A program made the translations under genes and the position numbers. A DNA stretch of 64,000 nt from sequence record OQ850288, one strand, 5' to 3'. Shown here piece after piece: positions 1 to 64,000 of the stretch; within the stretch, counting starts at the first letter, position 1, and every line of letters starts with the position of its first letter. The stretch is from Escherichia phage vB_EcoM_ULIM9. The notes below the pieces were generated by a model. It did no database searches and had not been told where the DNA came from. It was given only the letters and a program-made list of their open reading frames with translations.

Positions 1-1115
1 GCGTGACCAACTGCCATAGCAAACTCATCAGCAGATGCTGTGTAGAACATGTCATAGAGTTTTGGTGCATCTTTGTAAGAGAATAGCAACCAATCTGTAT
101 CATACTGAACACACTGCCAGAAATAATCGTTTGTGCCGAATGAGTAGTCCATCTCATTAATACGTTTAGAAGGAACCGTTGTAGGGTGCTTCAAACGCAG
201 TAAGTCTTCAATCTGCGGGTCTAGCGCAGTGTAGAAGTTATTAGCTGAACCACCACGACTCTTCTGTTTATTTGCCTCTACAGATGAACGTACAAGCTTG
301 TAATAAGGTAGCTTACCCATGTGCTCAATAGTATTTTGACGGATACCATCACCAATAGTGCGAGTCTCCATCAGCATACCAATACCAGCTTGCTTTGTAG
401 TCATATCATAAGCAACCTTTGCAGCAATACCAAGTGATTCAGCAGTATCATTTGCCTTAATCAAACAGCATGACGCATAACCTGATTTAGTTGCTCTTAA
501 ACCGTTTAAATAAGGCGTAGGAGCGTTAATCTTCAGGTCAGATAGGTAAGTGTACAGCTTGATAACATCTTGCAGTCTACGGTGCTTTGGTTGCTTCTCA
601 AAGGCTTTCATAGCCATACCCATAAACATAAATTGTGGTGACTCAAAAAGTCTTCCAGTTTTAATATCACGGATACCATACTTGTCTCTGAACTGTTTCA
701 ATACTGCATAGCCGTAAGAGATATCTTTTGAGTGTACGATGTAACCTTGCAGATATTCAAGCTCTTCCTGTGAATAATCCATCTTCTCCCAAAGTCCTGC
801 TCTCTCCATATTTTTAACGAAGGTAATCAGCGTAGGAACCTTAGTAAAGCCTCCAAAGGCTTCTTTGTAGATAATCCCCAGAAGTAGCCGTCCAGCCATA
901 TCTGAGTACTCTTGAGTTTGTTTATCAACACAAACATCAATCATGGCTTGGTGCATCTCTTTTGTAGTACAACCCTCATAGACACGTTTCATAGCTTCCA
1001 TAGTGACTTCTGACCAGATAATTCCACGCTTATCTGCCCATGATGCCCACTTATTCAGTCTTTCTGGGTCAAAGCTTACCACTGTACCATTTGATTTTTT
1101 AATTGTCTTAATCAT
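1..1115 (-). CDS. nrdA: ribonucleotide reductase large subunit (class I), N-terminal part; gene continues beyond window start
   Basis: Open minus-strand frame from ATG at 1113-1115 (MIKTIKKSNGT...) to the window edge; hand-translated segment KVAYDMTTKQAGIGMLMETRT fits the conserved NrdA core; absent from ORF track because no stop lies inside the window. Confidence 0.75.
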   Translation of the reverse strand, partial: MIKTIKKSNGTVVSFDPERLNKWASWADKRGIIWSEVTMEAMKRVYEGCTTKEMHQAMIDVCVDKQTQEYSDMAGRLLLGIIYKEAFGGFTKVPTLITFVKNMERAGLWEKMDYSQEELEYLQGYIVHSKDISYGYAVLKQFRDKYGIRDIKTGRLFESPQFMFMGMAMKAFEKQPKHRRLQDVIKLYTYLSDLKINAPTPYLNGLRATKSGYASCCLIKANDTAESLGIAAKVAYDMTTKQAGIGMLMETRTIGDGIRQNTIEHMGKLPYYKLVRSSVEANKQKSRGGSANNFYTALDPQIEDLLRLKHPTTVPSKRINEMDYSFGTNDYFWQCVQYDTDWLLFSYKDAPKLYDMFYTASADEFAMAVGH

Positions 1116-1161
1116 TTTCGAATCCTACAGGTGAAAAGAGCCTCCGAAGAGGCTCCCTAGT

Positions 1162-1497
1162 TTAAATCTTGAAAATTTGCTCATTCTGCCACATATCGTA
1201 AAACTTATCACTTACCTTTGTGATTGACGATGTGTGCATACAATTCAGGAACCATGATGGCGTGTGGTTATCCATAACTGTTTCAAGCTTTTGTGTAACA
1301 TTCACATCCATGTCTGCAACAACGTAATTACCTCGTATCTTGCAAACAATTCTTCCAAACAAGATTGCACTTCTTCCCCTTCGGTCGTCACAGTACATCA
1401 CTGTATCCCCGTGCTTGACATCTTGTCCGATACTATCAACACCTAATTTAGCACCTGAGATAATGTCATCATAAGATAGATTTTTTGCTTTAGACAC
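1162..1497 (-). CDS. hypothetical protein (111 aa)
   Basis: ORF track; same-strand tight packing with neighbours. Confidence 0.5.
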   Translation of the reverse strand: MSKAKNLSYDDIISGAKLGVDSIGQDVKHGDTVMYCDDRRGRSAILFGRIVCKIRGNYVVADMDVNVTQKLETVMDNHTPSWFLNCMHTSSITKVSDKFYDMWQNEQIFKI

Positions 1498-1822
1498 GGT
1501 ATTTCTCCAAGTTTCTTTTTAGATACAACCAACCATAGTCAGTCCTTTCTACACCCATAAAGAGTGGAGCCATCACAACTTTACCGAAAGTATTCCTGTG
1601 TTGGCAGATTTCAAAGGAATACTCTTTCTCAATATCAATCCCGTATTTGTACAGGACTGCTTTTAAAACTTGTTCATTGTCCAGAAGTGTATCTGGAGTC
1701 TCACCATACTTCTCAAGTAACGGGTCATACATAAACACCGTCATAGAAATATTGTAGTTTGAGAAGTGGCTCTTCTGAGCCACACCCTCTTTATTAATGT
1801 TCTGTGAATCCATTATAACCAA
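1490..1822 (-). CDS. hypothetical protein (110 aa)
   Basis: ORF track; overlaps neighbours by a few nt in operon-like fashion. Confidence 0.5.
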   Translation of the reverse strand: MVIMDSQNINKEGVAQKSHFSNYNISMTVFMYDPLLEKYGETPDTLLDNEQVLKAVLYKYGIDIEKEYSFEICQHRNTFGKVVMAPLFMGVERTDYGWLYLKRNLEKYRV

Positions 1823-2549
1823 CCCCTTTTAACCAGCACTTCAGGTTATTAGCATCATAATTCAGTTTCGGGTATGAGGTTACATGGAACTGCTCACCAT
1901 CATAATAGACAATATCTGCAATCCATAGTCCATTCTCTTTACAGAAGTCTTTATCTGCTTTAGAGGTAATTGGATTAACTTCTACAAAACCATCTACACC
2001 CAAATCCTTTAAGCTACCTACAATACCTTTGCAGATAACGCATGTCTCAGATACTACCACAAAAAGTTCTTGGCTTTCAAGTTCTACAATGTATTCGCCA
2101 AGCTGTACTTTAGGGAGGTTCGATTGCTTCATAACCTTTCCATCGGCTGCACGAACAATCGCATACCATTCTTTACCATCAACTACTGACATTCTGATAA
2201 TACACTCTTGACCAGTGCGCTTTTCAATGTCTGCAAGACGTTTTAAAGCTTCTTCATAGTCATCTGTGTACTTCAGGTCATTATTATGGCAAACAGCTTT
2301 CATAGCACCGTTATGGTCATGCTGTGACAGGTAAATCAAACCATCAAGAACATATTGCAAATCTGCCTGAGCATCCAGTGTCTCAATGGGGTCTTTCTCT
2401 TCAATTGCTTTTACAAGCTCTTTTGCTTCTTCAAGCATACACAGAGACTGGGATTTTAAAGACTCCCAATACTCATCACTGTAAGGTTGCTTTTGAGTGT
2501 TTCCACAACGAAGATTCCAGTTTTTTACTGCTTCTCTTGAGTTAAACAT
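1794..2549 (-). CDS. hypothetical protein with MazG-like (NTP pyrophosphohydrolase) N-terminal motif
   Basis: 251 aa; segment EEAKELVKAIEEKDPIETLDAQADLQYVLDGLIY resembles the acidic EExxE...D...L helix pair of MazG-type NTP-PPases; weak motif-level call. Confidence 0.3.
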   Translation of the reverse strand: MFNSREAVKNWNLRCGNTQKQPYSDEYWESLKSQSLCMLEEAKELVKAIEEKDPIETLDAQADLQYVLDGLIYLSQHDHNGAMKAVCHNNDLKYTDDYEEALKRLADIEKRTGQECIIRMSVVDGKEWYAIVRAADGKVMKQSNLPKVQLGEYIVELESQELFVVVSETCVICKGIVGSLKDLGVDGFVEVNPITSKADKDFCKENGLWIADIVYYDGEQFHVTSYPKLNYDANNLKCWLKGVGYNGFTEH

Positions 2550-2787
2550 TTGGACTCCTTAAAAATCTGTTAACCTTTAGCTCTCGTGTTTCAATATATT
2601 CCAGATGCTCACGTAACTCTTGACGTTTAAGCATTAGGTGTTGCATTTGAGATTCAACAGCTTCAACTTCTTTAATTATTGACTCTCTGGCATTTGCAAG
2701 AATGCGCTCAAGTTCTTCAATCTTGCTGTCAACCTTTGCTACATGACTCACAGCTTTACTTTTGTTAAACATTTTATTCTCTCTCAA
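2542..2787 (-). CDS. hypothetical coiled-coil protein (81 aa)
   Basis: ORF track; charged heptad-like sequence. Confidence 0.4.
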   Translation of the reverse strand: MRENKMFNKSKAVSHVAKVDSKIEELERILANARESIIKEVEAVESQMQHLMLKRQELREHLEYIETRELKVNRFLRSPNV

Positions 2788-2793
2788 TAGTTA

Positions 2794-3294
2794 TCAAGCA
2801 CAATTCGCTTTCATTACCTTATGGATTCTTTTTTCAGCATCTTCATAAGTTTCTTTAGTAATAAACTTAATTGCTGCAATATTGGCATTGTAGAAGAGTC
2901 TGAGCTTAGAGTCAATCCTTTTTGTCATTACATCGAATTTATGTTGGAGGTTTGCTTCACCATAAACTAGACCACCTTTCGTGTAGTAGGTTTGTATAAT
3001 GTAAAAGTCAAAAAATTCTTTTCCAAAGCTCTCAATATCCTTTTTAATATACTCAGAAGAAGTCTCATAAGTCATCCAATCACTTTCCTTAGTGACTATC
3101 TTCTTCCGAGTCTTCCCAGCAACTTTTCTTTTAGTAACACTGTTAAACTGTTTCTTACCCAAATAATACTGTCCAGTCTTTTTGCAGTACACTAGGTAGA
3201 CAAAACCAAAGTGCTTTGCTGGGTCAACTTCACCACATAGTGAAATCCAATGTCCATATTCAGGGCAATTGCCAAAACCTTTTATTTTTCTCAT
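2794..3294 (-). CDS. putative GIY-YIG family nuclease
   Basis: 166 aa; N-terminal FGFVYLVYCKKTGQYYLGKK fits the GIY...YIG pattern; lies beside an HNH endonuclease gene. Confidence 0.4.
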   Translation of the reverse strand: MRKIKGFGNCPEYGHWISLCGEVDPAKHFGFVYLVYCKKTGQYYLGKKQFNSVTKRKVAGKTRKKIVTKESDWMTYETSSEYIKKDIESFGKEFFDFYIIQTYYTKGGLVYGEANLQHKFDVMTKRIDSKLRLFYNANIAAIKFITKETYEDAEKRIHKVMKANCA

Positions 3295-3806
3295 TCATCA
3301 CCTTTATTAGCAAACTCTTTGTGTAAACGTTGACGTTCCCTATTTACAACCTCTGCTGCTTCAGCAATCGTGTCATAGTTGCCGAAGAAGTAAACCCTCT
3401 TCTTAAAAGTTATCTGTGTAGCCCACTTACCATACTGTTTATTGTAGTACACACCTTTAACACCTGATTTATTGTTCTTATTGAGCAATCTATTACATTG
3501 GTTCTCTGATAACGTACATGCTCTAAGATTTACCCAGCGATTATCTAATGTTACATGATTTTTATGGTCAACACACTCAGGGAGGTAACCATCCATATAC
3601 AGAACAGCTAGTGTATGTGCATAATAACCCTTACCAAACAAATAAATTCTGATGTAACCTTTTAAGTTTGTACCTGCAACAGAGCCAATTTTTGTGTGTC
3701 TAGCAGACTTCTTAATCCAAGTAAAGACCCCTGTTTCGGGGTCATAGTGCAGGTATTCTTTAAGAGTTTGTTGGGTTAACATTTGGTGTCCATCCATACT
3801 TGTCAA
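3291..3806 (-). CDS. HNH homing endonuclease with AP2-like DNA-binding domain
   Basis: YLHYDPETGVFTW N-terminus, HNH core ...CVDHKNHVTLDNRWVNLR..., AP2-like GVKGVYYNKQYGKWATQI; true start probably an internal Met (about 3782) because the 5' end overlaps the exonuclease gene. Confidence 0.7.
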   Translation of the reverse strand: MTSMDGHQMLTQQTLKEYLHYDPETGVFTWIKKSARHTKIGSVAGTNLKGYIRIYLFGKGYYAHTLAVLYMDGYLPECVDHKNHVTLDNRWVNLRACTLSENQCNRLLNKNNKSGVKGVYYNKQYGKWATQITFKKRVYFFGNYDTIAEAAEVVNRERQRLHKEFANKGDE

Positions 3807-4806
3807 AAGTGAAATCGTCTTTCTTGTTTCTTTCCTGATAAGCTAAGAAAAAGTGTTGCTGCATTAACTCTAAAGGTGTTCTGGTAATTGTTTGACCATC
3901 CCATGATACATAAGTGTATGACTCTTTCTTAGCATAAAGTTCATAGATAGCATCAAGACACTCTTTATAAGTATTTTTACCTTCAAGGGCTTTCATTACA
4001 GTAGCCTTACCAACGCCCTTTAAACCAAAATAATTATCAGCATTGTCACCAGCCACAGCTTGATAACAAAGGAATTTAAAACCTACACCAACTGTCTTCT
4101 TAGCTTTTGGTGTTGATTTTATTGGGCAATCCCAAATTTCACCTACGTTGTTGTCAGCAATGAAAATCAAAGGCGACTTTTCATAGGTCATATCAATGCA
4201 GTAAGTCCCTTCAGCTTGGCGAAGGTCTTTATCAATACTCATCAAGGCAGCCTTTTTACCCATCTTTTCAGCTTTAGCAATAACGATAGAATCGGCTTCA
4301 AATCCATCAAGAATTAGTTTGAACTCTGGTCTTGACAGAAGGTATTCACGACAAGCGACTAAGTGTGTTGGTGTGACGGCATCTTTACGGTTACCTTGAT
4401 ATTGGTGCTCAAGACCTTTAATGTCTTTATGCTTATGTACACCTTTCTCTGTTAAATAACCTACCCAAGTTCTCTCTTTACCAACCACCTTAAGCCATTC
4501 CTGAAGAACCTGTTGAGTAGCCATGATAGCTTCTTTTTCACTCTTAGCTTCTTTCCAAGTCTGTCTTTCCCATTCATCTTCATCAAATGTCAGGCCAAGT
4601 TCTTCCACAAGGATTCTCTGGTCTGCTAACCATCTTGCAGCATCTTTCGCATTATCAAATGGCTCAGACTCTTCTGCTGTGAGTTTATTGACATATTTAT
4701 ATTTTGCTTTCTCAACTACACAAGCCCCTTTATAGGCAATACTATCAGAGTCAATAAAGACATGTGTAACTGAATCGGGAAGCTTTGTTAATGTGTACTT
4801 CTCCAT
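3760..4806 (-). CDS. 5'-3' exonuclease / flap endonuclease (RNase H-like)
   Basis: 348 aa; acidic active-site clusters (VFIDSDSIAYKG, AGDNADNYFGLKGVGKAT helix-3-turn-helix motif) typical of phage FEN/RNase H. Confidence 0.7.
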   Translation of the reverse strand: MEKYTLTKLPDSVTHVFIDSDSIAYKGACVVEKAKYKYVNKLTAEESEPFDNAKDAARWLADQRILVEELGLTFDEDEWERQTWKEAKSEKEAIMATQQVLQEWLKVVGKERTWVGYLTEKGVHKHKDIKGLEHQYQGNRKDAVTPTHLVACREYLLSRPEFKLILDGFEADSIVIAKAEKMGKKAALMSIDKDLRQAEGTYCIDMTYEKSPLIFIADNNVGEIWDCPIKSTPKAKKTVGVGFKFLCYQAVAGDNADNYFGLKGVGKATVMKALEGKNTYKECLDAIYELYAKKESYTYVSWDGQTITRTPLELMQQHFFLAYQERNKKDDFTFDKYGWTPNVNPTNS

Positions 4807-4868
4807 TATGGCTCTCCATATGAAAAAGCCCCATACTAAGTACAGGGCTTTAAAGTAACTTTTAGAGA

Positions 4869-5726
4869 TTAATCTTCTGTATCGAAGTCTTCATCTTCTT
4901 CGTCATCTGGGTCTGGCAAGTCTTCATCATCGCCATCATCAGAATTATTCGAAGGTTTGTGGTCTGTTGCGTCTTCTTCAGTGATTTCACCGTTATCTTC
5001 AACACCATCAAGACCAAGCATAGCCAGTTCGTCTTCATCCAGTTCAGGTTCACCATTAGCACCGTTACCACCAGTGTAAGGTACAAGAGTATCAATGATA
5101 AACTGTTCCTGAATAGGTTTTGTCAGAACATTGTTCTCAAAAGTGTAGAAGTGAGTAGAAAGAATCACACTACCAAAAGAACCGTTACCAACTGCAATAT
5201 CTGGATGAATTACATCATAGTTCTTGTCATCTTCATGTTTATCAGATGCTTGAGCTTTGATTTTCTTCATTGGCTGCTTAACAGCTACACGCTTACCATT
5301 TACTTCTTCAATCAGCATTACAGGGAATGACTGTTTAGCTGTCCATACAGCACCATCCTTATAAGCTGCTGCACGACTTACTTTCAAGATGTAGTAAGTG
5401 TCTGCTTCAAATGGTGGTTTGCAGCCAAACTTCTCTTCGAAGTCATCTGCATCAACTGCTTCAGTAGTAACTTTATCCCACCCTTCTGGATTTTTCTTAG
5501 ACTTAGTAAACTCTTTAAAGAGCTTGTTACCGTCTTCTGCCAGAATTGATACGCTGTAGTTACAGTCTTTTCCTGGGAATTTCTTATCAATTGATTTACC
5601 TTTTCCCGGACGTGGTGAAGTGTTCAGGTAATAAAACCAGACATCTTTCAGCAGGTAACGCAGAGTTTGACGTTCAGTACCGTTGTACTTCTCTACCGGA
5701 GCTTTCATTTTAACAACTTTAGACAT
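4869..5726 (-). CDS. putative single-stranded DNA-binding protein with acidic C-terminal tail
   Basis: 285 aa; C-terminal 40 residues almost entirely D/E ending DEDFDTED, as in phage SSBs; sits in the replication module. Confidence 0.4.
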   Translation of the reverse strand: MSKVVKMKAPVEKYNGTERQTLRYLLKDVWFYYLNTSPRPGKGKSIDKKFPGKDCNYSVSILAEDGNKLFKEFTKSKKNPEGWDKVTTEAVDADDFEEKFGCKPPFEADTYYILKVSRAAAYKDGAVWTAKQSFPVMLIEEVNGKRVAVKQPMKKIKAQASDKHEDDKNYDVIHPDIAVGNGSFGSVILSTHFYTFENNVLTKPIQEQFIIDTLVPYTGGNGANGEPELDEDELAMLGLDGVEDNGEITEEDATDHKPSNNSDDGDDEDLPDPDDEEDEDFDTED

Positions 5727-5798
5727 TATTTAAACCTCTATCTCAATTTATGAAGAGTACCAATTCTAATTTGTTGATACTCTATTGTCAAACATTAA

Positions 5799-5948
5799 TT
5801 ACTGGAAGTTGTGCTTATCTTTAGAAGCTGCTTTACGTGCAGTTTTTCCAGTTCTTACACGTTTTTCTTCATAGTATTTTGCTGGTTTTCCAGCAGTGGC
5901 TTTTAAGGAATCCCCAAAAACTTTTTCAAATGCTTTAGAGTGTTTCAT
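5799..5948 (-). CDS. small basic protein (49 aa), below ORF-track size cutoff
   Basis: Hand translation MKHSKAFEKVFGDSLKATAGKPAKYYEEKRVRTGKTARKAASKDKHNFQ; ATG at 5946-5948 overlaps the stop of the upstream gene (ATGA). Confidence 0.35.
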   Translation of the reverse strand: MKHSKAFEKVFGDSLKATAGKPAKYYEEKRVRTGKTARKAASKDKHNFQ

Positions 5949-6238
5949 GATATTCTCCGATATACTTGATATTCAAACACATTTTCTTTCATTATAAACA
6001 GCCAACCAATATTATGCTGAGGCAGTGTAATGATGACTGTAATCATACTTTGATGGAACTGTTGTTCTATTTCAACTTCTCCATCGCATTTCATGTGGAG
6101 CATTCTATAGAACCTATCAATCTTTGTCAAACACTCTTCATGAAATTTATTTAAACTTTTTTCTTCAAATAAGGGTGTGAACCCCTCTCTTTTATAGCTA
6201 TCACTCAGTTTCGAACGGGCAGTCATCTGCATCCTCAC
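5945..6238 (-). CDS. hypothetical protein (97 aa)
   Basis: ORF track; start overlaps primase-helicase 3' end. Confidence 0.35.
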   Translation of the reverse strand: MRMQMTARSKLSDSYKREGFTPLFEEKSLNKFHEECLTKIDRFYRMLHMKCDGEVEIEQQFHQSMITVIITLPQHNIGWLFIMKENVFEYQVYRRIS

Positions 6239-8192
6239 TTAATACAGGTGGAATCGTTGAGCTTTGACGCTGCTCTTCAGTATAGACTTCACCAGTCTCA
6301 CGGTCAAACACTTCATCCTCATAATGTGGCAAAGAGTCATCGTAATGGTCTTCAGCTTCACCAATACCAAACTGTTGGCGAATATTTTCTGCTGCACCAT
6401 CAATGTCAACTCCACAACCAGAGGCTTTAATGAGACGTCCTGTATCTGGATTGTACCAAGTATGACCAGCAATACCTGTTGACTTACCGTGACGACGGCA
6501 TTTAGTTAACTTGATTTTTGTCAAGTTTTTCTTAACAGGGTCTGGGTCAACCTTGTTACGCATTAACAGAATGTTGTTCATAGAAATCTGGAAATACGCA
6601 CCAGAACCTTTAATATCCTCTTCAGAGATATCTCCACCTTCGGAGTTAGCCTTCTGACCACCTGCACTCTTACGAACGTGACAGACGTTCACCTGTGCAT
6701 ACTGGTAGCGTTTGCAACGACGCAATAGCTCAGACAAAACTTCTTCTTCATCCGTATCAGAACGTGACAGGGCTAACGTGATAGGGTCAAGAATGATAAT
6801 CTTACAGTCTAAACTGTTAACAAGATAGTCAACAAACTCTAGCAGGTTATCTTGGTCAATTGCCCCTTGATGGTCTACGATGTGGATACGACGACCTTTA
6901 GACAGTTCTGCGTGTGCTTCCTTCAATTCATCCCAATCACGTTCGTCATAAGGAATCTCAGAAATCTGCTTGCTCAGGTGGATTGCACAAAGCATCTCCA
7001 TCAACTCTTCATAGGTATCTTCTACAGGAATTACACCAATATTGTAATCGGTATCTTTCCAAGCAGTATAAATCATTTCACGAGTGTATGCAGATTTACC
7101 CACTGAAGATGGTGCTGCCAGAGTTGTAATCTCACCTAAACCGTAACCACCATAAGTCAGTCTGTTCAAATCCCCGAAAGATTCTGGGAAAGGAATCAAT
7201 GGAATCTGACCACGATTCTTCATTGCCTCAAAACCATCTGCGAAGTTCTTGATACCAGCAGGACAGTAACGAGGTGCATTGTAGATACGCTGCTTAAACC
7301 CCTCCAGAACTGTATCTTTCTCTTTATAGAACTTTGTCCACCACTCGTTAAGGTCTTTTACACCTTCTGGATACTGGAATAAACGAACCTTCTCAATAGG
7401 TAGGATACCAGCAGCCTCTTTAGTGGCTTTAGCACCTGCTTCATCGTTATCAAAGCACAAGTAAATCTCATCAAATGATGTAATGTACTGATAGTTATCC
7501 TTGATAGACTTGATGTTTGCACCTGATGGAACAGATACGTGACAGTAATTCTTACGACGAGACTTATCTTTAATCGCAAGAGAAGTCATATAGATTGCTG
7601 TCGCACATTCCATCTCACCTTCCCAGATGAATAGACGGTTACCACCTTCTGGAGCAATCCATGAACCGAACATTGCCAGTTCGCCTTTAATGTCTCCAAC
7701 ACCACCTGAGAAGTCTTTTAGCTTACCTCGTAGGTGTTCTTTTGGATGGTCTTCTGGATAGCGATGACGTACACGGTAGCCAACGTGCTCTAGCTTACCA
7801 TCTTCATTACGTTTGTAAGTTGGATAGAAATGCGCATCAATTTCACCGTCACTGTCAATGTCAACCTTGATACCCAATCGCTCAAGAACTTTTGCAGGAA
7901 TCTTCCTGTCTTTTAAGTCCATTGCTTCAAGGTTTTCTTTTACATCGTCTAAATCCATTCCACGGAAAGTACGGTTTTTATTGTCTGAACCAGTAGAATA
8001 AGTGCTCACGATTTGTCCTTTATCAAAATCCCACTCTGGGAAACCTTTGTTACAACTAAAGCAAGTCATTGAATAAGAATCATCGTCATGATGATAGATT
8101 GAACCAGCATCTGATGAACCACAACGTGGACATGCGCAATGACCAACAAACTGACCAGCCTCTTTCAATTTACGACCTTTAGACATTAGCAC
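6201..8192 (-). CDS. DNA primase/helicase (T7 gp4-like)
   Basis: 663 aa; N-terminal zinc ribbon (CPRCGSSD...CFSCNKG), TOPRIM-like LCFDNDEAGAKATKEA, helicase Walker A LAAPSSVGKSAYT and Walker B IIILDPIT. Confidence 0.8.
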   Translation of the reverse strand: MLMSKGRKLKEAGQFVGHCACPRCGSSDAGSIYHHDDDSYSMTCFSCNKGFPEWDFDKGQIVSTYSTGSDNKNRTFRGMDLDDVKENLEAMDLKDRKIPAKVLERLGIKVDIDSDGEIDAHFYPTYKRNEDGKLEHVGYRVRHRYPEDHPKEHLRGKLKDFSGGVGDIKGELAMFGSWIAPEGGNRLFIWEGEMECATAIYMTSLAIKDKSRRKNYCHVSVPSGANIKSIKDNYQYITSFDEIYLCFDNDEAGAKATKEAAGILPIEKVRLFQYPEGVKDLNEWWTKFYKEKDTVLEGFKQRIYNAPRYCPAGIKNFADGFEAMKNRGQIPLIPFPESFGDLNRLTYGGYGLGEITTLAAPSSVGKSAYTREMIYTAWKDTDYNIGVIPVEDTYEELMEMLCAIHLSKQISEIPYDERDWDELKEAHAELSKGRRIHIVDHQGAIDQDNLLEFVDYLVNSLDCKIIILDPITLALSRSDTDEEEVLSELLRRCKRYQYAQVNVCHVRKSAGGQKANSEGGDISEEDIKGSGAYFQISMNNILLMRNKVDPDPVKKNLTKIKLTKCRRHGKSTGIAGHTWYNPDTGRLIKASGCGVDIDGAAENIRQQFGIGEAEDHYDDSLPHYEDEVFDRETGEVYTEEQRQSSTIPPVLSEDADDCPFETE

Positions 8193-8379
8193 CTCTTCGT
8201 TGTAGTTCTGCCTTCAATCCGTTTTCAATCTTGTCCAGTTCATGAATTTCATCTGCAATCTCTTTCCTTCGTGATTCAACTCTCTTAAGACGTTCAATCA
8301 TTACCTCATTGGAAAGAGATGAGAGTTCCACTAAACGGTGGTCAATAACTTTAAAATTGTCTTTTACTCTCATCTTCAT
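8179..8379 (-). CDS. hypothetical protein (66 aa)
   Basis: ORF track. Confidence 0.35.
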   Translation of the reverse strand: MKMRVKDNFKVIDHRLVELSSLSNEVMIERLKRVESRRKEIADEIHELDKIENGLKAELQRRGANV

Positions 8380-8387
8380 TCTCTCTT

Positions 8388-9131
8388 TTAAACTTTAATG
8401 ATGGCTCTTAGCTTGTTCTCAAGGTCTGCAAGAGTACCATTATTATGAATAATGTCACGCTCATATTTTGTAGAAATCCCATTTTCTGAAACATGTGATG
8501 AAACTTTGTCCACATTGTCTCTTTTTACTTCAATAGTTTGGTGTGCAAATCTACTCAGCCATTCAGCTTCAGAGTCAAATCTTAAATCACTGATTAAGAC
8601 AAAACCATATTGATTTCTGAGTGAGCACATTTCATGGAATCTAACCATTCTTTTTTCAAGGTCTTTAGACCAGAACTTGTCGCCCATAACTTTACGGATA
8701 ACTTCAGTACCCCAAATCTGTTGAATTTGTCTTGATGAGAATTTATACTTTTTGCTAAACCCCAGACGTGTCAATAGAGTCGGTTTAGCAACCTTCTTAA
8801 GCTCCATGATTAATCGTCCGGTTAACTCTGACATAAGCTTGAAGTCCATATGGTAACGTTCATCTCTGAAGGTGAACTCCATAGCTTCCGTAACTTTAAA
8901 CATCAGTTCAGGATATGATAAGTCAAAAACCTGCGGAGCCTCTTTAGTTTCACCGTACAGGTCATTCCAAGTCAAGTCAAATATCTTTGATGCAGATAGT
9001 TTAAGGTTGTCTGCAAAGGCCATTACTTCAACATTGTAGCCATACTCATCCTCTAAGATGTTCTTCACAATAGAACATGAGGTGTCTTTTCCAGAACGTG
9101 CCTTTCCAGTAAATGCGATAATATTACTCAT
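8388..9131 (-). CDS. deoxynucleoside monophosphate kinase-like P-loop protein
   Basis: 247 aa; N-terminal P-loop IAFTGKARSGKDT as in phage dNMP kinases. Confidence 0.55.
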   Translation of the reverse strand: MSNIIAFTGKARSGKDTSCSIVKNILEDEYGYNVEVMAFADNLKLSASKIFDLTWNDLYGETKEAPQVFDLSYPELMFKVTEAMEFTFRDERYHMDFKLMSELTGRLIMELKKVAKPTLLTRLGFSKKYKFSSRQIQQIWGTEVIRKVMGDKFWSKDLEKRMVRFHEMCSLRNQYGFVLISDLRFDSEAEWLSRFAHQTIEVKRDNVDKVSSHVSENGISTKYERDIIHNNGTLADLENKLRAIIKV

Positions 9132-9192
9132 TTTATCTCCCTTAATTACTAAAAAGCCCCCAACTAAGGAGGCTTGTAAGATTTATAAAGAC

Positions 9193-9993
9193 TTAGTGCA
9201 GTTGCTCAGCATACTCTTTTTCAGCCATAGCTGAGATTTGCTTCACAAAATCATCACCGAAGTTAATGCGTAGTTTCTCTTCAATGATGGAAGCACCAAT
9301 GTTCACCAAAACATCATTGATTGCTTGCATACTGACGCCACCAGTCATCTCTTCAATGAACTCAATACTCACACCCATCATCTGTGAAAGTTGGATTAGT
9401 GCAACGATATTCATCATCGTAGAGATAGCTGGAATCATCAGTGCAACTTTCACCTGAAGCGGTTCTATATCAGCTACAGAGTCATTCTCAACAGCTTCTT
9501 CCAAAGACTCTTTAGTTTGCTGGATAATCTCCTTGATTCGTGGGTTTAGTTCTTCTACACCCCAATCAAGTTTTTCATATCGTGACAACTTCTCTTCCAT
9601 TCGCTTCTCAAGAGCAGCCATAACAGAACTGGTTGATGAAATTAACAGGTCAATTAGCTCATCATTACCTGCGAGTAGTAGCAAGTCTTTTTCTTCAGTG
9701 GTCATGGCAATATAGTCATTTTTCTGCATCTCATAAAAAATGAACTCTGCAAGAGCATCAACACCTACAACGATAGATGCTAAAGCAAGTGTTTTGTCGC
9801 AAAGCATCATGTTAACCTGTTCTGCAAAAGCACCGTTATCAGACTTGTCTTCAGGCAAGTTATAGCTTGAAGGCATAAACTGTTCTGTGTAGTTGTTGCC
9901 ACGAAGAATCATAGCCATGCTTTCTACGGCATTGATTAAGAATGCTTCATCAACACCTTTCTCTTCAAGCATCTTTTCTACATCGATATTCAT
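9193..9993 (-). CDS. hypothetical protein (266 aa)
   Basis: ORF track; no motif recognised. Confidence 0.5.
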   Translation of the reverse strand: MNIDVEKMLEEKGVDEAFLINAVESMAMILRGNNYTEQFMPSSYNLPEDKSDNGAFAEQVNMMLCDKTLALASIVVGVDALAEFIFYEMQKNDYIAMTTEEKDLLLLAGNDELIDLLISSTSSVMAALEKRMEEKLSRYEKLDWGVEELNPRIKEIIQQTKESLEEAVENDSVADIEPLQVKVALMIPAISTMMNIVALIQLSQMMGVSIEFIEEMTGGVSMQAINDVLVNIGASIIEEKLRINFGDDFVKQISAMAEKEYAEQLH

Positions 9994-9994
9994 A

Positions 9995-10417
9995 TTATTT
10001 CTCTCTCAGTTGGTTAAGTTTCTTTCTAGAACATTTTAAGTTTTCAGATGAAGAAAAGTCAAGTGTCTTTTCAGAACGTGGATAATAGTGCCTATCCCAA
10101 GAAGTTTCAACATCGTTAATCAGTGACGCTAGATTACACAGGTCTGTACCACTTTGCAACTTCTTTTTAAGAGAATCTAGTAAAGCAACTGTGTCTTTAG
10201 CTTTACGTCTCGCTGTAGCAACATCTTTCATATGCTCAAATACAGAGCATTTTAAGTCATCTTCATAGTTTTCAGACAACTCTATTTCATGTTGTATATC
10301 AACCATTCTCCTGTGATGGTGAGCATATTCCCGTTGAGCAGCAATGTCAAGTTCTTCCAACTTCTGCAAAGCTCTAACAAAGTCAGCTATGTCTGGGTGA
10401 ACAAACATTTTCTGCAT
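9995..10417 (-). CDS. hypothetical protein (140 aa)
   Basis: ORF track; first gene of the minus-strand block at a divergent promoter region. Confidence 0.5.
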   Translation of the reverse strand: MQKMFVHPDIADFVRALQKLEELDIAAQREYAHHHRRMVDIQHEIELSENYEDDLKCSVFEHMKDVATARRKAKDTVALLDSLKKKLQSGTDLCNLASLINDVETSWDRHYYPRSEKTLDFSSSENLKCSRKKLNQLREK

Positions 10418-10674
10418 GTAAGCCTCTTTTAAGTAACTATTAAGTTTTAATCTTTTATCTTAACGTATTCTATACGTTATACTTTAAAGCTTTTTAAAAG
10501 CTATTAAATAATCTTTTAAGAGTTTTAAAGTATCTGTATAGTTAAACTGTTAAGTAACCTTTTAAGTAAAAACCCACTTCGCAAAGATTAACACCTTGTC
10601 AAGTACATTGTCAACTTGCTTTTTATAATTTTTTGCAGTAATGTATGAGGTTAATGATTTTAGAGGGAGTAAAA

Positions 10675-13374
10675 ATGGAAAACGTAGATTTTAAGAACTT
10701 ACATTTAGTTGGTGATACAGAAACTGATGGTTTACTCCTTGAGTTCACTAAAGTTCACGTAATGGCTTTTGCAGACTATAAATCTGACGATGAAGAGCCA
10801 CCTGTATGGGTCTTCACAGATGAGCCTATCCTCGGTCACAAGTACACTAAGTACATTAAGGGTGGTTTACGTGAAGGTGTTGAGTTTGCGTTAAAGGCAA
10901 AACGACTTTGTATCCATAATGGTCTCGGTTATGACTGGTGGGTTTTCAATCACATTGCACCGGATTTATGGAACTTTGATAATCCAAAATGTAAGCCGTG
11001 GAGTAATTTCTTTCAGGACTCTCTTATCCAGTCTCGTGTTCAGTGGATGGATAGACCAACTCCAAAGGGTTATAAAGGTGCTCATGGTTTGGCTGCATGG
11101 GGTGCTCGTGTTGGTGTTCGTAAGCCAGAGATTGAGCATTGGGGTGTGTGGAATGCAGAAATCTTCACTCGTGTTGTAGAAGATATTCGTATTAACGCCA
11201 AAACTAAACGGGCACTTGATAATGAGTATCTCAAGCTTAAGAAGTGTGGCATAGACACTTATGAAACCTACATGCGAGCTAAAGAAACATCTTTCTGGAT
11301 GAGTCAACAAGCTATCAATGGCTGGAAAGCTGATAAAGAGCTTATGGAGTTCCATGTAAAGGAACTTGACAAGTTGACTAATGAGCTTGCTTCAGAGGTT
11401 GAACCACATCTACCACCAACTATTAAGACCAAAGGTAAAGTCACTGGAGAAGAGTTTGCAAAAGCTTGGAATGAGTATGTTGAAACATTTGGTCATGCAG
11501 ATGGACTGAAAAGAATTACCAAGTACCCTAAGACAAAGTATCGTCAGCAGGTACGTAATGGTGAGATGCAGACATATGAAATCAAGCCATTTGGTAAGCC
11601 AACTACAAAGATTTTTAACATTGAAAAGAGAAATTGCTATACACCAACCAACTCTGTAACTGGTGAAGAGTACAAGGAAGGCTTTGTAGCAATGAAGGAT
11701 GCTCGTGCAATTTGCAATGAGTTGAATGCAAAGATTGGTAAGAAATGCAAAGACTGGAAGCCAGTAAAAACAGTCAAAACTGTGAAGTACTATAACAGCC
11801 ACGTTGTTAACCACTTTGAGCTTGAGTCAAGTCGCTACACAGGTTTGATTGATGCACCATATACACCAATTGAGTTTGAAGTTTCTCGTATGACTCAGGT
11901 AGCAGTTGTTAAAGACTACTTGAAATCAGTTGGTTGGATTCCAGATGACTGGAACTACAAGAAAGACTCAGACGGTCGCCCTATCAAAGTTTGTCGTTTC
12001 AAAGACAATAAAAAGATGATTACAAAACATCCTAAGTGGCAGGAAATGGTTGAGCGGTGCGGTTTGAGCTATGTTGAGCATGAAGGTGTACAGTACATTG
12101 AGCATAACTGGTCTGTTAAGAAGTACACAGACTTACTTGAACCTTGTCTGATTAGGACTTCACCAAAACTTACTGAATCATCTTATGATACGATTGAAGG
12201 TGAGCTTGGACAGAAGATTGCTAAGTACTATACTTTGATGCACCGACGCAGAACTATTGAGAACTCAAAGGATGATGAAAAAGGTTGGTTGAACCAGATT
12301 CGTCCTGATGGTCGCCTTAGTGCTGGTGCAATGGTGTTTGGTACTTCAACTGGACGTATGACACAATATGGTATTGTAAACGTACCGTCTGGTGCTGCTG
12401 TCTATGGAGCACCTATGAGGGCAGTGTGGATTTGTGAAGAGGGGACTAACATTGTTTCTGTTGACCAGAACTCAGCCCAGCTAGTTCTTCTTTGTAACTT
12501 TATGGGTGATGAAGACTTCACTAAAGCGGTAACTGAGGGTAAAGAGTCAGTAGAATTTACCAAGCAAGAAGATGGGAGATATTATTGCAAACATCTTGAT
12601 AAGTACCTTAATCCAGAAACTGATAAGTATCTTCGTTATGATGCTGAGAATGACCTCTATGAAGTCTACACAGGTACTGATGCACATACACTGAATAGTA
12701 TTTACTTTGGTCTGAACAAGGAAGAAGACATTGTTCGTTGTAGGGAGACACAGGATGAGGAACTTCTCCACGAGATTACAAAAGGTCGTAAGAAGAGCAA
12801 AAATGGCATCTACGCCCTGTTATTTGGAGCCGGAGACGAGAAGTTTGCAAAAACTATCAAGGCATCATCTACGGAAGAAGGTGCATTGACTAAACAAACT
12901 TACTATATGCGTCTGCCAAAGATTAAGAAGTTGCTTGATAGCTTAGAAGCCGATTTTAAGGCGTCTAAAAAGGCTCTGGAAGAGGTTTTTGGGAAGAATT
13001 CTTCAATTGCTAAAGGTGGTTATATCAGGGTCGCTGGAGCATGGATATGGTGCAAATCTCCACATAAACTACTGAACTACCTCCTGATGAGTTCGGAAGC
13101 ACAGATTCAGAATGAGGCCATCAACCTAGCAGCAAGAAAAGCCTGTGAAGATGGCCTGACAAAACTGAATGCTCGAAAACCAGCTATCGGAGCAAGGTTA
13201 CTTCTGGCATATCACGATGAAAATAGTTGGGAATGCCCAGAGGGTATGACACATGATATGAAAGCAATTGCTGACTGGATGTATGGACAAGCTTCAAAAA
13301 ACTTAGGTTTGAGGAAAGAAACACTTGTAACTGGTACAGCAAAGGTTGGTAAGAGCTGGTTGGAGGTACATTGA
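10675..13374 (+). CDS. DNA polymerase, family A (Pol I-like) with 3'-5' exonuclease domain
   Basis: ORF track frame 10645-13374; start moved to ATG 10675 (MENVDFKNL), which follows an AGGGAG Shine-Dalgarno; DTETDG exonuclease motif near N-terminus; about 900 aa. Confidence 0.85.
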   Translation: MENVDFKNLHLVGDTETDGLLLEFTKVHVMAFADYKSDDEEPPVWVFTDEPILGHKYTKYIKGGLREGVEFALKAKRLCIHNGLGYDWWVFNHIAPDLWNFDNPKCKPWSNFFQDSLIQSRVQWMDRPTPKGYKGAHGLAAWGARVGVRKPEIEHWGVWNAEIFTRVVEDIRINAKTKRALDNEYLKLKKCGIDTYETYMRAKETSFWMSQQAINGWKADKELMEFHVKELDKLTNELASEVEPHLPPTIKTKGKVTGEEFAKAWNEYVETFGHADGLKRITKYPKTKYRQQVRNGEMQTYEIKPFGKPTTKIFNIEKRNCYTPTNSVTGEEYKEGFVAMKDARAICNELNAKIGKKCKDWKPVKTVKTVKYYNSHVVNHFELESSRYTGLIDAPYTPIEFEVSRMTQVAVVKDYLKSVGWIPDDWNYKKDSDGRPIKVCRFKDNKKMITKHPKWQEMVERCGLSYVEHEGVQYIEHNWSVKKYTDLLEPCLIRTSPKLTESSYDTIEGELGQKIAKYYTLMHRRRTIENSKDDEKGWLNQIRPDGRLSAGAMVFGTSTGRMTQYGIVNVPSGAAVYGAPMRAVWICEEGTNIVSVDQNSAQLVLLCNFMGDEDFTKAVTEGKESVEFTKQEDGRYYCKHLDKYLNPETDKYLRYDAENDLYEVYTGTDAHTLNSIYFGLNKEEDIVRCRETQDEELLHEITKGRKKSKNGIYALLFGAGDEKFAKTIKASSTEEGALTKQTYYMRLPKIKKLLDSLEADFKASKKALEEVFGKNSSIAKGGYIRVAGAWIWCKSPHKLLNYLLMSSEAQIQNEAINLAARKACEDGLTKLNARKPAIGARLLLAYHDENSWECPEGMTHDMKAIADWMYGQASKNLGLRKETLVTGTAKVGKSWLEVH

Positions 13375-13377
13375 TTA

Positions 13378-13911
13378 ATGGATTTAATTTTACAAAAACG
13401 TTTAAAGGAGCTGCTGCACTATGACCCCGAAACAGGGGTCTTTACTTGGCTTCGTAGAGAAGGTAAATCAAGAGCTGTTAGTGTTTTTAACAGTAATTAT
13501 GCAGGAAAGGTGGCAGGTAATATCCAGACTGATTCAAGTGGTCATAAACAGATTAGTATCTATTTTGACAAGAAAGCACATAAAGCACACAGGCTCGCAT
13601 GGCTTTACGTGTATGGCAAGATGCCAAAAGGTATCATTGACCATATCAACGGAGACTCGCTTGACAACAGGATTGTAAACTTAAGGGAAGCAGATGATTT
13701 TCAAAGTGCTTGGAATAAAGGTAAACCAGTCACCAATAAATCTGGGTACAAGGGTGTAAGTCTTAAGAAGAAGTCTGGTAAGTGGGTCGCACAGATAAGT
13801 TATAAAGGTAAGAAGATGTTTTTAGGTCACCATGACACACCAGAAGAAGCCCATAAAGCTTACTGTGAAGCTGCTATTAAACTCCACGGAGAGTTTGCAA
13901 AACTAAGTTGA
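13378..13911 (+). CDS. HNH homing endonuclease with AP2-like domain (free-standing, directly after DNA polymerase)
   Basis: 177 aa; LHYDPETGVFTW, HNH core GIIDHINGDSLDNRIVNLR, AP2-like YKGVSLKKKSGKWVAQISYKGKK; paralog of 3291-3806. Confidence 0.8.
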   Translation: MDLILQKRLKELLHYDPETGVFTWLRREGKSRAVSVFNSNYAGKVAGNIQTDSSGHKQISIYFDKKAHKAHRLAWLYVYGKMPKGIIDHINGDSLDNRIVNLREADDFQSAWNKGKPVTNKSGYKGVSLKKKSGKWVAQISYKGKKMFLGHHDTPEEAHKAYCEAAIKLHGEFAKLS

Positions 13912-13962
13912 CAAGGTTCTCATGGAAGAGTACCTTATACTATATCTTATATAGGAGGGCTT

Positions 13963-14172
13963 ATGAGCCACCGTGGAAGAACCCATGCAGCGATGATGAA
14001 AGATGCTTCAAAGGAAACTATCAAGAACCGTAAACAGAAGTTGTTTGAGAGGATGAACAGGTTAATTGACAATTCATCTCTTTCTGGTTCTGAGAAGGTT
14101 TTCTTGAAAGGTAATCTGAAAAGCATTGCACAAGAACTTATTGACATTGAGTATTGGAGACATCAAAAATGA
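13963..14172 (+). CDS. hypothetical protein (69 aa)
   Basis: ORF track; first of four short overlapping plus-strand ORFs. Confidence 0.4.
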   Translation: MSHRGRTHAAMMKDASKETIKNRKQKLFERMNRLIDNSSLSGSEKVFLKGNLKSIAQELIDIEYWRHQK

Positions 14173-14387
14173 CACTTGCAGACGTTATTCAGCAACTTCA
14201 TGATAACTGCTATACTCCAGAGTTGATTCAGGAGATGCTTATTGTAGTGATGCCTAGTAAGTTCGTAAAAGGTTTTAATAGTGAATCTTTAAAGTCTGCG
14301 CATATCCTTATTGTTGACGGTAAGATTGCAAGAGACCGCACAGGAGTCCTTAAGGGCGAACGTATTGATATTGACTTAGTCTTTTAA
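14154..14387 (+). CDS. hypothetical protein (77 aa)
   Basis: ORF track. Confidence 0.4.
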   Translation: METSKMTLADVIQQLHDNCYTPELIQEMLIVVMPSKFVKGFNSESLKSAHILIVDGKIARDRTGVLKGERIDIDLVF

Positions 14388-14396
14388 GGGAAAACT

Positions 14397-14603
14397 ATGG
14401 AAGTCCTAGTAAACTATATCTATTGTTATGATGTTGTTCACTCCACTACAACGGTAGCTCAACGTAACCCAATCGTCCCACGAGAAGGTGAGTTTGTTCG
14501 CATTGATGGTTGGACTTACACTGTTGAAAGCATCATTCATAAGTTTGATGTTGCTGGCGATGTTCAAGTTATCGACGTAGAGATTGGTGGTAAGAGAAAA
14601 TGA
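14397..14603 (+). CDS. hypothetical protein (68 aa)
   Basis: ORF track; GGAA-type RBS upstream. Confidence 0.4.
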   Translation: MEVLVNYIYCYDVVHSTTTVAQRNPIVPREGEFVRIDGWTYTVESIIHKFDVAGDVQVIDVEIGGKRK

Positions 14604-14791
14604 ACAAAGAAGACAAGCATAAAAATGCTGTACGAACTCCTGATGGGAAGATTCAATCATTCACCCTGACAGTTGGTGGAAAGCCATTCCGTTGCCACTG
14701 CGGAGCAAACTGCTTTCATAAACCAGATAAAAATGACTTAGAGCTTTACGCATGTAATGCTTGCAATACTTGGTATCATTCAGAGGAATAA
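14600..14791 (+). CDS. small zinc-ribbon protein (63 aa)
   Basis: CHCGANC...CNACNTW four-Cys arrangement. Confidence 0.4.
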   Translation: MNKEDKHKNAVRTPDGKIQSFTLTVGGKPFRCHCGANCFHKPDKNDLELYACNACNTWYHSEE

Positions 14792-14792
14792 A

Positions 14793-15896
14793 ATGACAAC
14801 ACTGTACAAACAAAATAAAGATGGTTCCTTCAACGTCTGGTCATGTGTTGCTGTAGGTGATAAAGTTATTACAACCTATGGTAAAGAAAATGGCAAGATG
14901 ATGTTTGAAGAGTATACAGCAGAACCGAAAAACATCGGTAAAAAGAATGAGCGTAACGCTGAACAGCAAGCTCTCTTTGAAGTTGCTGCTAAGTATAAAA
15001 AGCAAGTTGACCGCAAAGGTTATGCTTACACAAAAGAATCTGCACAGAATACTGAGAAGGTAGGTGTACAGCTTGCTCATGATGCTGCAAAGGTTAGTCA
15101 TGCAAAGTATCTGAAGTTCCCTGCTGATACTCAACCAAAACTTGATGGTGTTCGTTGTAGAATTTCAAGACACTTAAGTATTGGCAGTGTATTTACAGCA
15201 TATTCTCGTGAGAACACTATTTATAAAATTCCTACTGAGCTAATACCTGACATTATGGCAATGTTAAGGCTCCATAAAGACGTTGATGAATTTGATGGTG
15301 AAATCTATGCTCATGGGTTGGACTTAGAAGATATTGTCTCCATGATTAAAAATGAAGACAATCCTGACCGACACCTACTCAAGTTTTACTGGTATGATAT
15401 CTGTGACAGTACTAAGACGTGGCCTGAGCGTAGAGATATTATTGAGACTTCACCATTGAATGACTTTAGAGACGGCTGTAAAGTTGTTCCTGTTAAGTCT
15501 CGTCGTGTAAATTCTTGGGAAGAGTTTGATGAAGCTCATGATAAGTGGGTTGAAGCTAAGTTTGAAGGTGCAATGTACCGTTCAATCTCTGAAGACTCCT
15601 TCTATGAGTGTTGTCACCGTTCATACTTCTTGATTAAACACAAGAAGATGCACACTGAAGAGTTTAAAGTGACTGGTGTCAAGACCGATAAACGTGGTCA
15701 TGGCAAGTTCGTTGTAGAGACGCTTCCTAACGTCTTTGTAGATGTTTCATGGAAAACTACCCATGAGAAGAAGCAGTATCTTGCTGAGCATCCTGAAGAG
15801 TTTATCGGGAAACCTTTAACGGTACAGTTTCAGAAGATGACTCGTAAGGGGTCTTTACAGTTCCCTGTTGGTCTCGTTATTCGAGACTACGAATAA
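14793..15896 (+). CDS. ATP-dependent DNA ligase
   Basis: Start moved from 14757 to ATG 14793 (MTTLYKQ) preceded by GAGG; adenylation motif KLDGVRC, plus FDGEIY, EGAMYR and LIKHKK motifs in ligase order. Confidence 0.8.
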   Translation: MTTLYKQNKDGSFNVWSCVAVGDKVITTYGKENGKMMFEEYTAEPKNIGKKNERNAEQQALFEVAAKYKKQVDRKGYAYTKESAQNTEKVGVQLAHDAAKVSHAKYLKFPADTQPKLDGVRCRISRHLSIGSVFTAYSRENTIYKIPTELIPDIMAMLRLHKDVDEFDGEIYAHGLDLEDIVSMIKNEDNPDRHLLKFYWYDICDSTKTWPERRDIIETSPLNDFRDGCKVVPVKSRRVNSWEEFDEAHDKWVEAKFEGAMYRSISEDSFYECCHRSYFLIKHKKMHTEEFKVTGVKTDKRGHGKFVVETLPNVFVDVSWKTTHEKKQYLAEHPEEFIGKPLTVQFQKMTRKGSLQFPVGLVIRDYE

Positions 15897-15903
15897 AAAG
15901 TTG

Positions 15904-15931
15904 TTGACATAGAAAATTTGGTGAGTATACT
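15904..15931 (+). promoter_or_regulatory. sigma70-like promoter (TTGACA-16 nt-TATACT)
   Basis: TTGACA at 15904-15909, 16-nt spacer, TATACT at 15926-15931, directly after the ligase stop. Confidence 0.45.
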
Positions 15932-16111
15932 GAGCAGCATAAACCAACGGGTACTCACCAGCATCACTTAAGAGTCTTTTAAAAGGGTTTTTAAGTGATG
16001 TTTGGTTCGGTATGGTCTAGTAGGCTCTGGTTTGGCAGGGTTTGGTGTGGTTTGGTATGGAAGGATGGCAGTAGCCTTATAAAAAATCTGCCAAATAAGC
16101 TATAAAATCTG

Positions 16112-16140
16112 TTGACAAGTCAGGTGTTATAGCTTATTTT
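16112..16140 (+). promoter_or_regulatory. sigma70-like promoter (TTGACA-17 nt-TATTTT)
   Basis: TTGACA 16112-16117, 17-nt spacer, TATTTT 16135-16140, about 45 nt upstream of ATG 16185. Confidence 0.4.
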
Positions 16141-16184
16141 TATACCCAATGTAATACAAAATTTAATATAACTTTGAGGTCATT

Positions 16185-16568
16185 ATGAAAAAGGTTTTAT
16201 TAGCTGCTGCAATGGTTATGGCAATGAACTTACCAGTCAATGCAACAGAACTTCCAAATGTGGACTTATCAGGTGTTCCAGAAGATACTTGCCAGATTGT
16301 AAAAGGTGTTGCGCTATCTAAAGGTGAGTTACTTAAACCAATCTCTGAAGAGTCTTTAACAGAGATGACTGATAAGGTGACTGACTACCAGTATCGTGTT
16401 CTTGCAGAGTATTTCCTGCAATCTGCAAATATTAAAGAGAAACACCATGATGATATTGATGTACAGGTTATGCTCAATCATCGTATCCAGTTTAAAGAAG
16501 ATTTGATGCAAAAAGCTATGTATGGTGTTGAGTATTTCTTAGAAAACAGAAGCTGCACAGGTATTTGA
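16185..16568 (+). CDS. secreted/periplasmic protein with N-terminal signal peptide
   Basis: 127 aa; MKKVLLAAAMVMAMNLPVNA followed by polar mature region. Confidence 0.5.
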   Translation: MKKVLLAAAMVMAMNLPVNATELPNVDLSGVPEDTCQIVKGVALSKGELLKPISEESLTEMTDKVTDYQYRVLAEYFLQSANIKEKHHDDIDVQVMLNHRIQFKEDLMQKAMYGVEYFLENRSCTGI

Positions 16569-16569
16569 T

Positions 16570-16782
16570 ATGGCTCTTAAAAAGTTACATCCCAGAAGCG
16601 GTTATGGTAAGATAATTGACGATACAGACGGCTTTACAGTCTTTACAGTTATCTGCCAAGATGATTCACAGATTGAAAAGGCTCTTGACGATTATCTTAA
16701 CGATGAACGTGAAAAGGTTCGGGCTACAAACATAGATTCATTGATTGACACTTCACGCAAACGGAAGAAGAAAGATGAATGA
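16570..16782 (+). CDS. hypothetical protein (70 aa)
   Basis: ORF track. Confidence 0.4.
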   Translation: MALKKLHPRSGYGKIIDDTDGFTVFTVICQDDSQIEKALDDYLNDEREKVRATNIDSLIDTSRKRKKKDE

Positions 16783-17074
16783 GGTTTTTGACCCTTATGC
16801 CCCACAAGATGATTGGGAGGCTGATAGAGAGGCTGAAATGGAGAGTTATATTTGTCCAATGGATGTAGACGAAATGAGAGACTTCGTTTCACATCGTTTT
16901 AAGAGAGAGATTAAATCCAGAGGTCTTTCTCAAGAACAAGTTGCTAAAATTTGTGGTATCTCTCAGGCTCGTGTATCCAACATAATCCACCTCACTGGGA
17001 ATGTTTCCCTTGAGTATATGTTGGAAGTATGTGAAAAATTTGGTGTTAGTTTTAATTTAAGGTTGGCAGATTAA
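16775..17074 (+). CDS. putative helix-turn-helix DNA-binding regulator
   Basis: ORF track frame 16745-17074; start moved to internal ATG 16775 (MNEVFDPY); LSQEQVAKICGISQARVSNI resembles an XRE/Cro-type HTH. Confidence 0.4.
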   Translation: MNEVFDPYAPQDDWEADREAEMESYICPMDVDEMRDFVSHRFKREIKSRGLSQEQVAKICGISQARVSNIIHLTGNVSLEYMLEVCEKFGVSFNLRLAD

Positions 17075-17075
17075 T

Positions 17076-17435
17076 ATGAAACGTGAAAACATTATCCACT
17101 CTGAAAACTTCGCATTAGGCTTTTATGGCGTACCCACTCACCTTGAAAAGTATTATGGTGTGAAGATTCTCTCCAATCTCATTATGGCTTACAAAGATGG
17201 TAAGATTAAGCATACCGAGAAGAAACGTGTCATGGGTTATATGGCTGTAGGTTCAGCAATCTCGAACATTAAGCTGGAAACAACTAGCAGTCAGGTTGTG
17301 AAAGACCACTTCATCAAAGAGCTTTACCAGAATCTTGATGGTGTAGATGTTCAGGCTGTTTGGCTGGATGTTGATGGTCATAACTACACAAGTTTCGTTT
17401 TCAAAAACGATGACATTAAGTGTTTGTTCCCATAA
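17076..17435 (+). CDS. hypothetical protein (119 aa)
   Basis: ORF track. Confidence 0.45.
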   Translation: MKRENIIHSENFALGFYGVPTHLEKYYGVKILSNLIMAYKDGKIKHTEKKRVMGYMAVGSAISNIKLETTSSQVVKDHFIKELYQNLDGVDVQAVWLDVDGHNYTSFVFKNDDIKCLFP

Positions 17436-17448
17436 TAGGTGATTAACT

Positions 17449-17964
17449 ATGATTGATATCTACTTACAAGATGCTCATGCAGATTTCCTTAAAGAGATGC
17501 TTAAAAAGTTTATGGCTTCACAGTATGAGAATGAAGCATCTTTTAAAATAGTTACATGTGGCGACGAAGCTGGTTTTGTTGAGATTGAACATGAAGGTAC
17601 TGGAAAGACTGTTTGTAAGTTACCTGATAGTATGTTCTCTAAAACGTTCTTAACAAAGACTAGTATAAATGTTAAGCTTGTACCGCAGATTGAAACATAC
17701 TCTGGTACAGATTACCCTAAAGGTTTTAAGTCACTAATGAAGTACTTCTTAGATGACTTTGTGAGTAATCTTCTGAGGGAGGTAAAAGAAAGTCGTACAG
17801 TGTTAACTGTAGAGAACATGGGAGGAACTATCAAGGTCACTTCTGACTGTTTTGTTATGAGCCTCTTCGACTTCGTTCCTAAGAACTTTGATGGTATTCT
17901 GGATGAAGAAGATGACTGTGTAGATTTTATATTGGTTCTTGAGCCAGTTTTTGAGGTTAAATAG
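17449..17964 (+). CDS. hypothetical protein (171 aa)
   Basis: ORF track. Confidence 0.45.
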   Translation: MIDIYLQDAHADFLKEMLKKFMASQYENEASFKIVTCGDEAGFVEIEHEGTGKTVCKLPDSMFSKTFLTKTSINVKLVPQIETYSGTDYPKGFKSLMKYFLDDFVSNLLREVKESRTVLTVENMGGTIKVTSDCFVMSLFDFVPKNFDGILDEEDDCVDFILVLEPVFEVK

Positions 17965-18225
17965 ATGAAAATTGAACACTGCTATGAGTCTGATGGAACA
18001 CCTATCCGATGTCCACATTGTGGGTGTACAGACTTACAAGGCGAGGTAAGTGAAATAGTCAACGGTCATATTGCTGAAGAGAGTACAAGGTGTACAGGAT
18101 GTAATGAAATCATTGCTTTCTGGGCTTATGGTTCATACCAGCCTACACCACACTTAATCTACCATAGCAATAAAGCTGTGAAGAGTGTTATCAACTGGTT
18201 CATTAAGAAAGGATTTACAAAATGA
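17965..18225 (+). CDS. small zinc-ribbon protein (86 aa)
   Basis: CPHCGC...CTGCNE four-Cys motif. Confidence 0.4.
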   Translation: MKIEHCYESDGTPIRCPHCGCTDLQGEVSEIVNGHIAEESTRCTGCNEIIAFWAYGSYQPTPHLIYHSNKAVKSVINWFIKKGFTK

Positions 18226-18767
18226 TTAAATTAATCTTTGCAAGTGGTGAAAATGGGGAGTTTGGTACTCCAACTGGTATGCCGTGGCCTCGACATAAAC
18301 AGGATATGCAAGAGTTTAAGAGACTCACTAAAGATAACTTAGTAGTAATGGGTAATGAGACTTTTAAGACTCTGGGTAGCAAACCATTACCAGAACGTAC
18401 AAACCTCGTCTTAACGAACTCTGTTCCATATTTGGGTATAGACTTTGACAAAGATGATGTAATGTATGCTAAGGCCAGTAAAGAGTCCTTTGGAGCATTT
18501 TTGAAATATCTTGATAGCTCTATTGATGAAGATGTCTTTGTAATTGGTGGTGCAGGTGTTCTTGTCAATGCTTTGCCGTATGCTGGTGTAGTTTTCCATA
18601 CAGTTTTCCATAAAGTTACTGAAGAGGCCACTGTGTATTTACCTTTTGAAAACTTCTTCGATAAACTGTATGATAGCCGTGTATTTGCAAAGGTGCAGTC
18701 AAGACCCTCAGATGATGGTAAAGCAACCTTTGAGATTTATGTTCCACAAGTAAAAGGACACTTTTGA
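18222..18767 (+). CDS. folA: dihydrofolate reductase
   Basis: 181 aa; N-terminal MIKLIFASGENGEFGTPTGMPW and VMGNETFKTLG...PLPERTNLVLT match the DHFR fold signature. Confidence 0.75.
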   Translation: MIKLIFASGENGEFGTPTGMPWPRHKQDMQEFKRLTKDNLVVMGNETFKTLGSKPLPERTNLVLTNSVPYLGIDFDKDDVMYAKASKESFGAFLKYLDSSIDEDVFVIGGAGVLVNALPYAGVVFHTVFHKVTEEATVYLPFENFFDKLYDSRVFAKVQSRPSDDGKATFEIYVPQVKGHF

Positions 18768-18768
18768 T

Positions 18769-19668
18769 ATGTCACAAGCAGATTCAAGTTATAAAAATAT
18801 CCTGAACCATGTTTTATCAGTTGGTGAACTGCGTACTACACGAACTGGAGATGTTATCTCTGCATTTGCTCCACCTAAGTTTCGTTTTGATATGCGAACT
18901 GGTTTTCCACTCTTAACATCTAAACAGGTGTTTACAAGGCAAGTTATTGGGGAAGCTTTATGGTTCCTGAATGGTGAGAATAAACTTGGTGAACTTCGTT
19001 ACCGCACTTGGGGTGAAAATGATGGAGAACGCTGGACTATCTGGTCAGATGATTTTAAACGCTGGTTAAGCTCTAACTATTCTTCTGAGCAAGACTGGTT
19101 AGAAGATGCAGGTGGGAGAATCTACGGGGTTCAGTGGAGAAACTTTGAAGGTCATAATGGTTGTGTTGTAGACCAGTTAGAAACCTTAGTAACGAAGATG
19201 AAGGGTGATATCACAGACCGCTACATGCTTGTTAATGCTTGGAATGCAGCAGATATTGCAGCTAACTCTATGGCTTTAGCACCTTGCCATGTACTGTTTC
19301 AGATTTATATCACTAACGAAGGTGAAGTTGACTTACAATGGTATCAACGTTCTGTAGACACCTTTTTAGGACTTCCGTTTAACATTGCATCTTATGGTTT
19401 TATTCTGGAAGTTCTTTGCAAGATGACTGGATACACTCCACGGTACTTGATAGGTGTCTTTGGAGATACTCAGATTTATCAGAACCATATGAAGCAGGTT
19501 TATGAACTGATGAACAATGAAGAGTTCCATGCACCTACTTTTGAGATTGGTGTGCAGCTTAACACCCTAAGTGATTTAAAACACCTTACTGCAAGTGATT
19601 TTATTGGCGGCATTAACAACTACCAACATGCAGGGAAGATTGAAGCACCTCTGTCAGTAGGTAAGTAA
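18769..19668 (+). CDS. thyA: thymidylate synthase
   Basis: 299 aa; catalytic-site block PCHVLFQIY...YQRSVDTFLGLPFNIASYGF is the classical ThyA signature. Confidence 0.85.
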   Translation: MSQADSSYKNILNHVLSVGELRTTRTGDVISAFAPPKFRFDMRTGFPLLTSKQVFTRQVIGEALWFLNGENKLGELRYRTWGENDGERWTIWSDDFKRWLSSNYSSEQDWLEDAGGRIYGVQWRNFEGHNGCVVDQLETLVTKMKGDITDRYMLVNAWNAADIAANSMALAPCHVLFQIYITNEGEVDLQWYQRSVDTFLGLPFNIASYGFILEVLCKMTGYTPRYLIGVFGDTQIYQNHMKQVYELMNNEEFHAPTFEIGVQLNTLSDLKHLTASDFIGGINNYQHAGKIEAPLSVGK

Positions 19669-19671
19669 AAC

Positions 19672-19712
19672 AAAAAAGGCTCCCGTAAAAAGGAGCCTTA
19701 AACTTTATTTTT
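19672..19712. terminator. bidirectional intrinsic terminator between convergent genes
   Basis: Hairpin GGCTCC-cgtaaaaa-GGAGCC flanked by A-run upstream and T-run downstream; lies between thyA (+) and the minus-strand gene ending at 19705. Confidence 0.6.
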
Positions 19713-20076
19713 CAGTATTCTTTGTGTTCTTTTCAGTAATAGCTTGGAGGGCTGATACTGATTGAGCCAGATTGTTCACACTGTCAGAGAATTTATCAAG
19801 AGTTTTGGTAAGTTTTGCGTTTTCACCCTTAACATTCTCTAACTGAACTTTCTGGTTCTCCATCCCTAGCTGAATCAGTCTCATGTCAGACTGTAAATCA
19901 CGAATAGCTGAATAGTTACTTTTGGAATAATTATCTAGCTGCTGTAACTTTGTTGTGACAGACACTTCTTGCTTACCACTTGAAACTTGCATAGTGGTAT
20001 ACATCCCAATAACACTAAAAATACCAACTACAATTGCACCAATATTATTTTTAAAAGCTTCCTCTAGCCACTTCAT
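19705..20076 (-). CDS. membrane-anchored coiled-coil protein (possible i-spanin-like or fiber-assembly protein)
   Basis: 123 aa; one N-terminal transmembrane helix (GAIVVGIFSVIGMYTTM) then heptad-rich domain. Confidence 0.3.
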   Translation of the reverse strand: MKWLEEAFKNNIGAIVVGIFSVIGMYTTMQVSSGKQEVSVTTKLQQLDNYSKSNYSAIRDLQSDMRLIQLGMENQKVQLENVKGENAKLTKTLDKFSDSVNNLAQSVSALQAITEKNTKNTEK

Positions 20077-20271
20077 TTATTTCTCCCCCTTAAAAGCTTT
20101 TTCTAAGTTATCTACGAACTCATCATCAATAGGTGTGTCTGTTTTACTCGCAAGGTATCTTGCAAGCTTAAAGAACACTTTCTCAATCATGTATTCACTT
20201 AGAAGGGATAAAATGAGTTTCCAGAAGAAGCTACCTAGATTTTTTAGAAGAATTGCTAGGATTGTAGGCAT
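20077..20271 (-). CDS. small membrane protein (holin-like candidate)
   Basis: 64 aa; hydrophobic N-terminal half, charged C-terminus. Confidence 0.25.
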   Translation of the reverse strand: MPTILAILLKNLGSFFWKLILSLLSEYMIEKVFFKLARYLASKTDTPIDDEFVDNLEKAFKGEK

Positions 20272-20350
20272 TTAATCACCTCATCAGCCAAGATGGTGAG
20301 AATACCCATAAAGAATATTAACACCATCTTAACAATCAGTCAACAAGGGA

Positions 20351-22699
20351 TTAAGCAGTTCTCACCCAAGCCATTAACTTGTAGAACTGGTTAGTAACAC
20401 TAAATGCTGAACCAGAACCTGTACCACCAGTGTTACCACTAACTGTGTGACTGTGAGCACCAATACCTACAGAGTGAGCATGGTCGCCAGCAGATGCAGC
20501 AGTACCACTGACTGAGTGAGTGTGCGCACCATCATTTTCAGTCCAACCAACATGGGTCTGTCTAGAGTTTGAAGACGCGACTCTACCTGATGAAACGTTA
20601 GCGTTGTCACCCTGTGAAATTCTGTGTGCGTGTTGCCCAGAAGTTGCAGCAGTACCACTAACTGAGTGAGTGTGTGCACCAGTACCATTAGTGTTCTTCG
20701 TACCATAATCAAAAGATGAAGTGGTAGCAGAGAAACTATGGGTATGTGATGGTAAGTTACCAACAGCTAACGTCACAGAATCTGAGCCGCCTGTTGTAGC
20801 AACATCTGAACCGTTTGCTGCTGCGATTCTGATAGTTCTACCAACACCATTGTTCAGGTAAGTCCAAGTTAACCCAGGAAGTGCTGTATTAGGGTCAACA
20901 TTGCTGTTAAACCACGTTACAATACCTACTGGATAGATTTTATTAAGGTCTGTAGAGTCACTAATTGCTGTTGCAATTTTCTGGTCAGTTTCTGCTTTAG
21001 TATATGCACCAATCTCTGAAGGAGTTGGTTTAAAATCAGTTGTGTAAAGCTGTGCCTCTCCGGCATAGTCACCATTTCCGTCATAGGCATAGGTGAATGT
21101 TGCCAAACCGTTTGAACCGTATACAAAAGAGATACCCCTTGCGTGTGCAGCAGTCTTACTAGAGTGAGCAACATGAATTGCCAACTCTTTCAGACCACTA
21201 GTCACATTGTTGTTTCTGACAAAACCTGAATACCCAAGATTAAATGCTGAAGGGTTTCCAAGATTATCTACAGATGCAGTCATCAAAGATTGATTTAATA
21301 ACTGAGTCTTAACAAAGTATCTAGCATCTAAGTTAGACCAATTTTGTGGTTGAACCTGCCCATTAATATACAGATTCTTATTCATACTAACCAATGTTGG
21401 CTCTAGGGAAATTTGAGTGCCTGAAAAGCTGTTGCTCAAGGTTACCACGTTAGAATTAGCAGTTCCTACGCCCAGCCACCACCTAGATACGTTCGCAGTA
21501 TCCACACCACGGATATATTGTGGCTGTCCCTGTGTTAAGTTCCTCAATACTAGGCCTTCATTGTTAGATACAATAGTCTGCACATTCGTGAAAGTGTTTG
21601 CCACATTAATCTTAGCAAGACTACTCAAAGTAGCTGCTGGAATGTATCTAGAGTCGATATTAGCCCAATCAGAAGGTTGAACTTGACCTCCAATTTGGAC
21701 TGTTCTGCTCATGGTAATGGTGTTACCTAATGAGATTTGTGTTTTTGCTAAATAGTTATAGATGTTTACAATGTTTTCATCACCATCATTACCAATGTAC
21801 CACTTATTAGTTCCATCTGATTTCCTTGCTTGGATATACAAAGCCGCAGTTGTATCTACATTTTGAATAGTAATAGCATTAGCATTCTTCTTAATAACAA
21901 AATTAGTGAAAATATTAGAACCACTAAATGTGTTATTGCCAGCTAACTGCGCAAATCTCTGATTAGCTGCTGTCTGAGTAAAGTATCTAGAATCTAAGTT
22001 AGCCCAATCAGATGGTTGAACTTGACCAGTAATCTGGATAGATTTGTTCACAGAAATTAGGTTATCCAAAAGAGCTAAATACGCACCGGATTTGACATTT
22101 TTGATAACAAGATTGTCTGTACCTCTATTATCATTACCTAGATACCACCTGTTAGTGCCATCTACATCTTGACCACGAATATAGAGTGGCATATCCTGTG
22201 TGATATTTTTAACAATAAGAGCTTCATTGTCAGAGAGAATAGCTTGAGTACCTCTAAAGGTGTTATTTACAGCTAGTCTTGCATACCTTGCATCATTCTC
22301 TTCATTAGTTCTCATCCCAAGTTCATTAGGACTTGGCTTATTCAGAGTATGATAGACAGTTGCTGACCTTGAAGCATCTGCAATAGTTAGTTTAAGGCCG
22401 TTTGCGTTGATTTTAAAAGTCTTTAAAACATCCCCAACAGTAATCTCAGAAGAGCCTGTAGGGTCGAATACAGCCTTGCCACCGTAAAGTAGCTTAACAA
22501 TTCCTAAGTCACCCGTCATAGTGCTACCAGCAATCTGAACAAATCTTTCAAGTTTAAAAGATGCTAAGAAATCTTGATAGGTCATTCGACGGTCTTCATC
22601 ACCCAGCATTTCAGGTCTCTTTTTAACCCTGACATGAAGAAGGTCGTCTGAACGAATTGTGTCGATTGAGTTTAATTCACTCAACTTGTAGTCTGCCAT
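20351..22699 (-). CDS. tail fiber protein with three internal repeats and His-rich C-terminal tip
   Basis: 782 aa; three roughly 110-aa repeats each ending GQVQPSDWANLDSRY-like; C-terminal HxH array (GAHTHSVSGTAA...HAHSVGIGAHSHTVSG). Confidence 0.7.
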   Translation of the reverse strand: MADYKLSELNSIDTIRSDDLLHVRVKKRPEMLGDEDRRMTYQDFLASFKLERFVQIAGSTMTGDLGIVKLLYGGKAVFDPTGSSEITVGDVLKTFKINANGLKLTIADASRSATVYHTLNKPSPNELGMRTNEENDARYARLAVNNTFRGTQAILSDNEALIVKNITQDMPLYIRGQDVDGTNRWYLGNDNRGTDNLVIKNVKSGAYLALLDNLISVNKSIQITGQVQPSDWANLDSRYFTQTAANQRFAQLAGNNTFSGSNIFTNFVIKKNANAITIQNVDTTAALYIQARKSDGTNKWYIGNDGDENIVNIYNYLAKTQISLGNTITMSRTVQIGGQVQPSDWANIDSRYIPAATLSSLAKINVANTFTNVQTIVSNNEGLVLRNLTQGQPQYIRGVDTANVSRWWLGVGTANSNVVTLSNSFSGTQISLEPTLVSMNKNLYINGQVQPQNWSNLDARYFVKTQLLNQSLMTASVDNLGNPSAFNLGYSGFVRNNNVTSGLKELAIHVAHSSKTAAHARGISFVYGSNGLATFTYAYDGNGDYAGEAQLYTTDFKPTPSEIGAYTKAETDQKIATAISDSTDLNKIYPVGIVTWFNSNVDPNTALPGLTWTYLNNGVGRTIRIAAANGSDVATTGGSDSVTLAVGNLPSHTHSFSATTSSFDYGTKNTNGTGAHTHSVSGTAATSGQHAHRISQGDNANVSSGRVASSNSRQTHVGWTENDGAHTHSVSGTAASAGDHAHSVGIGAHSHTVSGNTGGTGSGSAFSVTNQFYKLMAWVRTA

Positions 22700-22745
22700 T
22701 ATAAATTTTCCTCTAAAAAGGGGCTATAAAGCCCCTGTAAAGAAA

Positions 22746-23918
22746 TTAAGCTGTTCTCTGCCATACATACAGTACGAAGGATGGCTGCTCAATATTAACT
22801 GCCTGACCTCCACCAACGCTATTTGTATTGCCACTATGTGTATGTTCAGAAGAAGAAACTGTTACAGTGCCACTGTGCGTGTGTGAACCAATACCAACTG
22901 TATGGCTGTGAGCACCAATACCAACCGTGTGGCTGTGGTCACCTGATGCACCAGATGTGACGTTAAAGCTGTGTGAGTGCGCACCGTCACTAGAAGTCCT
23001 TGATGTTCTTCTTGCACCACCACCATCAGAGTCAGCTACAGCATTACCAGTGCCATCATTTTCTCTAGGATACACATCATGGTTGTGAGTACCATTGGTG
23101 CTAGTGTTACCTGACACACCGTGTGTATGGTTGCCAGTTGTGTTAGTAGCTTTTGTTCCATAGTCAAAAGAGCTAGTAGTCTTAGTCCCATAGTCAAAAG
23201 CTGAAATTGACACAGTTGCATTATGAGTGTGACCACCACCACTAAGAGATACAGAGTGGGAGTGTTGAGGCATGTTATTAACTGACAAAGTAACAGTTGA
23301 AGCACCAAATACAGAACCTGCTGGTCTTGCATCAGAGGCATAACCAACCAATGCCCTACCTTTTGAAACCAACTCCCAAGTACCTCCACAAATTAAATAT
23401 GTAGAAGGGTTTGCAGAGTTCATGGAAAGATGGATAGTACCTACCGGATAGGAAGCCTGAACAGCCTTGTACAAGTTATTTACTGCTCTCGCTGTAGCAT
23501 ACTTATCTGCATCTTCATTATAAAGGTTAGATGTTGTCCAGTTCTGGACATTACTCAACCCTACCTGTACCTTAGTTGTATTGTGCGGATTACTCTTATC
23601 ATTAATATGCTGTTGAACAAGGCTATTAACCTCTTCGGAAGACATAATCTGTAGATTTGCTCTTGCCTCAGCTACATTAACAATATCTGATAAGTTATTT
23701 GCAGCAACTAACTGAAGAGCATTAATAACATTATCTAAACCAATTTGTGTTTTAGTAACACCATGAGGGTTATTTCTTAGGCTTGAGTGTGGAGCAAGCA
23801 ATTGCTCAAGAGTGCATCTCTTATCCTCAATACCCTGCTTAAGATGGAAGATATCACTAAGGTCAATTGGTAAGGCTGCTTGAGGCAAGGCACTAATTTG
23901 AATTTCACCTACTGCCAT
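22746..23918 (-). CDS. tail fiber / receptor-binding protein with His-rich C-terminal tip
   Basis: 390 aa; C-terminal HxH array (GNHTHGVSGN...GAHSHTVGIGSHTHSG) and terminal ...YVWQRTA similar to ...MAWVRTA of the neighbouring fiber. Confidence 0.65.
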   Translation of the reverse strand: MAVGEIQISALPQAALPIDLSDIFHLKQGIEDKRCTLEQLLAPHSSLRNNPHGVTKTQIGLDNVINALQLVAANNLSDIVNVAEARANLQIMSSEEVNSLVQQHINDKSNPHNTTKVQVGLSNVQNWTTSNLYNEDADKYATARAVNNLYKAVQASYPVGTIHLSMNSANPSTYLICGGTWELVSKGRALVGYASDARPAGSVFGASTVTLSVNNMPQHSHSVSLSGGGHTHNATVSISAFDYGTKTTSSFDYGTKATNTTGNHTHGVSGNTSTNGTHNHDVYPRENDGTGNAVADSDGGGARRTSRTSSDGAHSHSFNVTSGASGDHSHTVGIGAHSHTVGIGSHTHSGTVTVSSSEHTHSGNTNSVGGGQAVNIEQPSFVLYVWQRTA

Positions 23919-23920
23919 TA

Positions 23921-31915
<7,995 letters not shown>

Positions 31916-31916
<1 letters not shown>

Positions 31917-32155
31917 TACATTTTTCCTGCTCTTCTAAGTTCGTTGTAAGCAATTTCCTCTTTATACGACCTCTGAATTTCAAGAAATTGTCTCAATGAT
32001 AATAAATCAGAGAATGTCATAGCAAAGAGTTGGTCAAGTGTTTCTTTACACCCTTCCATACCATAAATAGCAAGCACAAATTTCATCTCGTCTGCTTCTT
32101 CATAGGTTGCCTCTACAGCAGCATCAGTTAGTGGTGTCTGTAGAGTGTTACCCAT
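31916..32155 (-). CDS. tail assembly chaperone, frameshift-extension segment
   Basis: 79-aa ORF in the -1 frame relative to 32158-32556; that frame stays open across the upstream T6 run. Confidence 0.5.
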
Positions 32156-32157
32156 GT

Positions 32158-32556
32158 TTACTGAGAAGTTAGGCTTTTGAAAATGCTTGCTTCGAAAAAA
32201 CTTCCGAAGTTTGCCTCCAGCGCAAATGCTAAGTAATCAATAAATTCACCATAGTTTGCTTGGAAGTACGTATCAATATTAAGTGGGAAGTCATCAACAG
32301 TTGCCCCTTGAAATAGTAATGTAGCCATCTCTTCAAGGTTAATTTCTTCAATTCTGTCAAAACAAGCTTCAACAAGTTCTTTAAATGGAACCATTGGAGC
32401 TTCTTTCTTACCCTTGTCAGTCAGACTTGATAGCATCTGTGCAAAAGTTGGAACAACAATTTTACCCAACTTCATAGACATCTTAATACCATCTCTTGCC
32501 CCAAGCAGAACGATATTTACTTTCTTGCCGTTAATTACTCTAGATTCTGTTTTCAT
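32158..32556 (-). CDS. tail assembly chaperone
   Basis: 132 aa; between tail tube and tape measure; TTTTTTC slippery run near its 3' end. Confidence 0.55.
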   Translation of the reverse strand: MKTESRVINGKKVNIVLLGARDGIKMSMKLGKIVVPTFAQMLSSLTDKGKKEAPMVPFKELVEACFDRIEEINLEEMATLLFQGATVDDFPLNIDTYFQANYGEFIDYLAFALEANFGSFFEASIFKSLTSQ

Positions 32557-32583
32557 TGTGATTCCTTAATACTTTTAAAAGAA

Positions 32584-32618
32584 ACAAAAAAGGGGAAGAC
32601 CTTTTAAAGTCTCCCCCT
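32584..32618 (-). terminator. intrinsic terminator after tail tube gene
   Basis: Minus-strand hairpin GGGGAGAC-loop-GTCTTCCCC followed by TTTTTTGTTTC. Confidence 0.55.
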
Positions 32619-32629
32619 TATAGGATTTA

Positions 32630-33076
32630 TTAAACACTTGACGCTGGAATTGTAGAAGTGTAGTCTAGCTTCTCACAACCAAAAATCCAAGTTTTAGAGT
32701 TTTGGTCACGACCAAGTTCAACCTGTGGTAATTCCTGCAACCAAGCGTTAATACCAGTTGCCAGAACAGAGCCTGATGGGTCGTAGATTACGAAGTTAGA
32801 AGAGATATCTTCTTCAAGTTCCATATTGTCTTGTTTAGCTTGAATTGCAGAAAGCATCTGGTTAGAGAGGGAAGTCTGCATTAGCTCAATCTCAATAGTA
32901 CCTGTCTTGTCTGCATTTCTTGTCAGAGCAACTTGACCACCTGCACCAACAACTGGTGTTACAAGTGGTGATGTTCTCTGTAGACGCAAGAATGAGTCTG
33001 GGGCAAAGCCTTCAATGGCAATACCATTCCAGCTACATACAACGTCTTTAGGGGAATATTGCTGATACATAGCCAT
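32630..33076 (-). CDS. tail tube protein
   Basis: 148 aa; directly downstream of the sheath gene, followed by a strong terminator. Confidence 0.55.
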   Translation of the reverse strand: MAMYQQYSPKDVVCSWNGIAIEGFAPDSFLRLQRTSPLVTPVVGAGGQVALTRNADKTGTIEIELMQTSLSNQMLSAIQAKQDNMELEEDISSNFVIYDPSGSVLATGINAWLQELPQVELGRDQNSKTWIFGCEKLDYTSTIPASSV

Positions 33077-33091
33077 TCCAATTTACCTCTA

Positions 33092-34444
33092 TTATTCGTA
33101 AGCCACTGTACCTTTCAAGTCAACATCCAAGATAGCCCCTGCTAAGACACCTGCGAAGGTAACGTCTTTCAGGATACGCGCTTTCTTGTCTGCCAAAGCA
33201 ACTTGAGAGGCTTTAGGAACATTAACTGTGTAAGATGACAGGAAGTTTCTGTTGACTGCTCTTTGCAGAGAGGTTTCAATGACTTGACGAATACGGGTAA
33301 TACCAGTATCATCATAAGTAATCTTACCACCCTTCTGATTAATTAGCAAGTCTCTCAGAGAAGTTTTCAGGTCTGATTCTAACCAGTCAACACCACGGAT
33401 GATATCAATCCATTCCCCACCAGAAGTAATCCCTCTACGAACCACCGGAACACCACCATCAAGGTCGATAAAGTTACAGTGACGTGCATCTAAAGCTGAC
33501 TTCTGAATACTTGTCAGAGGTCTCTTATTAGCTGGCTGTAGAGAAGCAGCTACACCAGTTAGCTGAGCATTACCCCAAGCAATTGAACCTGCATCATATG
33601 GAGCACCATAAGCAATGTATGCCATCTCTGGATAATCTTCTGCTGCTGTGTGATGCCACAAGCAAACTGTGCGAGTATACATACTCTTAGCAAGCTGTGC
33701 TGGAACATCATTTGCACTGTTTAATTCTGTACCTTGTAGTGCTGATACATCAGAGTTAGCAGTGAAGAAGATTTTCTTACGAGCCTGAATCTCAGAAGCC
33801 ATTGCTAAGACAAACTGTTGAGTTCTGTCTTCTGCTGCAATGAAATACCAGTCGGTAGAATAAGCTTCAATGGCTGCCAGAGCAGTTGATGCTGTATCGG
33901 CAGTTGTACTTGCAATATATACAGTCTGTGCTGTGGTTGTTACTTTCACAAAGTCATTATCACCAGCTTTGGTAATAATCATTGTGGCAGAACCAGCACT
34001 ACCAGTTACATTCACAGAAACCTTATCTTTGATTGTTGGGTCAGCTTCAATCTGTGTTTTAAACTGTTGCAAAACTTTCTCAGCAGTATCTGAGCTTTTT
34101 GATGTGTACTGATATGGTTGAGAAATTCCACCACCAACAGCTACAGTAATTGAGTAGTCTGTACTTTCGGTAACAGTATTAGGAATTGATACAGTGTACT
34201 GCATAGTACGTCTACCAATATAAAGCTGAGTTACTTTAGGAGTCTGACTCCAAAGTTGTTTAGCAGCCTTATATGCAGCAGACCTCTCATCGAAATCTTC
34301 AGCAACTTCAGTTAAGGAAGTGTAGCCACGTACTCTTTCTTCAAAGTTATCTGTTGAAGCTAAGAATAGTGGCAAACCAAAACCTTCTCTTGTAGTTCCT
34401 GCGGTGTTCAATGTAATATCTACATTAACAATTGGATTCCACAT
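33092..34444 (-). CDS. contractile tail sheath protein
   Basis: 450 aa; size and position upstream of tube, chaperones and tape measure. Confidence 0.55.
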   Translation of the reverse strand: MWNPIVNVDITLNTAGTTREGFGLPLFLASTDNFEERVRGYTSLTEVAEDFDERSAAYKAAKQLWSQTPKVTQLYIGRRTMQYTVSIPNTVTESTDYSITVAVGGGISQPYQYTSKSSDTAEKVLQQFKTQIEADPTIKDKVSVNVTGSAGSATMIITKAGDNDFVKVTTTAQTVYIASTTADTASTALAAIEAYSTDWYFIAAEDRTQQFVLAMASEIQARKKIFFTANSDVSALQGTELNSANDVPAQLAKSMYTRTVCLWHHTAAEDYPEMAYIAYGAPYDAGSIAWGNAQLTGVAASLQPANKRPLTSIQKSALDARHCNFIDLDGGVPVVRRGITSGGEWIDIIRGVDWLESDLKTSLRDLLINQKGGKITYDDTGITRIRQVIETSLQRAVNRNFLSSYTVNVPKASQVALADKKARILKDVTFAGVLAGAILDVDLKGTVAYE

Positions 34445-35044
34445 TTATTTTACCCCTTTGGAGTCTACATCTAGATGGATAGTATATTCTGGTGGCTCTT
34501 GTCCTTCTTCATAAACCAACTCACCATCAACAATGACACGCTCAATAATACTTCCACGTTCATCCTTCAGGACTGAGTTTTTTACAAGAGTTACAACAAG
34601 AGGTGCAGAATTTTCGAAATCTGTATTGAGATAAGTGTAATCATTTGGGATTGCTCCAGTGTCTAGTACTGTAGCCCCTGTTTCTTCAAGGATTAAATCT
34701 CTGACTGAACTCATCTCTAATCGTTGTTTAAGCTCAAGCATAATACTGTGAGCACCTTTACCATTCACCGTAATTAATACTGGAATCTGAAAAGCAATTC
34801 TGTAGCAAACTACATCATCCTCAACAAACTTATCAAGAACCCAACCATAAGGTGTTGCAGCATCTTGACAGTATACGGTAATAAATGGCTGGTCAGGTTT
34901 TAAACCTTTGTCATTTGAGTTATCAGAAGGGTAAGCTCTAATTACGTTTGGTCTATTATTTTTATCACGAGCTAGTCTGTGACCAATAACATCCACTAAG
35001 GTTCTAACTAGACCTTTTTCAAGTTCTGCTGTTTCTAACTGCAT
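34445..35044 (-). CDS. neck / tail completion protein
   Basis: 199 aa; synteny between capsid and sheath. Confidence 0.35.
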   Translation of the reverse strand: MQLETAELEKGLVRTLVDVIGHRLARDKNNRPNVIRAYPSDNSNDKGLKPDQPFITVYCQDAATPYGWVLDKFVEDDVVCYRIAFQIPVLITVNGKGAHSIMLELKQRLEMSSVRDLILEETGATVLDTGAIPNDYTYLNTDFENSAPLVVTLVKNSVLKDERGSIIERVIVDGELVYEEGQEPPEYTIHLDVDSKGVK

Positions 35045-35420
35045 TCATTTTATCCCTTCTAATAATAATATATTCATAATGGGACGTATGGGCTAATTGC
35101 TGTGACCAATCCATAGTCATAAATACTTCATACTCATGACCATCAATCATAACAATATCAGACTCATTCCACTCTACATCATCTGAAGTTCTAAGTTTAT
35201 ATGTGGTATACAGGATTCTTGTATCGGTAAGTCTGATACCTTCCGGTAAAGCAATCTGTGTACCATTCTTTACAGAACCTTTGATATATGGCTGGATATT
35301 ACCTTTACAGTTAACCTCTACAATATCTTGTGAAGCTACCCAATCACCATCATCATTGTAATAACCGTCTTCAGAGACTTTACGCTTTACTACAAAGCTG
35401 TGTCTGTTTAAGAGTCTCAT
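35019..35420 (-). CDS. head-tail connector protein
   Basis: 133 aa; synteny. Confidence 0.35.
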   Translation of the reverse strand: MRLLNRHSFVVKRKVSEDGYYNDDGDWVASQDIVEVNCKGNIQPYIKGSVKNGTQIALPEGIRLTDTRILYTTYKLRTSDDVEWNESDIVMIDGHEYEVFMTMDWSQQLAHTSHYEYIIIRRDKMNAVRNSRT

Positions 35421-35899
35421 TTCTTAATACCCTTCTTAGTAGAAATTTTATAAGCAAGATTATCTCTTAAGTCACCTGTCTCAACAAGAGGTGCGTTAAA
35501 GCCTTTTTTCTTGACTGTGGAAGGTGCGTTAGGAGGGAGGATAGCAGAATTACCAAAACCCCTTTTAATTGCCTTTTGAGCATTCTTTGCAAATGCTTCT
35601 AAGGTATTTGAAGGGTCTGTGTTGAGACTGCTAAGTTGCTTATATAGATTCTTCTTAGTCTGCTCTAACAAGGTCTGTTTGTTTAGCATCATAGTGATTT
35701 CAAACAACCTACGATATACTTTACCAGAAGCTGAAGGAACCCCAATAACTTCTTGTAAATACATTAAAGCAGGATAAGAAAAACCAGAGCTATGTTGACC
35801 TTGTTCTTGAAAATACCCAACTTGAGCATTAGCCGTTTGCAAGTTCTTCATAGCCCCGACTAATTTTGCTCTAGCGGGGTGAATAACCCTTTTAACCAT
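35417..35899 (-). CDS. head-tail joining protein
   Basis: 160 aa; synteny. Confidence 0.35.
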   Translation of the reverse strand: MVKRVIHPARAKLVGAMKNLQTANAQVGYFQEQGQHSSGFSYPALMYLQEVIGVPSASGKVYRRLFEITMMLNKQTLLEQTKKNLYKQLSSLNTDPSNTLEAFAKNAQKAIKRGFGNSAILPPNAPSTVKKKGFNAPLVETGDLRDNLAYKISTKKGIKK

Positions 35900-36348
35900 T
35901 ATTCATCTCGCTCGATAATAAATACGCCATTAACACGGTTGCAGTAATCTCTGCCTTCGTATCTGGCAGCATCACCATATTCTGTGTATTTCTTGACAGA
36001 GCAAGGATTCTGACGACGCATGTCAATATCACACTGATTAATACCACCTGCATAGGGTAGTCCTGAAACAGAGCTTTTAACAAGGTCGTCATAAACAGCT
36101 TTCAGAGACTTGAATCTGGAAGAGTTACGTAAATAAACACCACCAACCTTCTCATCTCCCATCTTGGCTACTTGAAAGAGTAAATATTTAAGAGCTTTGA
36201 TGGCTGCTTTCTTTTCATCCTTTCCAGATTCTAGGTAGAACCACTCTAGCACAGACTGCTCAATAAGAATTTCATCATTATTAGTGTCTGTGCAGAGGAT
36301 TCTTACTCTATCAAGAGGGTTATTGGCTGGGTCGCCTGTATAACACAT
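35899..36348 (-). CDS. head completion / adaptor protein
   Basis: 149 aa; synteny. Confidence 0.35.
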   Translation of the reverse strand: MCYTGDPANNPLDRVRILCTDTNNDEILIEQSVLEWFYLESGKDEKKAAIKALKYLLFQVAKMGDEKVGGVYLRNSSRFKSLKAVYDDLVKSSVSGLPYAGGINQCDIDMRRQNPCSVKKYTEYGDAARYEGRDYCNRVNGVFIIERDE

Positions 36349-36368
36349 TCATAACCCTCCTAAGTTTA

Positions 36369-37475
36369 TTAGCCACCTTGAGCGTCAGCGCGAACATCTA
36401 CCAGCAACTGAGGACGAGTACAGTATGGCAGCATGTAAGAGTGAGCTTCGAAGTCAATACCTTCGTCACGGTCTTTTTCGTATTCAAATACGTACAGTTC
36501 CTGACCAAGTGTATTTGCGTAACCCATCTTAGGACATGGGCCATATGCCACTTCGAAGATGTTGTTAGCTTCACCCAGCATAGATACGTTAGGGAAGGCA
36601 TGACCAACACCAACAGTTGCTGCTACACTGTCAATGCTCACCAGAGTGTGAACATTACCACGCTTGTCTTTGAACTTACCGTTGTACTGGACAAACTTAA
36701 CACCACCGTAGTAGAAGGTGTTCATATGAGCCTGAACGCCGTCAGTACCACCAGTTCTCAGAGAACCAGTAATCTGTTGCCAAGCCAGCGGAGTCTGCTG
36801 TGCAAGATAAGCATCACGAATCTTCGGATGCTTGGTAAGTTTACTGAAGAAAGTTCTGTCAACAACTACGTGAATCTCTTCACCGTTGATTACAGTACCA
36901 GTCTTAGCTTCGTCTTCCATGTGCATACGTAGTTCTTCGATGTGAGCATCAATATCAGAGTTCGGATTGTCAAGGTCGAAGTAAACAGTCTTCTTCTCAA
37001 CGTCGAACTGCTTGTACAGGTCAGCGTACAGAGTACCACGAGCATCAACAACTTTACCCTTCAGAGCTTGCATAAACAGGAACTCACGAGTAATATCGAA
37101 CTTGGTACGAATCTTCATCAGCTTCTTAGCACGTACTACAGCTTCAGTAGTCAGTTCATTTGCAGTGCCTGGCTGACGTACACCCTGAATCTCATCAGGA
37201 GTAATGCTTTCAACTTCTTTGAAGTACATCATTGGGAAGCTGATTTGACGAACACGCTCAGGTGCGCTAGTCTCTGCTTTACGGCTATCACGGTCTACCG
37301 CATCAAGCAAGCTAACATCCCAATCTGTCAAGTCCATAAGGAAAGTAGTTTGGGTGATTGGTGCTGAACGGAACAGACCTAAGTTGGAAATATACCCATA
37401 AGTATTTGGGATAGACTGGACTTCACCAGTCAGGTCAGCAAGGAAAAATCTGCTTTTTTCAGAATTAGTCAACAT
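36369..37475 (-). CDS. major capsid protein
   Basis: 368 aa; follows protease and a small decoration-like gene; strong AGGAGG-type RBS region. Confidence 0.6.
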   Translation of the reverse strand: MLTNSEKSRFFLADLTGEVQSIPNTYGYISNLGLFRSAPITQTTFLMDLTDWDVSLLDAVDRDSRKAETSAPERVRQISFPMMYFKEVESITPDEIQGVRQPGTANELTTEAVVRAKKLMKIRTKFDITREFLFMQALKGKVVDARGTLYADLYKQFDVEKKTVYFDLDNPNSDIDAHIEELRMHMEDEAKTGTVINGEEIHVVVDRTFFSKLTKHPKIRDAYLAQQTPLAWQQITGSLRTGGTDGVQAHMNTFYYGGVKFVQYNGKFKDKRGNVHTLVSIDSVAATVGVGHAFPNVSMLGEANNIFEVAYGPCPKMGYANTLGQELYVFEYEKDRDEGIDFEAHSYMLPYCTRPQLLVDVRADAQGG

Positions 37476-37508
37476 TGTAAAATTCTCCAGAATGTCTTAT
37501 TATTGTTA

Positions 37509-37886
37509 TTACAGGCCAGTTGGTACGAAATCAATACCTTTAGCAGCCAGAGCTTTCTTGACTTCAGCAGCATCAACGCTTGATTCAAGAATTAGCAGGT
37601 CTTTTAGTTCTGCATCACGGTGGATACCAACAACTTTCAACTGACCGTGGTAAGACAGTTGCAGGTCTGCATAAAAGTTAACGATACATACAGAATCAGC
37701 CTGAGATTCTTCTCCTGCTGCAACTTTAGAGCCATCTGCTTTCAGAACTTCACCTACACGGTATTCTGTAGAAGCTTTTGGAGTGTACTCTTTGCGAGAG
37801 TGACCTGTTGGGGTAATCTGTTCCCAAAGAATGATATCATTCAGAGGTTCTCTGTTACCTAACTTAGTAAAACCTTGATATGCCAT
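37509..37886 (-). CDS. putative head decoration protein
   Basis: 125 aa; sits between prohead protease and major capsid genes. Confidence 0.35.
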   Translation of the reverse strand: MAYQGFTKLGNREPLNDIILWEQITPTGHSRKEYTPKASTEYRVGEVLKADGSKVAAGEESQADSVCIVNFYADLQLSYHGQLKVVGIHRDAELKDLLILESSVDAAEVKKALAAKGIDFVPTGL

Positions 37887-37897
37887 TATTGTGTTCC

Positions 37898-39244
37898 TTA
37901 TTTGATAAGAGATTTTAGAGCATTCTGGAGAGCCAGTTTGCGTTGTTCAGCGGTGTCTTCGGAAGCATTCTTAGCTGGTTCTTTTTCTTCTTCAACCAAA
38001 TCAGCTTCGCCGTCATTACCCACTTCTTCCATAGCGTTGGAATGTTCAAGAACAGCACCAGCAGTTTCTTTCAACTTGGTAATTTCTGATTCTTTTTCTT
38101 CCATTGCAGAAGCATGGGACGCGATAGTTTCATTAAGTTTCTGGTTAGCACCTTCCATAGCATTCATAAACAGAACGCTCAGAGGGTTATCAAGACCAGC
38201 ACCTAAAATAGTCGTTGCAGCTTCTTTTGCATCAAATCCAAAAGCTTCAGCAGAAGCAGAAATCTTATTAGTCAAATCTGACAAAGCAGCTTCCTGTTCT
38301 TTAGCTTTCATTTGAGCAACCTGAAGACGCAAAGCTTCTAGTTCTTGCTTTTCTTGTTCAGTCATTTCTTCACCTGAATTGTTAACGTTTAAACTTACAG
38401 GAGCCTCTTCAGAACCTTGTAAGTAATTTAAGAAATCATCTTGAGACATGATTGAGTTAATTAAACCAAGTTCAAGAGCTTCCTGAGCAGAATAAACATT
38501 CGCCTCAGTATTCTTTACAGCTTCTTCAGAGAGATTACGAGATTCAGCTACAAAACCTGTAAAGGTTGTGTAGGTATCATTAATTCTCTTTTGAAGTCTT
38601 TCTTTGCTTTCTTCTGAGAGTGCTTGGAATGGTGAACCCATACCTTTAAACTCACCAGCTTTGATGACGTTAATTGTTACGCCATTCTTTTCAAATGCCT
38701 TAGTTAATTCCTGATGAACCATAATTACACCAATAGAACCAACATCTGCATCTGGTGATGCAATAATTTCTTCAGCAGAAGATGCAAGAGCGTATGCAGC
38801 GGAACAAGCGAACTCATCTACATAAGCAATAATTTTCTTTTGGCCTCTTGAAGCCATAATGTGACGTGCTAATTCAAAGCAACCTGAAGCTTCACCACCA
38901 CCAGAATCAATGTGCAGAACGATAGTCTTAATTGACTCATCTGCTAAAGCTTCGTCAAAGCCTCTACGCAAACCTTCATAAGAGCTTAATCCACCTGTAC
39001 ACATTGCATCAATGAATGTCATACGATGGGTTAAACCACCCATAATAGGGATAATAGCAATGTCATCTTTTACTTTTAAAAGACTTCTTGCTTCACCTTT
39101 GGGTTTATCAAAGTTTACTGCTGCTTGGACATCACCCAGCAATCTGTTATTCACATAAGTTGCTGCTGAGTGAGCTAATGATTCAGTGGCTAGTAAAGGT
39201 TGGTTGAATAATCTATCAGCAAGTCTGAAGATATTCGAACTCAT
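37898..39244 (-). CDS. prohead protease (S49/ClpP-like) fused to acidic coiled-coil scaffold-like C-terminus
   Basis: 448 aa; N-terminal 270 aa carry peptidase-like blocks (HIDSGGGEASG, FACSAAYALASSAEEII); C-terminal 170 aa are E/K/A-rich. Confidence 0.55.
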   Translation of the reverse strand: MSSNIFRLADRLFNQPLLATESLAHSAATYVNNRLLGDVQAAVNFDKPKGEARSLLKVKDDIAIIPIMGGLTHRMTFIDAMCTGGLSSYEGLRRGFDEALADESIKTIVLHIDSGGGEASGCFELARHIMASRGQKKIIAYVDEFACSAAYALASSAEEIIASPDADVGSIGVIMVHQELTKAFEKNGVTINVIKAGEFKGMGSPFQALSEESKERLQKRINDTYTTFTGFVAESRNLSEEAVKNTEANVYSAQEALELGLINSIMSQDDFLNYLQGSEEAPVSLNVNNSGEEMTEQEKQELEALRLQVAQMKAKEQEAALSDLTNKISASAEAFGFDAKEAATTILGAGLDNPLSVLFMNAMEGANQKLNETIASHASAMEEKESEITKLKETAGAVLEHSNAMEEVGNDGEADLVEEEKEPAKNASEDTAEQRKLALQNALKSLIK

Positions 39245-39255
39245 TTTTACTCACC

Positions 39256-39588
39256 CTATTTGTTTAAATCTACAGAGACTGAAGAGATAACATAGATACC
39301 TTCTTCAGCAAAGAATTGAGGTTTGCTAAGAGCACCAGTTGCCACGCATTTATCGTTAGCATCCCACAAGCTATAGTGTGAGACCGTTGCAGAAGCTGGG
39401 ACAGTGATGTTAACTGTGTCTTCTGAGGCAATTAAGCCATTATCCGGTTCAGAAAAATAAATAGCCACTGGCTGAGTAACCTTATTTGCTGTAGGGTCTG
39501 CCGTTGGGTCTACATTGTGTAAAATAATAGTCGTTGGGGTTAGCGTGGCGAGGATTTTATTCTTACCATCAATAGTTAATGTTCCCAT
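39256..39588 (-). CDS. virion-associated hypothetical protein (110 aa)
   Basis: ORF track; in head module. Confidence 0.4.
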   Translation of the reverse strand: MGTLTIDGKNKILATLTPTTIILHNVDPTADPTANKVTQPVAIYFSEPDNGLIASEDTVNITVPASATVSHYSLWDANDKCVATGALSKPQFFAEEGIYVISSVSVDLNK

Positions 39589-40088
39589 TAATTAAACCTT
39601 ACTTTTTGTTTAAGGACTGTTGAATGGTTACCAGATTCATCTACCACATTTACAATCATAGCATATACTTTGCCTTTGACAAGTACTTTGTAATCATTTT
39701 GTGAAAAAATGTATTCAAGTCTGTTTGTTTCTTTATTAACTGTCATTGGAGATTGAAATGCAGTGTCGAGGGTAATGAAAGCGGCTTCAATGCTATTAAC
39801 ATTGATACGTTTATTCTCGCAGTTATATAACTTTACACCCAAAAGGCATGAACTGTCAAATGGAATTTTAACAATTTCACTACAATTTCCTGAAATAAAC
39901 GGTTTTCCACTCATTGGAGCATCAAGTAACCTGCAAATAGTGAAAACGTCAGAGGTTCCACCATCACTTACGTAACCTGAAAGGCTGACCCTTGAGCCAG
40001 CCTCTACAGATAATTTGTCAGTGATGATAAGAACACCTCTATACGAATGCACTCGTGTAGCATTTGAAATAGAGATAACTTCAGCCAT
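39588..40088 (-). CDS. virion-associated hypothetical protein (166 aa)
   Basis: ORF track; in head module. Confidence 0.4.
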   Translation of the reverse strand: MAEVISISNATRVHSYRGVLIITDKLSVEAGSRVSLSGYVSDGGTSDVFTICRLLDAPMSGKPFISGNCSEIVKIPFDSSCLLGVKLYNCENKRINVNSIEAAFITLDTAFQSPMTVNKETNRLEYIFSQNDYKVLVKGKVYAMIVNVVDESGNHSTVLKQKVRFN

Positions 40089-41563
40089 TATTTATTTGCC
40101 TTATTTGCTGTGCTTGGGTCTTTCGCTGAAGGTGTCTTTGCAGTACCTTCTCCAGCGGTCTTATAACCATCTCCTGAACGGCTTTGGCTATTTGGAGAAA
40201 GCTTTTCAGATACTGGCTGAGACTCATCAGCAGGAGGAAGACCAATATGCTCTCTAAGCTTGTTAGATAGCTCTTTGTCAACTTCCAAAGCACCTACTGC
40301 AACAGTCTTCTGGATATAAGAACCAATTACTTCAAGGTCTGGGGTTTCGATATCATCATATGTGATTTGTACATGTTCTTCATCGTCCCACATATTAAGA
40401 GCATAAGTCTGTGCAACTAAATCACGGTTAATTACGTTCTTAATTTGCTTCAGCAGAATATCTACTGACATTGCTAGTAAGCTTGTCTTAGAATCTGCAA
40501 GAGAGAATGAACCGTATTTTGACTGACCCATAGCAAGAATATCTGACATAAATGCCATCATAATCTGCTTAGAATATCTGTCAATAATAGAACCTGTATC
40601 GTATGCTTTAGCACCCTGTCTAGAAACTAATGAGAACTCAAAAATATCCTCTTTAGTATCTGGGTCGATATATCTAGGCCAGATTAAACCTGCTCTATCA
40701 TTAGCAATCATATCGTTAACAACAGTTTTGCAGTATTGTACGAAAGCTTTCTTTTCAGGTTCTGCATTTTCATCCAGATAATCTGGTGGTAAACCAATCT
40801 TTGGCATACCTACCAAGTCTCTTGAAACACCAACGGCTTCGTACTCTTCAATCTGAACTTTATACTTCCACGGTACATAGGCATTAAGTAATGGTGAACG
40901 ACCTTCTGGGTTTCCATATTCATCATCATACTTAAACAGCATGAATTTAGCTCGTGGAAGTTTTCTTGTTAGTGGCCTTTCTCCGAGATTAATTGCCCCA
41001 GCAATATGTGAAACATTTCTCAGATTCTGTCTAACACCAGTAACTTTTCTAAAGTCTTCGTCAAAATACCACTTATCAAGTGTTGATTGGTTTCTGATTG
41101 GTAATTTAGCCCATCCAATCAGACCATCATCAAATTTTGACTGGTACTTTCCTTTTTTACCCTGTCGCTTCTTATAAACTTTCTCGTTAACACAGAACCC
41201 ATAAGTGCAGAATGACATTACAGAATTAATAAAATCTGCCCAATCATGCTCCATGTCATCCATTAAAGAATTAAAGAAGTCTGCTCTTTCAAGCATTTTA
41301 GGGTCTTGCTCTTTTCCCTTTGGAGGTACGAATCTCCAGTTGACTTTTCTGACAAACATCTTAATAATATTTACAGATGCTGCTACAGCAGGGTCACGCA
41401 TCATTAATTGGAAAGTTTTAATACTTTCAGGGAACCTTAGTGCCTGACGAGGTTCTTCATAGATTCTTCCATTCTTAACCTTCAGACCCAAAGAACCTAC
41501 TTCACCCATTCTAAATGGTGGTAAGCTTTCTTGTGTTTCTGTAATATCTGCCATTCTTCTCAC
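40088..41563 (-). CDS. portal protein
   Basis: 491 aa; directly downstream of large terminase, upstream of protease. Confidence 0.6.
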   Translation of the reverse strand: MRRMADITETQESLPPFRMGEVGSLGLKVKNGRIYEEPRQALRFPESIKTFQLMMRDPAVAASVNIIKMFVRKVNWRFVPPKGKEQDPKMLERADFFNSLMDDMEHDWADFINSVMSFCTYGFCVNEKVYKKRQGKKGKYQSKFDDGLIGWAKLPIRNQSTLDKWYFDEDFRKVTGVRQNLRNVSHIAGAINLGERPLTRKLPRAKFMLFKYDDEYGNPEGRSPLLNAYVPWKYKVQIEEYEAVGVSRDLVGMPKIGLPPDYLDENAEPEKKAFVQYCKTVVNDMIANDRAGLIWPRYIDPDTKEDIFEFSLVSRQGAKAYDTGSIIDRYSKQIMMAFMSDILAMGQSKYGSFSLADSKTSLLAMSVDILLKQIKNVINRDLVAQTYALNMWDDEEHVQITYDDIETPDLEVIGSYIQKTVAVGALEVDKELSNKLREHIGLPPADESQPVSEKLSPNSQSRSGDGYKTAGEGTAKTPSAKDPSTANKANK

Positions 41564-41570
41564 CTAGCTA

Positions 41571-43187
41571 TCAACGTCTAAGCCCCTCATATGGGTTTCC
41601 TCTCACTAAATCTGTGTGAGCACCCATTGATGGTGGCTTGAATAATTTAACTTCGTTAAGACTGTTGAAAGCATCACTGGTAGCATCCACTTGGTCATCT
41701 TTAGTTTTACCGTCACCACAAAAGCCTTCAAGTTCTTGAAAGTAAGCTTCATTCCAACTACCTCTCAAGACTTTTACAAGTCCAGCTTCAGAAGCAGCAG
41801 AAAATCCCGCAAAGCGGGTAACTTTATCTTTATTTGTTGGTTTGGCTCTTGCTCGATAACCTTTCTCGGCAAGTTTCCTGATGAGGGATGTTGCGTAGGA
41901 TTTACCAGCAGCGCCTGGGTCTTGAGGGATAAAAATACCAGTTCGCTTACCGTCACTTTCAGCAGTCAAATTAATTTGTGTTTCGACTCCAGAGGGTCTA
42001 TCTCTAAATCTTACTACATCAATGATATAATAGCAACCGTCTTTTTTAGATTTACCCATCTTAACACCTGCTGTCCAGTCTGGATTAGGGTTAACCTCAG
42101 ATGGTAAAGTTGCTGCTAAGTCCCATGCTCTAACATCAAATACATCTTCTGGGAGTGAATCAACAATTTCACACCATTGTCTTTGCCAATAGTTTGAACC
42201 TTCTGCACGAGCCTTCCAGTTACCGAAACGAAGTCTTGCAACGTTTACAGGAGTGTTGTTTTCAAGCTTACCGCGATACTTTGGTTCTAAGAAGTCAAGA
42301 ATCGGGTTATCATCAATCGTACCAGAGATGAAGGTGTATGTTTGAGGAATCTCAAGAGGGAACATTTCAAGAATCTTGTCTCTCTCCCAATCAGAAACCA
42401 TCACACCATCATTCATTACATACCAACGAATACGACCACACTTTTCAGGGTCTGGATAACCTTCTTCATCTAAGAATGGCTCTACCCAATCGTAAATAAA
42501 GTGGTCTCTGTCTGGGTTCATGGAAATCTTCATGTATGAATCGCCTTCAGCACCAGAACGTAGACGGGTTTGTAGGTATGAAATCTGTGAAGCAGAGAAG
42601 TGTGTACCTTCGTCAAAGTAAATAGCTGAGTATTCAATACCCTGATGACCTTCAGCGTGCTTTTCAAGTTCTAGGTAGGTAAACTTGATAGTTGCCCCAG
42701 AAGGGAACGTGATAGTCATTTTCTGCTCGTGAGGAATCCCACCAAACTTACCAAATAGTTTCTTTGCAGCAGGCCATAAACCACCTTGTAGCTGTGTTGT
42801 ATTTCGACGGAAATATACAGCATTATAGTTAGGGTCTTCAATAAATCTTAAAGAGTCCATTAACAATGCAGCAGTTTTACCAGCACCAGCAGCACCACCA
42901 TAGAGAACCAAGTCAGCATTAGTATTTAAAAAGACCTCTTGAGAACCCGGTTGAGGGGCTACATAGTTCTTATCAGTCATCAATTTAAAGATGAGGCGAA
43001 CTTGGTCTGGTGTATATCTTAATAAAGTCAGAATTTGAGTTGGAAGGAATTTAGAGGGGTCTTTACCGAATGACTTGATAATTTCTTTTACTTCATCAGA
43101 AAGCCCCAACTCTCCAGCTAGGACTTTCCTAACATCTTCCACTCGCTTCTGCTTAACAGCATTTAAGTCCATTAAGCGCCTCCGCAA
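41571..43187 (-). CDS. terminase large subunit
   Basis: 538 aa; Walker A LVLYGGAAGAGKTAAL near N-terminus, acidic nuclease-like C-terminal half. Confidence 0.8.
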   Translation of the reverse strand: MRRRLMDLNAVKQKRVEDVRKVLAGELGLSDEVKEIIKSFGKDPSKFLPTQILTLLRYTPDQVRLIFKLMTDKNYVAPQPGSQEVFLNTNADLVLYGGAAGAGKTAALLMDSLRFIEDPNYNAVYFRRNTTQLQGGLWPAAKKLFGKFGGIPHEQKMTITFPSGATIKFTYLELEKHAEGHQGIEYSAIYFDEGTHFSASQISYLQTRLRSGAEGDSYMKISMNPDRDHFIYDWVEPFLDEEGYPDPEKCGRIRWYVMNDGVMVSDWERDKILEMFPLEIPQTYTFISGTIDDNPILDFLEPKYRGKLENNTPVNVARLRFGNWKARAEGSNYWQRQWCEIVDSLPEDVFDVRAWDLAATLPSEVNPNPDWTAGVKMGKSKKDGCYYIIDVVRFRDRPSGVETQINLTAESDGKRTGIFIPQDPGAAGKSYATSLIRKLAEKGYRARAKPTNKDKVTRFAGFSAASEAGLVKVLRGSWNEAYFQELEGFCGDGKTKDDQVDATSDAFNSLNEVKLFKPPSMGAHTDLVRGNPYEGLRR

Positions 43188-43193
43188 ATAGAA

Positions 43194-43394
43194 TTATTCA
43201 GAGTCTGTAGTAGTCTCTTCTTTCTTAACTTCGAACTTTGCATCAACAGCATCAAGAAGTGCATCCATAGATGCTTCTTTAATATCAATACCTGTTGCTA
43301 CAGATAGTCTGTCTGCAATTGCCATAATAGTATTCTGCATAAACTCTAACTTCTTGTTAGCTTCATAAAGTTCTTTATAAACGTTCTCGCTCAT
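43194..43394 (-). CDS. hypothetical protein (66 aa) upstream of terminase
   Basis: ORF track; too small for a typical small terminase. Confidence 0.35.
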   Translation of the reverse strand: MSENVYKELYEANKKLEFMQNTIMAIADRLSVATGIDIKEASMDALLDAVDAKFEVKKEETTTDSE

Positions 43395-43518
43395 TATGTT
43401 TTCTCCAAATAATTAATATTGTTTCCCCTTAAAAAAGACGGCACAGAGACCGTCAAGGAGAAACCACAATGTACGTCAGAGACATACTGTATAAGTCTTC
43501 CTATAAAGTATAACTCTG

Positions 43519-43580
43519 TAAAAAAGCCCTGTCTAAAAATACTCTTCGGTAGCGAAAGGAAGAATACTTATAGCAGGGCA
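43519..43580 (-). terminator. long hairpin plus U-tract downstream of the tRNA array
   Basis: AGCCCTG...CAGGGC outer stem (43525-43579); on minus strand followed by TTTTTT. Confidence 0.4.
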
Positions 43581-43605
43581 TTATTATTATTTTAATTGAG
43601 AGAGA

Positions 43606-43681
43606 GTAAAATAACTTGGAGAATCCGAAGGGACTCGAACCCTTATAAACCTGTTTTGCAGACAGGCACATAGCCATTTCT
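43606..43681 (-). tRNA. tRNA-Cys (anticodon GCA), CCA encoded
   Basis: Hand fold: acceptor GAATCCG/CGGATTC, anticodon loop CUGCAAA, T-arm with TTCGAGT. Confidence 0.55.
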
Positions 43682-43685
43682 GTCA

Positions 43686-43778
43686 CGGATTCAAATTGGA
43701 GGAAGATACCAGACTTGAACTGGTACACCGATTTCTCAGCTACTGGCAGTTTAGCAAACTGCTCCCTTACCTTTTAGG
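43686..43778 (-). tRNA. tRNA-Ser (anticodon GCU), type II long variable arm
   Basis: 93 nt; acceptor GGAAGAT/ATCTTCC, anticodon stem GCAGT/ACTGC with loop UUGCUAA, long variable arm, T-loop TTCAAGT. Confidence 0.55.
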
Positions 43779-43791
43779 GTTAATCTTCCAT

Positions 43792-44526
43792 TTATTTCTG
43801 TAATGCGCTCTTCATTTCTGGTGTTGCAATAGTGTCAATCACACCAGTTTTACAGGCATCGTCAAACCAGTCTGGTAAGATACCTGCTAAGAACCCATTG
43901 ATATTCGTTTTAAGGTACTCTGCAATAAGGGCAGCTTCTTCTTCAATCATCTGCACAACTTCATCTGCATAAGCTGTAATCTTTGAAATACCTTCATTAA
44001 TCTTACTGACAGCTTGGTTAGCTAAATCAGAAACAGTATCAAGACCCTTATCAATAGCATCTTGTAAGTCACTTAACACACCGTTAACACTGTCTAGTGT
44101 GCTGTTAATCATGTCAATAGCTTGCTGACCATACTCTGTAGCAACACCCATAATACCACTAAATGGTGTACAACCAACTTGTTCTCCTGCTGCACCCATA
44201 ACATTGGAATACCCCTTTGCTACCTGCATACGTGATGAAAACTCATCAATAGACTTTTGACCATAGTCTGTTAGGGTCTTAGTAGTTGCTGTAGTGCTTG
44301 TCAGGCTTGTTGTAAAGCTGTTTAGAAGGACTGTTGTAAGTCCAGCAGCAACAAGCTTCTCCTTCATTGTAGGGTCTGTTACAGAGCTAATAGAGCTTAC
44401 AAGTGATGTAGAGGCAGCTACGGTTCCACCGAGAACTGCTGCACCAGTAATAAGTGGGTTAGAAAACCCTTTACCGGTTTTTAAGAGATTAAAAATCTCC
44501 TTACCTTGTTCTGTCATCTCTTTCAT
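43792..44526 (-). CDS. hypothetical S/T-rich protein embedded in tRNA array
   Basis: ORF track frame 43792-44742 trimmed to Met at 44524-44526 (MKEMTEQ) because the upstream 72 codons run through two tRNA genes. Confidence 0.5.
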   Translation of the reverse strand: MKEMTEQGKEIFNLLKTGKGFSNPLITGAAVLGGTVAASTSLVSSISSVTDPTMKEKLVAAGLTTVLLNSFTTSLTSTTATTKTLTDYGQKSIDEFSSRMQVAKGYSNVMGAAGEQVGCTPFSGIMGVATEYGQQAIDMINSTLDSVNGVLSDLQDAIDKGLDTVSDLANQAVSKINEGISKITAYADEVVQMIEEEAALIAEYLKTNINGFLAGILPDWFDDACKTGVIDTIATPEMKSALQK

Positions 44527-44542
44527 TAAGCACCTTTGAAAT

Positions 44543-44618
44543 TGGTAGTCCAGTGGGATTTGAACCCTCTTCTCATGTTTTTCAGACACGCGCTTTACCA
44601 TATAAGCTACTTGGACTA
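44543..44618 (-). tRNA. tRNA-Phe (anticodon GAA)
   Basis: Anticodon loop CUGAAAA, T-arm GGTTCAAATCC. Confidence 0.5.
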
Positions 44619-44623
44619 TAAAT

Positions 44624-44699
44624 TGGGGTGACCTACGGGATTTGAACCCGTATAGACCATGTTCACAGCATGGGTCATTACCATTTATGATAAGGCCAC
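44624..44699 (-). tRNA. tRNA-His (anticodon GUG)
   Basis: Anticodon stem CCATG/CATGG with loop CUGUGAA; T-arm ACGGG/CCCGT. Confidence 0.55.
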
Positions 44700-44730
44700 A
44701 TTTAAGGACTCTCGTAAGAACCCTTAGAAG

Positions 44731-44806
44731 TGGCAGCGGCATAAGGATTTGAACCTTAATAGGACAGCTTCAGAGACTGCTGCATTGCCAGTTATGCTAT
44801 ACCGCT
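44731..44806 (-). tRNA. tRNA-Gln (anticodon CUG), tentative
   Basis: D-arm GCAT/ATGC, anticodon loop CUCUGAA, T-arm TAAGG/CCTTA. Confidence 0.45.
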
Positions 44807-44811
44807 AAAAT

Positions 44812-44882
44812 TGGTACTCCATATCGGATTCGAACCGATACATAACACAGATTTTAAGTCTGGCCTCTCTGCCAATTGGAGT
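44812..44882 (-). tRNA. tRNA, anticodon read as UAA (Leu-type) but short variable arm; isotype uncertain
   Basis: 71 nt; T-arm ATCGG/CCGAT perfect; anticodon loop CUUAAAA. Confidence 0.4.
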
Positions 44883-44892
44883 AATGGAGCAT

Positions 44893-44968
44893 TGGCGGGG
44901 GATGTTGGAATTGAACCAACTTCTTCGATTTCAAAGACCGAGGTTTTAACCTTGTAAACTAATCCCCT
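44893..44968 (-). tRNA. tRNA-Gln (anticodon UUG), tentative
   Basis: D-stem GTTT/AAAC, anticodon loop CUUUGAA, T-arm GTTGG/CCAAC. Confidence 0.45.
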
Positions 44969-44976
44969 TTAATTCT

Positions 44977-45534
44977 TTACTTTCTCAGTGGATGAATAAA
45001 GAATGCCAACATAACTCTTTCCCTTGAGAATGCTCTTTCTTCTGGGACAACACTTTTTAGTTTCCATCCAATATAAATTCTCCAGTAAAACTGTTTACCA
45101 AAGACTTTAATTGATGGGATAAAAGCGAATAATCCCCAAGCATTACTGTTCCACATTAGGAGATAACCAGTCTGATTATCTTCAGGGTCAGAACTTACGT
45201 TGATATTACCTTTCCACTTAGTAACATCTTTGACATCTCTTCCTAATACATGGTAAGAGAAGTTATAAGCTTTGTTTCTCCAGAGCCATCCGACTCTCTG
45301 CATGTAGACACCAAACTTACCAATCTTTCTAATCTTAGCCCATCTTTTAACGTGACCTTCATCACCATCAATCGGGTTGTCATAGGTTTCCATCCATCTG
45401 AATCCAAAAGGTAGATGTCCTTTCTTCTCACTGTAGAATGGAACTACGAAAGGTGCTAAGATGACTGCTAGGGTTGCTGCAAATGGTTCTAGTAAAGCTA
45501 GGAAAATCCATGAAGCATACTTCAAATATCTCAT
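44977..45534 (-). CDS. membrane protein embedded in tRNA array
   Basis: 185 aa; N-terminal hydrophobic helix (WIFLALLEPFAATLAVILAPFVVPF). Confidence 0.5.
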   Translation of the reverse strand: MRYLKYASWIFLALLEPFAATLAVILAPFVVPFYSEKKGHLPFGFRWMETYDNPIDGDEGHVKRWAKIRKIGKFGVYMQRVGWLWRNKAYNFSYHVLGRDVKDVTKWKGNINVSSDPEDNQTGYLLMWNSNAWGLFAFIPSIKVFGKQFYWRIYIGWKLKSVVPEERAFSRERVMLAFFIHPLRK

Positions 45535-45553
45535 CTAAATAGCCTCTTAAAAT

Positions 45554-45631
45554 TGGTGTTCCAAGACGGATTCGAACCGTCACTAATACAAGGTTTGAGC
45601 TTGCATCCTCTGCCAATTGGGATACTGGAAC
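45554..45631 (-). tRNA. tRNA, anticodon read as CAA; isotype uncertain
   Basis: T-arm GACGG/CCGTC; anticodon stem GCAAG/CTTGT with loop CUCAAAC. Confidence 0.4.
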
Positions 45632-45632
45632 A

Positions 45633-45707
45633 TGGTACTCACTAAAGGACTTGAGCCTTTTTCTTCATCTTGTAAGGGTGATGTTTTACCATATAAACTA
45701 AGCGAGT
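45633..45707 (-). tRNA. tRNA-Val (anticodon UAC), tentative
   Basis: D-stem GTTT/AAAC, anticodon loop CUUACAA, T-stem AAAGG/CCTTT. Confidence 0.45.
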
Positions 45708-45802
45708 GTGAAAGAGGTCTGAAGTTGTGCCGCTAACTCAACTCCGTGGAATTTGTTACGGTCTTCAGTTGACACCAGCGGTCTTTCACTTGACCTCTGA
45801 AT

Positions 45803-45879
45803 TGGTGCTGCTCACAGGACTCGAACCTGCATTTCCATCCTTACAAGGGATGTGTAATAGCCAATTATACGAAAGCAGC
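45803..45879 (-). tRNA. tRNA-Thr (anticodon UGU)
   Basis: Anticodon stem CATCC/GGATG perfect, loop CUUGUAA; T-loop TTCGAGT. Confidence 0.55.
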
Positions 45880-45885
45880 TTTATT

Positions 45886-53884: not shown

Positions 53885-54177
53885 TGAGTAAAGTACAGGT
53901 TATTTTCCCTATTTGTGACTTCTCACTAGAGCGTGAACTTGACCTGTACGAAGAAATTACTGACGATATTATCTGGTCTGTTGTAGAAGAGGCTATCAAG
54001 AAGCTGTATGGTGGCCTCTTAAACACATCAAGTAAGAAGTTAAGCACTAAGCAAGTAGCTGACCCATATGTTTCATATGATGCCTACAACAAACCTTTTG
54101 AAAATACCTGCTTTGACCTTATGGTAGGTAATAACAAAGTCAACTATTTCTTCGTCAGAGAGTTTAACGATGAGTAA
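53884..54177 (+). CDS. hypothetical protein (97 aa)
   Basis: ORF track. Confidence 0.45.
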   Translation: MSKVQVIFPICDFSLERELDLYEEITDDIIWSVVEEAIKKLYGGLLNTSSKKLSTKQVADPYVSYDAYNKPFENTCFDLMVGNNKVNYFFVREFNDE

Positions 54178-54514
54178 GCTCCATGTCACAGTGTACAAAA
54201 ACTTCTCAGATATCAAAGAGTCTTTAACAAATAAGCTTGACTTACAACGTAAAAGGCTCTTTTTAATGTATGATATCGACAACTACGACCATCCTAAAGA
54301 GTTTAACTACAAAGATGGTACAAAGGTCGTTGAATTTGAAGATTCTGTAACGGTGTATGTCAAACATGACTTACCAGCAAAGTATATAGGGATGTTAGAG
54401 TACTACATATTCAAACATACCGGTATGCGTGGTGAATCTGTAAAGATATCTTCTATAGAAGTTTTTGAGAAACCTAACACACAACTTAAAAAGTATTTAA
54501 TGAGGAAACTGTAA
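54170..54514 (+). CDS. hypothetical protein (114 aa)
   Basis: ORF track. Confidence 0.45.
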   Translation: MSKLHVTVYKNFSDIKESLTNKLDLQRKRLFLMYDIDNYDHPKEFNYKDGTKVVEFEDSVTVYVKHDLPAKYIGMLEYYIFKHTGMRGESVKISSIEVFEKPNTQLKKYLMRKL

Positions 54515-55095
54515 TGTCCGAAGAGCAACAGAATATCACTCCACAAGTTACACTAGTACAACATTTTGGAAATATTGAAGGGTGTATTGCACTTTTTCAA
54601 CCAAGTATCAACTCTCCTGCAAAAGTTTGCAAGTTGACTATGAATGTTAACAACATCAGTGTTTGCCTTGTTGATGAAGTACAATACTTCAAATTCAATG
54701 ACAGAGAGGTTGATGCTGCACTATTGAAGTATCGAGCAAGCCTTGAAAAAGACATTGACCATAAAGAGCTTGTCACACTGTTTGGTGACCTACACAAGCT
54801 TCTTGAAAAGGTTATTAAGCGTACATACTACATGAACAATGGTTCAATCGTCACAACTTTGATTTCACCATGTATCTCAGAGCCGATTCTGACTGATGAA
54901 GGTGGATACTACGTAGTGGCATCAGCAGATTCTGATTGGTGGATGAAGAATACAGCACTTAAGACGGTTATTGAGGCTATTCGTGAACATATCCCCTCAT
55001 TCAGCCCGTGGAAAGGTAAAGGTGACGATTTTATCGCACTATTGAGTGAAGAAAGTAATAAGCGTAGCGCATTGCTGCCTAAAAAATACTCTTGA
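54514..55095 (+). CDS. hypothetical protein (193 aa)
   Basis: ORF track. Confidence 0.5.
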   Translation: MSEEQQNITPQVTLVQHFGNIEGCIALFQPSINSPAKVCKLTMNVNNISVCLVDEVQYFKFNDREVDAALLKYRASLEKDIDHKELVTLFGDLHKLLEKVIKRTYYMNNGSIVTTLISPCISEPILTDEGGYYVVASADSDWWMKNTALKTVIEAIREHIPSFSPWKGKGDDFIALLSEESNKRSALLPKKYS

Positions 55096-55167
55096 CCAAG
55101 TATACAATATTAACTATGATGGGAGCTATCGAGAGGTAGTTCCCTTTTTAGTTTCTGGAGAATAGAT

Positions 55168-55713
55168 ATGCCTAAAGTGAAAGAACACGATAAAATTATT
55201 CTGTATGTTAAACAGAACCCTTCGAAAAGTGTTGAGGCTGTTGTGACACATGTCTCACACAATGGTACAGTCTATTTTCGACCCCTGAAGAACTTAGACT
55301 TTGATACTACACCAAACCACACATTTAGTACTTCTGCAAGATTGTGTGCAGGGACTGTTTACTCAACCGCTGAGATTGAGTCATTAGCTTTCACAGGTGC
55401 TTATAAGAACTTTATAGGAATTGCTTTAAAGGATTCTGAAGAAACTTTTAAGTTTTTCATGGAGACTAATAAAGGCTGTTATGAACATGTCATGCCAGTT
55501 TTTAAGAGGGTTGGTACAGAACTTACCAGTAAGTGCGAAGAAATTAGCAGTGACCTGAAGGAGCGCAAAACAGCTATTCAGAATGCCATTTACATCATTG
55601 AGAGGAACCATTTAGAAGTTCTTTTCAGAGATATGCTAAAAGCAGGGTTTACTCCAAACGAAATTACAAGAGAAACTCAACGCCAGTTCAGAAATGCTAT
55701 GGTGAAAGAATGA
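55168..55713 (+). CDS. hypothetical protein (181 aa)
   Basis: ORF track. Confidence 0.5.
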   Translation: MPKVKEHDKIILYVKQNPSKSVEAVVTHVSHNGTVYFRPLKNLDFDTTPNHTFSTSARLCAGTVYSTAEIESLAFTGAYKNFIGIALKDSEETFKFFMETNKGCYEHVMPVFKRVGTELTSKCEEISSDLKERKTAIQNAIYIIERNHLEVLFRDMLKAGFTPNEITRETQRQFRNAMVKE

Positions 55714-55928
55714 AAAAGTTAACTACAGTTGAAGACTACTATAAACTGTCCCTGTTAGAACAGTATCGCAGGAGCCAGAATATCAGAAAATGCTATGGTA
55801 AACACGCTGAAGGTGACTTTTACCGTTGCTACGATGCAGATTTAAAAGGTGTAACACCTAGAGGGAAAGTACTGCAAAGACTTGTTGACCTTGAGTGGGA
55901 CAAACGATTGAGAGGGGTTGGGAAATGA
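55710..55928 (+). CDS. hypothetical protein (72 aa)
   Basis: ORF track. Confidence 0.4.
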   Translation: MKKLTTVEDYYKLSLLEQYRRSQNIRKCYGKHAEGDFYRCYDADLKGVTPRGKVLQRLVDLEWDKRLRGVGK

Positions 55929-56368
55929 TTTACGAAGAAAGATACAAGATAGATTTTCAGGATACTCGCCATCATACTTCTTTAAGAGTGACCAAACCAA
56001 ATGGAGAGACTGGTATCATAGCACATTTTGGTGGTGATTATTGGTACGGTACAGGATGCTTTGAAGGTTACACTCAAGAATACTTGAAAGCTTTTTACAG
56101 AGACTTTGCAAACGACTACAACAGGGTTGTTGATGAAAAGAACAAGTGTATTAAGCATGAACACCATGCCAGAGGCTGCCTAAGTATTGTTATGGTACTT
56201 GCGTTCTTCTTAGCAATGTTACTGGCAGTATCAGCAATTAGCTGCATAGCTCAAGATTTGACAATTACACAGATTACTGCAAAGCTACATGATATCTGGT
56301 ACTTGTATGCTGTCCCTTTAGCTGGTATCATCATCTCACTAATTAGGTTCAGAGTTCATAAGAAATGA
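55895..56368 (+). CDS. membrane protein with two C-terminal transmembrane helices
   Basis: 157 aa; LSIVMVLAFFLAMLLAVSAISCIA and YLYAVPLAGIIISLI hydrophobic segments. Confidence 0.45.
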   Translation: MGQTIERGWEMIYEERYKIDFQDTRHHTSLRVTKPNGETGIIAHFGGDYWYGTGCFEGYTQEYLKAFYRDFANDYNRVVDEKNKCIKHEHHARGCLSIVMVLAFFLAMLLAVSAISCIAQDLTITQITAKLHDIWYLYAVPLAGIIISLIRFRVHKK

Positions 56369-56504
56369 CTTAAGGATTCTGAGGTTAAACTTGAAGAGGT
56401 AAGTAAAGAATGCAACCTACAATTATAGCTGTATGTGTTCGTTTTGCAATCGCTGAAATGATTAACAAGGCAATCTTGAAAGATGCCTATGGAGAAACTA
56501 AGTA

Positions 56505-56729
56505 ATGATTAAGACACCTGTACCAATTTTTGGATTTCCTTCTATAGAGGAATTTAAAGTTTATCTTGACAAAAACTTCTATAATGAACAGCCTGTTACT
56601 TTGCTGAAGAGTGACTTATCAGAGCTTCTTGATATGGTTATCAAGGTAACTTCTGAGAAGGAACCTGAGCAGAAAGCTGAGAAGAAGACTAGTAAGAAGT
56701 CCGATAAGAAGACTGAAAAGTCTGAGTAG
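56505..56729 (+). CDS. hypothetical protein with K/E-rich tail (74 aa)
   Basis: ORF track. Confidence 0.4.
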   Translation: MIKTPVPIFGFPSIEEFKVYLDKNFYNEQPVTLLKSDLSELLDMVIKVTSEKEPEQKAEKKTSKKSDKKTEKSE

Positions 56730-56782
56730 TAGCTTGAGGGGTTACTTGATAGCCCCTTTGTAGAAACTTAGAAGGTAGCGAA

Positions 56783-57205
56783 ATGAAAGAGCTTATTGGT
56801 AAAAGATTGACAGTTTACTGCTCTAAAACAAAGACACCACTCACTTCTATGAAGGTCTTTGATGTTGACGACACTGGTGTAGAGTATCCAATCCAATGCA
56901 CAATAATTACTCCATTCAACGCAGATGATATGGATTTTAAAGAATGTGAAGTGATATCTTTTAATGCTGATGGGTATTGGAGAGGTAAGTTAAATAAGCA
57001 ATCAAAAGATTTTGATATGCAAATACTTATCAATGGAGGCTATATCGGTGTAAAAGATATCCTTGTAGAAGCCTATGAAGAAGGTATAATAGATGTTGTG
57101 CATGATGTTGAAGAAGCTTTAAAGCTCATTATGCCACATTTAGAATCTGGAAAGCTGACTTTAGAGATGCTTAATAGGGTTATTCGGAGAGCTTATGAAA
57201 ATTAA
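56783..57205 (+). CDS. hypothetical protein (140 aa)
   Basis: ORF track. Confidence 0.45.
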   Translation: MKELIGKRLTVYCSKTKTPLTSMKVFDVDDTGVEYPIQCTIITPFNADDMDFKECEVISFNADGYWRGKLNKQSKDFDMQILINGGYIGVKDILVEAYEEGIIDVVHDVEEALKLIMPHLESGKLTLEMLNRVIRRAYEN

Positions 57206-57659
57206 AGAAGTAGTCCAAAAAGCAATGCTTGACAACTCAACTAAAGATGACATGTACAAAGAGATTTGTGATAAGTTGAATTGCTCAAGACATGCTGCTA
57301 AAGTTCTTGTACATTGTTTTATCTGGGAATGCTCAGAAGCCTATATGCAATATGTAGCGTTTGAAAGTTCTCACTTACTAGGTGATGTAGAAGCTGGTGA
57401 GAAGCTAAAAGAGCCTGAAGTGAAAACAGTTCCCAAAGTTGGTAATGTATACCCTCTTAAAGATTTCAAGACTGGAAAGATTGTTGCAAAAGGTGTAGTA
57501 GAATCTGTTTATCACGATGGTAAATACTTACTTAAAATATTTGAGTATGATAGCCACTACACACACTTGTGTGGGATTACATTCTTAGTAACAGAAGAAG
57601 ACCTCATTAAGAACAACGGCAACAAGTTTGCAGTTCCAGCTTACCAAGTTTTACGATAA
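57195..57659 (+). CDS. hypothetical protein (154 aa)
   Basis: ORF track. Confidence 0.45.
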   Translation: MKIKEVVQKAMLDNSTKDDMYKEICDKLNCSRHAAKVLVHCFIWECSEAYMQYVAFESSHLLGDVEAGEKLKEPEVKTVPKVGNVYPLKDFKTGKIVAKGVVESVYHDGKYLLKIFEYDSHYTHLCGITFLVTEEDLIKNNGNKFAVPAYQVLR

Positions 57660-58221
57660 TGGTGTGATAGCTATGGAAAAAGATAACTTAAAAGAAGTTG
57701 AAGGTAACTATCTAGTCCTTGACTGGAGTGATATTCGGGAAGCACTCTCCGAAGAAAATCTTGACTGGCTCCAACAAATCATCTTTGCAGTACGGCATAA
57801 CAGAGAGACTGTAAATGGTAAAGAGCCATTAGAAGGAATCTTTGTAGAGAGGTCTTATCCGTTCTATGAAGACACTTTACAGAAAGTTAAGATGTACTTT
57901 AGACAGAAGAACCGTAAAGTAGTCACTATGGTCTCTCTTGGTGGACAGAGTATGTCTATCATGGAAGATATCAACCCTAAGAGACCGAGTAAAGGTGTTT
58001 GTATAAAAATCACAGGTCATGAAGAGTATATCTCAGTGGACGATTTTAGTGTATTCTGTAATGGTTCTGCTGTCTTTAATGGGTTTCACTATGATATCCG
58101 AGTGTACCCAATCAAGGGTGATGCTGTTATGATGCAGATATTTGATAACAACAATGGGTTTACTCATTTTTATCAGACAACTAAGTCATCACTAAAAACA
58201 GTTTTAGAAAGCTTGATTTAA
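57628..58221 (+). CDS. hypothetical protein (197 aa)
   Basis: ORF track; last gene before a terminator. Confidence 0.5.
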   Translation: MQFQLTKFYDNGVIAMEKDNLKEVEGNYLVLDWSDIREALSEENLDWLQQIIFAVRHNRETVNGKEPLEGIFVERSYPFYEDTLQKVKMYFRQKNRKVVTMVSLGGQSMSIMEDINPKRPSKGVCIKITGHEEYISVDDFSVFCNGSAVFNGFHYDIRVYPIKGDAVMMQIFDNNNGFTHFYQTTKSSLKTVLESLI

Positions 58222-58232
58222 AATATCTTAAG

Positions 58233-58265
58233 AGCCTCCTTAATTGGGGGCTTTTTAATTTTTAT
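58233..58265 (+). terminator. intrinsic terminator ending the plus-strand gene block
   Basis: AGCCTCC-ttaattg-GGGGGCT followed by TTTTTAATTTTT. Confidence 0.55.
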
Positions 58266-58269
58266 AAAA

Positions 58270-59798
58270 TTTTATCGGTTGTCCCAACCTCTGGGTCACC
58301 ATCATATGTGAATAAAATATCTACCCTTCTTAACAACCTTCTTAATCTTACTCTCTATATAGTTATATAGTACTATATAGTATCTTAGTATCTATCTAGT
58401 GGTCTTAATAGCCCCTCTGTATAGACCTTCTAAACACTCTTCTAACAAGCCTTCTTAACAACCTATACAATCACCTTAACCATCTCTCTATACCCTCTTA
58501 GAAGCCCCTATACACCTCTTAATCTCTAGGTAAGCTATGTTACCCTCTATAGGTGTTCACTAGGTATTACTAAGCCTCTATATAGACTGTTTTAACAAAC
58601 TTAACAGGAATATCTTTACAGACCTTATCTCACAAGGTCTAACACGGTACTAACAAGGTATCTTATAAGCCTGTTATTACCTGTATTTTAGAAAGACTGT
58701 ATAGGTAATTATTCAGATTTTTAAAATTTTTATAAAATAGGACTGTCAAGTCATTTTTTAGGGTCTTTGAAGGAACTGAAAAATATCTGTAGAAGATGTA
58801 TATCTGCTTGGTAGCCCTTAACATCCCTGTAACATCCCCTTTGCAAAATTTTAAAATATCCTTAACAATCTCTTAACAACTCTCTCAAGCTCTTAACATC
58901 TCTTCAGAGGTCTTAACAGATTCTTAACAGAACTAACAAAGCTGTAACAAGTTCTTAACAGTCGATACATGGTCTTTATAGTTTCTTAACAGATGACTAA
59001 CAAGAGCTAACAAGTTAATTTTTAAGAGTTATTTTGTTAAGACAATTAACAAGTTCCTAACAAGTGTCTAATCTTTTTAACAAGCTATTAACATGGTCAC
59101 TATCTCTTTTCTTATCGTTCCCTTTCACTCTTAGTGATTCTCTAAATAGCCCTCTTAAAAGCTCTCTATAGCTCTTTGTAAGCTCTTTTAAGTCTCTTCC
59201 TAGTAATTACACCCCAACTATGAAGAAAGCTCTTTATAGGGCTTTACAGGGGCTTTAAAGGCTCTTACAAGGCTTTTACTTGGTCTTAACAGAGATTTAA
59301 CAAGGGGCTAACAAGTTGCTAACAAGTGCCTTAAAAGCATAACTATGTAGGGATTGTTAAGAAATTGTTAAGAAAATGTTAAGGGGGCTAGCATTTACGT
59401 AACTTTTAAGCAACTTTTAATCTACTTCATAGCCCCTATAACATACTTTTAAGACTCTAACAAGCCCTTTTTAGTTATTCACAAGAATACTGACGAGATG
59501 ATAAAGCTTACACCCTTATAAGATTCTTTTAAGCCTCTATAAAGCCCTGTAAAGAGCTTTTTAAGGTTGGTTAATGCAATCCCTTAAGTTAGGTTGATAA
59601 GGCTGTTATAGAGCTTTATAGAGCGTTTTAGGGGTTGCCCTTCCCTTTCGGGTTATGGGCTTATATTTAAGTTGATTTGATAAGGGGCTATAGAGTAATC
59701 TATAGAGTTATTGCTTTTTAAGGTATGAGATAGATTCTATCGAATTAGTGGGATAGATTCTGGAAAGGGAAAGGATTGTATAGGGATTTGATAAGACG
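58270..59798. repeat. ORF-free, strand-skewed region dense in short direct repeats
   Basis: No ORF of 60 aa or more except one overlapping the flanking terminator; plus strand very G-poor; recurring CTTAACA(A/G), CTAACAAG, (C)TATAGAG, TGTTAAG x3 near 59350, GGGATAGATTCT x2 near 59730. Confidence 0.6.
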
Positions 59799-59826
59799 TA
59801 AAAAAGCCCCTATGAGAAAGGGGCTG
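59799..59826 (-). terminator. intrinsic terminator ending the minus-strand small-gene block
   Basis: Minus-strand hairpin AGCCCC-loop-GGGGCT followed by TTTTTT. Confidence 0.55.
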
Positions 59827-59863
59827 TTGAGGTATCTGGGGCTATTTAGCCCCGCTGCGTCGA

Positions 59864-60112
59864 TTAGTTGTAACCTTGTTTATTGTAGTACAGGGAAACA
59901 ATCAAGTCACCCCAGTAATGATAGTGATGCTCGTCGTTTAATGCCTCTTTTACAGCATCTTTCCAGAAGTCATCAGTAGGGTTATAATCTGGAATAACTT
60001 GTTTGATAACTGTCTTCACTAATGAAAAACACTCATCAGTTCCACCAATATCGAATTTAACGTCCAGAGTATAACAGCCATAGGCATTGACAGTAGCGCG
60101 GATAGTTGCCAT
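59864..60112 (-). CDS. hypothetical protein (82 aa)
   Basis: ORF track; preceded by type A cassette. Confidence 0.5.
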   Translation of the reverse strand: MATIRATVNAYGCYTLDVKFDIGGTDECFSLVKTVIKQVIPDYNPTDDFWKDAVKEALNDEHHYHYWGDLIVSLYYNKQGYN

Positions 60113-60120
60113 TTTTGAAT

Positions 60121-60184
60121 CTCCTAGTTTAAGGGTTTTATTTAGTGGGGAGGTTATCGCCTCCCGTTGATTAGTAATTTACTG
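60121..60184 (-). repeat. type A upstream cassette, copy 1 (variant)
   Basis: CTCCTAGTTTAAGGGTTTTATTTAGTGGGGAGG-ttatcg-CCTCCCCGTTGATTAG; hairpin kept by compensatory changes. Confidence 0.6.
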
Positions 60185-60442
60185 CATATTGGCGTATGTT
60201 GCAAGCCTTTTTTCGTTGTATTTTGTAAGAATCTCACAAGATACGACATCATACTTTGTGACAGCGTTGCCTTTGTCGAGGTCAAAAAAGCCAAACGCTT
60301 TACCATCTTTGAATCCGACAACTTCGTAAGACTCTTTGATGATTTCACCATTGAATAAATCGCTTTCGATACGGTGAAACAGTGCTACATCTTCTTTGTC
60401 AGTTGCAATTTGTAAAAGTGTGGTTAATTCTACGTTTTCCAT
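60179..60442 (-). CDS. hypothetical protein (87 aa)
   Basis: ORF track; preceded by type A cassette. Confidence 0.5.
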   Translation of the reverse strand: MENVELTTLLQIATDKEDVALFHRIESDLFNGEIIKESYEVVGFKDGKAFGFFDLDKGNAVTKYDVVSCEILTKYNEKRLATYANMQ

Positions 60443-60451
60443 CTTGATAAC

Positions 60452-60520
60452 TCCAGTTTAGGACTTTATTTAGTGGGGAAGGTCATTCCCTCCCCGTTGA
60501 TTGACAATTTACAGACTTTT
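60452..60520 (-). repeat. type A upstream cassette, copy 2
   Basis: CTCCAGTTTAGGACTTTATTTAGTGGGGAAGG-tcatt-CCCTCCCCGTTGATTGACAATTTACAGAC; hairpin 60476-60496. Confidence 0.65.
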
Positions 60521-61039
60521 TATTGTCTCGTCAATATCTTTTTCAATATCTTTTAAAGTTTTTTCTAAGTTCTTGATATTGAACGTTAAACCTTCACCGA
60601 GAGTCTTAGAGTAACCGTTAGGTCGATGGTCGTAAAGCTCGATTTCTTCCACTTCGAAGAGACTAACAGTCCAACCGCCTACGCCATAGGCTGAAGCAAC
60701 AGAGTTTTCAGGGGCTTTATAGAACTTGTTTAGTGACTTGATAGAACGTTCATAAGCCATTTTATAACCGTTTAAAAGGTTTTTAACGTGGTTGTGAACG
60801 TTTTTACACTCATCTAAGTAAATCTCTAAGAATAACGGTAATAATTCCGCTACAGCTTGCATAAAGTGAGAGACTACAACGGTTGAAACATTACGACGAT
60901 GAACGTAATAAGCCCCGTTTTCTGATTTGGTGATTGTTGCGAAATGTACCCCATTACAACGGAATTCGTATGTATCTTTTACAGGCTTAGACATTACAGC
61001 ATTTGAACGAATGAAGTTGATAGCTTGAAATTTGTTCAT
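60509..61039 (-). CDS. hypothetical protein (176 aa)
   Basis: ORF track; preceded by type A cassette; my hand count puts the stop about 1 nt from the track coordinate. Confidence 0.5.
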   Translation of the reverse strand: MNKFQAINFIRSNAVMSKPVKDTYEFRCNGVHFATITKSENGAYYVHRRNVSTVVVSHFMQAVAELLPLFLEIYLDECKNVHNHVKNLLNGYKMAYERSIKSLNKFYKAPENSVASAYGVGGWTVSLFEVEEIELYDHRPNGYSKTLGEGLTFNIKNLEKTLKDIEKDIDETIKSL

Positions 61040-61047
61040 TTTAGAAT

Positions 61048-61112
61048 CTCCAGTTTAGGACTTTATTTAGTGGGGAGGTTATTGCCTTCCCGTTGATTAG
61101 TAATTTACTTGT
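61048..61112 (-). repeat. type A upstream cassette, copy 3 (variant)
   Basis: Hairpin variant GGGGAGG-ttattg-CCTTCCC. Confidence 0.6.
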
Positions 61113-61259
61113 TTTGATAGTTGATTGCAAGTAATTTTTTGAGCTTATCTATAAAGAATCTTTTAAGTGAATCCCTTTTAGATAAACCCCCTCGAACAAA
61201 GTTACCAATGTCAAGGGGTATTGTCAACACTTTTTTAAAAGTTTTTTGTAAGTTATTGA

Positions 61260-61601
61260 TTAACTGATGAATATTTTTTCAGGTTTTACATAGCTGATAC
61301 GTTGGTTTTTTAGCAGGTCATCCCAGATTAACGCGGCGATATGGGCATAACCGGATTCACGTAAAAGCTTCATTGTTTTACTTCTCGTTTCAAAACGGCT
61401 TGCGTAGTACTCACTATTTAAAACCGTTTTATTCCCTTCATTATCTACATGGATAATCTGCATCACTTGAAAGGGGCTTGTGTCCTCGCCTTTGTTCCAC
61501 TGTTCAAAGTATTTTAGGCACTGCATAGGTGACATCTTATCACTTACTTGAGTTGACCAAGATGCGCCAGCTTTATCGGTAATTACGGTTACATAAGCCA
61601 T
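61260..61601 (-). CDS. hypothetical protein (113 aa)
   Basis: ORF track; preceded by type A cassette. Confidence 0.5.
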   Translation of the reverse strand: MAYVTVITDKAGASWSTQVSDKMSPMQCLKYFEQWNKGEDTSPFQVMQIIHVDNEGNKTVLNSEYYASRFETRSKTMKLLRESGYAHIAALIWDDLLKNQRISYVKPEKIFIS

Positions 61602-61610
61602 TTTTTGAAT

Positions 61611-61680
61611 CTCCTAGTTTAAGGATTGTACTTAGTGGGGAAGGTCATTCCCTCCCCGTTGATTGACAATTTACAGACTT
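61611..61680 (-). repeat. type A upstream cassette, copy 4
   Basis: Near-identical to copy 2 over hairpin and 3' flank. Confidence 0.65.
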
Positions 61681-61693
61681 TTATCAGGCTTGT

Positions 61694-61927
61694 CTAGTCT
61701 TTTTCAATGATAATTTCATATTGACCGTCAACACTGTCGAAATAGATTCCGTCGTCATCTTCTGTCTTAAAGTAACATTGTATATCATCACTGGCGGGAT
61801 AGTCTTGCCTTGCTATCTGGCAAACTTGAATAGCATTTTCTTTACTTCCTGTAAACTCTTCAAGCCCTTTAAAGTCACATGAATGGCCATTACAAATTGA
61901 GAGGATGAGATAAACGGTTGTAAGCAT
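61694..61927 (-). CDS. small Cys-containing protein with hydrophobic N-terminus (77 aa)
   Basis: MLTTVYLILSICNGHSC resembles a signal/lipoprotein-like leader. Confidence 0.4.
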   Translation of the reverse strand: MLTTVYLILSICNGHSCDFKGLEEFTGSKENAIQVCQIARQDYPASDDIQCYFKTEDDDGIYFDSVDGQYEIIIEKD

Positions 61928-61993
61928 GATTTAAGCCCTCTAAAAGCCCCTACAAGGGGCTGATTAGTGTTTATAAGGTGATTGCATAGGTTT

Positions 61994-62536
61994 TTAGAAA
62001 AAGCTCTTTAAATCCTCTTCTGCAATGTTTCCTGTCAGTGTATCTATGATGTCACAAAAAACCTGAATACTGTCCGACTGTTGAACACTTTTAGCAAGTA
62101 GTTCTAATGTCTCATCAAGATAGTTCATATTTGGGTTATCCAGTGAAGGAAGACAAAAAGGCGAATACATAGCGTTAAACTCTGTTGTATAGACCTTTTT
62201 AATCCAGTTTACATCAAAGTACTCTGTAAAACTTGCTACACTCGACATATTATCACAAGAATAATCATCATTTAGCTCATCATCTGGAATATCGAGTTCT
62301 AAGATAACAATATTTTGGGTTTTCATCTGGAAGGCCGCCGTAATAGTGGCGTTCCCTAGAGCTTGCTGAATGCCCTCCGATGTTATCTCTTCATCATCGT
62401 CGCCATAGATTTTATTTTCTGGATACACGTAAAAATTGCCGTCCATATCCGAACAATTCCATGCGCCTGATGGTTTATCACCGTTATTAATCAGGTTGAG
62501 GAAATTTTCTTGAGTAGTTCCGTGATAACATCTCAT
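61994..62536 (-). CDS. hypothetical protein (180 aa)
   Basis: ORF track; preceded by type B cassette. Confidence 0.5.
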   Translation of the reverse strand: MRCYHGTTQENFLNLINNGDKPSGAWNCSDMDGNFYVYPENKIYGDDDEEITSEGIQQALGNATITAAFQMKTQNIVILELDIPDDELNDDYSCDNMSSVASFTEYFDVNWIKKVYTTEFNAMYSPFCLPSLDNPNMNYLDETLELLAKSVQQSDSIQVFCDIIDTLTGNIAEEDLKSFF

Positions 62537-62544
62537 TTTTGAAT

Positions 62545-62625
62545 CTCCAGTTTAGGATTGAGTAGTAAAGCTCTTTATCTGGGGCTTAAGATATCAACTT
62601 TTAAGCCCCTTGTAAAGTACTTTAT
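62545..62625 (-). repeat. type B upstream cassette, copy 1
   Basis: CTCCAGTTTAGGATTGAGTAGTAAAGCTCTTTATCTGGGGCTTAA-loop-TTAAGCCCCTTGTAAAGTACTTTA; 9-bp perfect hairpin. Confidence 0.6.
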
Positions 62626-62825
62626 TTGTTATTTTTGACAACTTTTAAAACTGCAAGATAGCCTAAGCAATAAGAATCACCGAAGAGAGTCCTACCCATG
62701 AAAGAATCCTCTTTGATATCCTTTGCAGTGACAGTTTTTTCTACGCCGTGGGAAAGGACTATATCACCAACTTTGATATCTTTGATGTGTGTAGTTTCAA
62801 TGGTTAAACCATTAATAATAGCCAT
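62622..62825 (-). CDS. hypothetical protein (67 aa)
   Basis: ORF track; preceded by type A cassette. Confidence 0.45.
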   Translation of the reverse strand: MAIINGLTIETTHIKDIKVGDIVLSHGVEKTVTAKDIKEDSFMGRTLFGDSYCLGYLAVLKVVKNNK

Positions 62826-62834
62826 TTTCAGAAT

Positions 62835-62930
62835 CTCCAGTTTAGGACTTTATTTAGTGGGGAAGGTCATTCCCTCCCCGTTGATGTGTAATTTAATCTA
62901 TCTAAAAACCAGTGTCAACAAAAATTTTTT
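62835..62930 (-). repeat. type A upstream cassette, copy 5 (extended)
   Basis: About 90-nt near-identical to copy 6, including GTTGATGTGTAATTTAATCTATCTAAAAACCAGTGTCAACA extension. Confidence 0.65.
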
Positions 62931-63348
62931 ATAGTTCTGCATAAATTGCATCGCAGATATTACGGAAATCGTGATTTGCCAAATTACGCTGCAACCAAGT
63001 GGCGAAAAAGTCAGCGATTGCAAAGTTAGCATCATACTCGACAGATAACCACACTTTAACAGCAAATCGGAACATTTTCAAATCTAACTCTTTATTCATT
63101 ACCTTAGATTTGCCTAACATGTCGGCCATTTCATGTTGTGCACCGTCTAGCGTGATACCTGCTGCAACGTCAGTCAATGAGTTTTTTACGCTTTCAACGT
63201 CTAAGATAACACTTTGAATCTTCCCAATAATGTTTTGCAGTGTTTCATCTGGTGCTGATGACGTGATAACATTAATCCGGTTAACGGTCAAACGTGCTTT
63301 TAAAATTGATAATTCACGGTTATTAATAGCCATTTTTAAGTTCTCCAA
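62929..63348 (-). CDS. hypothetical protein (139 aa)
   Basis: ORF track; preceded by type B cassette. Confidence 0.5.
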   Translation of the reverse strand: MENLKMAINNRELSILKARLTVNRINVITSSAPDETLQNIIGKIQSVILDVESVKNSLTDVAAGITLDGAQHEMADMLGKSKVMNKELDLKMFRFAVKVWLSVEYDANFAIADFFATWLQRNLANHDFRNICDAIYAEL

Positions 63349-63425
63349 TTTAGGATTTAGTGGTAAAGCTCTTTATCTGGGGCTTACTTTATCGAACTAT
63401 AAGCCCCTTGTAAAGTACTTTACAT
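63343..63425 (-). repeat. type B upstream cassette, copy 2
   Basis: Same flanks; hairpin GGGGCTTA-loop-TAAGCCCC with different loop. Confidence 0.6.
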
Positions 63426-63734
63426 TAAATGCAGTTTTTTGCCTTTTACTATAATGTAACTCGATGCGCTATTGCTTTGCACATCTTGATAAATTCTGCG
63501 TAAACGTCCTTCGTAGTATACTTTCCAACTGGTTGGAATCTTTTTCCCGTATCCTGTAGCAGTTTTTTGGAGTCCTGCAACTTGCCAATTTAAGATGTGT
63601 TGCTCAGCCCGTAAATCTTCAAAGCACATCACACCGTCTACATAGTGACGCAAGGTGACATTTAAGGTGCGACCATTGTTAGTAGTGTACATTTTAAAAG
63701 CTCCTAGTTTAAGGGTTTTATTTTGACAGTTCAC
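63420..63734 (-). CDS. hypothetical protein (104 aa)
   Basis: ORF track; ATG at 63732-63734 lies inside the partial type A copy. Confidence 0.45.
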   Translation of the reverse strand: MNCQNKTLKLGAFKMYTTNNGRTLNVTLRHYVDGVMCFEDLRAEQHILNWQVAGLQKTATGYGKKIPTSWKVYYEGRLRRIYQDVQSNSASSYIIVKGKKLHLM

Positions 63735-63740
63735 TAATTA
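63701..63740 (-). repeat. type A cassette, partial copy (no hairpin)
   Basis: CTCCTAGTTTAAGGGTTTTATTTTGACAG; only the RBS-proximal part is retained. Confidence 0.5.
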
Positions 63741-63878
63741 AGACATCAAAGATTATATCATTATCTGCTACAGTTGCAACACCAGTGATATAATCAATTT
63801 CTAGGATAACAACAACTTTCGTACATAAACCGTCATCTATATCATTCCAGACAACTTTATCACCTGCACAAAACATTT
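63741..63878 (-). CDS. small ORF (about 45 aa) below track cutoff
   Basis: Hand translation MFCAGDKVVWNDIDDGLCTKVVV...; preceded by a full type A cassette at 63886. Confidence 0.3.
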
Positions 63879-63885
63879 TCAGAAT

Positions 63886-63972
63886 CTCCAGTTTAGGACT
63901 TTATTTAGTGGGGAAGGTCATTCCCTCCCCGTTGATGTGTAATTTAATCTATCTAAAAACCAGTGTCAACAG
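63886..63972 (-). repeat. type A upstream cassette, copy 6 (extended)
   Basis: Same as copy 5. Confidence 0.65.
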
Positions 63973-64000
63973 TTTTGTTTTCGTTTGCTCAATTCTTGAA

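What the first reader, a model, noticed from the sequence alone, without database searches (positions are those of the whole stretch)
19705..20271. Holin-like and spanin-like small membrane proteins located 32 kb away from the endolysin
At the distal end of the late operon are a 64-aa membrane protein and a 123-aa protein with one N-terminal transmembrane helix followed by a coiled coil (i-spanin-like topology). The only recognisable endolysin is at 52588-53052 on the opposite strand. If these are lysis proteins, the lysis cassette is split; otherwise the coiled-coil protein may be a fiber assembly factor.
Basis: inference. Interest (0 to 1): 0.4.

Follow-up and report, generated by a model that had tools for sequence, protein, structure and literature searches.

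The report
Felix O1-type scattered lysis genes
The two small genes behind the tail-fibre genes of this Felix O1-like phage are real, strongly conserved and probably help burst the host cell, but the family, the candidate roles and the scattered layout of the lysis genes have all been published, so the finding is ordinary.

Summary
The window is a Felixounavirus (Felix O1-like myophage). Both ORFs exist as described. They end the late structural operon after two tail-fibre genes and lie 32 kb from a soluble lysozyme-type endolysin.

The 64-aa protein is not a classical holin. It belongs to PHROG 402 / Pfam PF26925 ("Phage_PM2_Gpl"), the family of corticovirus PM2 lysis factor P18 (gp l), which is needed for outer-membrane disruption. 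A Felix O1 homologue of P18 was reported in 2007.

The 123-aa protein (one TMD plus an 83-residue heptad helix) is Felix O1 ORF79. It was listed as a holin candidate in 2010 and is annotated "holin" or "putative class-III holin" in many GenBank records. It fails the i-spanin membership test. No o-spanin partner gene is present, and a canonical overlapped Rz/Rz1-like pair is conserved elsewhere in this subfamily, just outside the window.

P18-like genes recur next to holins (T in T4-like phages, P17 in PM2) or endolysins. This supports a lysis role and makes the 123-aa protein the best holin candidate. That role is untested, and a Sf14 homologue was detected in a crude virion preparation.

Already known; low interest.

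The parts
20077..20271 (-). 64-aa P18-like protein (Felix O1 ORF78 homologue; PHROG 402 / Pfam PF26925 Phage_PM2_Gpl). Three predicted helices. Conserved E..FF..T.T..DD core and acidic C-terminus.
   Evidence: ORF. phrog_402 at 1.4e-22. PF26925 is precomputed on 98%-identical proteins and named. PM2 gp l falls in the same PHROG at 8.2e-14. hhalign against gp l gives probability 92%, E 5.7e-7. AlphaFold2. dN/dS 0.044.
19705..20076 (-). 123-aa single-TMD, long coiled-coil protein (Felix O1 ORF79 homologue; PHROG 4038). Putative class-III-type holin; function unverified.
   Evidence: ORF. phrog_4038 at 1.7e-71. TMD at 11-31. AlphaFold2 helices 3-32 and 40-122. Heptad register. Annotated holin or putative holin in many records. 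Family confined to Ounavirinae, with 6 hits in 1.84 billion representatives. dN/dS 0.028.
20083..20091 (-). Shine-Dalgarno sequence AAGGGGGAG for the 123-aa gene, inside the end of the 64-aa gene. The stop TAA and start ATG are directly adjacent, so the two genes are tightly coupled.
   Evidence: Read directly from the sequence.
19676..19699 (.). Bidirectional intrinsic terminator closing the late operon and the convergent td/frd operon.
   Evidence: The same hairpin is listed as t79/t80 in Felix O1 (PMC3185647).
20315..20343 (-). Sigma-70-like promoter match (TTGACT-17-TAATAT with TG extension) in the 79-nt gap between the fibre gene and the 64-aa gene. A 9-bp inverted repeat overlaps it. Function unproven.
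   Evidence: This is a consensus match only.
52588..53052 (+). Soluble lysozyme-type endolysin with no signal or SAR sequence. It therefore needs a hole-forming holin.
   Evidence: PF00959 at 2e-40 and phrog_7. N-terminus read.

Best explanation
The two genes form a small, co-expressed lysis module at the distal end of the late operon of a Felix O1-like phage. This is one piece of a lysis system that is scattered over the genome, as it is in T4.

The 64-aa protein is a homologue of corticovirus PM2 P18 (gp l). It is a small helical, partly amphipathic protein made in the cytoplasm without a signal sequence. In PM2 it is required for the last step of lysis, breaking the outer membrane.

The 123-aa protein is anchored in the inner membrane by one N-terminal helix and carries an ~83-residue coiled-coil rod. 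It most likely acts as the holin: it accumulates in the inner membrane and then opens it, so that the soluble lysozyme encoded 32 kb away (52588-53052) reaches the cell wall. The P18-like protein, together with the Rz/Rz1-type spanins encoded just outside the window, then disrupts the outer membrane.

Shown here: the genes, their conservation, their architecture, homology of the 64-aa protein to P18, the recurring holin or endolysin neighbourhood of P18-like genes, and the absence of an o-spanin partner.

Inferred: holin activity of the 123-aa protein, its N-in/C-out topology, and the outer-membrane role of the 64-aa protein in this particular phage.
For: 1. Homology to P18: the 64-aa protein and PM2 gp l fall in the same PHROG. 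hhalign gives probability 92%. Near-identical proteins carry PF26925 Phage_PM2_Gpl. P18 homologues in Felix O1 and RB49 are stated in PMC1950889.

2. P18 function: it is described as required for outer-membrane disruption, and P17 as the holin, in PMC6356626 and PMC9502842.

3. Neighbourhood of P18-like genes. They lie directly before the T holin in three T4-like lineages. One overlaps the P17 holin gene in PM2. They lie directly after a lysozyme or after an M15 peptidase. They lie next to small single-TMD proteins in Ss1-like podophages.

4. The 123-aa protein has one TMD and a large extramembrane domain. It is conserved with the P18-like gene in every Ounavirinae lineage examined, whatever the fibre type.

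5. The endolysin is soluble, so a holin is required. Canonical spanins exist elsewhere in the subfamily, so an extra i-spanin is not needed.

6. There is strong purifying selection on both genes, and they evolve independently of the fibre.

7. Published annotation: gp79 is listed as a holin candidate (PMC3185647), and the Michonne homologue is called a 'putative class-III holin' (PMC4591319; record).
Against: 1. No experiment exists for either protein in any Ounavirinae phage. The Meda paper states that no holin was identified.

2. Annotators disagree. Mushroom calls a different protein the holin (DUF7338, window 44977-45534) and leaves the 123-aa homologue hypothetical.

3. The 123-aa protein has no significant similarity to the T holin, to PM2 P17, or to any holin family.

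4. Its most conserved segment is the C-terminal tip of the coiled coil. Relatives give weak to moderate matches to Rz-like spanin PHROGs, with 2e-7 for the Hafnia phage homologue. Both features look more spanin-like than holin-like.

5. The Sf14 homologue gp55 was detected by mass spectrometry in a particle preparation.

6. phiEa21-4 has its own 2-TMD holin candidate beside its endolysin, yet it keeps the pair.

7. Other small TMD proteins lie about 3 kb downstream of the endolysin in the window.

8. Felix O1 RT-PCR put ORF79 in the 5-min class. That table also puts the major capsid gene in the same class, so it is unreliable.

9. The positive-inside rule does not fix the topology.
Confidence: 0.55

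Rival explanations
1. The 123-aa protein is not the holin. It is an i-spanin-like, inner-membrane-anchored coiled-coil rod that works with the P18-like protein, in place of a lipoprotein o-spanin, as a second outer-membrane-disruption system. The true holin is one of the other small membrane proteins: the 157-aa 2-TMD protein at 55895-56368, the 31-aa ORF at 56410-56505, or the DUF7338 protein at 44977-45534.
For: The architecture matches an i-spanin. The C-terminal tip is the most conserved part. There are matches to Rz-like spanin PHROGs: 0.009 for the window protein, 2e-7 for Zyzzx gp4, and several for P0149. The partner gene is homologous to an outer-membrane-disruption factor. Ss1-like podophages have a triplet of TMD-coiled-coil protein, P18-like protein and a separate 69-aa single-TMD protein, which could be the holin there. 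Alternative TMD candidates lie near the endolysin.
Against: The PHROG matches can be explained by TMD plus coiled-coil composition. hhalign against the genus' own i-spanin gives probability 0.2%, and against the podophage TMD-coiled-coil proteins 11%. The subfamily already has a complete spanin pair. In the two systems where the neighbour of a P18-like gene has an established or homology-based function, T and P17, that neighbour is a holin. DUF7338 also occurs in T-even phages that have their own T holin, and it is missing from Sf14.
Confidence: 0.2
2. One or both proteins are tail-fibre assembly factors or minor virion components rather than lysis proteins.
For: They lie directly after the two fibre genes in the late operon. 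P18-like genes sit inside tail or fibre modules in Grimontviridae, Lahexavirus and Ss1-like phages, and after gp37 in T4-like phages. Sf14 gp55 was detected by mass spectrometry in particles. The Sf14 authors found no homologues of the phage Mu fibre chaperones gp50/gp51. A helical coiled coil recalls T4 gp57A (from memory, not tested here).
Against: The small genes are 90-100% identical where the long fibre is only 48-62% identical. The pair is retained next to unrelated fibre or adhesin types. P18 has a genetically defined lysis role in PM2, which has no tail fibres. P18-like genes also sit directly after endolysins, with no fibre nearby. Felix O1 virion proteomics did not list gp78 or gp79. 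The Sf14 sample was a crude pellet that was TCA-precipitated. A membrane anchor is unusual for a fibre chaperone.
Confidence: 0.1
3. The pair has another membrane function, such as superinfection exclusion, lysis inhibition or antiholin control, or interference with host envelope or division proteins.
For: There is a possible own sigma-70-like promoter. Felix O1 RT-PCR gave a maximum at 5 min for ORF79. There is a weak DivIC-type match (5.7e-4, below cut-off). rIIA and rIIB are present in the subfamily.
Against: There is no similarity to Imm, Sp, RI, RIII or the defence families scanned. The RT-PCR table is internally inconsistent. The neighbourhood evidence points to lysis effectors.
Confidence: 0.08

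Closest known systems
PM2 lysis factor P18 (gp l), Pfam PF26925 Phage_PM2_Gpl / PHROG 402
   Same: The 64-aa protein matches the same profile and shares the conserved E..FF..T.T..DD core. It is small, helical and lacks a signal sequence. Its gene lies next to a single-TMD protein gene at the end of a late operon.
   Different: The window protein has a ~13-residue hydrophobic N-terminal extension that PM2 gp l lacks. From my memory of Krupovic et al. 2007 (Mol Microbiol; paper not retrievable here), gp l was described as having no TMD. The gene order is reversed (P18-like first). This phage also has an endolysin and, in relatives, canonical spanins, whereas for PM2 neither an endolysin nor spanins were recognised originally. 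The function has not been tested in any tailed phage.
PM2 P17 (gp k) holin
   Same: It has one N-terminal TMD followed by a C-terminal helical segment, and its gene is adjacent to the P18-type gene.
   Different: No detectable sequence similarity (hhalign probability 0.3%). The sizes are 53 aa against 123 aa. The window protein has a much longer heptad coiled coil.
T4 holin T (class III, Pfam PF11031)
   Same: It has a single TMD with a large non-membrane domain. Its gene follows the tail-fibre genes and lies far from the endolysin. In Krischvirus and other T4-like phages, t is directly preceded by a P18-like gene, exactly as the 123-aa gene is here.
   Different: There is no PF11031 match. 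The periplasmic domain of T is globular and binds the antiholin RI (established knowledge, from memory), whereas this protein is one long coiled-coil helix. The sizes are 218 aa against 123 aa.
Two-component spanins (lambda Rz/Rz1; the Felixounavirus pair such as Mushroom gp091/gp092)
   Same: The 123-aa protein has the i-spanin layout of an N-terminal TMD plus a coiled coil of about 100-150 aa. Relatives give weak to moderate profile matches to Rz-like PHROGs.
   Different: There is no embedded, overlapping or adjacent lipoprotein gene, and the protein contains no Cys. AlphaFold2 predicts one uninterrupted helix rather than two segments with a hinge. A genuine i-/o-spanin pair is conserved elsewhere in the subfamily.
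Disruptin (phage phiKT gp28), a single-component outer-membrane disruptor
   Same: Conceptually like P18: a small helical amphipathic protein made in the cytoplasm that acts on the outer membrane after the holin and endolysin. This rests on my own knowledge and was not tested here.
   Different: No homology was tested or expected. Disruptin is strongly cationic, whereas the 64-aa protein is about neutral with an acidic C-terminus.

Membership tests
PM2 P18/gp l family (PF26925, PHROG 402) | Significant full-length match to the family profile, shared with PM2 gp l itself | tested here: met
   Window protein against phrog_402: 1.4e-22, residues 5-64. PM2 gp l against phrog_402: 8.2e-14. hhalign of the family alignment against gp l: probability 92%, E 5.7e-7. 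PF26925 is precomputed on 98%-identical proteins. The local Pfam copy gave no hit, probably because it lacks this recent model.
PM2 P18/gp l family (PF26925, PHROG 402) | Small (about 50-85 aa) helical protein with the conserved E..FF...T.T..DD motif and no signal peptide | tested here: met
   Invariant E26, F33, F34, T46, D49 and D50 (protein numbering); F15 and T44 are conserved in 90% or more of 40 diverse members (whose numbering is one lower because the first Met was omitted). Three helices, pLDDT 88.
PM2 P18/gp l family (PF26925, PHROG 402) | Requirement for outer-membrane disruption at lysis | not testable with these tools
   Known only for PM2, as summarised in PMC6356626 and PMC9502842. 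Supported indirectly, because P18-like genes occupy the post-endolysin slot in several phages.
Two-component spanin, i-spanin subunit (Rz-like) | N-terminal TMD followed by a coiled-coil periplasmic domain | tested here: met
   TMD at 11-31 and helix at 40-122 with a heptad register. The periplasmic location of the C-terminal domain is not established.
Two-component spanin, i-spanin subunit (Rz-like) | Cognate o-spanin lipoprotein gene (lipobox plus Cys) that is embedded, overlapping or adjacent | tested here: not met
   The only embedded lipobox ORF is a 30-aa TTG ORF at 20027, which lacks a charged n-region. It is absent from Mushroom, Sf14, phiEa21-4 and Zyzzx. The 64-aa neighbour has no Cys. 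No credible lipoprotein ORF exists anywhere in the window.
Two-component spanin, i-spanin subunit (Rz-like) | Sequence membership of a known Rz family | tested here: inconclusive
   Window protein against phrog_739: E 0.009. Hafnia phage homologue: 2e-7. hhalign against the genus' own i-spanin: probability 0.2%. These matches are compatible with compositional similarity between TMD plus coiled-coil proteins.
T4-type class III holin (Phage_holin_T, PF11031) | Match to PF11031 / PHROG 860 | tested here: not met
   No hit for the 123-aa protein. The ECD7 T holin scores 5.3e-61 in the same scan.
T4-type class III holin (Phage_holin_T, PF11031) | One TMD with N-in/C-out topology and a large periplasmic domain | tested here: inconclusive
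   One TMD is present. Flanking charges are balanced, with 2 K/R on each side, so the orientation is not resolved. No dedicated topology predictor was available.
Holin (functional class) | Timed permeabilisation of the inner membrane that releases a soluble endolysin | not testable with these tools
   The evidence is circumstantial only. The endolysin is soluble. The gene occupies the holin position next to a P18-like gene. It lies in the late operon.
PM2 P17 (gp k) holin family (PHROG 32586) | Sequence similarity to gp k | tested here: not met
   hhalign probability 0.3%. gp k falls in phrog_32586, while the 123-aa protein falls in phrog_4038.

The most novel reading that the evidence does not exclude
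The P18-like protein and a single-TMD partner form a mobile two-gene lysis module that tailed and tailless phages exchange. The partner is here a coiled-coil rod, in T4-like phages it is T, and in PM2 it is P17. In Ounavirinae the coiled-coil partner might not be a plain holin. It might instead be an inner-membrane anchor that positions or releases the P18-like protein to breach the outer membrane. That would be a lipoprotein-free alternative to spanins that coexists with them.
Probability: 0.15. Interest if true: 0.5.

Novelty: already known. Interest (0 to 1): 0.2.

Why it matters
It matters little as a discovery. The proteins are 98-100% identical to those of Felix O1 and Mushroom. The P18 homology was published in 2007, the holin candidacy in 2010, and the scattered lysis layout in 2010-2019.

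The practical value is annotation hygiene. Every record inspected here labels the 64-aa protein 'hypothetical', and one truncates it to 33 aa, although it belongs to a family with a genetically defined lysis role. The label 'holin' is also attached to two different proteins in different Felixounavirus records.

The holin of this widely used group of diagnostic and biocontrol phages has still not been identified experimentally. The recurring pairing of a P18-like gene with a single-TMD protein gene gives a cheap, specific hypothesis to test.

Tried and rejected
1. Embedded o-spanin. The only lipobox ORF inside the pair is a 30-aa TTG ORF at 20027. It is not conserved even in Mushroom, whose protein is identical, so it was rejected. 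A window-wide lipoprotein scan found only antisense artefacts.

2. Homology of the 123-aa family to PM2 gp k, to the Felixounavirus i-spanin, and to the TMD-coiled-coil proteins next to P18-like genes in podophages. hhalign probabilities were 0.3%, 0.2% and 11%, so none is significant.

3. Search of 1.84 billion representatives with the 123-aa protein. It gave only 6 hits, and no family outside Ounavirinae-like phages.

4. PDB sequence searches for both proteins found nothing meaningful.

5. Foldseek of the 64-aa model against viral structures returned only uncharacterised family members.

6. NCBIfam gave only noise.

7. The search for related loci failed with the family alignment because there was no conserved 7-mer stretch. 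With one Vibrio-phage member it gave a single locus. Contexts were obtained through the look-up of encoding contigs and GenBank records instead.

8. DUF7338 (185 aa, 44977-45534) as the holin was considered doubtful. It is present in many T-even phages that have their own T holin, and it is absent from the corresponding tRNA-region slot of Sf14.

9. The phiEa21-4 'holin' gp34 has no TMD. The 2-TMD gp35 has no homologue in Felixounavirus or Mooglevirus.

10. The Sf14 supplementary files held no mass-spectrometry table. The primary PM2 lysis paper (Krupovic et al. 2007, Mol Microbiol) was not retrievable, so its content is cited through PMC1950889, PMC6356626 and PMC9502842.
Full report
**What the window is.** A 4-kb query around the finding matches 274 phage records at 88-93% identity. 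Nearly all are Felixounavirus (Felix O1-like myophages of Escherichia, Salmonella and Shigella). Gene order is collinear with Salmonella phage Mushroom, Felix O1 and Shigella phage Sf14.

**Check of the observation.**
- Both ORFs are present on the minus strand: 64 aa at 20077-20271 and 123 aa at 19705-20076.
- They follow two tail-fibre genes (22746-23918 and 20351-22699; PHROG tail fiber, Pfam gp37_trimer/Gp10_C).
- They are closed by a bidirectional terminator at 19676-19699, which faces the convergent thymidylate synthase gene.
- The stop of the first gene and the start of the second are directly adjacent (TAAATG), with a strong Shine-Dalgarno sequence inside the first gene.
- Both are real genes. 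Each matches a PHROG over its full length. Against Sf14, dN/dS is 0.044 and 0.028 at saturating dS.
- The 123-aa protein has one hydrophobic segment at residues 11-31.
- AlphaFold2 places a helix at 3-32, a low-confidence linker at 33-39, and one continuous helix at 40-122.
- One heptad register puts hydrophobic residues at 71% of a/d positions, against 34% overall.
- The 64-aa protein is predicted as three helices with mean pLDDT 88. Its N-terminal helix is hydrophobic but amphipathic and contains two lysines, so 'membrane protein' is only borderline.
- The endolysin at 52588-53052 (+) is a PF00959 lysozyme (2e-40) with no signal or SAR sequence. It lies 32.3 kb away.

**What the 64-aa protein is.**
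- Proteins 98% identical to it carry the precomputed Pfam family PF26925, which a later call names Phage_PM2_Gpl.
- I fetched corticovirus PM2 and translated gp l, which is 51 aa.
- gp l falls in the same PHROG as the window protein (phrog_402: 8.2e-14 against 1.4e-22).
- A profile of ten diverse family members aligns to gp l with 92% probability.
- In PM2, gp k (P17) permeabilises the cytoplasmic membrane as a holin of its own class, and gp l (P18) is required to disrupt the outer membrane (PMC6356626; PMC9502842).
- Krupovic and Bamford wrote in 2007 that P18 homologues are encoded by 'PaP3, Felix 01, and RB49' and by several cyanophages (PMC1950889). Felix O1 ORF78 is the 98%-identical counterpart of the window protein.
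- This homology is therefore published, although every GenBank record I inspected calls the protein hypothetical. Mushroom truncates it to 33 aa, even though the full ORF is intact there.

**Genomic neighbourhood of P18-like genes.** I examined about a dozen independent lineages.

| Lineage | Position of the P18-like gene |
|---|---|
| Krischvirus ECD7 and two other T4-like contigs | Between the distal fibre gene and the T holin gene |
| PM2 | Overlaps the holin gene k |
| Vibrio-phage-like contigs and a Shewanella prophage | Directly after a lysozyme gene, the usual spanin slot |
| One further contig | Overlaps the end of an M15 peptidase gene |
| Ss1-like podophages | Flanked by a ~100-aa TMD plus coiled-coil protein and a 69-aa single-TMD protein, inside the fibre module |
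| Grimontviridae and Lahexavirus | Among structural genes, with no obvious membrane neighbour |

Most contexts therefore tie the family to lysis genes, and most often to a single-TMD protein.

**What the 123-aa protein is.**
- It is PHROG 4038, annotated as unknown function. It is the counterpart of Felix O1 ORF79.
- The family is narrow. A full HMMER scan of 1.84 billion representatives gave only six hits at E of 0.001 or lower. Two of these are genuine divergent relatives of 114 and 128 aa.
- The PHROG profile also recognises phiEa21-4 gp74 and Hafnia phage Zyzzx gp4.
- In every Ounavirinae lineage inspected it follows the P18-like gene. This holds whether the preceding fibre is T4 gp37-like, a phiKO2-like tail protein or an adhesin.
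- Whichard et al. (2010) listed gp79 among five holin candidates and noted that, as in T4, the holin is not next to the lysin (PMC3185647).
- Many records call it holin or putative holin.
- The Michonne announcement speaks of a 'putative class-III holin' (PMC4591319), and the record attaches that label to this homologue.
- The Moogle and Meda announcements state that Felix O1-like lysis genes are scattered rather than in a cassette (PMC4319497; PMC6486253). Meda adds that no holin was identified.

**Is it an i-spanin?**
- The architecture fits an i-spanin, but the defining partner is missing.
- The only lipobox ORF within the pair is a 30-aa TTG ORF. It is not conserved in Mushroom (identical protein), Sf14, phiEa21-4 or Zyzzx.
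- The 64-aa neighbour has no cysteine, and the window has no credible lipoprotein ORF.
- Mushroom carries an overlapped pair elsewhere: a 115-aa TMD protein and an 89-aa lipoprotein with an MSGC lipobox. Its position projects about 3.4 kb beyond the window end.
- Homologues of that i-spanin are present in 401 phage records, including Felixounavirus, Mooglevirus, Erwinia and Hafnia members.
- PHROG matches to Rz-like families are weak for the window protein (0.009) and moderate for the Hafnia homologue (2e-7).
- Profile comparison with the genus' own i-spanin is null.
- I therefore do not file it as a spanin. A spanin-like way of working remains a live rival, for two reasons. The most conserved segment is the C-terminal tip, LDK(L/F)SDS(V/I)N. 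Its partner gene belongs to an outer-membrane-disruption family.

**Is it a fibre-assembly or virion protein?**
- Points against:
  - The long fibre is only 62% identical to Mushroom and 48% to Sf14. The two small proteins are 98-100% and 90-92% identical. That is more conserved than thymidylate synthase, which is 78% identical to Sf14.
  - Felix O1 virion proteomics did not list gp78 or gp79.
- Point for:
  - The Sf14 structure paper lists gp55, 'Holin or lysozyme', as detected by mass spectrometry in particles (PMC11821841). I verified that gp55 is the syntenic homologue.
- Caveat: the Sf14 sample was a pelleted, TCA-precipitated lysate, so membrane carry-over is plausible. This is a caveat, not a refutation.

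**Most likely mechanism.**
- The endolysin is soluble, so a hole-forming holin is needed. Spanins are accounted for elsewhere.
- The 123-aa single-TMD protein is conserved across the subfamily, tightly coupled to a P18-like gene, and sits exactly where T and P17 sit in their genomes.
- I therefore favour this model. The pair is a late lysis module in which the 123-aa protein is the holin. The 64-aa protein is a P18-type accessory factor acting on the outer membrane, or on the holin step, alongside the spanins.
- My confidence that the 64-aa protein is a P18 homologue is about 0.9. My confidence in the whole functional model is about 0.55.

**Weaknesses of this model.**
- No experiment exists for either protein.
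- There is no homology to any holin family.
- The topology is unresolved.
- phiEa21-4 has a lineage-specific 2-TMD holin candidate beside its endolysin, yet it keeps the pair.
- Other small TMD proteins lie about 3 kb downstream of the window's endolysin.
- The Felix O1 RT-PCR table is unreliable and places ORF79 in the 5-min class.

A lysis role and a split lysis system are supported. The roles are probably swapped. The 'holin-like' 64-aa protein belongs to an outer-membrane-disruption family, and the 'spanin-like' 123-aa protein is the better holin candidate.

**Novelty.** Everything essential is already in the literature or the databases: the P18 homology in 2007, the gp79 holin candidacy and the non-adjacent lysin in 2010, and the scattered lysis genes and class-III holin annotation in 2015-2019. 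The proteins here are near-identical to those of the type phage. The residual points of interest are that the holin of Felix O1-like phages has never been shown experimentally, and that the recurring pairing of a P18-like gene with a single-TMD protein gene across tailed and tailless phages does not seem to have been analysed as a module. I rate interest at 0.2.

Noticed in passing
window 44977-45534 (-): A 185-aa DUF7338 / PHROG 2143 protein with one N-terminal TMD sits between tRNA genes. Mushroom and a few other records annotate it as 'holin'. However, 55-60%-identical homologues occur in many T-even-type phages (for example RB43 and several Klebsiella, Enterobacter and Cronobacter phages), which, as far as I know, carry their own T holin; the corresponding slot in the tRNA region of Sf14 holds no such gene. 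The holin label looks doubtful.
   Followed up: partly
window 55895-56368 (+) and 56410-56505 (+): A 157-aa protein with two C-terminal TMDs (GTG start) is followed by a 31-aa single-TMD ORF. Both are on the endolysin strand, about 3 kb downstream of it. These are alternative holin or antiholin candidates that I did not characterise further.
   Followed up: no
window 20272-20350 (-): The 79-nt gap between the long fibre gene and the 64-aa gene holds a sigma-70-like promoter match (TTGACT-17-TAATAT with TG). It also holds a 9-bp inverted repeat (AAGATGGTG ... CACCATCTT) that spans the -10 element. The small-gene pair might therefore have its own regulated promoter.
   Followed up: no
L002 19806-20000 (Mushroom NC_041923.1): The Mushroom record annotates only a 33-aa C-terminal fragment (gp057) of the P18-like gene. 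The full 64-aa ORF is intact and 98% identical to the window protein.
   Followed up: yes
L021 2690-3388; L018 3699-4219; L008 3501-3888: Ss1-like podophage contigs of about 38-42 kb carry a compact cluster inside the tail-fibre module. L021 has all three genes: a 103-aa TMD plus coiled-coil protein, a P18-like protein, and a 69-aa single-TMD protein. L018 shows the TMD-coiled-coil gene followed by the P18-like gene. Cronobacter phage Ss1 (L008) shows the P18-like gene followed by the 68-aa single-TMD gene. The coiled-coil protein has the same architecture as the 123-aa protein but no significant sequence similarity to it.
   Followed up: partly
window 20351-22699 (-) and 22746-23918 (-): Both tail fibres carry repeated HxH motifs (HTHS, HSHT, HAHS) and Pfam gp37_trimer/Gp10_C domains, so their tips look T4 gp37-like. 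The long fibre diverges strongly between close relatives (48-82% identity), while the flanking genes stay above 90%.
   Followed up: partly
window 43617-48295 (-): A cluster of 21 tRNA genes lies on the minus strand. The ORF listing ORF at 43792-44742 (316 aa) overlaps four of them, so its annotated start is too far upstream. The Mushroom record lists its tRNAs on the strand opposite to the one ARAGORN finds here.
   Followed up: no
L026 18104-18495 (phiEa21-4): The phiEa21-4 RefSeq 'holin' gp34 has no hydrophobic segment. The neighbouring 53-aa gp35 has two TMDs and is the more plausible holin there. Neither has a homologue in Felixounavirus or Mooglevirus.
   Followed up: partly
L009 3710-4045 (phiEa21-4 gp74): The phiEa21-4 homologue of the 123-aa protein has a lipobox-like IVGC inside its TMD, after a charged N-terminus. 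This is not seen in the other family members and is probably coincidental.
   Followed up: no

Follow-up and report, generated by a model that had tools for sequence, protein, structure and literature searches.

Two adjacent tail fibre genes of a Felixounavirus carry T4 gp37-type tips with a variable head that may be exchanged as a cassette

The window analysed here is a stretch of 64,000 nucleotides from Escherichia phage vB_EcoM_ULIM9 (sequence record OQ850288). Two adjacent open reading frames on its minus strand encode the tail fibre pair of a Felix O1-like myovirus (genus Felixounavirus). In the list of open reading frames they lie exactly at the coordinates that an earlier sequence-only reading of this DNA had given (20351-23918). 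The locus contains the following genes:

20351..22699, minus strand: long tail fibre gene (782 aa), orthologue of Bas63 gp27, Sf14 gp53 and Felix O1 gp76
22746..23918, minus strand: short tail fibre gene (390 aa), orthologue of Bas63 gp26, Sf14 gp52 and Felix O1 gp75
23921..24223, minus strand: gene for a 100-aa protein directly upstream of the short fibre (phrog_4141, function unknown)
24223..26552, minus strand: baseplate wedge genes for proteins of 285 aa (wedge 1) and 489 aa (wedge 2, Baseplate_J), assigned by Pfam PF04865 and PHROG baseplate families

The long fibre matched phrog_4277 ('tail fiber protein') from end to end (residues 1-782, 780 profile positions, 1255 bits) and shows 100% identity with the Escherichia phage vB_EcoM_ULIM9 tail fiber (P0121). 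The short fibre matched phrog_2097 with E=7e-137 and shows 99% identity with the phage REP5 tail fiber. The position of the fibre genes 3' of the baseplate wedge genes is kept in Felix O1, FO1a, Sf15, ASO1B, Ro111lw, tootiki and EP1, so that both proteins combine a full-length family-profile match with the conserved position of the Felixounavirus long and short fibre orthologues. The sizes of the two wedge proteins are those given for wedge 1 and wedge 2 of Bas63, and the 100-aa protein, which lies at the position of Bas63 gp25, is probably the fibre platform, judging by the conserved gene order and the description of Bas63. The fibre genes are followed by just two small membrane-protein genes, and neither the list of open reading frames nor a PHROG search of the neighbours revealed a gp38-like gene adjoining them. 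A scan for promoters and terminators gave counts not above those of shuffled sequence; its sole terminator-like site is a bidirectional hairpin at 19676-19699.

The two-fibre architecture is already known from orthologues, having been published for VpaE1 in 2015 (PMC4690856) and by cryo-EM in 2025 for Shigella phage Sf14 (gp52 and gp53, 391 and 792 aa; PMC11821841) and for Bas63 (Escherichia phage JohannRWettstein; short fibre gp26 and long fibre gp27; PMC12609058). Its recovery from raw sequence adds nothing new by itself. Bas63 and Sf14 belong to the same genus or subfamily and share with ULIM9 the gene order (489-aa wedge 2, 285-aa wedge 1, small platform protein, short fibre, long fibre), similar fibre sizes, a gp37-like tip with HxH motifs on both fibres, a long-fibre shaft of repeated beta-rich domains with short helices between them, and hypervariability of the tip and of shaft domains 2-5. 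The ULIM9 head sequences, however, differ from those of both phages.

The long fibre divides into the following shaft regions upstream of its tip:

22310..22699, minus strand: N-terminal region (aa 1-130), putative baseplate-binding part and first, conserved shaft domain, by comparison with the Bas63 structure
21980..22309, minus strand: shaft repeat R1 (aa 131-240), PF20744
21644..21979, minus strand: shaft repeat R2 (aa 241-352), PF20744
21314..21643, minus strand: shaft repeat R3 (aa 353-462), PF20744
20945..21313, minus strand: fifth shaft domain (aa 463-585), distinct in sequence type and an alternative module compared with many relatives

The N-terminal region is well conserved, with 81-89% mean pairwise identity among eight phages. 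Pfam PF20744 (gp37_trimer) matched the three stretches R1-R3 with 191.4 bits in total (cut-off 21.7). Pairwise identities between the repeats are 43%, 41% and 30%, and hhalign gave a probability of 100% for all three pairs. Each repeat closes with a GQVQPSDWANLDSRY block, and at the DNA level a repeat of 90 nt at 74% identity with a spacing of 339 (D3) marks these conserved ends. The repeats were found by MAFFT, HMMER and hhalign, while self-BLAST of the long fibre was uninformative. Three tandem repeats of about 110 aa with a conserved end block, as proposed before, are therefore real by sequence, with the qualification that the published Bas63 structure counts five beta-rich shaft domains (PMC12609058), of which R1-R3 are the middle three and the ones related by sequence. 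An HMM built from R1-R3 detected no further copies in the long fibre, and hhalign comparison of the flanking domains (residues 48-130 and 463-585) with R1-R3 gave probabilities below 4%; compared with each other, the two flanking domains share a weak 19-residue terminal motif (probability 26%). The AlphaFold2 model of the long fibre, too low in confidence to be relied on, displays five beta-rich blocks with a short helix after each.

A profile of R1-R3 matched the pyramid domain of T7 gp17 (4A0T; 7BOZ residues 369-438) with E=2e-7, as well as fibre protein S of phage Mu (5YVQ). In T7 gp17 a single pyramid domain lies beneath the tip domain, whereas the ULIM9 long fibre has three tandem copies in its shaft. 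The fifth domain matched the Mu tail fibre S' (8JU3 residues 332-430) with E=1e-4, and PF12604 scored below the Pfam cut-off there. It sets ULIM9 apart from many relatives: residues 481-540 showed 5-27% identity to each of seven named relatives.

Both fibres end in a receptor-binding tip that contains a variable segment between two conserved borders:

20354..20944, minus strand: long-fibre tip (aa 586-782) with collar, six-HxH needle, head and C-terminal return strand
20441..20719, minus strand: long-fibre head cassette (aa 661-753) from SSFDYGTK to GIGAHSHTV, with a hypervariable head at about aa 693-723
22749..23459, minus strand: short-fibre tip (aa 154-390) with Gp10_C-like collar, nine-HxH needle, head and return strand
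22896..23174, minus strand: short-fibre head cassette (aa 249-341) with the same SSFDYGTK and GIGAHSHTV borders

All peptides on which a shared tip had been proposed are present, namely GAHTHSVSGTAA (twice in the 782-aa protein), HAHSVGIGAHSHTVSG and GSHTHSGTVTVSS, as are the C-termini YKLMAWVRTA and FVLYVWQRTA. The proposal held: BLASTP aligned residues 589-782 of the long fibre with residues 157-390 of the short fibre at 36% identity (E=8e-33), and phmmer matched both to the T4 gp37 tip (PDB 2XGF), the short fibre over residues 146-362 with E=5e-29 and the long fibre over residues 646-761 with E=8e-16. PF03335 scored 32.7 bits in the long-fibre tip (cut-off 20). The collar of the short fibre matched PF21939 (Gp10_C) with 63.4 bits (cut-off 27); that of the long fibre stays under this cut-off with 24.6 bits and aligns to the short-fibre collar by BLASTP. 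T4 gp37 and both ULIM9 tips have the order collar, needle, head in common, together with the FDYGTK and GIGAH(S/T)HTV motifs, and the YP(V/I)G start of the collar and the C-terminal VRxA strand align among all three. In contrast to T4, where the tip ends a four-protein fibre, the ULIM9 tips are borne by single-protein fibres directly on a simple Mu-like baseplate, and their heads are unrelated to the T4 head, although some relatives carry a T4-like head.

AlphaFold2 monomer models of the two fibres were of low confidence (mean pLDDT 44.8 and 64.2, pTM 0.20 and 0.24), and a Foldseek search of the PDB with the poor short-fibre model revealed no match at E<=0.001, the gp10 C-terminal domain appearing weakly. 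The basis of the structural reading is therefore sequence homology together with the published orthologue structures, in whose maps the fibre density is too weak for side chains (PMC12609058). According to the Bas63 structure both fibres have a T4 gp37-like tip of collar, needle and head with HxH motifs (PMC12609058).

The Bas63 paper names the smaller protein a short tail fibre (PMC12609058), and the Gp10_C family matched by its collar belongs to the baseplate and short-fibre attachment group of T4. The 390-aa protein might accordingly be taken for the functional and evolutionary counterpart of T4 gp12, which would bind irreversibly after long-fibre contact. We regard this as improbable. A sequence search of the PDB found the gp37 tip (best E=5e-29) and gp10 and no gp12 chain at E<=0.01, by which homology to gp12 was rejected; the fibre has a length of 430 Å and is folded upwards beside the sheath, as the long fibre is (PMC12609058, PMC11821841); and the Sf14 authors name both proteins 'long tail fibers' (PMC11821841). 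A sequential binding role of the short fibre, after long-fibre contact, could still apply.

Adjacency, a common strand and a common tip architecture, together with homogenised heads in relatives, would also suit a recent tandem duplication in ULIM9 whose tips now recombine as an active host-range switch. This is very unlikely. The tips have diverged to the 36% identity given above, and the longest exact DNA match between the two genes is 17 nt, the best local stretch being 39 nt at 85% identity. The two-fibre arrangement is conserved in Felixounavirus, Mooglevirus and Suspvirus, which places the duplication or acquisition far back, and Kolesnikvirus and Wc4-1 have the short-fibre-type tip alone, with a different second fibre. 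Exchange of heads, moreover, seems to be episodic and partly from other phages. The low identity of tips and DNA and the wide conservation of the pair led us to reject a recent duplication within this genome; the two tips are old paralogues.

The long fibre contains six HxH motifs (residues 652, 676, 690, 726, 740 and 749) and the short fibre nine (residues 219, 230, 264, 278, 314, 328, 337, 346 and 359). They sit on the descending as well as the ascending needle run, in register with T4. Six sites are common to the long fibre, the short fibre and T4 gp37, which has seven; the seventh T4 site aligns with site 346 of the short fibre, whose extra motifs lie at 230 and 359. Of 43 long-fibre homologues, 42-43 keep these histidines, with variable residues next to them. 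Shuffling the whole proteins 20,000 times per fibre gave mean HxH counts of 0.39 and 1.41 and never the observed number, and shuffling the tips alone reached it in 1/20,000 and 0/20,000 cases. That the His-rich stretches are biased low-complexity sequence whose likeness is accidental, without a common fold or function, as the sequence-only reading had itself considered, can practically be dismissed and was rejected: although the tips have a high content of G, S, T and H, contain short internal repeats and might in principle keep residual similarity after the composition adjustment of BLAST, they match the solved structure 2XGF, keep the T4 register over about 200 residues including the non-repetitive collar and C-terminal strands, preserve histidines amid changing neighbours and exceed every whole-protein shuffle.

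By homology to T4, each chain of the needle would run down, make a small head and return up to the collar, with GxHxH on both runs. Each HxH motif would then contribute two histidines from each of three chains, giving six ligands per metal ion, and Fe2+ is the metal in the T4 gp37 needle (PMC12609058). Metal coordination by HxH arrays in T4-type tips, named in the earlier reading, is supported by the Bas63 paper, and the ULIM9 motifs stand in the T4 register; both fibres are accordingly predicted to be metal-binding trimers. The long fibre would hold six ions, one fewer than T4, and the short fibre nine, two more than T4. The difference goes back to matched indels of 21 aa and 20 aa on the two needle runs. 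Across the family, long fibres have 4-6 motifs and short fibres 6-10, compared with seven in T4; matched indels accompany these differences in the predicted number of needle metal sites. Seven motifs are reported for the Bas63 short fibre, in contrast to nine in ULIM9, and the six of the ULIM9 long fibre do not include the HHxH variant of Bas63.

Sequence entropy peaks between the needle runs, at aa 691-720 of the long fibre and aa 286-300 of the short fibre. Long-fibre residues 691-720 are only 16-23% identical to six of seven relatives, and the heads of the two ULIM9 fibres differ from each other (about 36% identity), which suggests two specificities in this phage. The hypervariable head is presumably the part that contacts the receptor, the LPS core in this phage group. 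With high confidence we read the whole locus as a Felixounavirus module: adjacent genes for two presumably homotrimeric, baseplate-attached fibres with gp37-type tips, three PF20744 shaft domains flanked by two beta-rich domains with no detectable sequence relation to them in the long one, and a head cassette found family-wide.

The earlier reading had further proposed the paralogous tips as recombination substrates for host-range switching. Within ULIM9 this holds only in part, the DNA comparison of the two genes revealing no visible head exchange; in the family it finds support. In Felix O1 both fibres share the head, with 82% nucleotide identity over 271 nt and about 100 nt nearly identical, and of 82 phage records in which this head occurs, about two thirds have it in two copies. 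In a metagenomic relative (contig L013), barring an assembly artefact, the two fibre genes share 278 nt at 100% identity; the tract ends at SFDYGTK and GIGAHSHTV, and the shared segment matches T4 gene 37 with 82% identity over 310 nt. When heads were clustered, 2 of 33 clusters mixed short-fibre and long-fibre backbones, and the median identity across fibre types was 34%.

These patterns suggest that across the family the head acts as a cassette swapped at SSFDYGTK and GIGAHSHTV, both from fibre to fibre and with other phage lineages. On balance we lean slightly towards a portable cassette that moves between the two fibre genes within a genome and among Felixounavirus, T4-like phages and 53-kb coliphages, and that lets a phage toggle between one specificity on both fibres and two different ones. 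If so, most Salmonella Felix O1-type phages would be in the first state, and ULIM9 and most E. coli relatives in the second.

This comes close to the long-known 'His box' idea for T-even phages: Tetart et al. (1998, J Mol Biol) reportedly described conserved 'His box' motifs flanking variable adhesin segments in distal fibre genes and proposed them as specificity-swapping cross-over points. Short conserved motifs flank variable segments in both cases; unlike in the T-even phages, the partners in Felixounavirus include two paralogous fibre genes per genome and other phage lineages. Head exchange from fibre to fibre is described neither in the Bas63, Sf14 and VpaE1 papers nor in what literature searches on Felixounavirus fibre recombination and 'His box' returned, and the Bas63 paper (PMC12609058) does not once use the word 'recombination'.

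A practical value would lie in host-range engineering of Felix O1-type phages, for which SSFDYGTK and GIGAHSHTV would offer precise, naturally used junctions for head swaps between fibres and between phage families. Such phages serve in the diagnostics and biocontrol of Salmonella and E. coli. It is also on these two borders that the sole nucleotide matches between both ULIM9 genes fall.

Two adjacent tail fibre reading frames had been proposed from the sequence alone, and both were recovered at exactly these coordinates: 20351..22699 (-), encoding a 782-aa long fibre, and 22746..23918 (-), encoding a 390-aa short fibre, with a gap of 46 nt between them. A megablast search assigned the region to Felixounavirus (Felix O1-like myoviruses; 230 phage records matched), the best match being ~92% identical and matches being split into 2-5 pieces. 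The 782-aa protein showed 100% identity to 'tail fiber [Escherichia phage vB_EcoM_ULIM9]' and the 390-aa protein 99% to the REP5 tail fiber. The same gene order was found in Felix O1/FO1a, Sf15, ASO1B, Ro111lw, tootiki and EP1.

Conserved gene order, with size counterparts in the related phage Bas63
1st: Baseplate_J protein, 489 aa; size of wedge 2
2nd: baseplate protein, 285 aa; size of wedge 1
3rd: 100-aa protein; size of the platform protein
4th: 390-aa fibre; size of short fibre gp26
5th: 782-aa fibre; size of long fibre gp27
Then: two small membrane proteins
Last: thymidylate synthase gene, convergent

Features following the long fibre in the window
20077-20271, long-fibre strand: 64-aa protein with hydrophobic N-terminus, phrog_402 (the orthologue in L013, a metagenomic Felixounavirus contig, carries PF26925)
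19705-20076, long-fibre strand: 123-aa membrane and coiled-coil protein, phrog_4038
19676-19699: bidirectional terminator-like hairpin between the fibre/holin operon and the convergent genes
18222-19668, + strand: thymidylate synthase and dihydrofolate reductase genes

In Sf15 and tootiki the phrog_4038 protein bears a holin annotation, and it has a weak Rz-like spanin match. Neither a gp38-type nor a Mu-type fibre chaperone gene adjoins the fibre genes of the window.

The proposal that both fibres share a His-rich tip was borne out by BLASTP, which aligned aa 589-782 of the long fibre with aa 157-390 of the short fibre (36% identity, E=8e-33). The crystallised tip of T4 gp37 (2XGF) matches both fibres (short fibre E=5e-29, long fibre E=8e-16); the short-fibre collar scored above threshold for Pfam Gp10_C and the long fibre for PF03335 (Phage_fiber repeat). 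The short fibre contains 9 HxH motifs and the long fibre 6, counts reached by 0 of 20,000 shuffles of each whole protein. In a five-way alignment including T4 and Felix O1, from which the register was read, all proteins share six HxH sites in register; the seventh T4 site aligns with short-fibre site 346, and short-fibre sites 230 and 359 are extra beyond those of T4. Matched deletions of 21 aa on the descending run and 20 aa on the ascending run shorten the needle of the long fibre. The final strands (YKLMAWVRTA, FVLYVWQRTA and FNYIVRLA of T4) also align.

The twelve HxH histidines of the long fibre are kept in 42-43 of 43 long-fibre homologues, and entropy is highest between the third and fourth HxH motif. 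The short fibre displays the same pattern of conserved histidines and a variable segment between them. Such a pattern fits the expectation for structural metal ligands on both sides of a variable head that binds the receptor. We infer the trimer state, the metal content and the receptor contact from homology and published structures of orthologues; AlphaFold2 monomer models of the fibres were of low confidence and a fold search with the short-fibre model was uninformative.

The long-fibre needle segments flanking the head (20474-20531 and 20624-20681) are direct repeats of one another in the DNA (58 nt at 84% identity, spacing 150 nt), encoding GAHTHSVSGTAA(T/S)(S/A)G(Q/D)HAH twice. It gives the needle a pseudo-symmetry around the head and might permit the head to be lost by slippage. 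In the short fibre the FDYGTK motif is tandemly doubled (SAFDYGTKTT-SSFDYGTKAT, aa 240-256, window 23144-23200; at the DNA level repeat D8, 27 nt at 85%), whereas T4 has DLGTKTT-SSFDYGTK at this site and the window's long fibre one copy only.

The suggested triplication in the long-fibre shaft also held: when aligned, aa 131-240, 241-352 and 353-462 are 30-43% identical to one another, with a profile-profile probability of 100% for every pair and an invariant end block (G-Q-V-Q-P...N-x-D-x-R-Y). Pfam identified them as three stretches of PF20744 gp37_trimer (191 bits in total). A profile of nine such repeats matched the pyramid domain of T7 gp17 (4A0T; 7BOZ residues 369-438; E about 2e-7) as well as Mu fibre protein S. 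DNA similarity survives only at the repeat ends (54-56 nt, about 84%), so the triplication is old. Five beta-rich shaft domains were counted in the Bas63 long-fibre structure (PMC12609058). The flanking domains (about aa 48-130 and 463-585) showed no sequence relationship to the middle three repeats; the fifth (aa 463-585) matches Mu S' 8JU3. Within this fifth domain (window 20945-21313), aa 481-540 showed only 5-27% identity to seven named relatives, including VpaE1_ev108, otherwise the closest to the window phage; the window-type domain is common to many database homologues, and it seems that this site can be occupied by at least two alternative modules.

The two-fibre architecture is already in the literature: homology of both proteins to the T4 adhesin was reported in 2015 for VpaE1 (PMC4690856), and the 2025 papers on Sf14 (PMC11821841) and Bas63 describe the same two fibres. 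The sequence-only observation is confirmed and its interpretation supported; the sole element for which we found no published description is exchange of the head cassette, the hypervariable segment between the SSFDYGTK and GIGAHSHTV motifs, from fibre to fibre within a single genome, which goes only modestly beyond the fibre mosaicism already known.

Among eight phages, N-termini, collars and proximal needles are conserved, and shaft domains 2-5 and heads variable. When the head regions of 170 short and long fibres were cut out and clustered, 2 of 33 clusters contained both backbones (median cross-type identity 34%). In Felix O1, head and adjoining needle of the two fibres have 82% nucleotide identity across 271 nt, of which roughly 100 nt in one stretch are nearly identical; outside this tract its tips are no more alike than in other phages. 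Tblastn located the Felix O1 head at 136 places in 82 records (76 Salmonella phages), which means that roughly two thirds of the records have this head on each fibre. In L013, a metagenome assembly, 278 nt are 100% identical between the two fibre genes, ending exactly at the SFDYGTK and GIGAHSHTV codons. For the family, head sharing in Felix O1 and L013 bears out the idea that the tips are recombination substrates; in this genome, however, it is a possibility without visible exchange. The window's two heads differ, and its fibre genes resemble each other in nucleotide sequence only at the two borders of the cassette (32 nt at 81% and 39 nt at 85%; longest exact run 17 nt).

In Kolesnikvirus (M7, ST-3) and Pectobacterium phage Wc4-1 (Ounavirinae) the gp37-type tip occurs on the first fibre only, with 6 or 10 HxH motifs; in place of the second fibre stand unrelated proteins (one of 502 aa alongside further fibre genes, or one of 1041 aa), which have 0-1 HxH motifs and no array. 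On this evidence the short-fibre tip seems to have been in the subfamily for longer. Short fibres carry 6-10 HxH motifs, long fibres 4-6 and the T4 tip 7.

The L013 head is T4-like (over 310 nt, 82% identical to gene 37 of T4), and about 20 E. coli isolates of Felixounavirus, VpaE1 among them, also have T4-like heads on their long fibres. The 53-kb phages ST32, TH53 and EcoM1 carry the window's long-fibre head class at 72-74% identity, and some Tequatrovirus genomes do so at 58-60%; the window's short-fibre class is partnered with a T4-like or a window-type long-fibre head, depending on the isolate. Wild-type VpaE1 (KM657822) has a T4-like long-fibre head and VpaE1_ev035, ev78 and ev108 (records including LR699048 and LR597663) a window-type head, pointing to a head replacement as the difference between the 'ev' genomes and VpaE1.

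What the first reader, a model, noticed from the sequence alone, without database searches (positions are those of the whole stretch)
32158..32210. Programmed -1 ribosomal frameshift site in tail assembly chaperone genes
The 132-aa chaperone ORF (32158-32556) ends 2 nt before the ATG of a 79-aa ORF (31916-32155) lying in its -1 frame. That -1 frame is open back through a T6 run (coding-strand GGA AGT TTT TTC GAA; plus-strand A-run 32195-32200). T TTT TTC fits the X XXY YYZ slippery heptamer. This matches the conserved G/GT-type frameshift found between tail tube and tape measure genes in many tailed phages (established literature), and would yield a roughly 210-aa fusion.
Basis: partly seen in the sequence, partly recalled or inferred. 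Interest (0 to 1): 0.5.

Follow-up and report, generated by a model that had tools for sequence, protein, structure and literature searches.

The report
Tail chaperone frameshift in Felix O1-like phage
This is the well-known "G/GT" trick of tailed phages: a slippery T TTT TTC near the end of the tail assembly chaperone gene lets a fraction of ribosomes slip back one base and make a longer 213-aa chaperone. It is real and strongly conserved, but already annotated at this site in close relatives, so it is ordinary.

Summary
The window is a Felixounavirus (Felix O1-like myophage). On the minus strand the order is sheath, tube, terminator, 132-aa chaperone (Pfam Phage_TAC_15), 79-aa ORF in the -1 frame, tape measure. 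An in-phase T_TTT_TTC heptamer (32200-32194) lies 12 codons before the chaperone stop. The -1 frame is open from 14 codons upstream of it to the tape-measure start.

A heptamer alone is not significant (63 in-phase heptamers in the window). This is the only one followed by a long -1 ORF (92 codons; next longest 35). The site is in phase in all 32 Ounavirinae loci examined and at the homologous invariant Phe-Phe in five distant lineages with 26-31% protein identity. The downstream ORF has no Shine-Dalgarno sequence and no start codon in several relatives. Third-codon-position identity reaches 0.78-0.91 around the site.

RefSeq and GenBank already carry the identical fusion for Salmonella phage Mushroom (same genus) and Citrobacter phage Moogle, and genome announcements mention it. 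I found no experimental proof. Transcriptional slippage on the T6 run would give the same protein and remains a minor rival.

Verdict: supported, already known, low interest.

The parts
32158..32556 (-). Tail assembly chaperone gene, short (gpG-like) product, 132 aa
   Evidence: ORF list. Pfam PF21822 Phage_TAC_15, E = 1.7e-19, 71 bits against a cut-off of 22. PHROG 1613 'tail assembly chaperone', E = 2.9e-48. Shine-Dalgarno pairing energy -6.1 kcal/mol.
32194..32200 (-). Slippery heptamer T_TTT_TTC (codons AGT TTT TTC = Ser118 Phe119 Phe120... of the chaperone), in X_XXY_YYZ phase
   Evidence: Sequence and phase. In phase in 32 of 32 Ounavirinae loci and in five distant lineages as T_TTT_TTC or T_TTT_TTT. 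The two Phe residues are among only 8 invariant residues in the family alignment. H_HH.U_UU.Y motifs are among the most efficient -1 motifs in E. coli (PMC4066793).
31916..32194 (-). -1 frame extension (gpT-like part): 92 codons plus stop, read after the slip. Fusion CDS = join(32556..32194, 32194..31916) on the minus strand, 213 aa
   Evidence: Translation. Codon-position divergence in this frame among relatives is 0.33/0.24/0.50 for positions 1/2/3, which is a coding signature. A conserved motif [RHY]-x-[KRQ]-[HR]-[FY] follows directly after the slip in distant relatives.
31916..32155 (-). The 79-aa ORF as usually annotated on its own (PHROG 4963 'tail assembly chaperone'); most likely not independently initiated
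   Evidence: PHROG hit E = 2.8e-55. No Shine-Dalgarno: +0.7 kcal/mol, against a median of -6.3 for 46 genes, all of which are stronger. The ATG is ATA in IMG/VR contig L010. There is no ATG at that point of the -1 frame in Kolesnikvirus phiEa21-4 or Yersinia phage P778, nor in Hafnia-like L035.
32161..32236 (-). Overlap window in which both frames are open (from the -1 frame TGA at 32239-32237 to the 0-frame TAA at 32160-32158)
   Evidence: Third-codon-position identity is 0.78-0.91 here against 0.29-0.56 in nearly all other 7-codon windows of the gene (one gap-rich window reaches 0.76). For Erwinia phages, blastn aligns only window 32211-32171, at 92.7% identity.
32214..32218 (-). GGAGG 13 nt 5' of the heptamer: candidate Shine-Dalgarno-like 5' stimulator. 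It also forms the 5' arm of a 6-bp hairpin (32220-32204). Status uncertain
   Evidence: Sequence. The spacing lies within the 9-14 nt range reported for -1 stimulators (PMC5009743 section 36). Present in Felixouna-, Susp- and Mooglevirus and in FV3; absent in Kolesnikvirus, the Hafnia-like phage and phiTE. Given the peptide, P(GGAGG) = 0.088 and P(MFE <= -6.5) = 0.018.
29709..31916 (-). Tape measure protein gene, 735 aa. Its ATG overlaps the stop of the -1 frame extension (TAATG)
   Evidence: Pfam TMP_3, E = 2.9e-16. PHROG 4036, full length. Junction sequence GGAAAAATGTAATGGCAC.
32630..33076 (-). Tail tube gene (148 aa) immediately upstream
   Evidence: Pfam KPP10_Orf10 structural protein and PHROG 280. 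It lies between the sheath gene (33092-34444, PHROG 205) and the chaperone.
32590..32619 (-). Intrinsic terminator hairpin plus T-run between the tube and chaperone genes
   Evidence: Terminator scan: 13-bp stem with 6 G-C pairs. A 'terminator' feature is annotated under the match, which spans the homologous interval, in wV8, KhF1 and Mordin; its exact position in those records was not opened.

Best explanation
This is the tail assembly chaperone recoding site of a Felix O1-like myophage.
- Most ribosomes translate the 132-aa chaperone (gpG-like) to its TAA stop.
- A minority slip while tRNA-Phe occupies UUU in the P site and UUC in the A site of U_UUU_UUC.
- Both tRNAs re-pair one base back (UUU, UUU), and decoding continues with CGA in the -1 frame.
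- The result is a 213-aa fusion, ...EANFGSFF-RSKHFQKP...GKM, that ends one base into the tape-measure start codon.

By analogy with lambda gpG/gpGT:
- the shared N-terminal part coats the tape measure protein;
- the rarer C-terminal extension recruits the tube protein;
- so the slip rate sets the ratio of the two chaperones.

Shown here: the anatomy, the phase, the conservation and the lack of an independent start for the downstream ORF.
Inferred: that the shift is ribosomal, its efficiency, and the binding roles of the two parts.
For: 1. Context. Tail terminator, sheath, tube, chaperone, -1 ORF and tape measure lie in that order, with family hits for each.
2. In-phase T_TTT_TTC 12 codons before the stop, with the -1 frame open across it. 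It is the only heptamer in the window with a long -1 ORF behind it.
3. Conservation.
   - The heptamer is present and in phase in 32 of 32 Ounavirinae loci, and in phiEa21-4, Yersinia phage P778 and Moogle.
   - It sits at the homologous invariant Phe-Phe in FV3 (Vequintavirus), phiTE (Certrevirus), Alteromonas phage PT11-V22 and Pseudoalteromonas phages HM1 and J2-1. These share 26-31% protein identity, and in each the -1 frame is open towards the tape measure gene.
   - The codon before the run always ends in T (AGT, TGT, GGT or GAT).
4. Third-position identity rises to 0.78-0.91 around the site. For Erwinia phages blastn aligns only the 41 nt around it.
5. The downstream ORF has no Shine-Dalgarno sequence. 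Its ATG is ATA in L010 and missing in Kolesnikvirus, where the ORF is still conserved as coding.
6. U_UU.U_UU.C belongs to the efficient -1 class in E. coli and is used by IS elements (PMC4066793).
7. The same fusion is deposited for Mushroom and Moogle and is described in genome announcements (PMC4319497; PMC5543628).
Against: - No experimental evidence for this phage group was found.
- There is no significant or conserved RNA structure 3' of the site and no Rfam hit. Any stimulation would have to come from the heptamer alone or from the non-universal 5' GGAGG.
- The predicted protein is identical to what a one-U insertion by RNA polymerase would give, so sequence data cannot separate the two mechanisms.
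- In this genus the downstream ORF does have an ATG 2 nt after the chaperone stop, so some termination-reinitiation product cannot be excluded.
Confidence: 0.85

Rival explanations
1. Transcriptional slippage. RNA polymerase adds one extra U on the T6 run, possibly helped by the small nascent-RNA hairpin that ends 3 nt before the run. Ordinary translation of the U7 mRNA then gives the same 213-aa fusion.
For: - The product would be identical (AGU UUU UUU CGA = S F F R), as the CL1 record with T7 shows.
- The terminator scan flags CTGGAGGCAAACTTCGG followed by AAGTTTTTTC as terminator-like.
- That hairpin (-6.5 kcal/mol) is more stable than 98% of synonymous recodings of the same peptide.
- Small hairpins occur at this place in most lineages.
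- Marine relatives carry T7.
Against: - The run is only 6 nt. The review cited describes bacterial slippage on runs of 9 A or T (PMC5009743).
- The hairpin is weak and nearly absent in Kolesnikvirus and FV3. Its arms are largely dictated by the conserved E-x-N-F peptide.
- Two terminator-like hits against 0.9 expected is within chance.
- The heptamer is a validated ribosomal -1 motif in E. coli.
- The analogous lambda G/GT site is ribosomal (PMC5009743).
Confidence: 0.07
2. There is no recoding. The 79-aa ORF is an independent gene translated from its own ATG at 32155, for example by termination-reinitiation 2 nt after the chaperone stop, and the T-run is incidental.
For: - Most database records annotate two separate CDS.
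- An ATG lies 2 nt after the TAA in Felixounavirus.
- In-phase heptamers are common in this genome.
Against: - No Shine-Dalgarno sequence: weakest of all 46 genes compared.
- The ATG is ATA in L010.
- Kolesnikvirus, the Hafnia-like phage and Yersinia phage have no ATG there, yet keep the ORF as coding.
- The -1 frame upstream of the ATG is kept open back through the heptamer in every relative and encodes a conserved peptide (RSKHFQKP).
- The heptamer is conserved down to 26% protein identity.
Confidence: 0.04
3. The shift is ribosomal but happens at the second, tetramer-type site T_TTC (ATT TTC, 32181-32178), 5 codons downstream in the overlap, instead of or as well as at the heptamer.
For: - U_UU.C is the second-best -1 tetramer in E. 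coli (PMC4066793).
- It lies within the overlap window and is conserved in Ounavirinae.
Against: - Tetramers were barely shifty without a strong stimulator, and about 10-fold below heptamers.
- No 3' structure is present.
- The tetramer is not conserved in the distant relatives, whereas the heptamer is.
- The -1 peptide directly after the heptamer is conserved.
Confidence: 0.03

Closest known systems
Annotated frameshifted tail assembly chaperone of Salmonella phage Mushroom (Felixounavirus; YP_009600435.1 / AJF40599.1). Likewise Citrobacter phages Moogle, Michonne and Mijalis (Mooglevirus)
   Same: - Same gene, same position and same heptamer.
- The fusion I built by slipping at T_TTT_TTC is an exact match to the deposited proteins of Mushroom and Moogle.
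- Both are joined CDS in the records.
- The Mushroom fusion differs from this window's by two residues.
   Different: - Most other Felixounavirus records, including the best match L27, annotate two separate CDS or hypothetical proteins.
- The annotation is computational; no experiment was found.
Phage lambda gpG / gpGT (-1 frameshift at G_GGA_AAG), the prototype of the conserved tail-chaperone frameshift (Xu, Hendrix & Duda 2004, as summarised in PMC5009743)
   Same: - Two overlapping ORFs between the major tail/tube gene and the tape measure gene.
[quoted passage not shown]
- No evidence for a 3' RNA stimulator here. That lambda does not need one is from my own recollection, not from a paper read here.
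   Different: - No detectable sequence similarity to lambda G or T was sought or seen; the family here is Pfam Phage_TAC_15.
- The heptamer is different (Phe-Phe rather than Gly-Lys).
- The phage has a contractile tail.
- Products and ratio have not been measured.
Phage P2 E / E+E' tail chaperone frameshift (myovirus). From my own knowledge (Christie et al. 2002, J Bacteriol); not checked here
   Same: A contractile-tail phage with a -1 shift on a T-rich run in the chaperone gene upstream of the tape measure gene.
   Different: A different protein family and gene order. The P2 paper could not be consulted, so details are from memory.
E. coli dnaX and IS3/IS911-type -1 frameshift cassettes
   Same: - An X_XXY_YYZ heptamer.
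- A possible 5' Shine-Dalgarno-like stimulator at 13 nt, within the 9-14 nt range.
- U_UU.U_UU.C is used by some IS elements.
   Different: - No 3' stem-loop or pseudoknot.
- The GGAGG is not conserved across the family.
- Efficiency is expected to be low rather than about 50%.

Membership tests
G/GT-type tail assembly chaperone -1 frameshift (Xu, Hendrix & Duda 2004) | Two ORFs located between the major tail/tube gene and the tape measure gene | tested here: met
   The order is sheath 33092-34444, tube 32630-33076, chaperone 32158-32556, -1 ORF 31916-32155, tape measure 29709-31916, with Pfam and PHROG hits for each.
G/GT-type tail assembly chaperone -1 frameshift (Xu, Hendrix & Duda 2004) | [quoted passage not shown] | tested here: met
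   The frame offset is +2 = -1. The -1 frame is open from 32236 to 31919, and the slip site is 12 codons before the stop.
G/GT-type tail assembly chaperone -1 frameshift (Xu, Hendrix & Duda 2004) | A canonical slippery sequence X_XXY_YYZ in the correct phase | tested here: met
   T_TTT_TTC at 32200-32194, phase index mod 3 = 2. This motif class is efficient in E. coli (PMC4066793).
G/GT-type tail assembly chaperone -1 frameshift (Xu, Hendrix & Duda 2004) | The arrangement is conserved in relatives despite sequence divergence | tested here: met
   Present in 32 of 32 Ounavirinae loci and in five distant lineages at 26-31% protein identity. Third-codon-position identity peaks at the site.
G/GT-type tail assembly chaperone -1 frameshift (Xu, Hendrix & Duda 2004) | The downstream part has no independent translation start | tested here: met
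   No Shine-Dalgarno sequence (+0.7 kcal/mol, weakest of 46 genes). ATA in L010. No ATG in Kolesnikvirus, Yersinia phage or the Hafnia-like phage. An ATG does exist in this genus, so a minor separate product is not excluded.
G/GT-type tail assembly chaperone -1 frameshift (Xu, Hendrix & Duda 2004) | Both the short and the fused product are made, at a fixed low ratio, and both are needed for tail assembly | not testable with these tools
   This needs a western blot or mass spectrometry of infected cells, plus genetics. No such data were found in the literature searches.
G/GT-type tail assembly chaperone -1 frameshift (Xu, Hendrix & Duda 2004) | The G part binds the tape measure protein and the T part binds the tube protein | not testable with these tools
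   Inferred only by analogy with lambda (PMC5009743). There is no solved structure of a relative.
Pfam PF21822 Phage_TAC_15 | Score above the family's gathering threshold | tested here: met
   71 bits against a cut-off of 22, E = 1.7e-19, covering residues 9-124.
Programmed transcriptional slippage sites in bacteria | A long homopolymer run (about 9 A or T in the cases cited) | tested here: not met
   The run is T6 in enterobacterial phages and T7 in marine relatives. The criterion is taken from PMC5009743.
dnaX / IS-type stimulated -1 frameshift cassette | A 5' Shine-Dalgarno-like element 9-14 nt upstream | tested here: inconclusive
   GGAGG lies 13 nt upstream in this window and in Susp-, Mooglevirus and FV3, but is absent in Kolesnikvirus, the Hafnia-like phage and phiTE. 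P = 0.088 given the peptide.
dnaX / IS-type stimulated -1 frameshift cassette | A 3' stem-loop or pseudoknot 5-9 nt after the heptamer | tested here: not met
   Folding z-scores from -1.7 to +1.1 in 10 lineages, with no common structure. The only notable hairpin starts 38 nt downstream.

The most novel reading that the evidence does not exclude
The slip site may be more than a bare heptamer, in three ways.
- The same Phe-Phe T-run has been kept at one homologous, invariant position of the Phage_TAC_15 chaperone family across Ounavirinae, Vequintavirinae (Vequintavirus, Certrevirus), Myoalterovirus and Qingdaovirus-like marine phages. In most of those the frameshift is not annotated.
- In the Felix O1 clade the slip site is preceded by an unusually stable codon choice. 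This reads either as a GGAGG 13 nt upstream (a dnaX-like 5' stimulator) or as a terminator-like nascent hairpin that would promote RNA polymerase slippage on U6.
- The phage also carries its own tRNA-Phe(GAA) and tRNA-Ser(GCU), the decoders of the site, which could tune the shift rate.
Probability: 0.12. Interest if true: 0.4.

Novelty: already known. Interest (0 to 1): 0.15.

Why it matters
Mostly for annotation quality. The majority of roughly 300 Felix O1-like genome records list two separate "chaperone" or "hypothetical" CDS. The evidence here supports one short product plus one 213-aa frameshift product, as in the Mushroom and Moogle records. The same correction probably applies to rV5-like, phiTE-like and marine relatives.

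Biologically the site sets the ratio of two chaperones that control tail assembly, so it matters for anyone engineering these therapeutic or biocontrol phages. Recoding the T-run or "fixing" it to T7 should disturb tail production. It opens no new question.

Tried and rejected
- A 3' stimulatory RNA structure. Folding 42 and 67 nt downstream of the heptamer in 10 lineages gave z-scores around zero and no shared structure. The one hairpin with z = -2.3 starts 38 nt downstream, too far to act on a ribosome at the site.
- Rfam: only a chance-level hit, E = 0.63.
- Solved structures and NCBIfam for the fusion: nothing.
I reached distant lineages by tblastn instead.
- Xu et al. 2004 is not held in the library.
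- The rV5 genome/proteome paper does not mention a frameshift.
- I considered sequencing error or a pseudogene as the cause of the frame break. I rejected this because the T6 and both frames are identical in state in 32 of 32 independent genomes and contigs.
- I did not run structure prediction or the large protein-database searches. Family membership was already clear from Pfam and PHROGs, and those jobs would not bear on the mechanism.

Full report
**What the window is.**
- A megablast of 29700-34500 finds 297 phage records. The best is Escherichia phage L27 at 97.6% identity, and nearly all are Felixounavirus or other Ounavirinae, i.e. Felix O1-like myophages.
- On the minus strand the genes run as follows:
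  - tail terminator, 34445-35044;
  - sheath, 33092-34444;
  - tube, 32630-33076;
  - a 132-aa ORF, 32158-32556;
  - a 79-aa ORF, 31916-32155;
  - a 735-aa tape measure protein, 29709-31916.
- The 132-aa protein matches Pfam Phage_TAC_15 (E = 1.7e-19) and PHROG 1613 "tail assembly chaperone".
- The 79-aa ORF matches only PHROG 4963, also named tail assembly chaperone.
- A strong intrinsic terminator (32619-32590) separates the tube and chaperone genes.

**The observation.**
- The chaperone stop TAA is at 32160-32158, followed by AC, then ATG at 32155. The second ORF is therefore in the -1 frame.
- The coding strand reads GGA AGT TTT TTC GAA. The heptamer T_TTT_TTC (32200-32194) is in X_XXY_YYZ phase.
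- The -1 frame is open from a TGA at 32239-32237 to the TAA at 31918-31916. That TAA overlaps the tape-measure ATG (TAATG).
- Slipping at the heptamer gives a 213-aa protein...EANFGSFF/RSKHFQKPNFSVNMGNT...GKM.

**Is it more than chance?**
- The heptamer alone is not. The window holds 63 in-phase X_XXY_YYZ heptamers in 16,837 codons of long ORFs, about 0.5 per gene of this size.
- This is the only one followed by a long open -1 frame: 92 codons, against 35, 30 and 17 for the next three.
- It is the only in-phase TTTTTTC in the window, and the only T_TTTTTC among 15 Phe-Phe dicodons on this strand.

**Comparative evidence.** This is the strongest line.
- All 31 IMG/VR loci that encode a relative, plus the window, carry TTTTTTC in phase with the -1 frame open to the tape-measure start.
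- So do Erwinia phage phiEa21-4 (Kolesnikvirus, about 40% protein identity), Yersinia phage P778 and Citrobacter phage Moogle.
- More distant relatives found by tblastn share 26-31% identity: Vequintavirus FV3, Certrevirus phiTE, Alteromonas phage PT11-V22, and Pseudoalteromonas phages HM1 and J2-1. They have T_TTT_TTC or T_TTT_TTT at the homologous position, as the only in-phase heptamer of the gene. Their -1 frame is open for 96-123 codons towards the tape measure gene.
- In an alignment of eight chaperones only 8 residues are invariant, and two of them are the Phe-Phe encoded by the heptamer.
- The codon before the run always ends in T, whatever the residue.
- Third-codon-position identity among eight Ounavirinae sequences is 0.29-0.56 along nearly all of the gene (one gap-rich window reaches 0.76). 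It is 0.78-0.91 in the windows covering the heptamer and the next ten codons.
- Consistently, blastn aligns Erwinia phages to the query only over window 32211-32171, at 92.7% identity.
- In the -1 frame the downstream part diverges as a coding sequence: per-position differences are 0.33, 0.24 and 0.50. It begins, directly after the slip, with a motif kept even in distant relatives, [RHY]-x-[KRQ]-[HR]-[FY].

**The downstream ORF is not a normal gene.**
- Its ATG has no Shine-Dalgarno pairing: +0.7 kcal/mol.
- All 46 long minus-strand ORFs score better (median -6.3), and the tail genes score -5.1 to -10.7.
- In one Felixounavirus contig (L010) the ATG is ATA.
- In Kolesnikvirus, a Hafnia-like phage and the Yersinia phage there is no ATG at that point of the -1 frame.
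- The original phiEa21-4 record leaves the stretch unannotated.

**Mechanism.**
- U_UU.U_UU.C belongs to the H_HH.U_UU.Y class, listed among the most efficient -1 motifs in E. coli. It shifts above 0.1% without stimulators, is under-represented in E. coli genes, and is used by IS elements (PMC4066793).
- I find no 3' stimulatory structure and no Rfam family.
- Upstream, GGAGG lies 13 nt from the heptamer, within the 9-14 nt range reported for Shine-Dalgarno-like stimulators of -1 shifts (PMC5009743).
- GGAGG is kept in Felixouna-, Susp- and Mooglevirus and also occurs in FV3, but not in Kolesnikvirus, the Hafnia-like phage or phiTE.
- The same bases form a 6-bp hairpin (-6.5 kcal/mol) that ends 3 nt before the U-run. 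The terminator scan flags it.
- Given the peptide and the phage's codon usage, only 1.8% of synonymous versions fold as well, and 8.8% contain GGAGG. This is a post-hoc and modest signal.
- The hairpin keeps alive the rival that RNA polymerase slips on the run. That would give the same protein, as the T7 run and fused 213-aa CDS in the Escherichia phage CL1 record illustrate.
- A 6-nt run is short for that mechanism: the cases cited in the review use runs of 9. I therefore rate it at about 7%.
- Function is inferred from lambda. gpG coats the tape measure protein, the T part of gpGT recruits the tube protein, and both leave the finished tail (PMC5009743).

**Comparison with what is known.**
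- The frameshift is already annotated.
- Salmonella phage Mushroom (same genus) and Citrobacter phage Moogle carry joined CDS.
- The fusions I built by slipping at the heptamer match YP_009600435.1 and YP_009145710.1 exactly.
- The Moogle and Mijalis genome announcements state that the tape measure chaperone has a translational frameshift.
- Most other records list two CDS.
- I found no experimental test in the literature searched.
- The rV5 paper does not mention a frameshift.

**Verdict.** The feature is a member of a well-known kind that is already annotated at this very site in close relatives. Interest is low. The residual points of curiosity are the depth of conservation of the Phe-Phe slip site across several myophage groups, the possible 5' element, and the phage-encoded tRNA-Phe and tRNA-Ser that decode the site.

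Noticed in passing
window 43617-48295 (-), notably 44543-44617 and 43697-43789: A cluster of 21 tRNA genes. It includes tRNA-Phe(GAA) and tRNA-Ser(GCU), the tRNAs that decode the slip-site codons AGU UUU UUC. Whether they influence the shift rate is unknown.
   Followed up: no
window 32590-32619 (-): A strong intrinsic terminator (13-bp stem plus T-run) between the tube gene and the chaperone gene. It would lower transcription of the chaperone and tape-measure genes relative to sheath and tube. A terminator feature is annotated under the match in wV8, KhF1 and Mordin.
   Followed up: partly
L003 (Escherichia phage CL1, OK040806.1), locus 344-985: This record has T7 instead of T6 at the slip site, so the chaperone is annotated as one in-frame 213-aa CDS identical in design to the frameshift product. 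It is probably a homopolymer sequencing error. If real, the phage would make only the fused form.
   Followed up: partly
L010 (IMGVR_UViG_3300045988_004167), about 50 nt after the heptamer: In an otherwise near-identical Felixounavirus contig, the ATG of the 79-aa ORF is ATA. The start codon is therefore dispensable.
   Followed up: yes
window 32204-32220 (-): GGAGG lies 13 nt 5' of the heptamer and is part of a 6-bp hairpin (-6.5 kcal/mol) that ends 3 nt before the U-run. The hairpin is more stable than 98% of synonymous recodings. It could be a 5' frameshift stimulator, a slippage-promoting hairpin, or chance.
   Followed up: partly
window 32101-32156 (-): A hairpin (CAUGGGU...ACCUAUG enclosing CUCUACAG...CUGUAGAG; the whole 102-nt fold has z = -2.3) pairs the ATG of the 79-aa ORF. 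Its conservation in relatives was not tested.
   Followed up: no
L041 (FV3), L040 (phiTE), L039 (Alteromonas PT11-V22), L042 and L043 (Pseudoalteromonas HM1, J2-1): These distant myophages have the same in-phase T-run at the invariant Phe-Phe of their chaperone and a long open -1 frame. Their records annotate separate small ORFs or nothing there, so the frameshift seems to be unannotated in these groups.
   Followed up: partly

Follow-up and report, generated by a model that had tools for sequence, protein, structure and literature searches.

A likely scaffold domain and a probable nested gene in the prohead protease gene of Felix O1-like phages

Which protein scaffolds the head of Felix O1-like phages? 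The authors of the Felix O1 virion proteome supposed that the protease gp56 removes "the scaffold," with none named (PMC3185647), and the word scaffold is never used in the structure papers on Bas63 (PMC12609058) and Sf14. We considered this question in a 64-kb stretch of DNA from Escherichia phage vB_EcoM_ULIM9 (OQ850288; here, the window), which represents part of a genome of ~86 to 88 kb. A first-pass annotation of the gp56 gene in the window had proposed a combined protease-scaffold protein. In our reading, to which we assign a probability of roughly 0.6, this gene does in Felix O1-like phages what C/Nu3 does in lambda, with a nested start at Met294 and a C-terminal scaffold domain.

The gene, its protease domain, and its acidic tail

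Over a 6-kb stretch surrounding the gene, the DNA shares 98% identity with numerous Felix O1-like myophages of the genus Felixounavirus. Used as a query, this stretch matched 276 phage records, 252 of which span most of it, and in related records the gene is labeled "head maturation protease," corresponding to Felix O1 gp56. The open reading frame is intact from ATG to TAA. It belongs to the head module, where it lies after the portal gene and is followed by the decoration gene and then by the gene of the gpE-type capsid protein (Table 1).

Table 1 Features of the prohead protease gene and of its head-module neighbors (positions in the window)
Feature	Coordinates	Strand	Description
Full-length gene	37898..39244	-	448 aa, 48.3 kDa, pI 4.7; Felix O1 gp56/lambda gpC homolog; S49 prohead protease with C-terminal helical domain
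N-terminal segment, residues 1-55	39080..39244	-	F-N-x-P-L-L-x-T-E motif
S49/SppA-fold peptidase domain, residues ~56-275	38420..39079	-	Pfam, SppA match, model
Variable linker, residues 276-293	38366..38419	-	Disordered; contains AGGTGA
Candidate internal ribosome-binding site AGGTGA	38370..38375	-	4 nt upstream of ATG 38363-38365
Proposed nested in-frame gene, Met294 (ATG 38363-38365) to shared stop	37898..38365	-	155 aa, 16.7 kDa, pI 4.5; putative scaffolding protein, positional analog of lambda Nu3
C-terminal helical core	38042..38359	-	Predicted helices 296-335, 339-349, 354-401; pLDDT >90
Disordered, strongly acidic linker, residues 402-431	37952..38041	-	Net charge -9
Terminal helix, residues 432-447	37904..37951	-	R435-x-x-A438-L439-x-x-A442-L443 motif
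Neighbor: beta-tulip decoration protein (Bas63 Dec), 125 aa	37509..37886	-	Position of lambda gpD
Neighbor: lambda gpE-type major capsid protein, 368 aa	36369..37475	-	Pfam Phage_cap_E
Neighbor: whisker, 110 aa	39256..39588	-	Pfam Gp80, PHROG 240; virion neck protein
Neighbor: collar, 166 aa	39588..40088	-	Bas63 collar; Cys52/69/90 present
Neighbor: Mu-type portal protein (Portal_Mu)	40088..41563	-	Pfam, PHROG

The Pfam family Peptidase_S49 (PF01343) matched residues 134 to 275 with a score of 134.3 bits (cutoff, 24.9; E = 4.6e-39), and PHROG 53, "head maturation protease," spans the whole 448-aa protein (E = 7.7e-118). The protease of lambda gpC is homologous over residues 46 to 299 (33% identity, E = 1e-38), and the motif of the N-terminal segment is also present in lambda gpC, with N14, P16, and L17 invariant. 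The sole solved sequence relatives of the protease are B. subtilis and E. coli SppA, the former (3rst) matched by sequence at an E value of 3e-20. An AlphaFold2 model of the 448-aa protein, built from 60 homologs, has a pLDDT of >90 across the protease domain; Foldseek matched this domain to SppA structures 3rst and 4kwb at an E value of ~1e-18, with a target-normalized TM score of 0.82 to 0.84 and an rmsd of 2.1 to 2.4 Å. Candidate catalytic residues Ser148 (38801-38803) and Lys200 (38645-38647) are invariant among the 60 homologs. The residue invariant in the phage proteins is K200, whereas the catalytic Lys of B. subtilis SppA aligns with K195. In the alignment with lambda gpC, Ser148 and Lys200 fall opposite Ser166 and Lys218, which we take to be the active site (UniProt P03711). 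Judged by these sequence matches and the predicted fold, the full-length product belongs to the S49 Ser-Lys prohead proteases of SppA/ClpP fold, with proteolysis predicted, and the peptidase-like N-terminal part recognized in the first-pass annotation stands.

The same annotation described the C-terminal part as rich in E, K, A, and L, with heptad character. Residues 276 to 448 consist of 17% E, 16% A, 10% L, and 8% K (E+K+A+L, 51%, versus 34% in the N-terminal part), with a pI of 4.4 and a net charge of -19. In the AlphaFold2 model the linker is disordered at residues 279 to 291 (pLDDT <50), helices begin at residue 296, and the helical core is followed by the disordered acidic segment and the terminal helix. 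The last 155 residues are, in this model, a separate acidic helical domain, and the acidic and helical character of the region is confirmed at the level of composition and predicted structure. Less was left of the heptads. The best 28-residue a/d score was 0.69, versus 0.54 ± 0.08 in shuffles, and was reached by 26 of 500 shuffles in a homemade test distinct from COILS and MARCOIL; the coiled-coil label is only marginally supported. The best-conserved motif of the tail lies in the terminal helix, and residues 432 to 448 carry a net charge of +3. We consider this helix, whose amphipathicity did not differ from that of shuffles, a candidate capsid-protein-binding element.

A candidate in-frame start at the domain boundary

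The alignment with lambda gpC stops at the boundary between protease and tail, where SGEEM294TEQ(EK) lies opposite lambda SGGRM309TKE(TQ). The ATG of lambda Met309 follows caGGAGGgcga, and 131 residues remain, the length of the Nu3 scaffold, which lambda produces by initiating translation within gene C. The lambda RefSeq record places the nu3 start at Met239 instead. The sequence at the internal start of the ULIM9 gene is cAGGTGAagaaATG; its AGGTGA is predicted to pair with the anti-Shine-Dalgarno (anti-SD) tail of 16S rRNA at -8.4 kcal/mol, versus -8.5 kcal/mol at the gene's own start, with a spacer of 4 nt.

An alignment of 30 Ounavirinae-like sequences, with tail identities of 28 to 88%, has just 4 invariant columns in the tail. 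Met294 is among them, although it sits in an otherwise variable, disordered linker. We compared the DNA of 14 diverse genes, drawn from Felixounavirus, Suspvirus, and Mooglevirus, from Hafnia, Erwinia, Yersinia, and Pectobacterium phages, from metagenomic contigs, and from lambda. AGG occurs 7 to 14 nt upstream of the boundary ATG in 12 of the 14 genes, and one further gene has GAGG one base nearer the ATG; across the in-frame positions of these genes, the background frequency is 8.4%. The AGG is found in two codon phases, encoding SG, TG, QV, QE, or EE, and its retention while the residues change suggests a constraint at the RNA level. The 60-nt window at the internal start ranks within the least-structured 1 to 17% of windows in every one of the 14 genes.

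We also surveyed 87 loci encoding S49 prohead proteases, comprising 62 "long" proteases with a tail of at least 111 residues (40 after clustering at 80% identity) and 25 "short" ones. With an SD threshold of ≤-5 kcal/mol and a boundary zone defined as 5 to 30 residues past the end of the protease domain, an in-frame ATG preceded by an SD occurs in this zone in 31 of the 40 nonredundant long proteases. Per codon, such starts are 4.3 times as frequent there as elsewhere in the genes (Fisher P = 1e-10, a value that overstates independence because the compared sequences are related), and an SD precedes 33 of 39 ATGs in the boundary zone versus 117 of 399 elsewhere. The pattern is consistent, and it includes lambda, the sole experimentally established case.

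These observations bear directly on the alternative that survives best, in which the full-length fusion is the sole product and does both jobs, as in P2 gpO. Met294 would then be kept structurally, as the start of helix 1, and the purine run would represent the Gly/Glu codons of the acidic linker. P2 provides the precedent, being reported to have a fused protease-scaffold protein and no separate scaffold (PMC8508860), and several features of the Felix O1-like genes fit: SD-like glycine codons also precede other internal Met codons (M75 and M202), at poorer spacing; in the Hafnia and Pectobacterium-like branches, pairing of the boundary SD-like element is weak, at -3.4 to -4.3 kcal/mol; and the related phage records listed carry no annotated nested CDS. 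A structural role for Met294 does not, however, sit well with an invariant Met in a variable and disordered linker, and codon choice in the linker does not predict an AGG that is retained in two phases while encoding different residues. The enrichment of boundary ATGs with an SD extends across 40 diverged genes, including that of lambda with its established nested product, and weak mRNA structure at the site is common to all 14 genes. We consider it unlikely that the fusion acts alone. Under the preferred reading, the gene as a counterpart of C/Nu3, the 155-aa C-terminal domain is probably also made by itself from the internal Met294 start, as suggested by these sequence features and by analogy with lambda.

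A search for an internal promoter or terminator near the domain boundary found no excess over shuffles. The original record of Felix O1 includes a further CDS for this gene, which we considered as a nested scaffold and rejected, as it is an alternative N-terminal start (GTG31).

Scaffold candidates and relatives of the tail

The first-pass annotation saw no separate scaffold gene between portal and capsid, and this observation holds. Bas63 cryo-EM places the collar, the whisker, and the beta-tulip decoration protein in the mature virion (PMC12609058), and because all three are virion parts, the interval contains no separate scaffold gene. A scaffold encoded at 39256-40088, the finding that had been named as contrary to a combined protein, is ruled out, since the genes there are those of the collar and whisker. 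The 125-aa decoration protein has no sequence similarity to lambda gpD by BLASTP; its likeness to gpD rests on the published beta-tulip structure (PMC12609058). In databases its gene is mislabeled "tail protease."

The capsid protein does not appear to carry its own scaffold: Phage_cap_E covers residues 12 to 362 of 368, and a match that spans nearly the whole protein leaves no room for an N-terminal delta/scaffold domain. The only other sizeable acidic, helix-prone ORF in the window (9193-9993; 266 aa, pI 4.2) was rejected as a scaffold candidate, as it matches PHROG 4251, "minor tail protein," and lies 28 kb away. The related phage records listed, and 18 kb of the RefSeq record of VpaE1, contain no scaffold annotation. 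The virion proteome of Felix O1 included the collar, whisker, and decoration proteins but not gp56, and the capsid protein appeared uncleaved (PMC3185647); gp56 is also missing from the Bas63 cryo-EM gene-product list.

The short relatives in our survey show what else can occupy this position. All 25 stop 2 to 26 residues past the protease domain, and at most of these loci a separate acidic gene (180 to 237 aa, pI 4.1 to 5.1) begins 2 to 45 nt after the protease stop and is followed by a decoration-sized gene. Where a gpE-type capsid gene was detected, it lies 950 to 1450 nt downstream in 15 of 16 short loci, versus 80 to 730 nt in nearly all long loci. The separate genes of the short loci were matched by a profile built from lambda-type tails (hhalign probability, 98.3%; E = 1.2e-14) through the motif AER-RI..I...EA-GRE..A..LA..T-MS-E-A. 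Lambda-type tails are thus homologous to the separate genes, and the scaffold module occurs both fused and split, always in the same slot.

The Felix O1-type tail belongs elsewhere. Pfam and PHROGs searches with residues 294 to 448 alone returned nothing below an E value of 0.09, and jackhmmer against the 62 other C-terminal extensions and the ORFs downstream of short protease genes returned Ounavirinae tails only. When the tail was compared by hhalign with two Nu3-type profiles and a free-standing scaffold profile, the probability was ≤0.1%. Foldseek against PDB and BFVD gave no match with an E value of <0.5 outside the tail's own clade, the remainder being nonspecific helical proteins (PspA/Vipp1, E ~1). 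A phmmer search of 1.84 billion representative proteins gave 3 matches and no convincing stand-alone homolog, and a word-index search for free-standing homologs gave 4 matches. One 152-aa match (P0003) was rejected as a natural split gene, being a gene call on a low-coverage contig with a broken upstream frame. In sequence terms, the Felix O1-type tail is a module of a different family from the Nu3 type, with no homology detectable.

Because the tail lacks homology to known scaffolds, its role as a scaffold rests on position, composition, architecture, the lack of an alternative, and absence from the virion. The tail has some traits expected of a scaffold, with a pI of 4.5, predicted helices of 40 and 48 residues, and a location 390 nt upstream of the capsid gene. 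Taken with the fission and fusion of the module in relatives, these properties suggest that the acidic helical tail most likely acts as a capsid assembly scaffold.

The lack of homology to any known scaffold also favors a second alternative, in which the C-terminal domain only targets or oligomerizes the protease, binding the portal or the capsid interior like other prohead-protease tails, and the scaffold is encoded elsewhere or needless. The window covers 64 kb of the genome and a distant scaffold gene is possible; moreover, Nu3, the lambda scaffold that is degraded by C, is itself also required for portal incorporation (PMC3224144). A T=9 shell of 535 gpE-type subunits (PMC12609058) that lack a delta domain is nevertheless expected to need a scaffold (PMC10275583), and none is annotated in the records named above. 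In addition, 155 residues with two helices of 40 to 48 residues far exceed a targeting peptide, and in relatives the same slot holds a true Nu3-type module, fused or split. A tail devoted to targeting is, in our estimate, quite improbable. We regard as very improbable a tail that regulates or inhibits the peptidase, for example by blocking the active site until assembly, and has no assembly role: the region is attached through a flexible linker, and SppA crystal structures, in the words of the title of entry 4kwb, show C termini in active sites and self-processing, but a conserved internal start would make no sense, the size and long-helix architecture are unlike those of a short inhibitory peptide, and in split relatives the equivalent module has a gene to itself, one that looks abundantly expressed.

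The combined protease-scaffold protein of the first-pass annotation is therefore retained in part. Both domains are present, and the head module offers no other candidate, but the description is incomplete: it missed the arrangement of lambda gpC/Nu3, and the evidence suggests a nested Met294 gene in addition to the fusion.

Proposed assembly pathway and comparison with known systems

If the gene is a counterpart of C/Nu3, head assembly in Felix O1-like phages might proceed as follows. Ribosomes would initiate at the start of the full-length gene and also at the in-frame Met294 ATG, through its own AGGTGA Shine-Dalgarno sequence, so that internal initiation would supply the free 16.7-kDa C-terminal domain in larger amounts than the full-length protein. 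Inside the T=9 shell, which is built of gpE-type capsid protein, this domain would serve as the scaffold, its helical core self-associating and its terminal R-x-x-A-L-x-x-A-L helix touching the capsid protein from a flexible acidic tether. A few protease molecules would join the procapsid because the protease carries the same C-terminal domain as the free product. Before DNA packaging or in the course of it, the protease would then degrade both the scaffold and itself, with neither left in the virion.

A more tentative proposal, which we advance with some reserve, extends this pathway to the whole subfamily: Ounavirinae may build T=9 heads on a helical scaffold of ~155 aa from an unrecognized sequence and structure family, expressed from a conserved internal start in the protease gene, with this module having replaced the Nu3 type at the same site. 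If so, S49 prohead protease genes would have in their 3' half a "scaffold slot" whose content can be exchanged, and the nested start would be older than the module that it drives.

The nesting of protease and scaffold has been known in lambda since 1980, and P2, Mu, and herpesviruses also have arrangements of this general kind; PMC8508860 cites Shaw & Murialdo 1980 for the C/Nu3 overlap in lambda. The Felix O1-type arrangement changes no concept, and the labels "protease C / scaffolding domain Nu3" and "capsid assembly protease C" are already attached to relatives in some database records. What appears to be unstated for Felix O1-like phages is that the tail is the likely scaffold, that Met294 likely starts a nested gene, and that the module is unrelated to Nu3 in sequence. 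If correct, this assignment would fill an annotation gap, as the Felix O1 genome and proteome paper and the Bas63 and Sf14 structures name no scaffolding protein, in a group of widely used therapeutic and typing phages. Work on procapsids, and the engineering of Felix O1-like capsids, would gain a concrete target in the nested gene. For S49 prohead proteases more broadly, the results suggest an annotation rule: look for a conserved boundary ATG with an SD, and expect a scaffold module that may be split or fused, with nonhomologous modules in one slot.

Among known systems, SppA (MEROPS S49) shares the fold and the catalytic Ser with the Felix O1-type protease and differs in being a membrane-associated oligomeric peptidase without a scaffold tail. 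In Mu (gpI/gpZ) and in herpesviruses (UL26/UL26.5), protease and scaffold have their C-terminal region in common. These systems and P2 gpO resemble the Felix O1 type in this common region, with or without a nested in-frame product, and are likened to it by arrangement only; P2 gpO and Mu gpI are not S49 proteases, and herpesvirus assemblin has its own fold.

Short S49 proteases with a separate Nu3-like gene (IMG/VR loci such as L016, L022, L027, and L048) belong to the same protease family, with 31 to 41% identity. There, as here, the scaffold module directly follows the protease domain and is succeeded by decoration-sized and gpE-type capsid genes. The module in those loci is a free-standing gene of the Nu3 family, whereas in the Felix O1 type it is fused in frame and belongs to another sequence family.

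The lambda capsid is T=7. That of the Felix O1 type, a myovirus, is T=9 (PMC12609058), and its nested product is putative where that of lambda is established. The two systems also differ in that collar and whisker genes are inserted between portal and protease in the Felix O1 type, and in that its tail, predicted to form long helices and a terminal R..AL..AL helix, is without detectable Nu3-type homology (hhalign probability, 0.1%) and without the AER-RI..I...EA-GRE motif. Besides homologous proteases, lambda and the Felix O1 type both have the same Ser/Lys pair and an N-terminal F-N-x-P-L motif; both have the gene order of portal, protease/scaffold, beta-tulip decoration protein, and gpE-type capsid protein; both have an internal Met with an SD at the aligned position (Met294 versus Met309); and the tails that follow are of similar size, 155 aa in the Felix O1 type and 131 aa in lambda.

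Split and fused Nu3-type scaffold modules

Among the IMG/VR loci compared, most S49 prohead proteases without a C-terminal tail are followed by a separate acidic gene that begins 2 to 45 nt downstream (L016, L022, L027, L029, L032, L035, L048, L052, L064, L078, and others). This separate gene is homologous to the Nu3-type tail of lambda (hhalign, 98.3%), showing that the scaffold module underwent both fission and fusion inside one protease family. In both L038 and L067, S49 protease, a linker of approximately 180 residues, and capsid protein occupy one frame; these two frames are similar to a fusion of protease, scaffold, and capsid protein known from Pseudomonas phage MD8.

In six loci (L068, L084, L073, L082, L083, and L088), the protease tails carry the Nu3-type motif EAKGREQLA..LA..PGMTVEQAK.LLAAAP in three to four tandem copies. 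These tails form extensions of 212 to 249 residues and may represent a scaffold of variable length.

Features of the window and of two compared loci
Feature	Position	Strand	Basis or setting
S49 protease, ~180-residue linker, and capsid protein (Phage_capsid_4), single open frame	L038:2420-4804		
S78 protease, S49 protease, and HK97-type capsid domain, single open frame, 1065 codons	L067:1601-4795		
Decoration protein, 125-aa ORF	37509-37886	-	Matches PHROG 4146; decoration role from Bas63 cryo-EM
Protease residues 195-200, candidate general-base region	38645-38662	-	Alignment with SppA
Protease residues 1-55, motif F-N-x-P-L-L-x-T-E	39080-39244	-	Outside Pfam S49 model
Collar (166 aa; cysteines 52, 69, and 90) and whisker (110 aa) of the neck	39256-40088	-	Portal-protease interval
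21 tRNA genes, one block	43617-48295	-	

Start sites and conserved residues of the protease

In the lambda RefSeq record (NC_001416; locus L002), nu3 is annotated from Met239 of C (201 aa; L002:2333-2938), and the strong GGAGG site belongs to Met309 of C (131 aa; L002:2543-2938); the start conserved across the family lies at the position of Met309 rather than at the RefSeq Met239. Public start calls for the Felix O1-type protease gene disagree among records, with inconsistent calls seen in AF320576, P0001/P0002, and L097. The original Felix O1 record (AF320576; locus L003) has two coding sequences, from ATG1 (L003:1622-2968) and GTG31 (L003:1712-2968), some records annotate Met175 as the start (274-275 aa), and on one low-coverage contig the tail alone is called from the Met294 equivalent (152 aa).

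The N-terminal motif is common to lambda gpC and the Felix O1-like proteases, with N14, P16, and L17 invariant. K195 of the window protease aligns with the "IKSG" lysine of Bacillus subtilis SppA, the general base of that enzyme. K195 is not kept among the phage enzymes (lambda has Tyr at this position). K200 does not vary across 60 phage homologues, and the general base of the phage enzymes may therefore sit elsewhere than in SppA.

Neighboring genes and comparison with lambda

The tRNA block directly precedes the terminase region, and both are on one strand. A mechanically called ORF (43501-43728) overlaps tRNA-Cys and tRNA-Ser and probably does not represent a gene.

The 125-aa ORF is named "tail protease" by both its PHROG label and RefSeq records, and its counterpart in the related phage Bas63 is a trimeric beta-tulip capsid decoration protein by cryo-EM (PMC12609058). 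BLASTP found no similarity between this ORF and the lambda decoration protein gpD; the two share the same gene position. The whisker weakly matches Pfam Gp80 (podophage GP4 fibre I), and the collar gene is far longer (342 to 729 aa) in more distant relatives (L089 and L092-L096). Relative to the lambda gene order, the window has two extra genes, collar and whisker, inserted between portal and protease.

Follow-up and report, generated by a model that had tools for sequence, protein, structure and literature searches.

We identified the 185-aa protein encoded within the tRNA array of a Felix O1-like phage as a member of the protein family DUF7338, and we propose that its best-supported function is that of a holin-type or holin-associated lysis protein. 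In its specific form, to which we lean slightly, this reading holds that the gene would encode a late-acting holin-type lysis protein with class-III topology, from a family unrelated to T, the holin of phage T4. The DNA analysed (hereafter the window) is a 64,000-nucleotide stretch from Escherichia phage vB_EcoM_ULIM9 (OQ850288) that we assign by sequence to Felixounavirus (Felix O1-like phages), and the DNA around the open reading frame (ORF) at 44977-45534 is 96-98% identical to that of many Felixounavirus genomes (Escherichia phages REP8-12 and humlepung, Salmonella phage GEC_vB_B1). The gene is as follows:

44977..45534, minus strand: DUF7338 / PHROG 2143 coding sequence, 185 aa, ATG start (ORF listing, Pfam, PHROG, tblastn and gene maps)

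It is the equivalent of ORF48 of Felix O1, annotated there as 'Phage conserved protein', and some GenBank records label the Felixounavirus DUF7338 gene 'holin' or 'class-III holin'.

The earlier note on this DNA had proposed profile searches, and these matched the protein to Pfam DUF7338 over residues 1-184 (E 1e-61, 208 bits against a cut-off of 27) and to PHROG 2143 (E 1.2e-80), both of unknown function. All family motifs (LP, T-x-DN...GD, W-L-x-RN and GWK) are present in the window protein, which we regard as a typical member of a family that is already catalogued, with no assigned function, and whose named members are Felix O1 ORF48, Mushroom gp87, Miro gp275 and Aeh1p338. A profile search of 1.84 billion representative proteins returned 890 clusters at E<=0.001; among the best 150 of these, most members are ~160-210 aa long and matched over most of their length. 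With tblastn we found DUF7338 in 565 phage records, 214 of them at >=90% identity (Felixounavirus, with hundreds at 96-99%) and ~300 at 55-62% in Straboviridae (Slopekvirus, Gaprivervirus, phage PG7 and relatives, and large Citrobacter, Cronobacter and Enterobacter phages), followed by a tail at ~30-35% that includes Aeh1, jumbo phages and Pseudomonas phage M5.1. The median dN/dS of the gene is 0.06 (221 pairs among 22 Felixounavirus copies), and the gene is thus under strong purifying selection. Because of the Pfam and PHROG matches, the 565 tblastn records and this dN/dS, the ORF is a real, constrained gene and not a chance ORF. Two other origins were rejected: a recent foreign arrival, since the GC content of the gene (0.38) matches that of the window (0.39), and hitch-hiking junk of homing endonucleases, given the dN/dS of 0.06.

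Hydropathy analysis of the protein gave one strong hydrophobic segment, aa 9-33, with a mean Kyte-Doolittle value of 2.1. The pI of the protein is 9.9 and 19% of its residues are aromatic; it lacks a lipobox and, as is expected of the holin class, is predicted to be a small inner-membrane protein with at least one transmembrane (TM) helix. Across the family the N-terminal tail has a median length of 7 aa, is net positive and is almost never acidic, the flank that follows the TM helix is approximately neutral, and the soluble domain is basic (median pI 9.4). Under the positive-inside rule these flank charges favour an N-in/C-out orientation in which the ~150-aa alpha/beta domain would be periplasmic. 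An AlphaFold2 monomer prediction from a 29-sequence alignment is confident (pLDDT 93, pTM 0.83). It opens with a helix (aa 2-33), after which come short helices between aa 43 and 96 and, over aa 106-184, an antiparallel sheet of five strands. No solved fold matches this model, and comparisons of the protein with RNA-binding folds, T4 RI and PDB chains revealed no likeness. The conserved elements map to the gene as follows:

45436..45510, minus strand: codons of the N-terminal TM helix, aa 9-33, with E16 and P28 (hydropathy, AlphaFold2, family conservation)
45355..45414, minus strand: codons of the membrane-proximal motif L41-P42...W47..T50-x-D52-N53...G57-D58 (invariant or near-invariant in 29 sequences and 171 members)
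45274..45288, minus strand: codons of the W83-L-W-R86-N87 motif (alignments)
45061..45069, minus strand: codons of the G156-W157-K158 motif at the end of a beta strand (alignments, model)

Over 171 family members the near-invariant positions are P28, L41-P42, W47, T50, D52, N53, G57, D58, W83, R86, N87, G109, G123 and G156-W157-K158. P28 of the TM helix is kept in 89% of members, and W83, R86 and N87 are each kept in 99%. The conserved positions constitute a polar and aromatic cluster that begins ~8 residues past the membrane helix. The near-invariant T50, D52, R86, N87 and K158 suggest a ligand-binding or catalytic site more than what a simple hole-former would need, a point that weighs against the holin reading and to which we return below.

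According to the Felix O1 genome paper there is no holin-lysin cassette, and the holin candidates named there are other small membrane proteins (PMC3185647). Annotators at the Center for Phage Technology later reported a class-III holin in phage Mushroom (PMC4392139). In the Mushroom record the 'holin' label lies on exactly the DUF7338 gene, and the papers on Moogle and later phages repeat the label. In these papers it traces to topology or to copied annotation. We found no paper that names DUF7338 and no experiment on any family member. We know of no experimental identification of the holin of any Felix O1-like phage. In the window the lysis genes are scattered, with the endolysin gene at 52588-53052 and a spanin-like gene at 19705-20076, both far from the DUF7338 gene, a distance that counts against the holin reading. 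The window contains no T homolog, and no PHROG-annotated holin was detected among the 10 membrane or lysis-region proteins of the window that were scanned. A 157-aa protein with two C-terminal TM segments, encoded 2.8 kb downstream of the endolysin gene, is an alternative holin candidate.

We infer a topology, a late timing in the window phage and a mode of hole formation. The DUF7338 product would be a type-II (N-in, C-out) inner-membrane protein with a cytoplasmic tail of ~8 aa, a TM helix at aa 9-33 and a basic periplasmic domain of ~150 aa; it would build up in the inner membrane and permeabilise it at a set time, upon which the soluble lysozyme (52588-53052) would get to the cell wall.

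The closest known counterpart in topology is T of phage T4 (gene t; Pfam Phage_holin_T; class III; also present in T5-like phages). Like T, the DUF7338 protein has one near-N-terminal TM helix, a predicted N-in/C-out orientation and an extracytoplasmic domain of ~150 aa, and it is well conserved within its own family, as T is. Two further likenesses, a position at the t locus beside a lysozyme gene in Aeh1 and the T4-type late promoter that precedes the gene in some T4-like relatives, are described below. The N-terminal tail differs, being ~8 aa in DUF7338 and ~34 aa in T4 T, and there is no sequence or profile similarity between the two proteins, which coexist in a Slopekvirus. We rejected homology to T4 T, as a Pfam scan at E<=1 gave DUF7338 only. 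With a T4 T query that was checked by its 100% tblastn match to the annotated T4 holin, neither blastp nor hmmsearch matched T to DUF7338, and hhalign of a five-member T-family alignment (T4, IME13, POP12, Chazly21 and T5) against the DUF7338 alignment gave a probability of 0.3%. The DUF7338 protein also lacks the fold of the T periplasmic domain.

The strongest single result for the holin reading comes from Aeromonas phage Aeh1, the complete 233-kb genome of which was analysed whole. Aeh1 has one DUF7338 gene, Aeh1p338 (E 1.4e-33), located between the last long-tail-fibre gene and the convergent asiA gene. T4 carries t (38-t) at the matching place. The e lysozyme gene starts 2 nt past Aeh1p338 and is followed by p340, which encodes a TM helix and a coiled coil; the Aeh1 tRNA cluster is far away. 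No T holin was detected in the complete Aeh1 genome, either with phmmer and T4 T (best E 1.3) or with an HMM of the same five T-family members, whose best hit (E 0.069) was a stray fragment. The Aeh1 record annotates neither t nor rI, though it uses T4 gene names throughout. We therefore read Aeh1p338 and e as an apparent holin-endolysin pair, in a T4-like phage from which T has been lost.

A related picture was obtained from the gene neighbourhoods of DUF7338 in other phages. We surveyed three genes on either side of DUF7338 at 34 diverse loci: tail fibre and tail-fibre assembly are the most frequent PHROG families upstream, and endolysins, Rz-like spanins and HNH endonucleases the most frequent downstream. 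Seed-based labelling of 51 diverse loci placed a lysis gene no more than four genes away from DUF7338 in 16 of them and tail-fibre genes just upstream in at least 11; the lysis-gene enrichment is only about twofold, the loci are not all independent and tail-fibre neighbours are about as frequent. The upstream tail-fibre or assembly genes often overlap DUF7338 by 4 nt, and in BUCT660 DUF7338 lies directly ahead of the tail-spike gene. Several unrelated, temperate-like phages have DUF7338 in or beside endolysin/spanin cassettes, and the arrangements at individual loci (L numbers) are as follows:

L061/L062: DUF7338, SAR lysozyme (a membrane-tethered signal-anchor-release endolysin), Rz-like
L065: tail-fibre assembly, DUF7338, 89-aa TM protein, SAR lysozyme
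L069-L074: 104-aa TM protein, 109-aa 2-TM protein, DUF7338, amidase endolysin, with overlapping stops and starts
L203: tail fibre, assembly, DUF7338, 96-aa TM protein, GH108 endolysin, 72-aa protein, 75-aa 2-TM protein, Rz
L006 (prophage): tail-fibre assembly, DUF7338, two small ORFs, endolysin, Rz
L084-L090: DUF7338 convergent with a holin-like/lysozyme cassette

Loci L084-L090 also hold a small 2-TM holin-like protein near DUF7338. Loci of a second subfamily, from gut phages, which were found with subfamily alignments, have the same mix of neighbours, and three of these neighbours gave matches to phrog_2073, a holin family. Beside DUF7338 one repeatedly finds a small protein that combines a TM helix with a coiled coil (Aeh1p340 and the 89-, 96- and 104-aa proteins of L065, L203 and L069). 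One homologous partner common to the cassettes was rejected, as these proteins are alike only weakly and at the level of the coiled coil.

An intrinsic-terminator hairpin usually precedes DUF7338 at T4-like loci. In four distinct T4-like loci a perfect T4 late-promoter box, TATAAATA, follows the terminator and lies 34 nt before the DUF7338 ATG, and in three further T4-like loci the box CATAAATA is found upstream, while the Slopekvirus loci have the hairpin only. These boxes fit late expression of DUF7338 in the T4-like clades that carry them.

In the window the gene lies in an array of 21 tRNAs (43617-48295), with the flanking tRNAs on its own strand (ARAGORN, Rfam). The earlier description of a 185-aa ORF with an N-terminal hydrophobic helix between same-strand tRNAs was thus borne out by the ORF listing, by ARAGORN and Rfam and by the hydropathy of aa 9-33. 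The surrounding features are as follows:

45554..45631, minus strand: tRNA-Leu(caa), directly upstream of the DUF7338 ORF (ARAGORN, Rfam)
45535..45553, minus strand: 19-nt spacer from the 3' CCA of tRNA-Leu to the DUF7338 ATG (sequence read directly)
44893..44968, minus strand: tRNA-Gln(ttg), starting 8 nt past the DUF7338 stop codon (ARAGORN, Rfam)
47079..47107, minus strand: best sigma-70-like match upstream on the same strand, TTGACA-17-TATAGT, 11/12 (consensus match only)
43437..43487, minus strand: two terminator-like hairpins past the last tRNA, tRNA-Cys (pattern scan only)

The ORF is thus separated from its neighbours by 19 nt upstream and 8 nt downstream. A Shine-Dalgarno sequence, AAGAGG, is located within the upstream spacer at 45548-45543, 8 nt ahead of the ATG, and a pattern scan found no promoter-like site in this spacer. 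Co-transcription with the tRNAs is what we infer from spacers that are too short for a promoter or terminator of the gene's own, and tRNA processing probably releases the DUF7338 mRNA from the precursor transcript. The sigma-70-like match at 47079-47107 is a candidate start of this tRNA and ORF co-transcript, in a region where the count of such sites is not above shuffled expectation, and the hairpins at 43437-43487 are a candidate end of the transcription unit. Rfam detected no structured RNAs other than tRNAs (for example Y RNA) near the Ro-like ORF or in the tRNA array. A literature search returned no Felixounavirus transcriptome. Co-transcription with tRNAs could mean early expression, which would count against a holin.

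We assessed tRNA association in other lineages by running ARAGORN on the fetched DUF7338 loci. A same-strand tRNA lies 12-1100 nt upstream of DUF7338 in Felixounavirus, in two other Ounavirinae-like contigs, at nearly all Straboviridae loci and in three relatives of 34% identity. No tRNA was detected near DUF7338 in relatives of 28-36% identity on contigs of 35-60 kb, and most of the distant relatives are without a nearby tRNA. The flanking isoacceptors vary by lineage, being Leu and Gln in the window, Asp and Ser in L033 and Phe (upstream) in L047. DNA similarity between the window and the Straboviridae loci is confined to the ORF and to isolated tRNA-length matches elsewhere; the closer Ounavirinae-like contigs L033 and L034 have a few tRNA-length DNA matches too. 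Co-transfer of DUF7338 with particular tRNAs was rejected because the isoacceptors differ and the DNA similarity stops at the ends of the ORF, and the suggestion of the earlier note that the gene had been acquired along with its tRNAs is consequently not borne out. The nesting is moreover old. Pseudomonas phage M5.1 (Otagovirus), whose TerL is 40% identical, encodes a full-length 185-aa homolog (E 1e-27) that starts 18 nt past a tRNA-Gln in a 19-tRNA array upstream of TerL, an architecture like that of the window. As the same architecture occurs despite a TerL identity of 40%, we conclude from the sequences that nesting of DUF7338 in a tRNA array predates the split of the window and M5.1 lineages and is not a recent pickup.

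Within the genus the gene is essentially universal, since the number of records that carry it (207 at >=95%) is about equal to the number with the TerL of the window (205 at >=99%). It is not universal in the subfamily Ounavirinae. Pectobacterium phage Arno162, a complete Ounavirinae genome with a 72% identical TerL, has no DUF7338 in any frame (best E 3.5 with all filters off), and the other ORFs of its tRNA array look like HNH endonucleases (H-N-H-type motifs). Arno162 nevertheless keeps the endolysin (44%), DUF7217 (40%, at the same position) and ORF41, and retention of the endolysin where DUF7338 is absent is evidence against a holin. Straboviridae copies are 58-62% identical to the window copy in amino acids, and a search with the window TerL at E<=1e-50 had no T4-type phage among the 45 matches listed. 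As 58-62% is far above the identity between the structural genes of the two groups, it indicates that DUF7338 has moved horizontally between phage families. The earlier note had regarded the gene as accessory cargo. Absence from Arno162 and movement between families agree with that view, while its near-universal presence in the genus and its dN/dS of 0.06 do not, and the view is partly right as to accessory status and horizontal transfer. We found no homologs that are universally conserved with a structural role.

The DUF7338 protein may be an accessory rather than the hole-former, because it coexists with holins or holin-like proteins: it occurs together with an annotated T holin in Slopekvirus PP582754.1 and beside canonical-looking small 2-TM proteins elsewhere, which speaks against a role as sole holin. 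As an accessory it would tune the timing of lysis, acting as antiholin, as partner of a holin or as regulator of endolysin release, through a periplasmic domain that binds a holin, the endolysin or an envelope ligand close to the membrane. The small multi-TM holin-like or PHROG-annotated holins in the same cassettes, the invariant polar cluster just past the membrane helix and the recurrent TM-helix and coiled-coil neighbour (Aeh1p340, L065, L203, L069) are all in keeping with this. Known holin partners and antiholins (T4 RI, P1 LydB, PBSX XhlA-type) are similarly membrane-anchored and are similarly found in lysis cassettes with a separate holin-like protein. They have no homology to DUF7338, however, which is without similarity to T4 RI or any PDB chain and is much larger than RI, and no other holin candidate is visible in the cassettes of Aeh1 and L061/L062. 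Antiholins usually arise from the holin gene itself by alternative translation or serve a single holin family, whereas DUF7338 is found with very different cassettes. We consider an accessory role in lysis unlikely, though well worth keeping in view.

An envelope-directed function is, in our judgement, slightly less likely still. DUF7338 would here be a membrane-anchored periplasmic blocker of superinfection, or a modifier of a lipid-linked precursor, LPS or peptidoglycan, which like Cor, Llp and Sp is encoded next to tail-fibre genes and is carried in plastic tRNA regions. The commonest upstream neighbours are indeed tail-fibre and assembly genes, often with 4-nt overlaps, and the BUCT660 copy directly precedes a tail-spike gene. 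The distribution is patchy in Ounavirinae and Straboviridae with exchange between the families, the periplasmic domain is basic (median pI 9.4), and conserved Arg, Lys, Asp, Asn and aromatic residues lie near the membrane surface. The known superinfection blockers (T5 Llp, T1/phi80 Cor, T4 Sp and Imm) share with DUF7338 a small size, envelope targeting, a frequent place right after tail-fibre or assembly genes and patchiness. They are lipoproteins or very small, and receptor-specific or enzyme-specific, whereas DUF7338 has no lipobox, is strongly conserved over unrelated phages and has a late-promoter signal, which in the T4-like relatives would be unexpected for early-acting exclusion proteins. 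Felixounavirus-type and Straboviridae carriers are expected to use different receptors, and 58-62% identity across them argues against receptor masking, as does the presence of DUF7338 inside holin-endolysin cassettes and at the t locus of the T-less Aeh1 against an envelope function in general. The exclusion or host-interaction factor that the earlier note had in mind gained no backing, for no PADLOC or NCBIfam match was obtained at E<=0.01 and the context elsewhere points to lysis. Residence in tRNA arrays would be explained if the basic domain were membrane-tethered and acted on tRNAs or translation, and the gene does lie in or next to same-strand tRNAs in Felixounavirus, Ounavirinae-like contigs, Otagovirus M5.1 and many Straboviridae. 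We hold this to be very improbable, as most of the distant relatives have no nearby tRNA, the Aeh1 copy is far from the tRNA cluster, the predicted topology places the domain in the periplasm and the domain has no likeness to any RNA-binding fold.

The holin reading that we prefer can also be extended into a bolder proposal, which we consider doubtful as a whole. DUF7338 would then be the founder of a large holin-type family (~890 clusters at 50% identity) with a fold that has no solved relative, able to replace T in T4-like phages. Its long stay in tRNA operons would stem from a functional coupling, in which the lysis mRNA is freed from a tRNA precursor by RNase P/E so that the amount of lysis protein is tied to transcription of the tRNA operon.

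Typing, biocontrol and therapy directed at Salmonella and E. coli make wide use of Felix O1-like phages, and if DUF7338 is the holin of these phages it would offer a handle on lysis timing for their engineering. To our knowledge, the class-III topology type is known so far only from gpT of T4 and T5, and a holin function would add to it a sizeable and structurally new family. If DUF7338 is only an accessory, it is an ordinary conserved hypothetical gene. If processed in this way, the tRNA-embedded gene would be a small, clean example of a protein gene whose mRNA is carved from a tRNA precursor. In either case a copied holin label becomes a hypothesis that can be tested, and the nesting of a protein gene in phage tRNA operons is documented as old and conserved.

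A second protein gene interrupts the array, as had been noted earlier:

43792..44526, minus strand: DUF7217 / PHROG 2114 gene, 244 aa, pI 4.4, 25.6 kDa, equivalent of Felix O1 ORF49 (Pfam, PHROG, gene maps)

Its product matches Pfam DUF7217 (E 4.6e-87), and the gene sits between tRNA-Ser(gct) and tRNA-Phe. The mechanical ORF reaches 44742, with an extension that overlaps three tRNAs, and relatives annotate the 735-nt version. A sequence search of the PDB with the DUF7338 and DUF7217 proteins gave no match for either, and we claim no functional link between the two. In the Felix O1 paper 'gp49' is matched with a virion band of 51 kDa, yet the predicted mass of the ORF49 product is 25.6 kDa.

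Upstream of the DUF7338 gene, the putative holin-type gene under study, recurrent signals were found in other phages. At the T4-like (Straboviridae) loci L035–L054 an intrinsic-terminator hairpin lies ∼40–130 nt upstream of the DUF7338 start, directly preceding the gene, and this hairpin is conserved across most T4-like genera. In one T4-like clade a perfect T4 late promoter (TATAAATA) comes after the hairpin. Slopekvirus has no recognisable promoter between hairpin and gene, and the ribosome-binding site of DUF7338 comes directly after the hairpin.

Three further genes were noted:

Window 55895-56368, plus strand: 157-aa protein, phrog_4343 (unknown function), with two C-terminal hydrophobic segments.

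Window 19705-20076, minus strand: 123-aa coiled-coil protein with a TM helix, named i-spanin in related genomes.

Aeromonas phage Aeh1 (locus L214) 43394-43699: Aeh1p340, the gene next after the DUF7338-lysozyme pair.

The 157-aa protein, encoded on the same strand as the endolysin and 2.8 kb downstream of it, is a candidate alternative holin in vB_EcoM_ULIM9. Its homolog is absent from Pectobacterium phage Arno162, a complete Ounavirinae genome that also lacks DUF7338. The 123-aa protein and Aeh1p340 share weak reciprocal similarity, with an E value (∼5e-5) that comes from a tiny database.

Within and beside the tRNA array that holds the DUF7338 gene, we considered the following features:

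Window 43792-44526, minus strand: DUF7217 gene, Felix O1 ORF49 (25.6 kDa, pI 4.4).

Window 47136-47198, minus strand: tRNA-like element (Rfam 32.9 bits, gathering score 29).

Window 48462-49877, minus strand: 471-aa protein gene, Felix O1 ORF42, immediately upstream of the array.

The DUF7217 gene occupies the same position before TerL in the distantly related Arno162 (40% identity). A 51-kDa virion band has been attributed to "gp49" in Felix O1 (PMC3185647), which is about twice the mass predicted for the ORF49 product; the product may run as a stable dimer or migrate anomalously, or the numbering may have slipped.

The tRNA-like element, which ARAGORN did not call, falls within ∼1 kb without tRNA genes (46553-47628) between tRNA-Asp and tRNA-Ser(tga). 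The equivalent interval holds tRNA-Ile, Lys and Met genes in GEC_vB_B1 and Mushroom, and HNH endonuclease genes in Felix O1. The gap with its tRNA-like element looks like the product of decay or deletion within the array.

The ORF42 equivalent, called vWFA protein in some records, matches PHROG 850 "RNA-binding protein" and Pfam DUF2828 and DUF7788; an Rfam search near the gene yielded neither a Y RNA nor any other structured RNA. Aeh1p164 is likewise annotated "RNA-binding protein" and lies >5 kb away from the main Aeh1 tRNA cluster.

Two DUF7338 copies occur in oddly labelled records. The tblastn match in "Staphylococcus phage SA1" (GU169904.1 61381-61935) is 96.8% identical to the window gene, and this record probably holds Felix O1-like sequence foreign to any Staphylococcus phage. 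A 178,077-bp contig from a "Flagellimonas marina" assembly (NZ_JBHSCL010000010.1) is as long as a Slopekvirus genome and carries, downstream of a tRNA, a DUF7338 gene of Slopekvirus type (58% identity); the contig probably represents an enterobacterial phage that contaminated the assembly.
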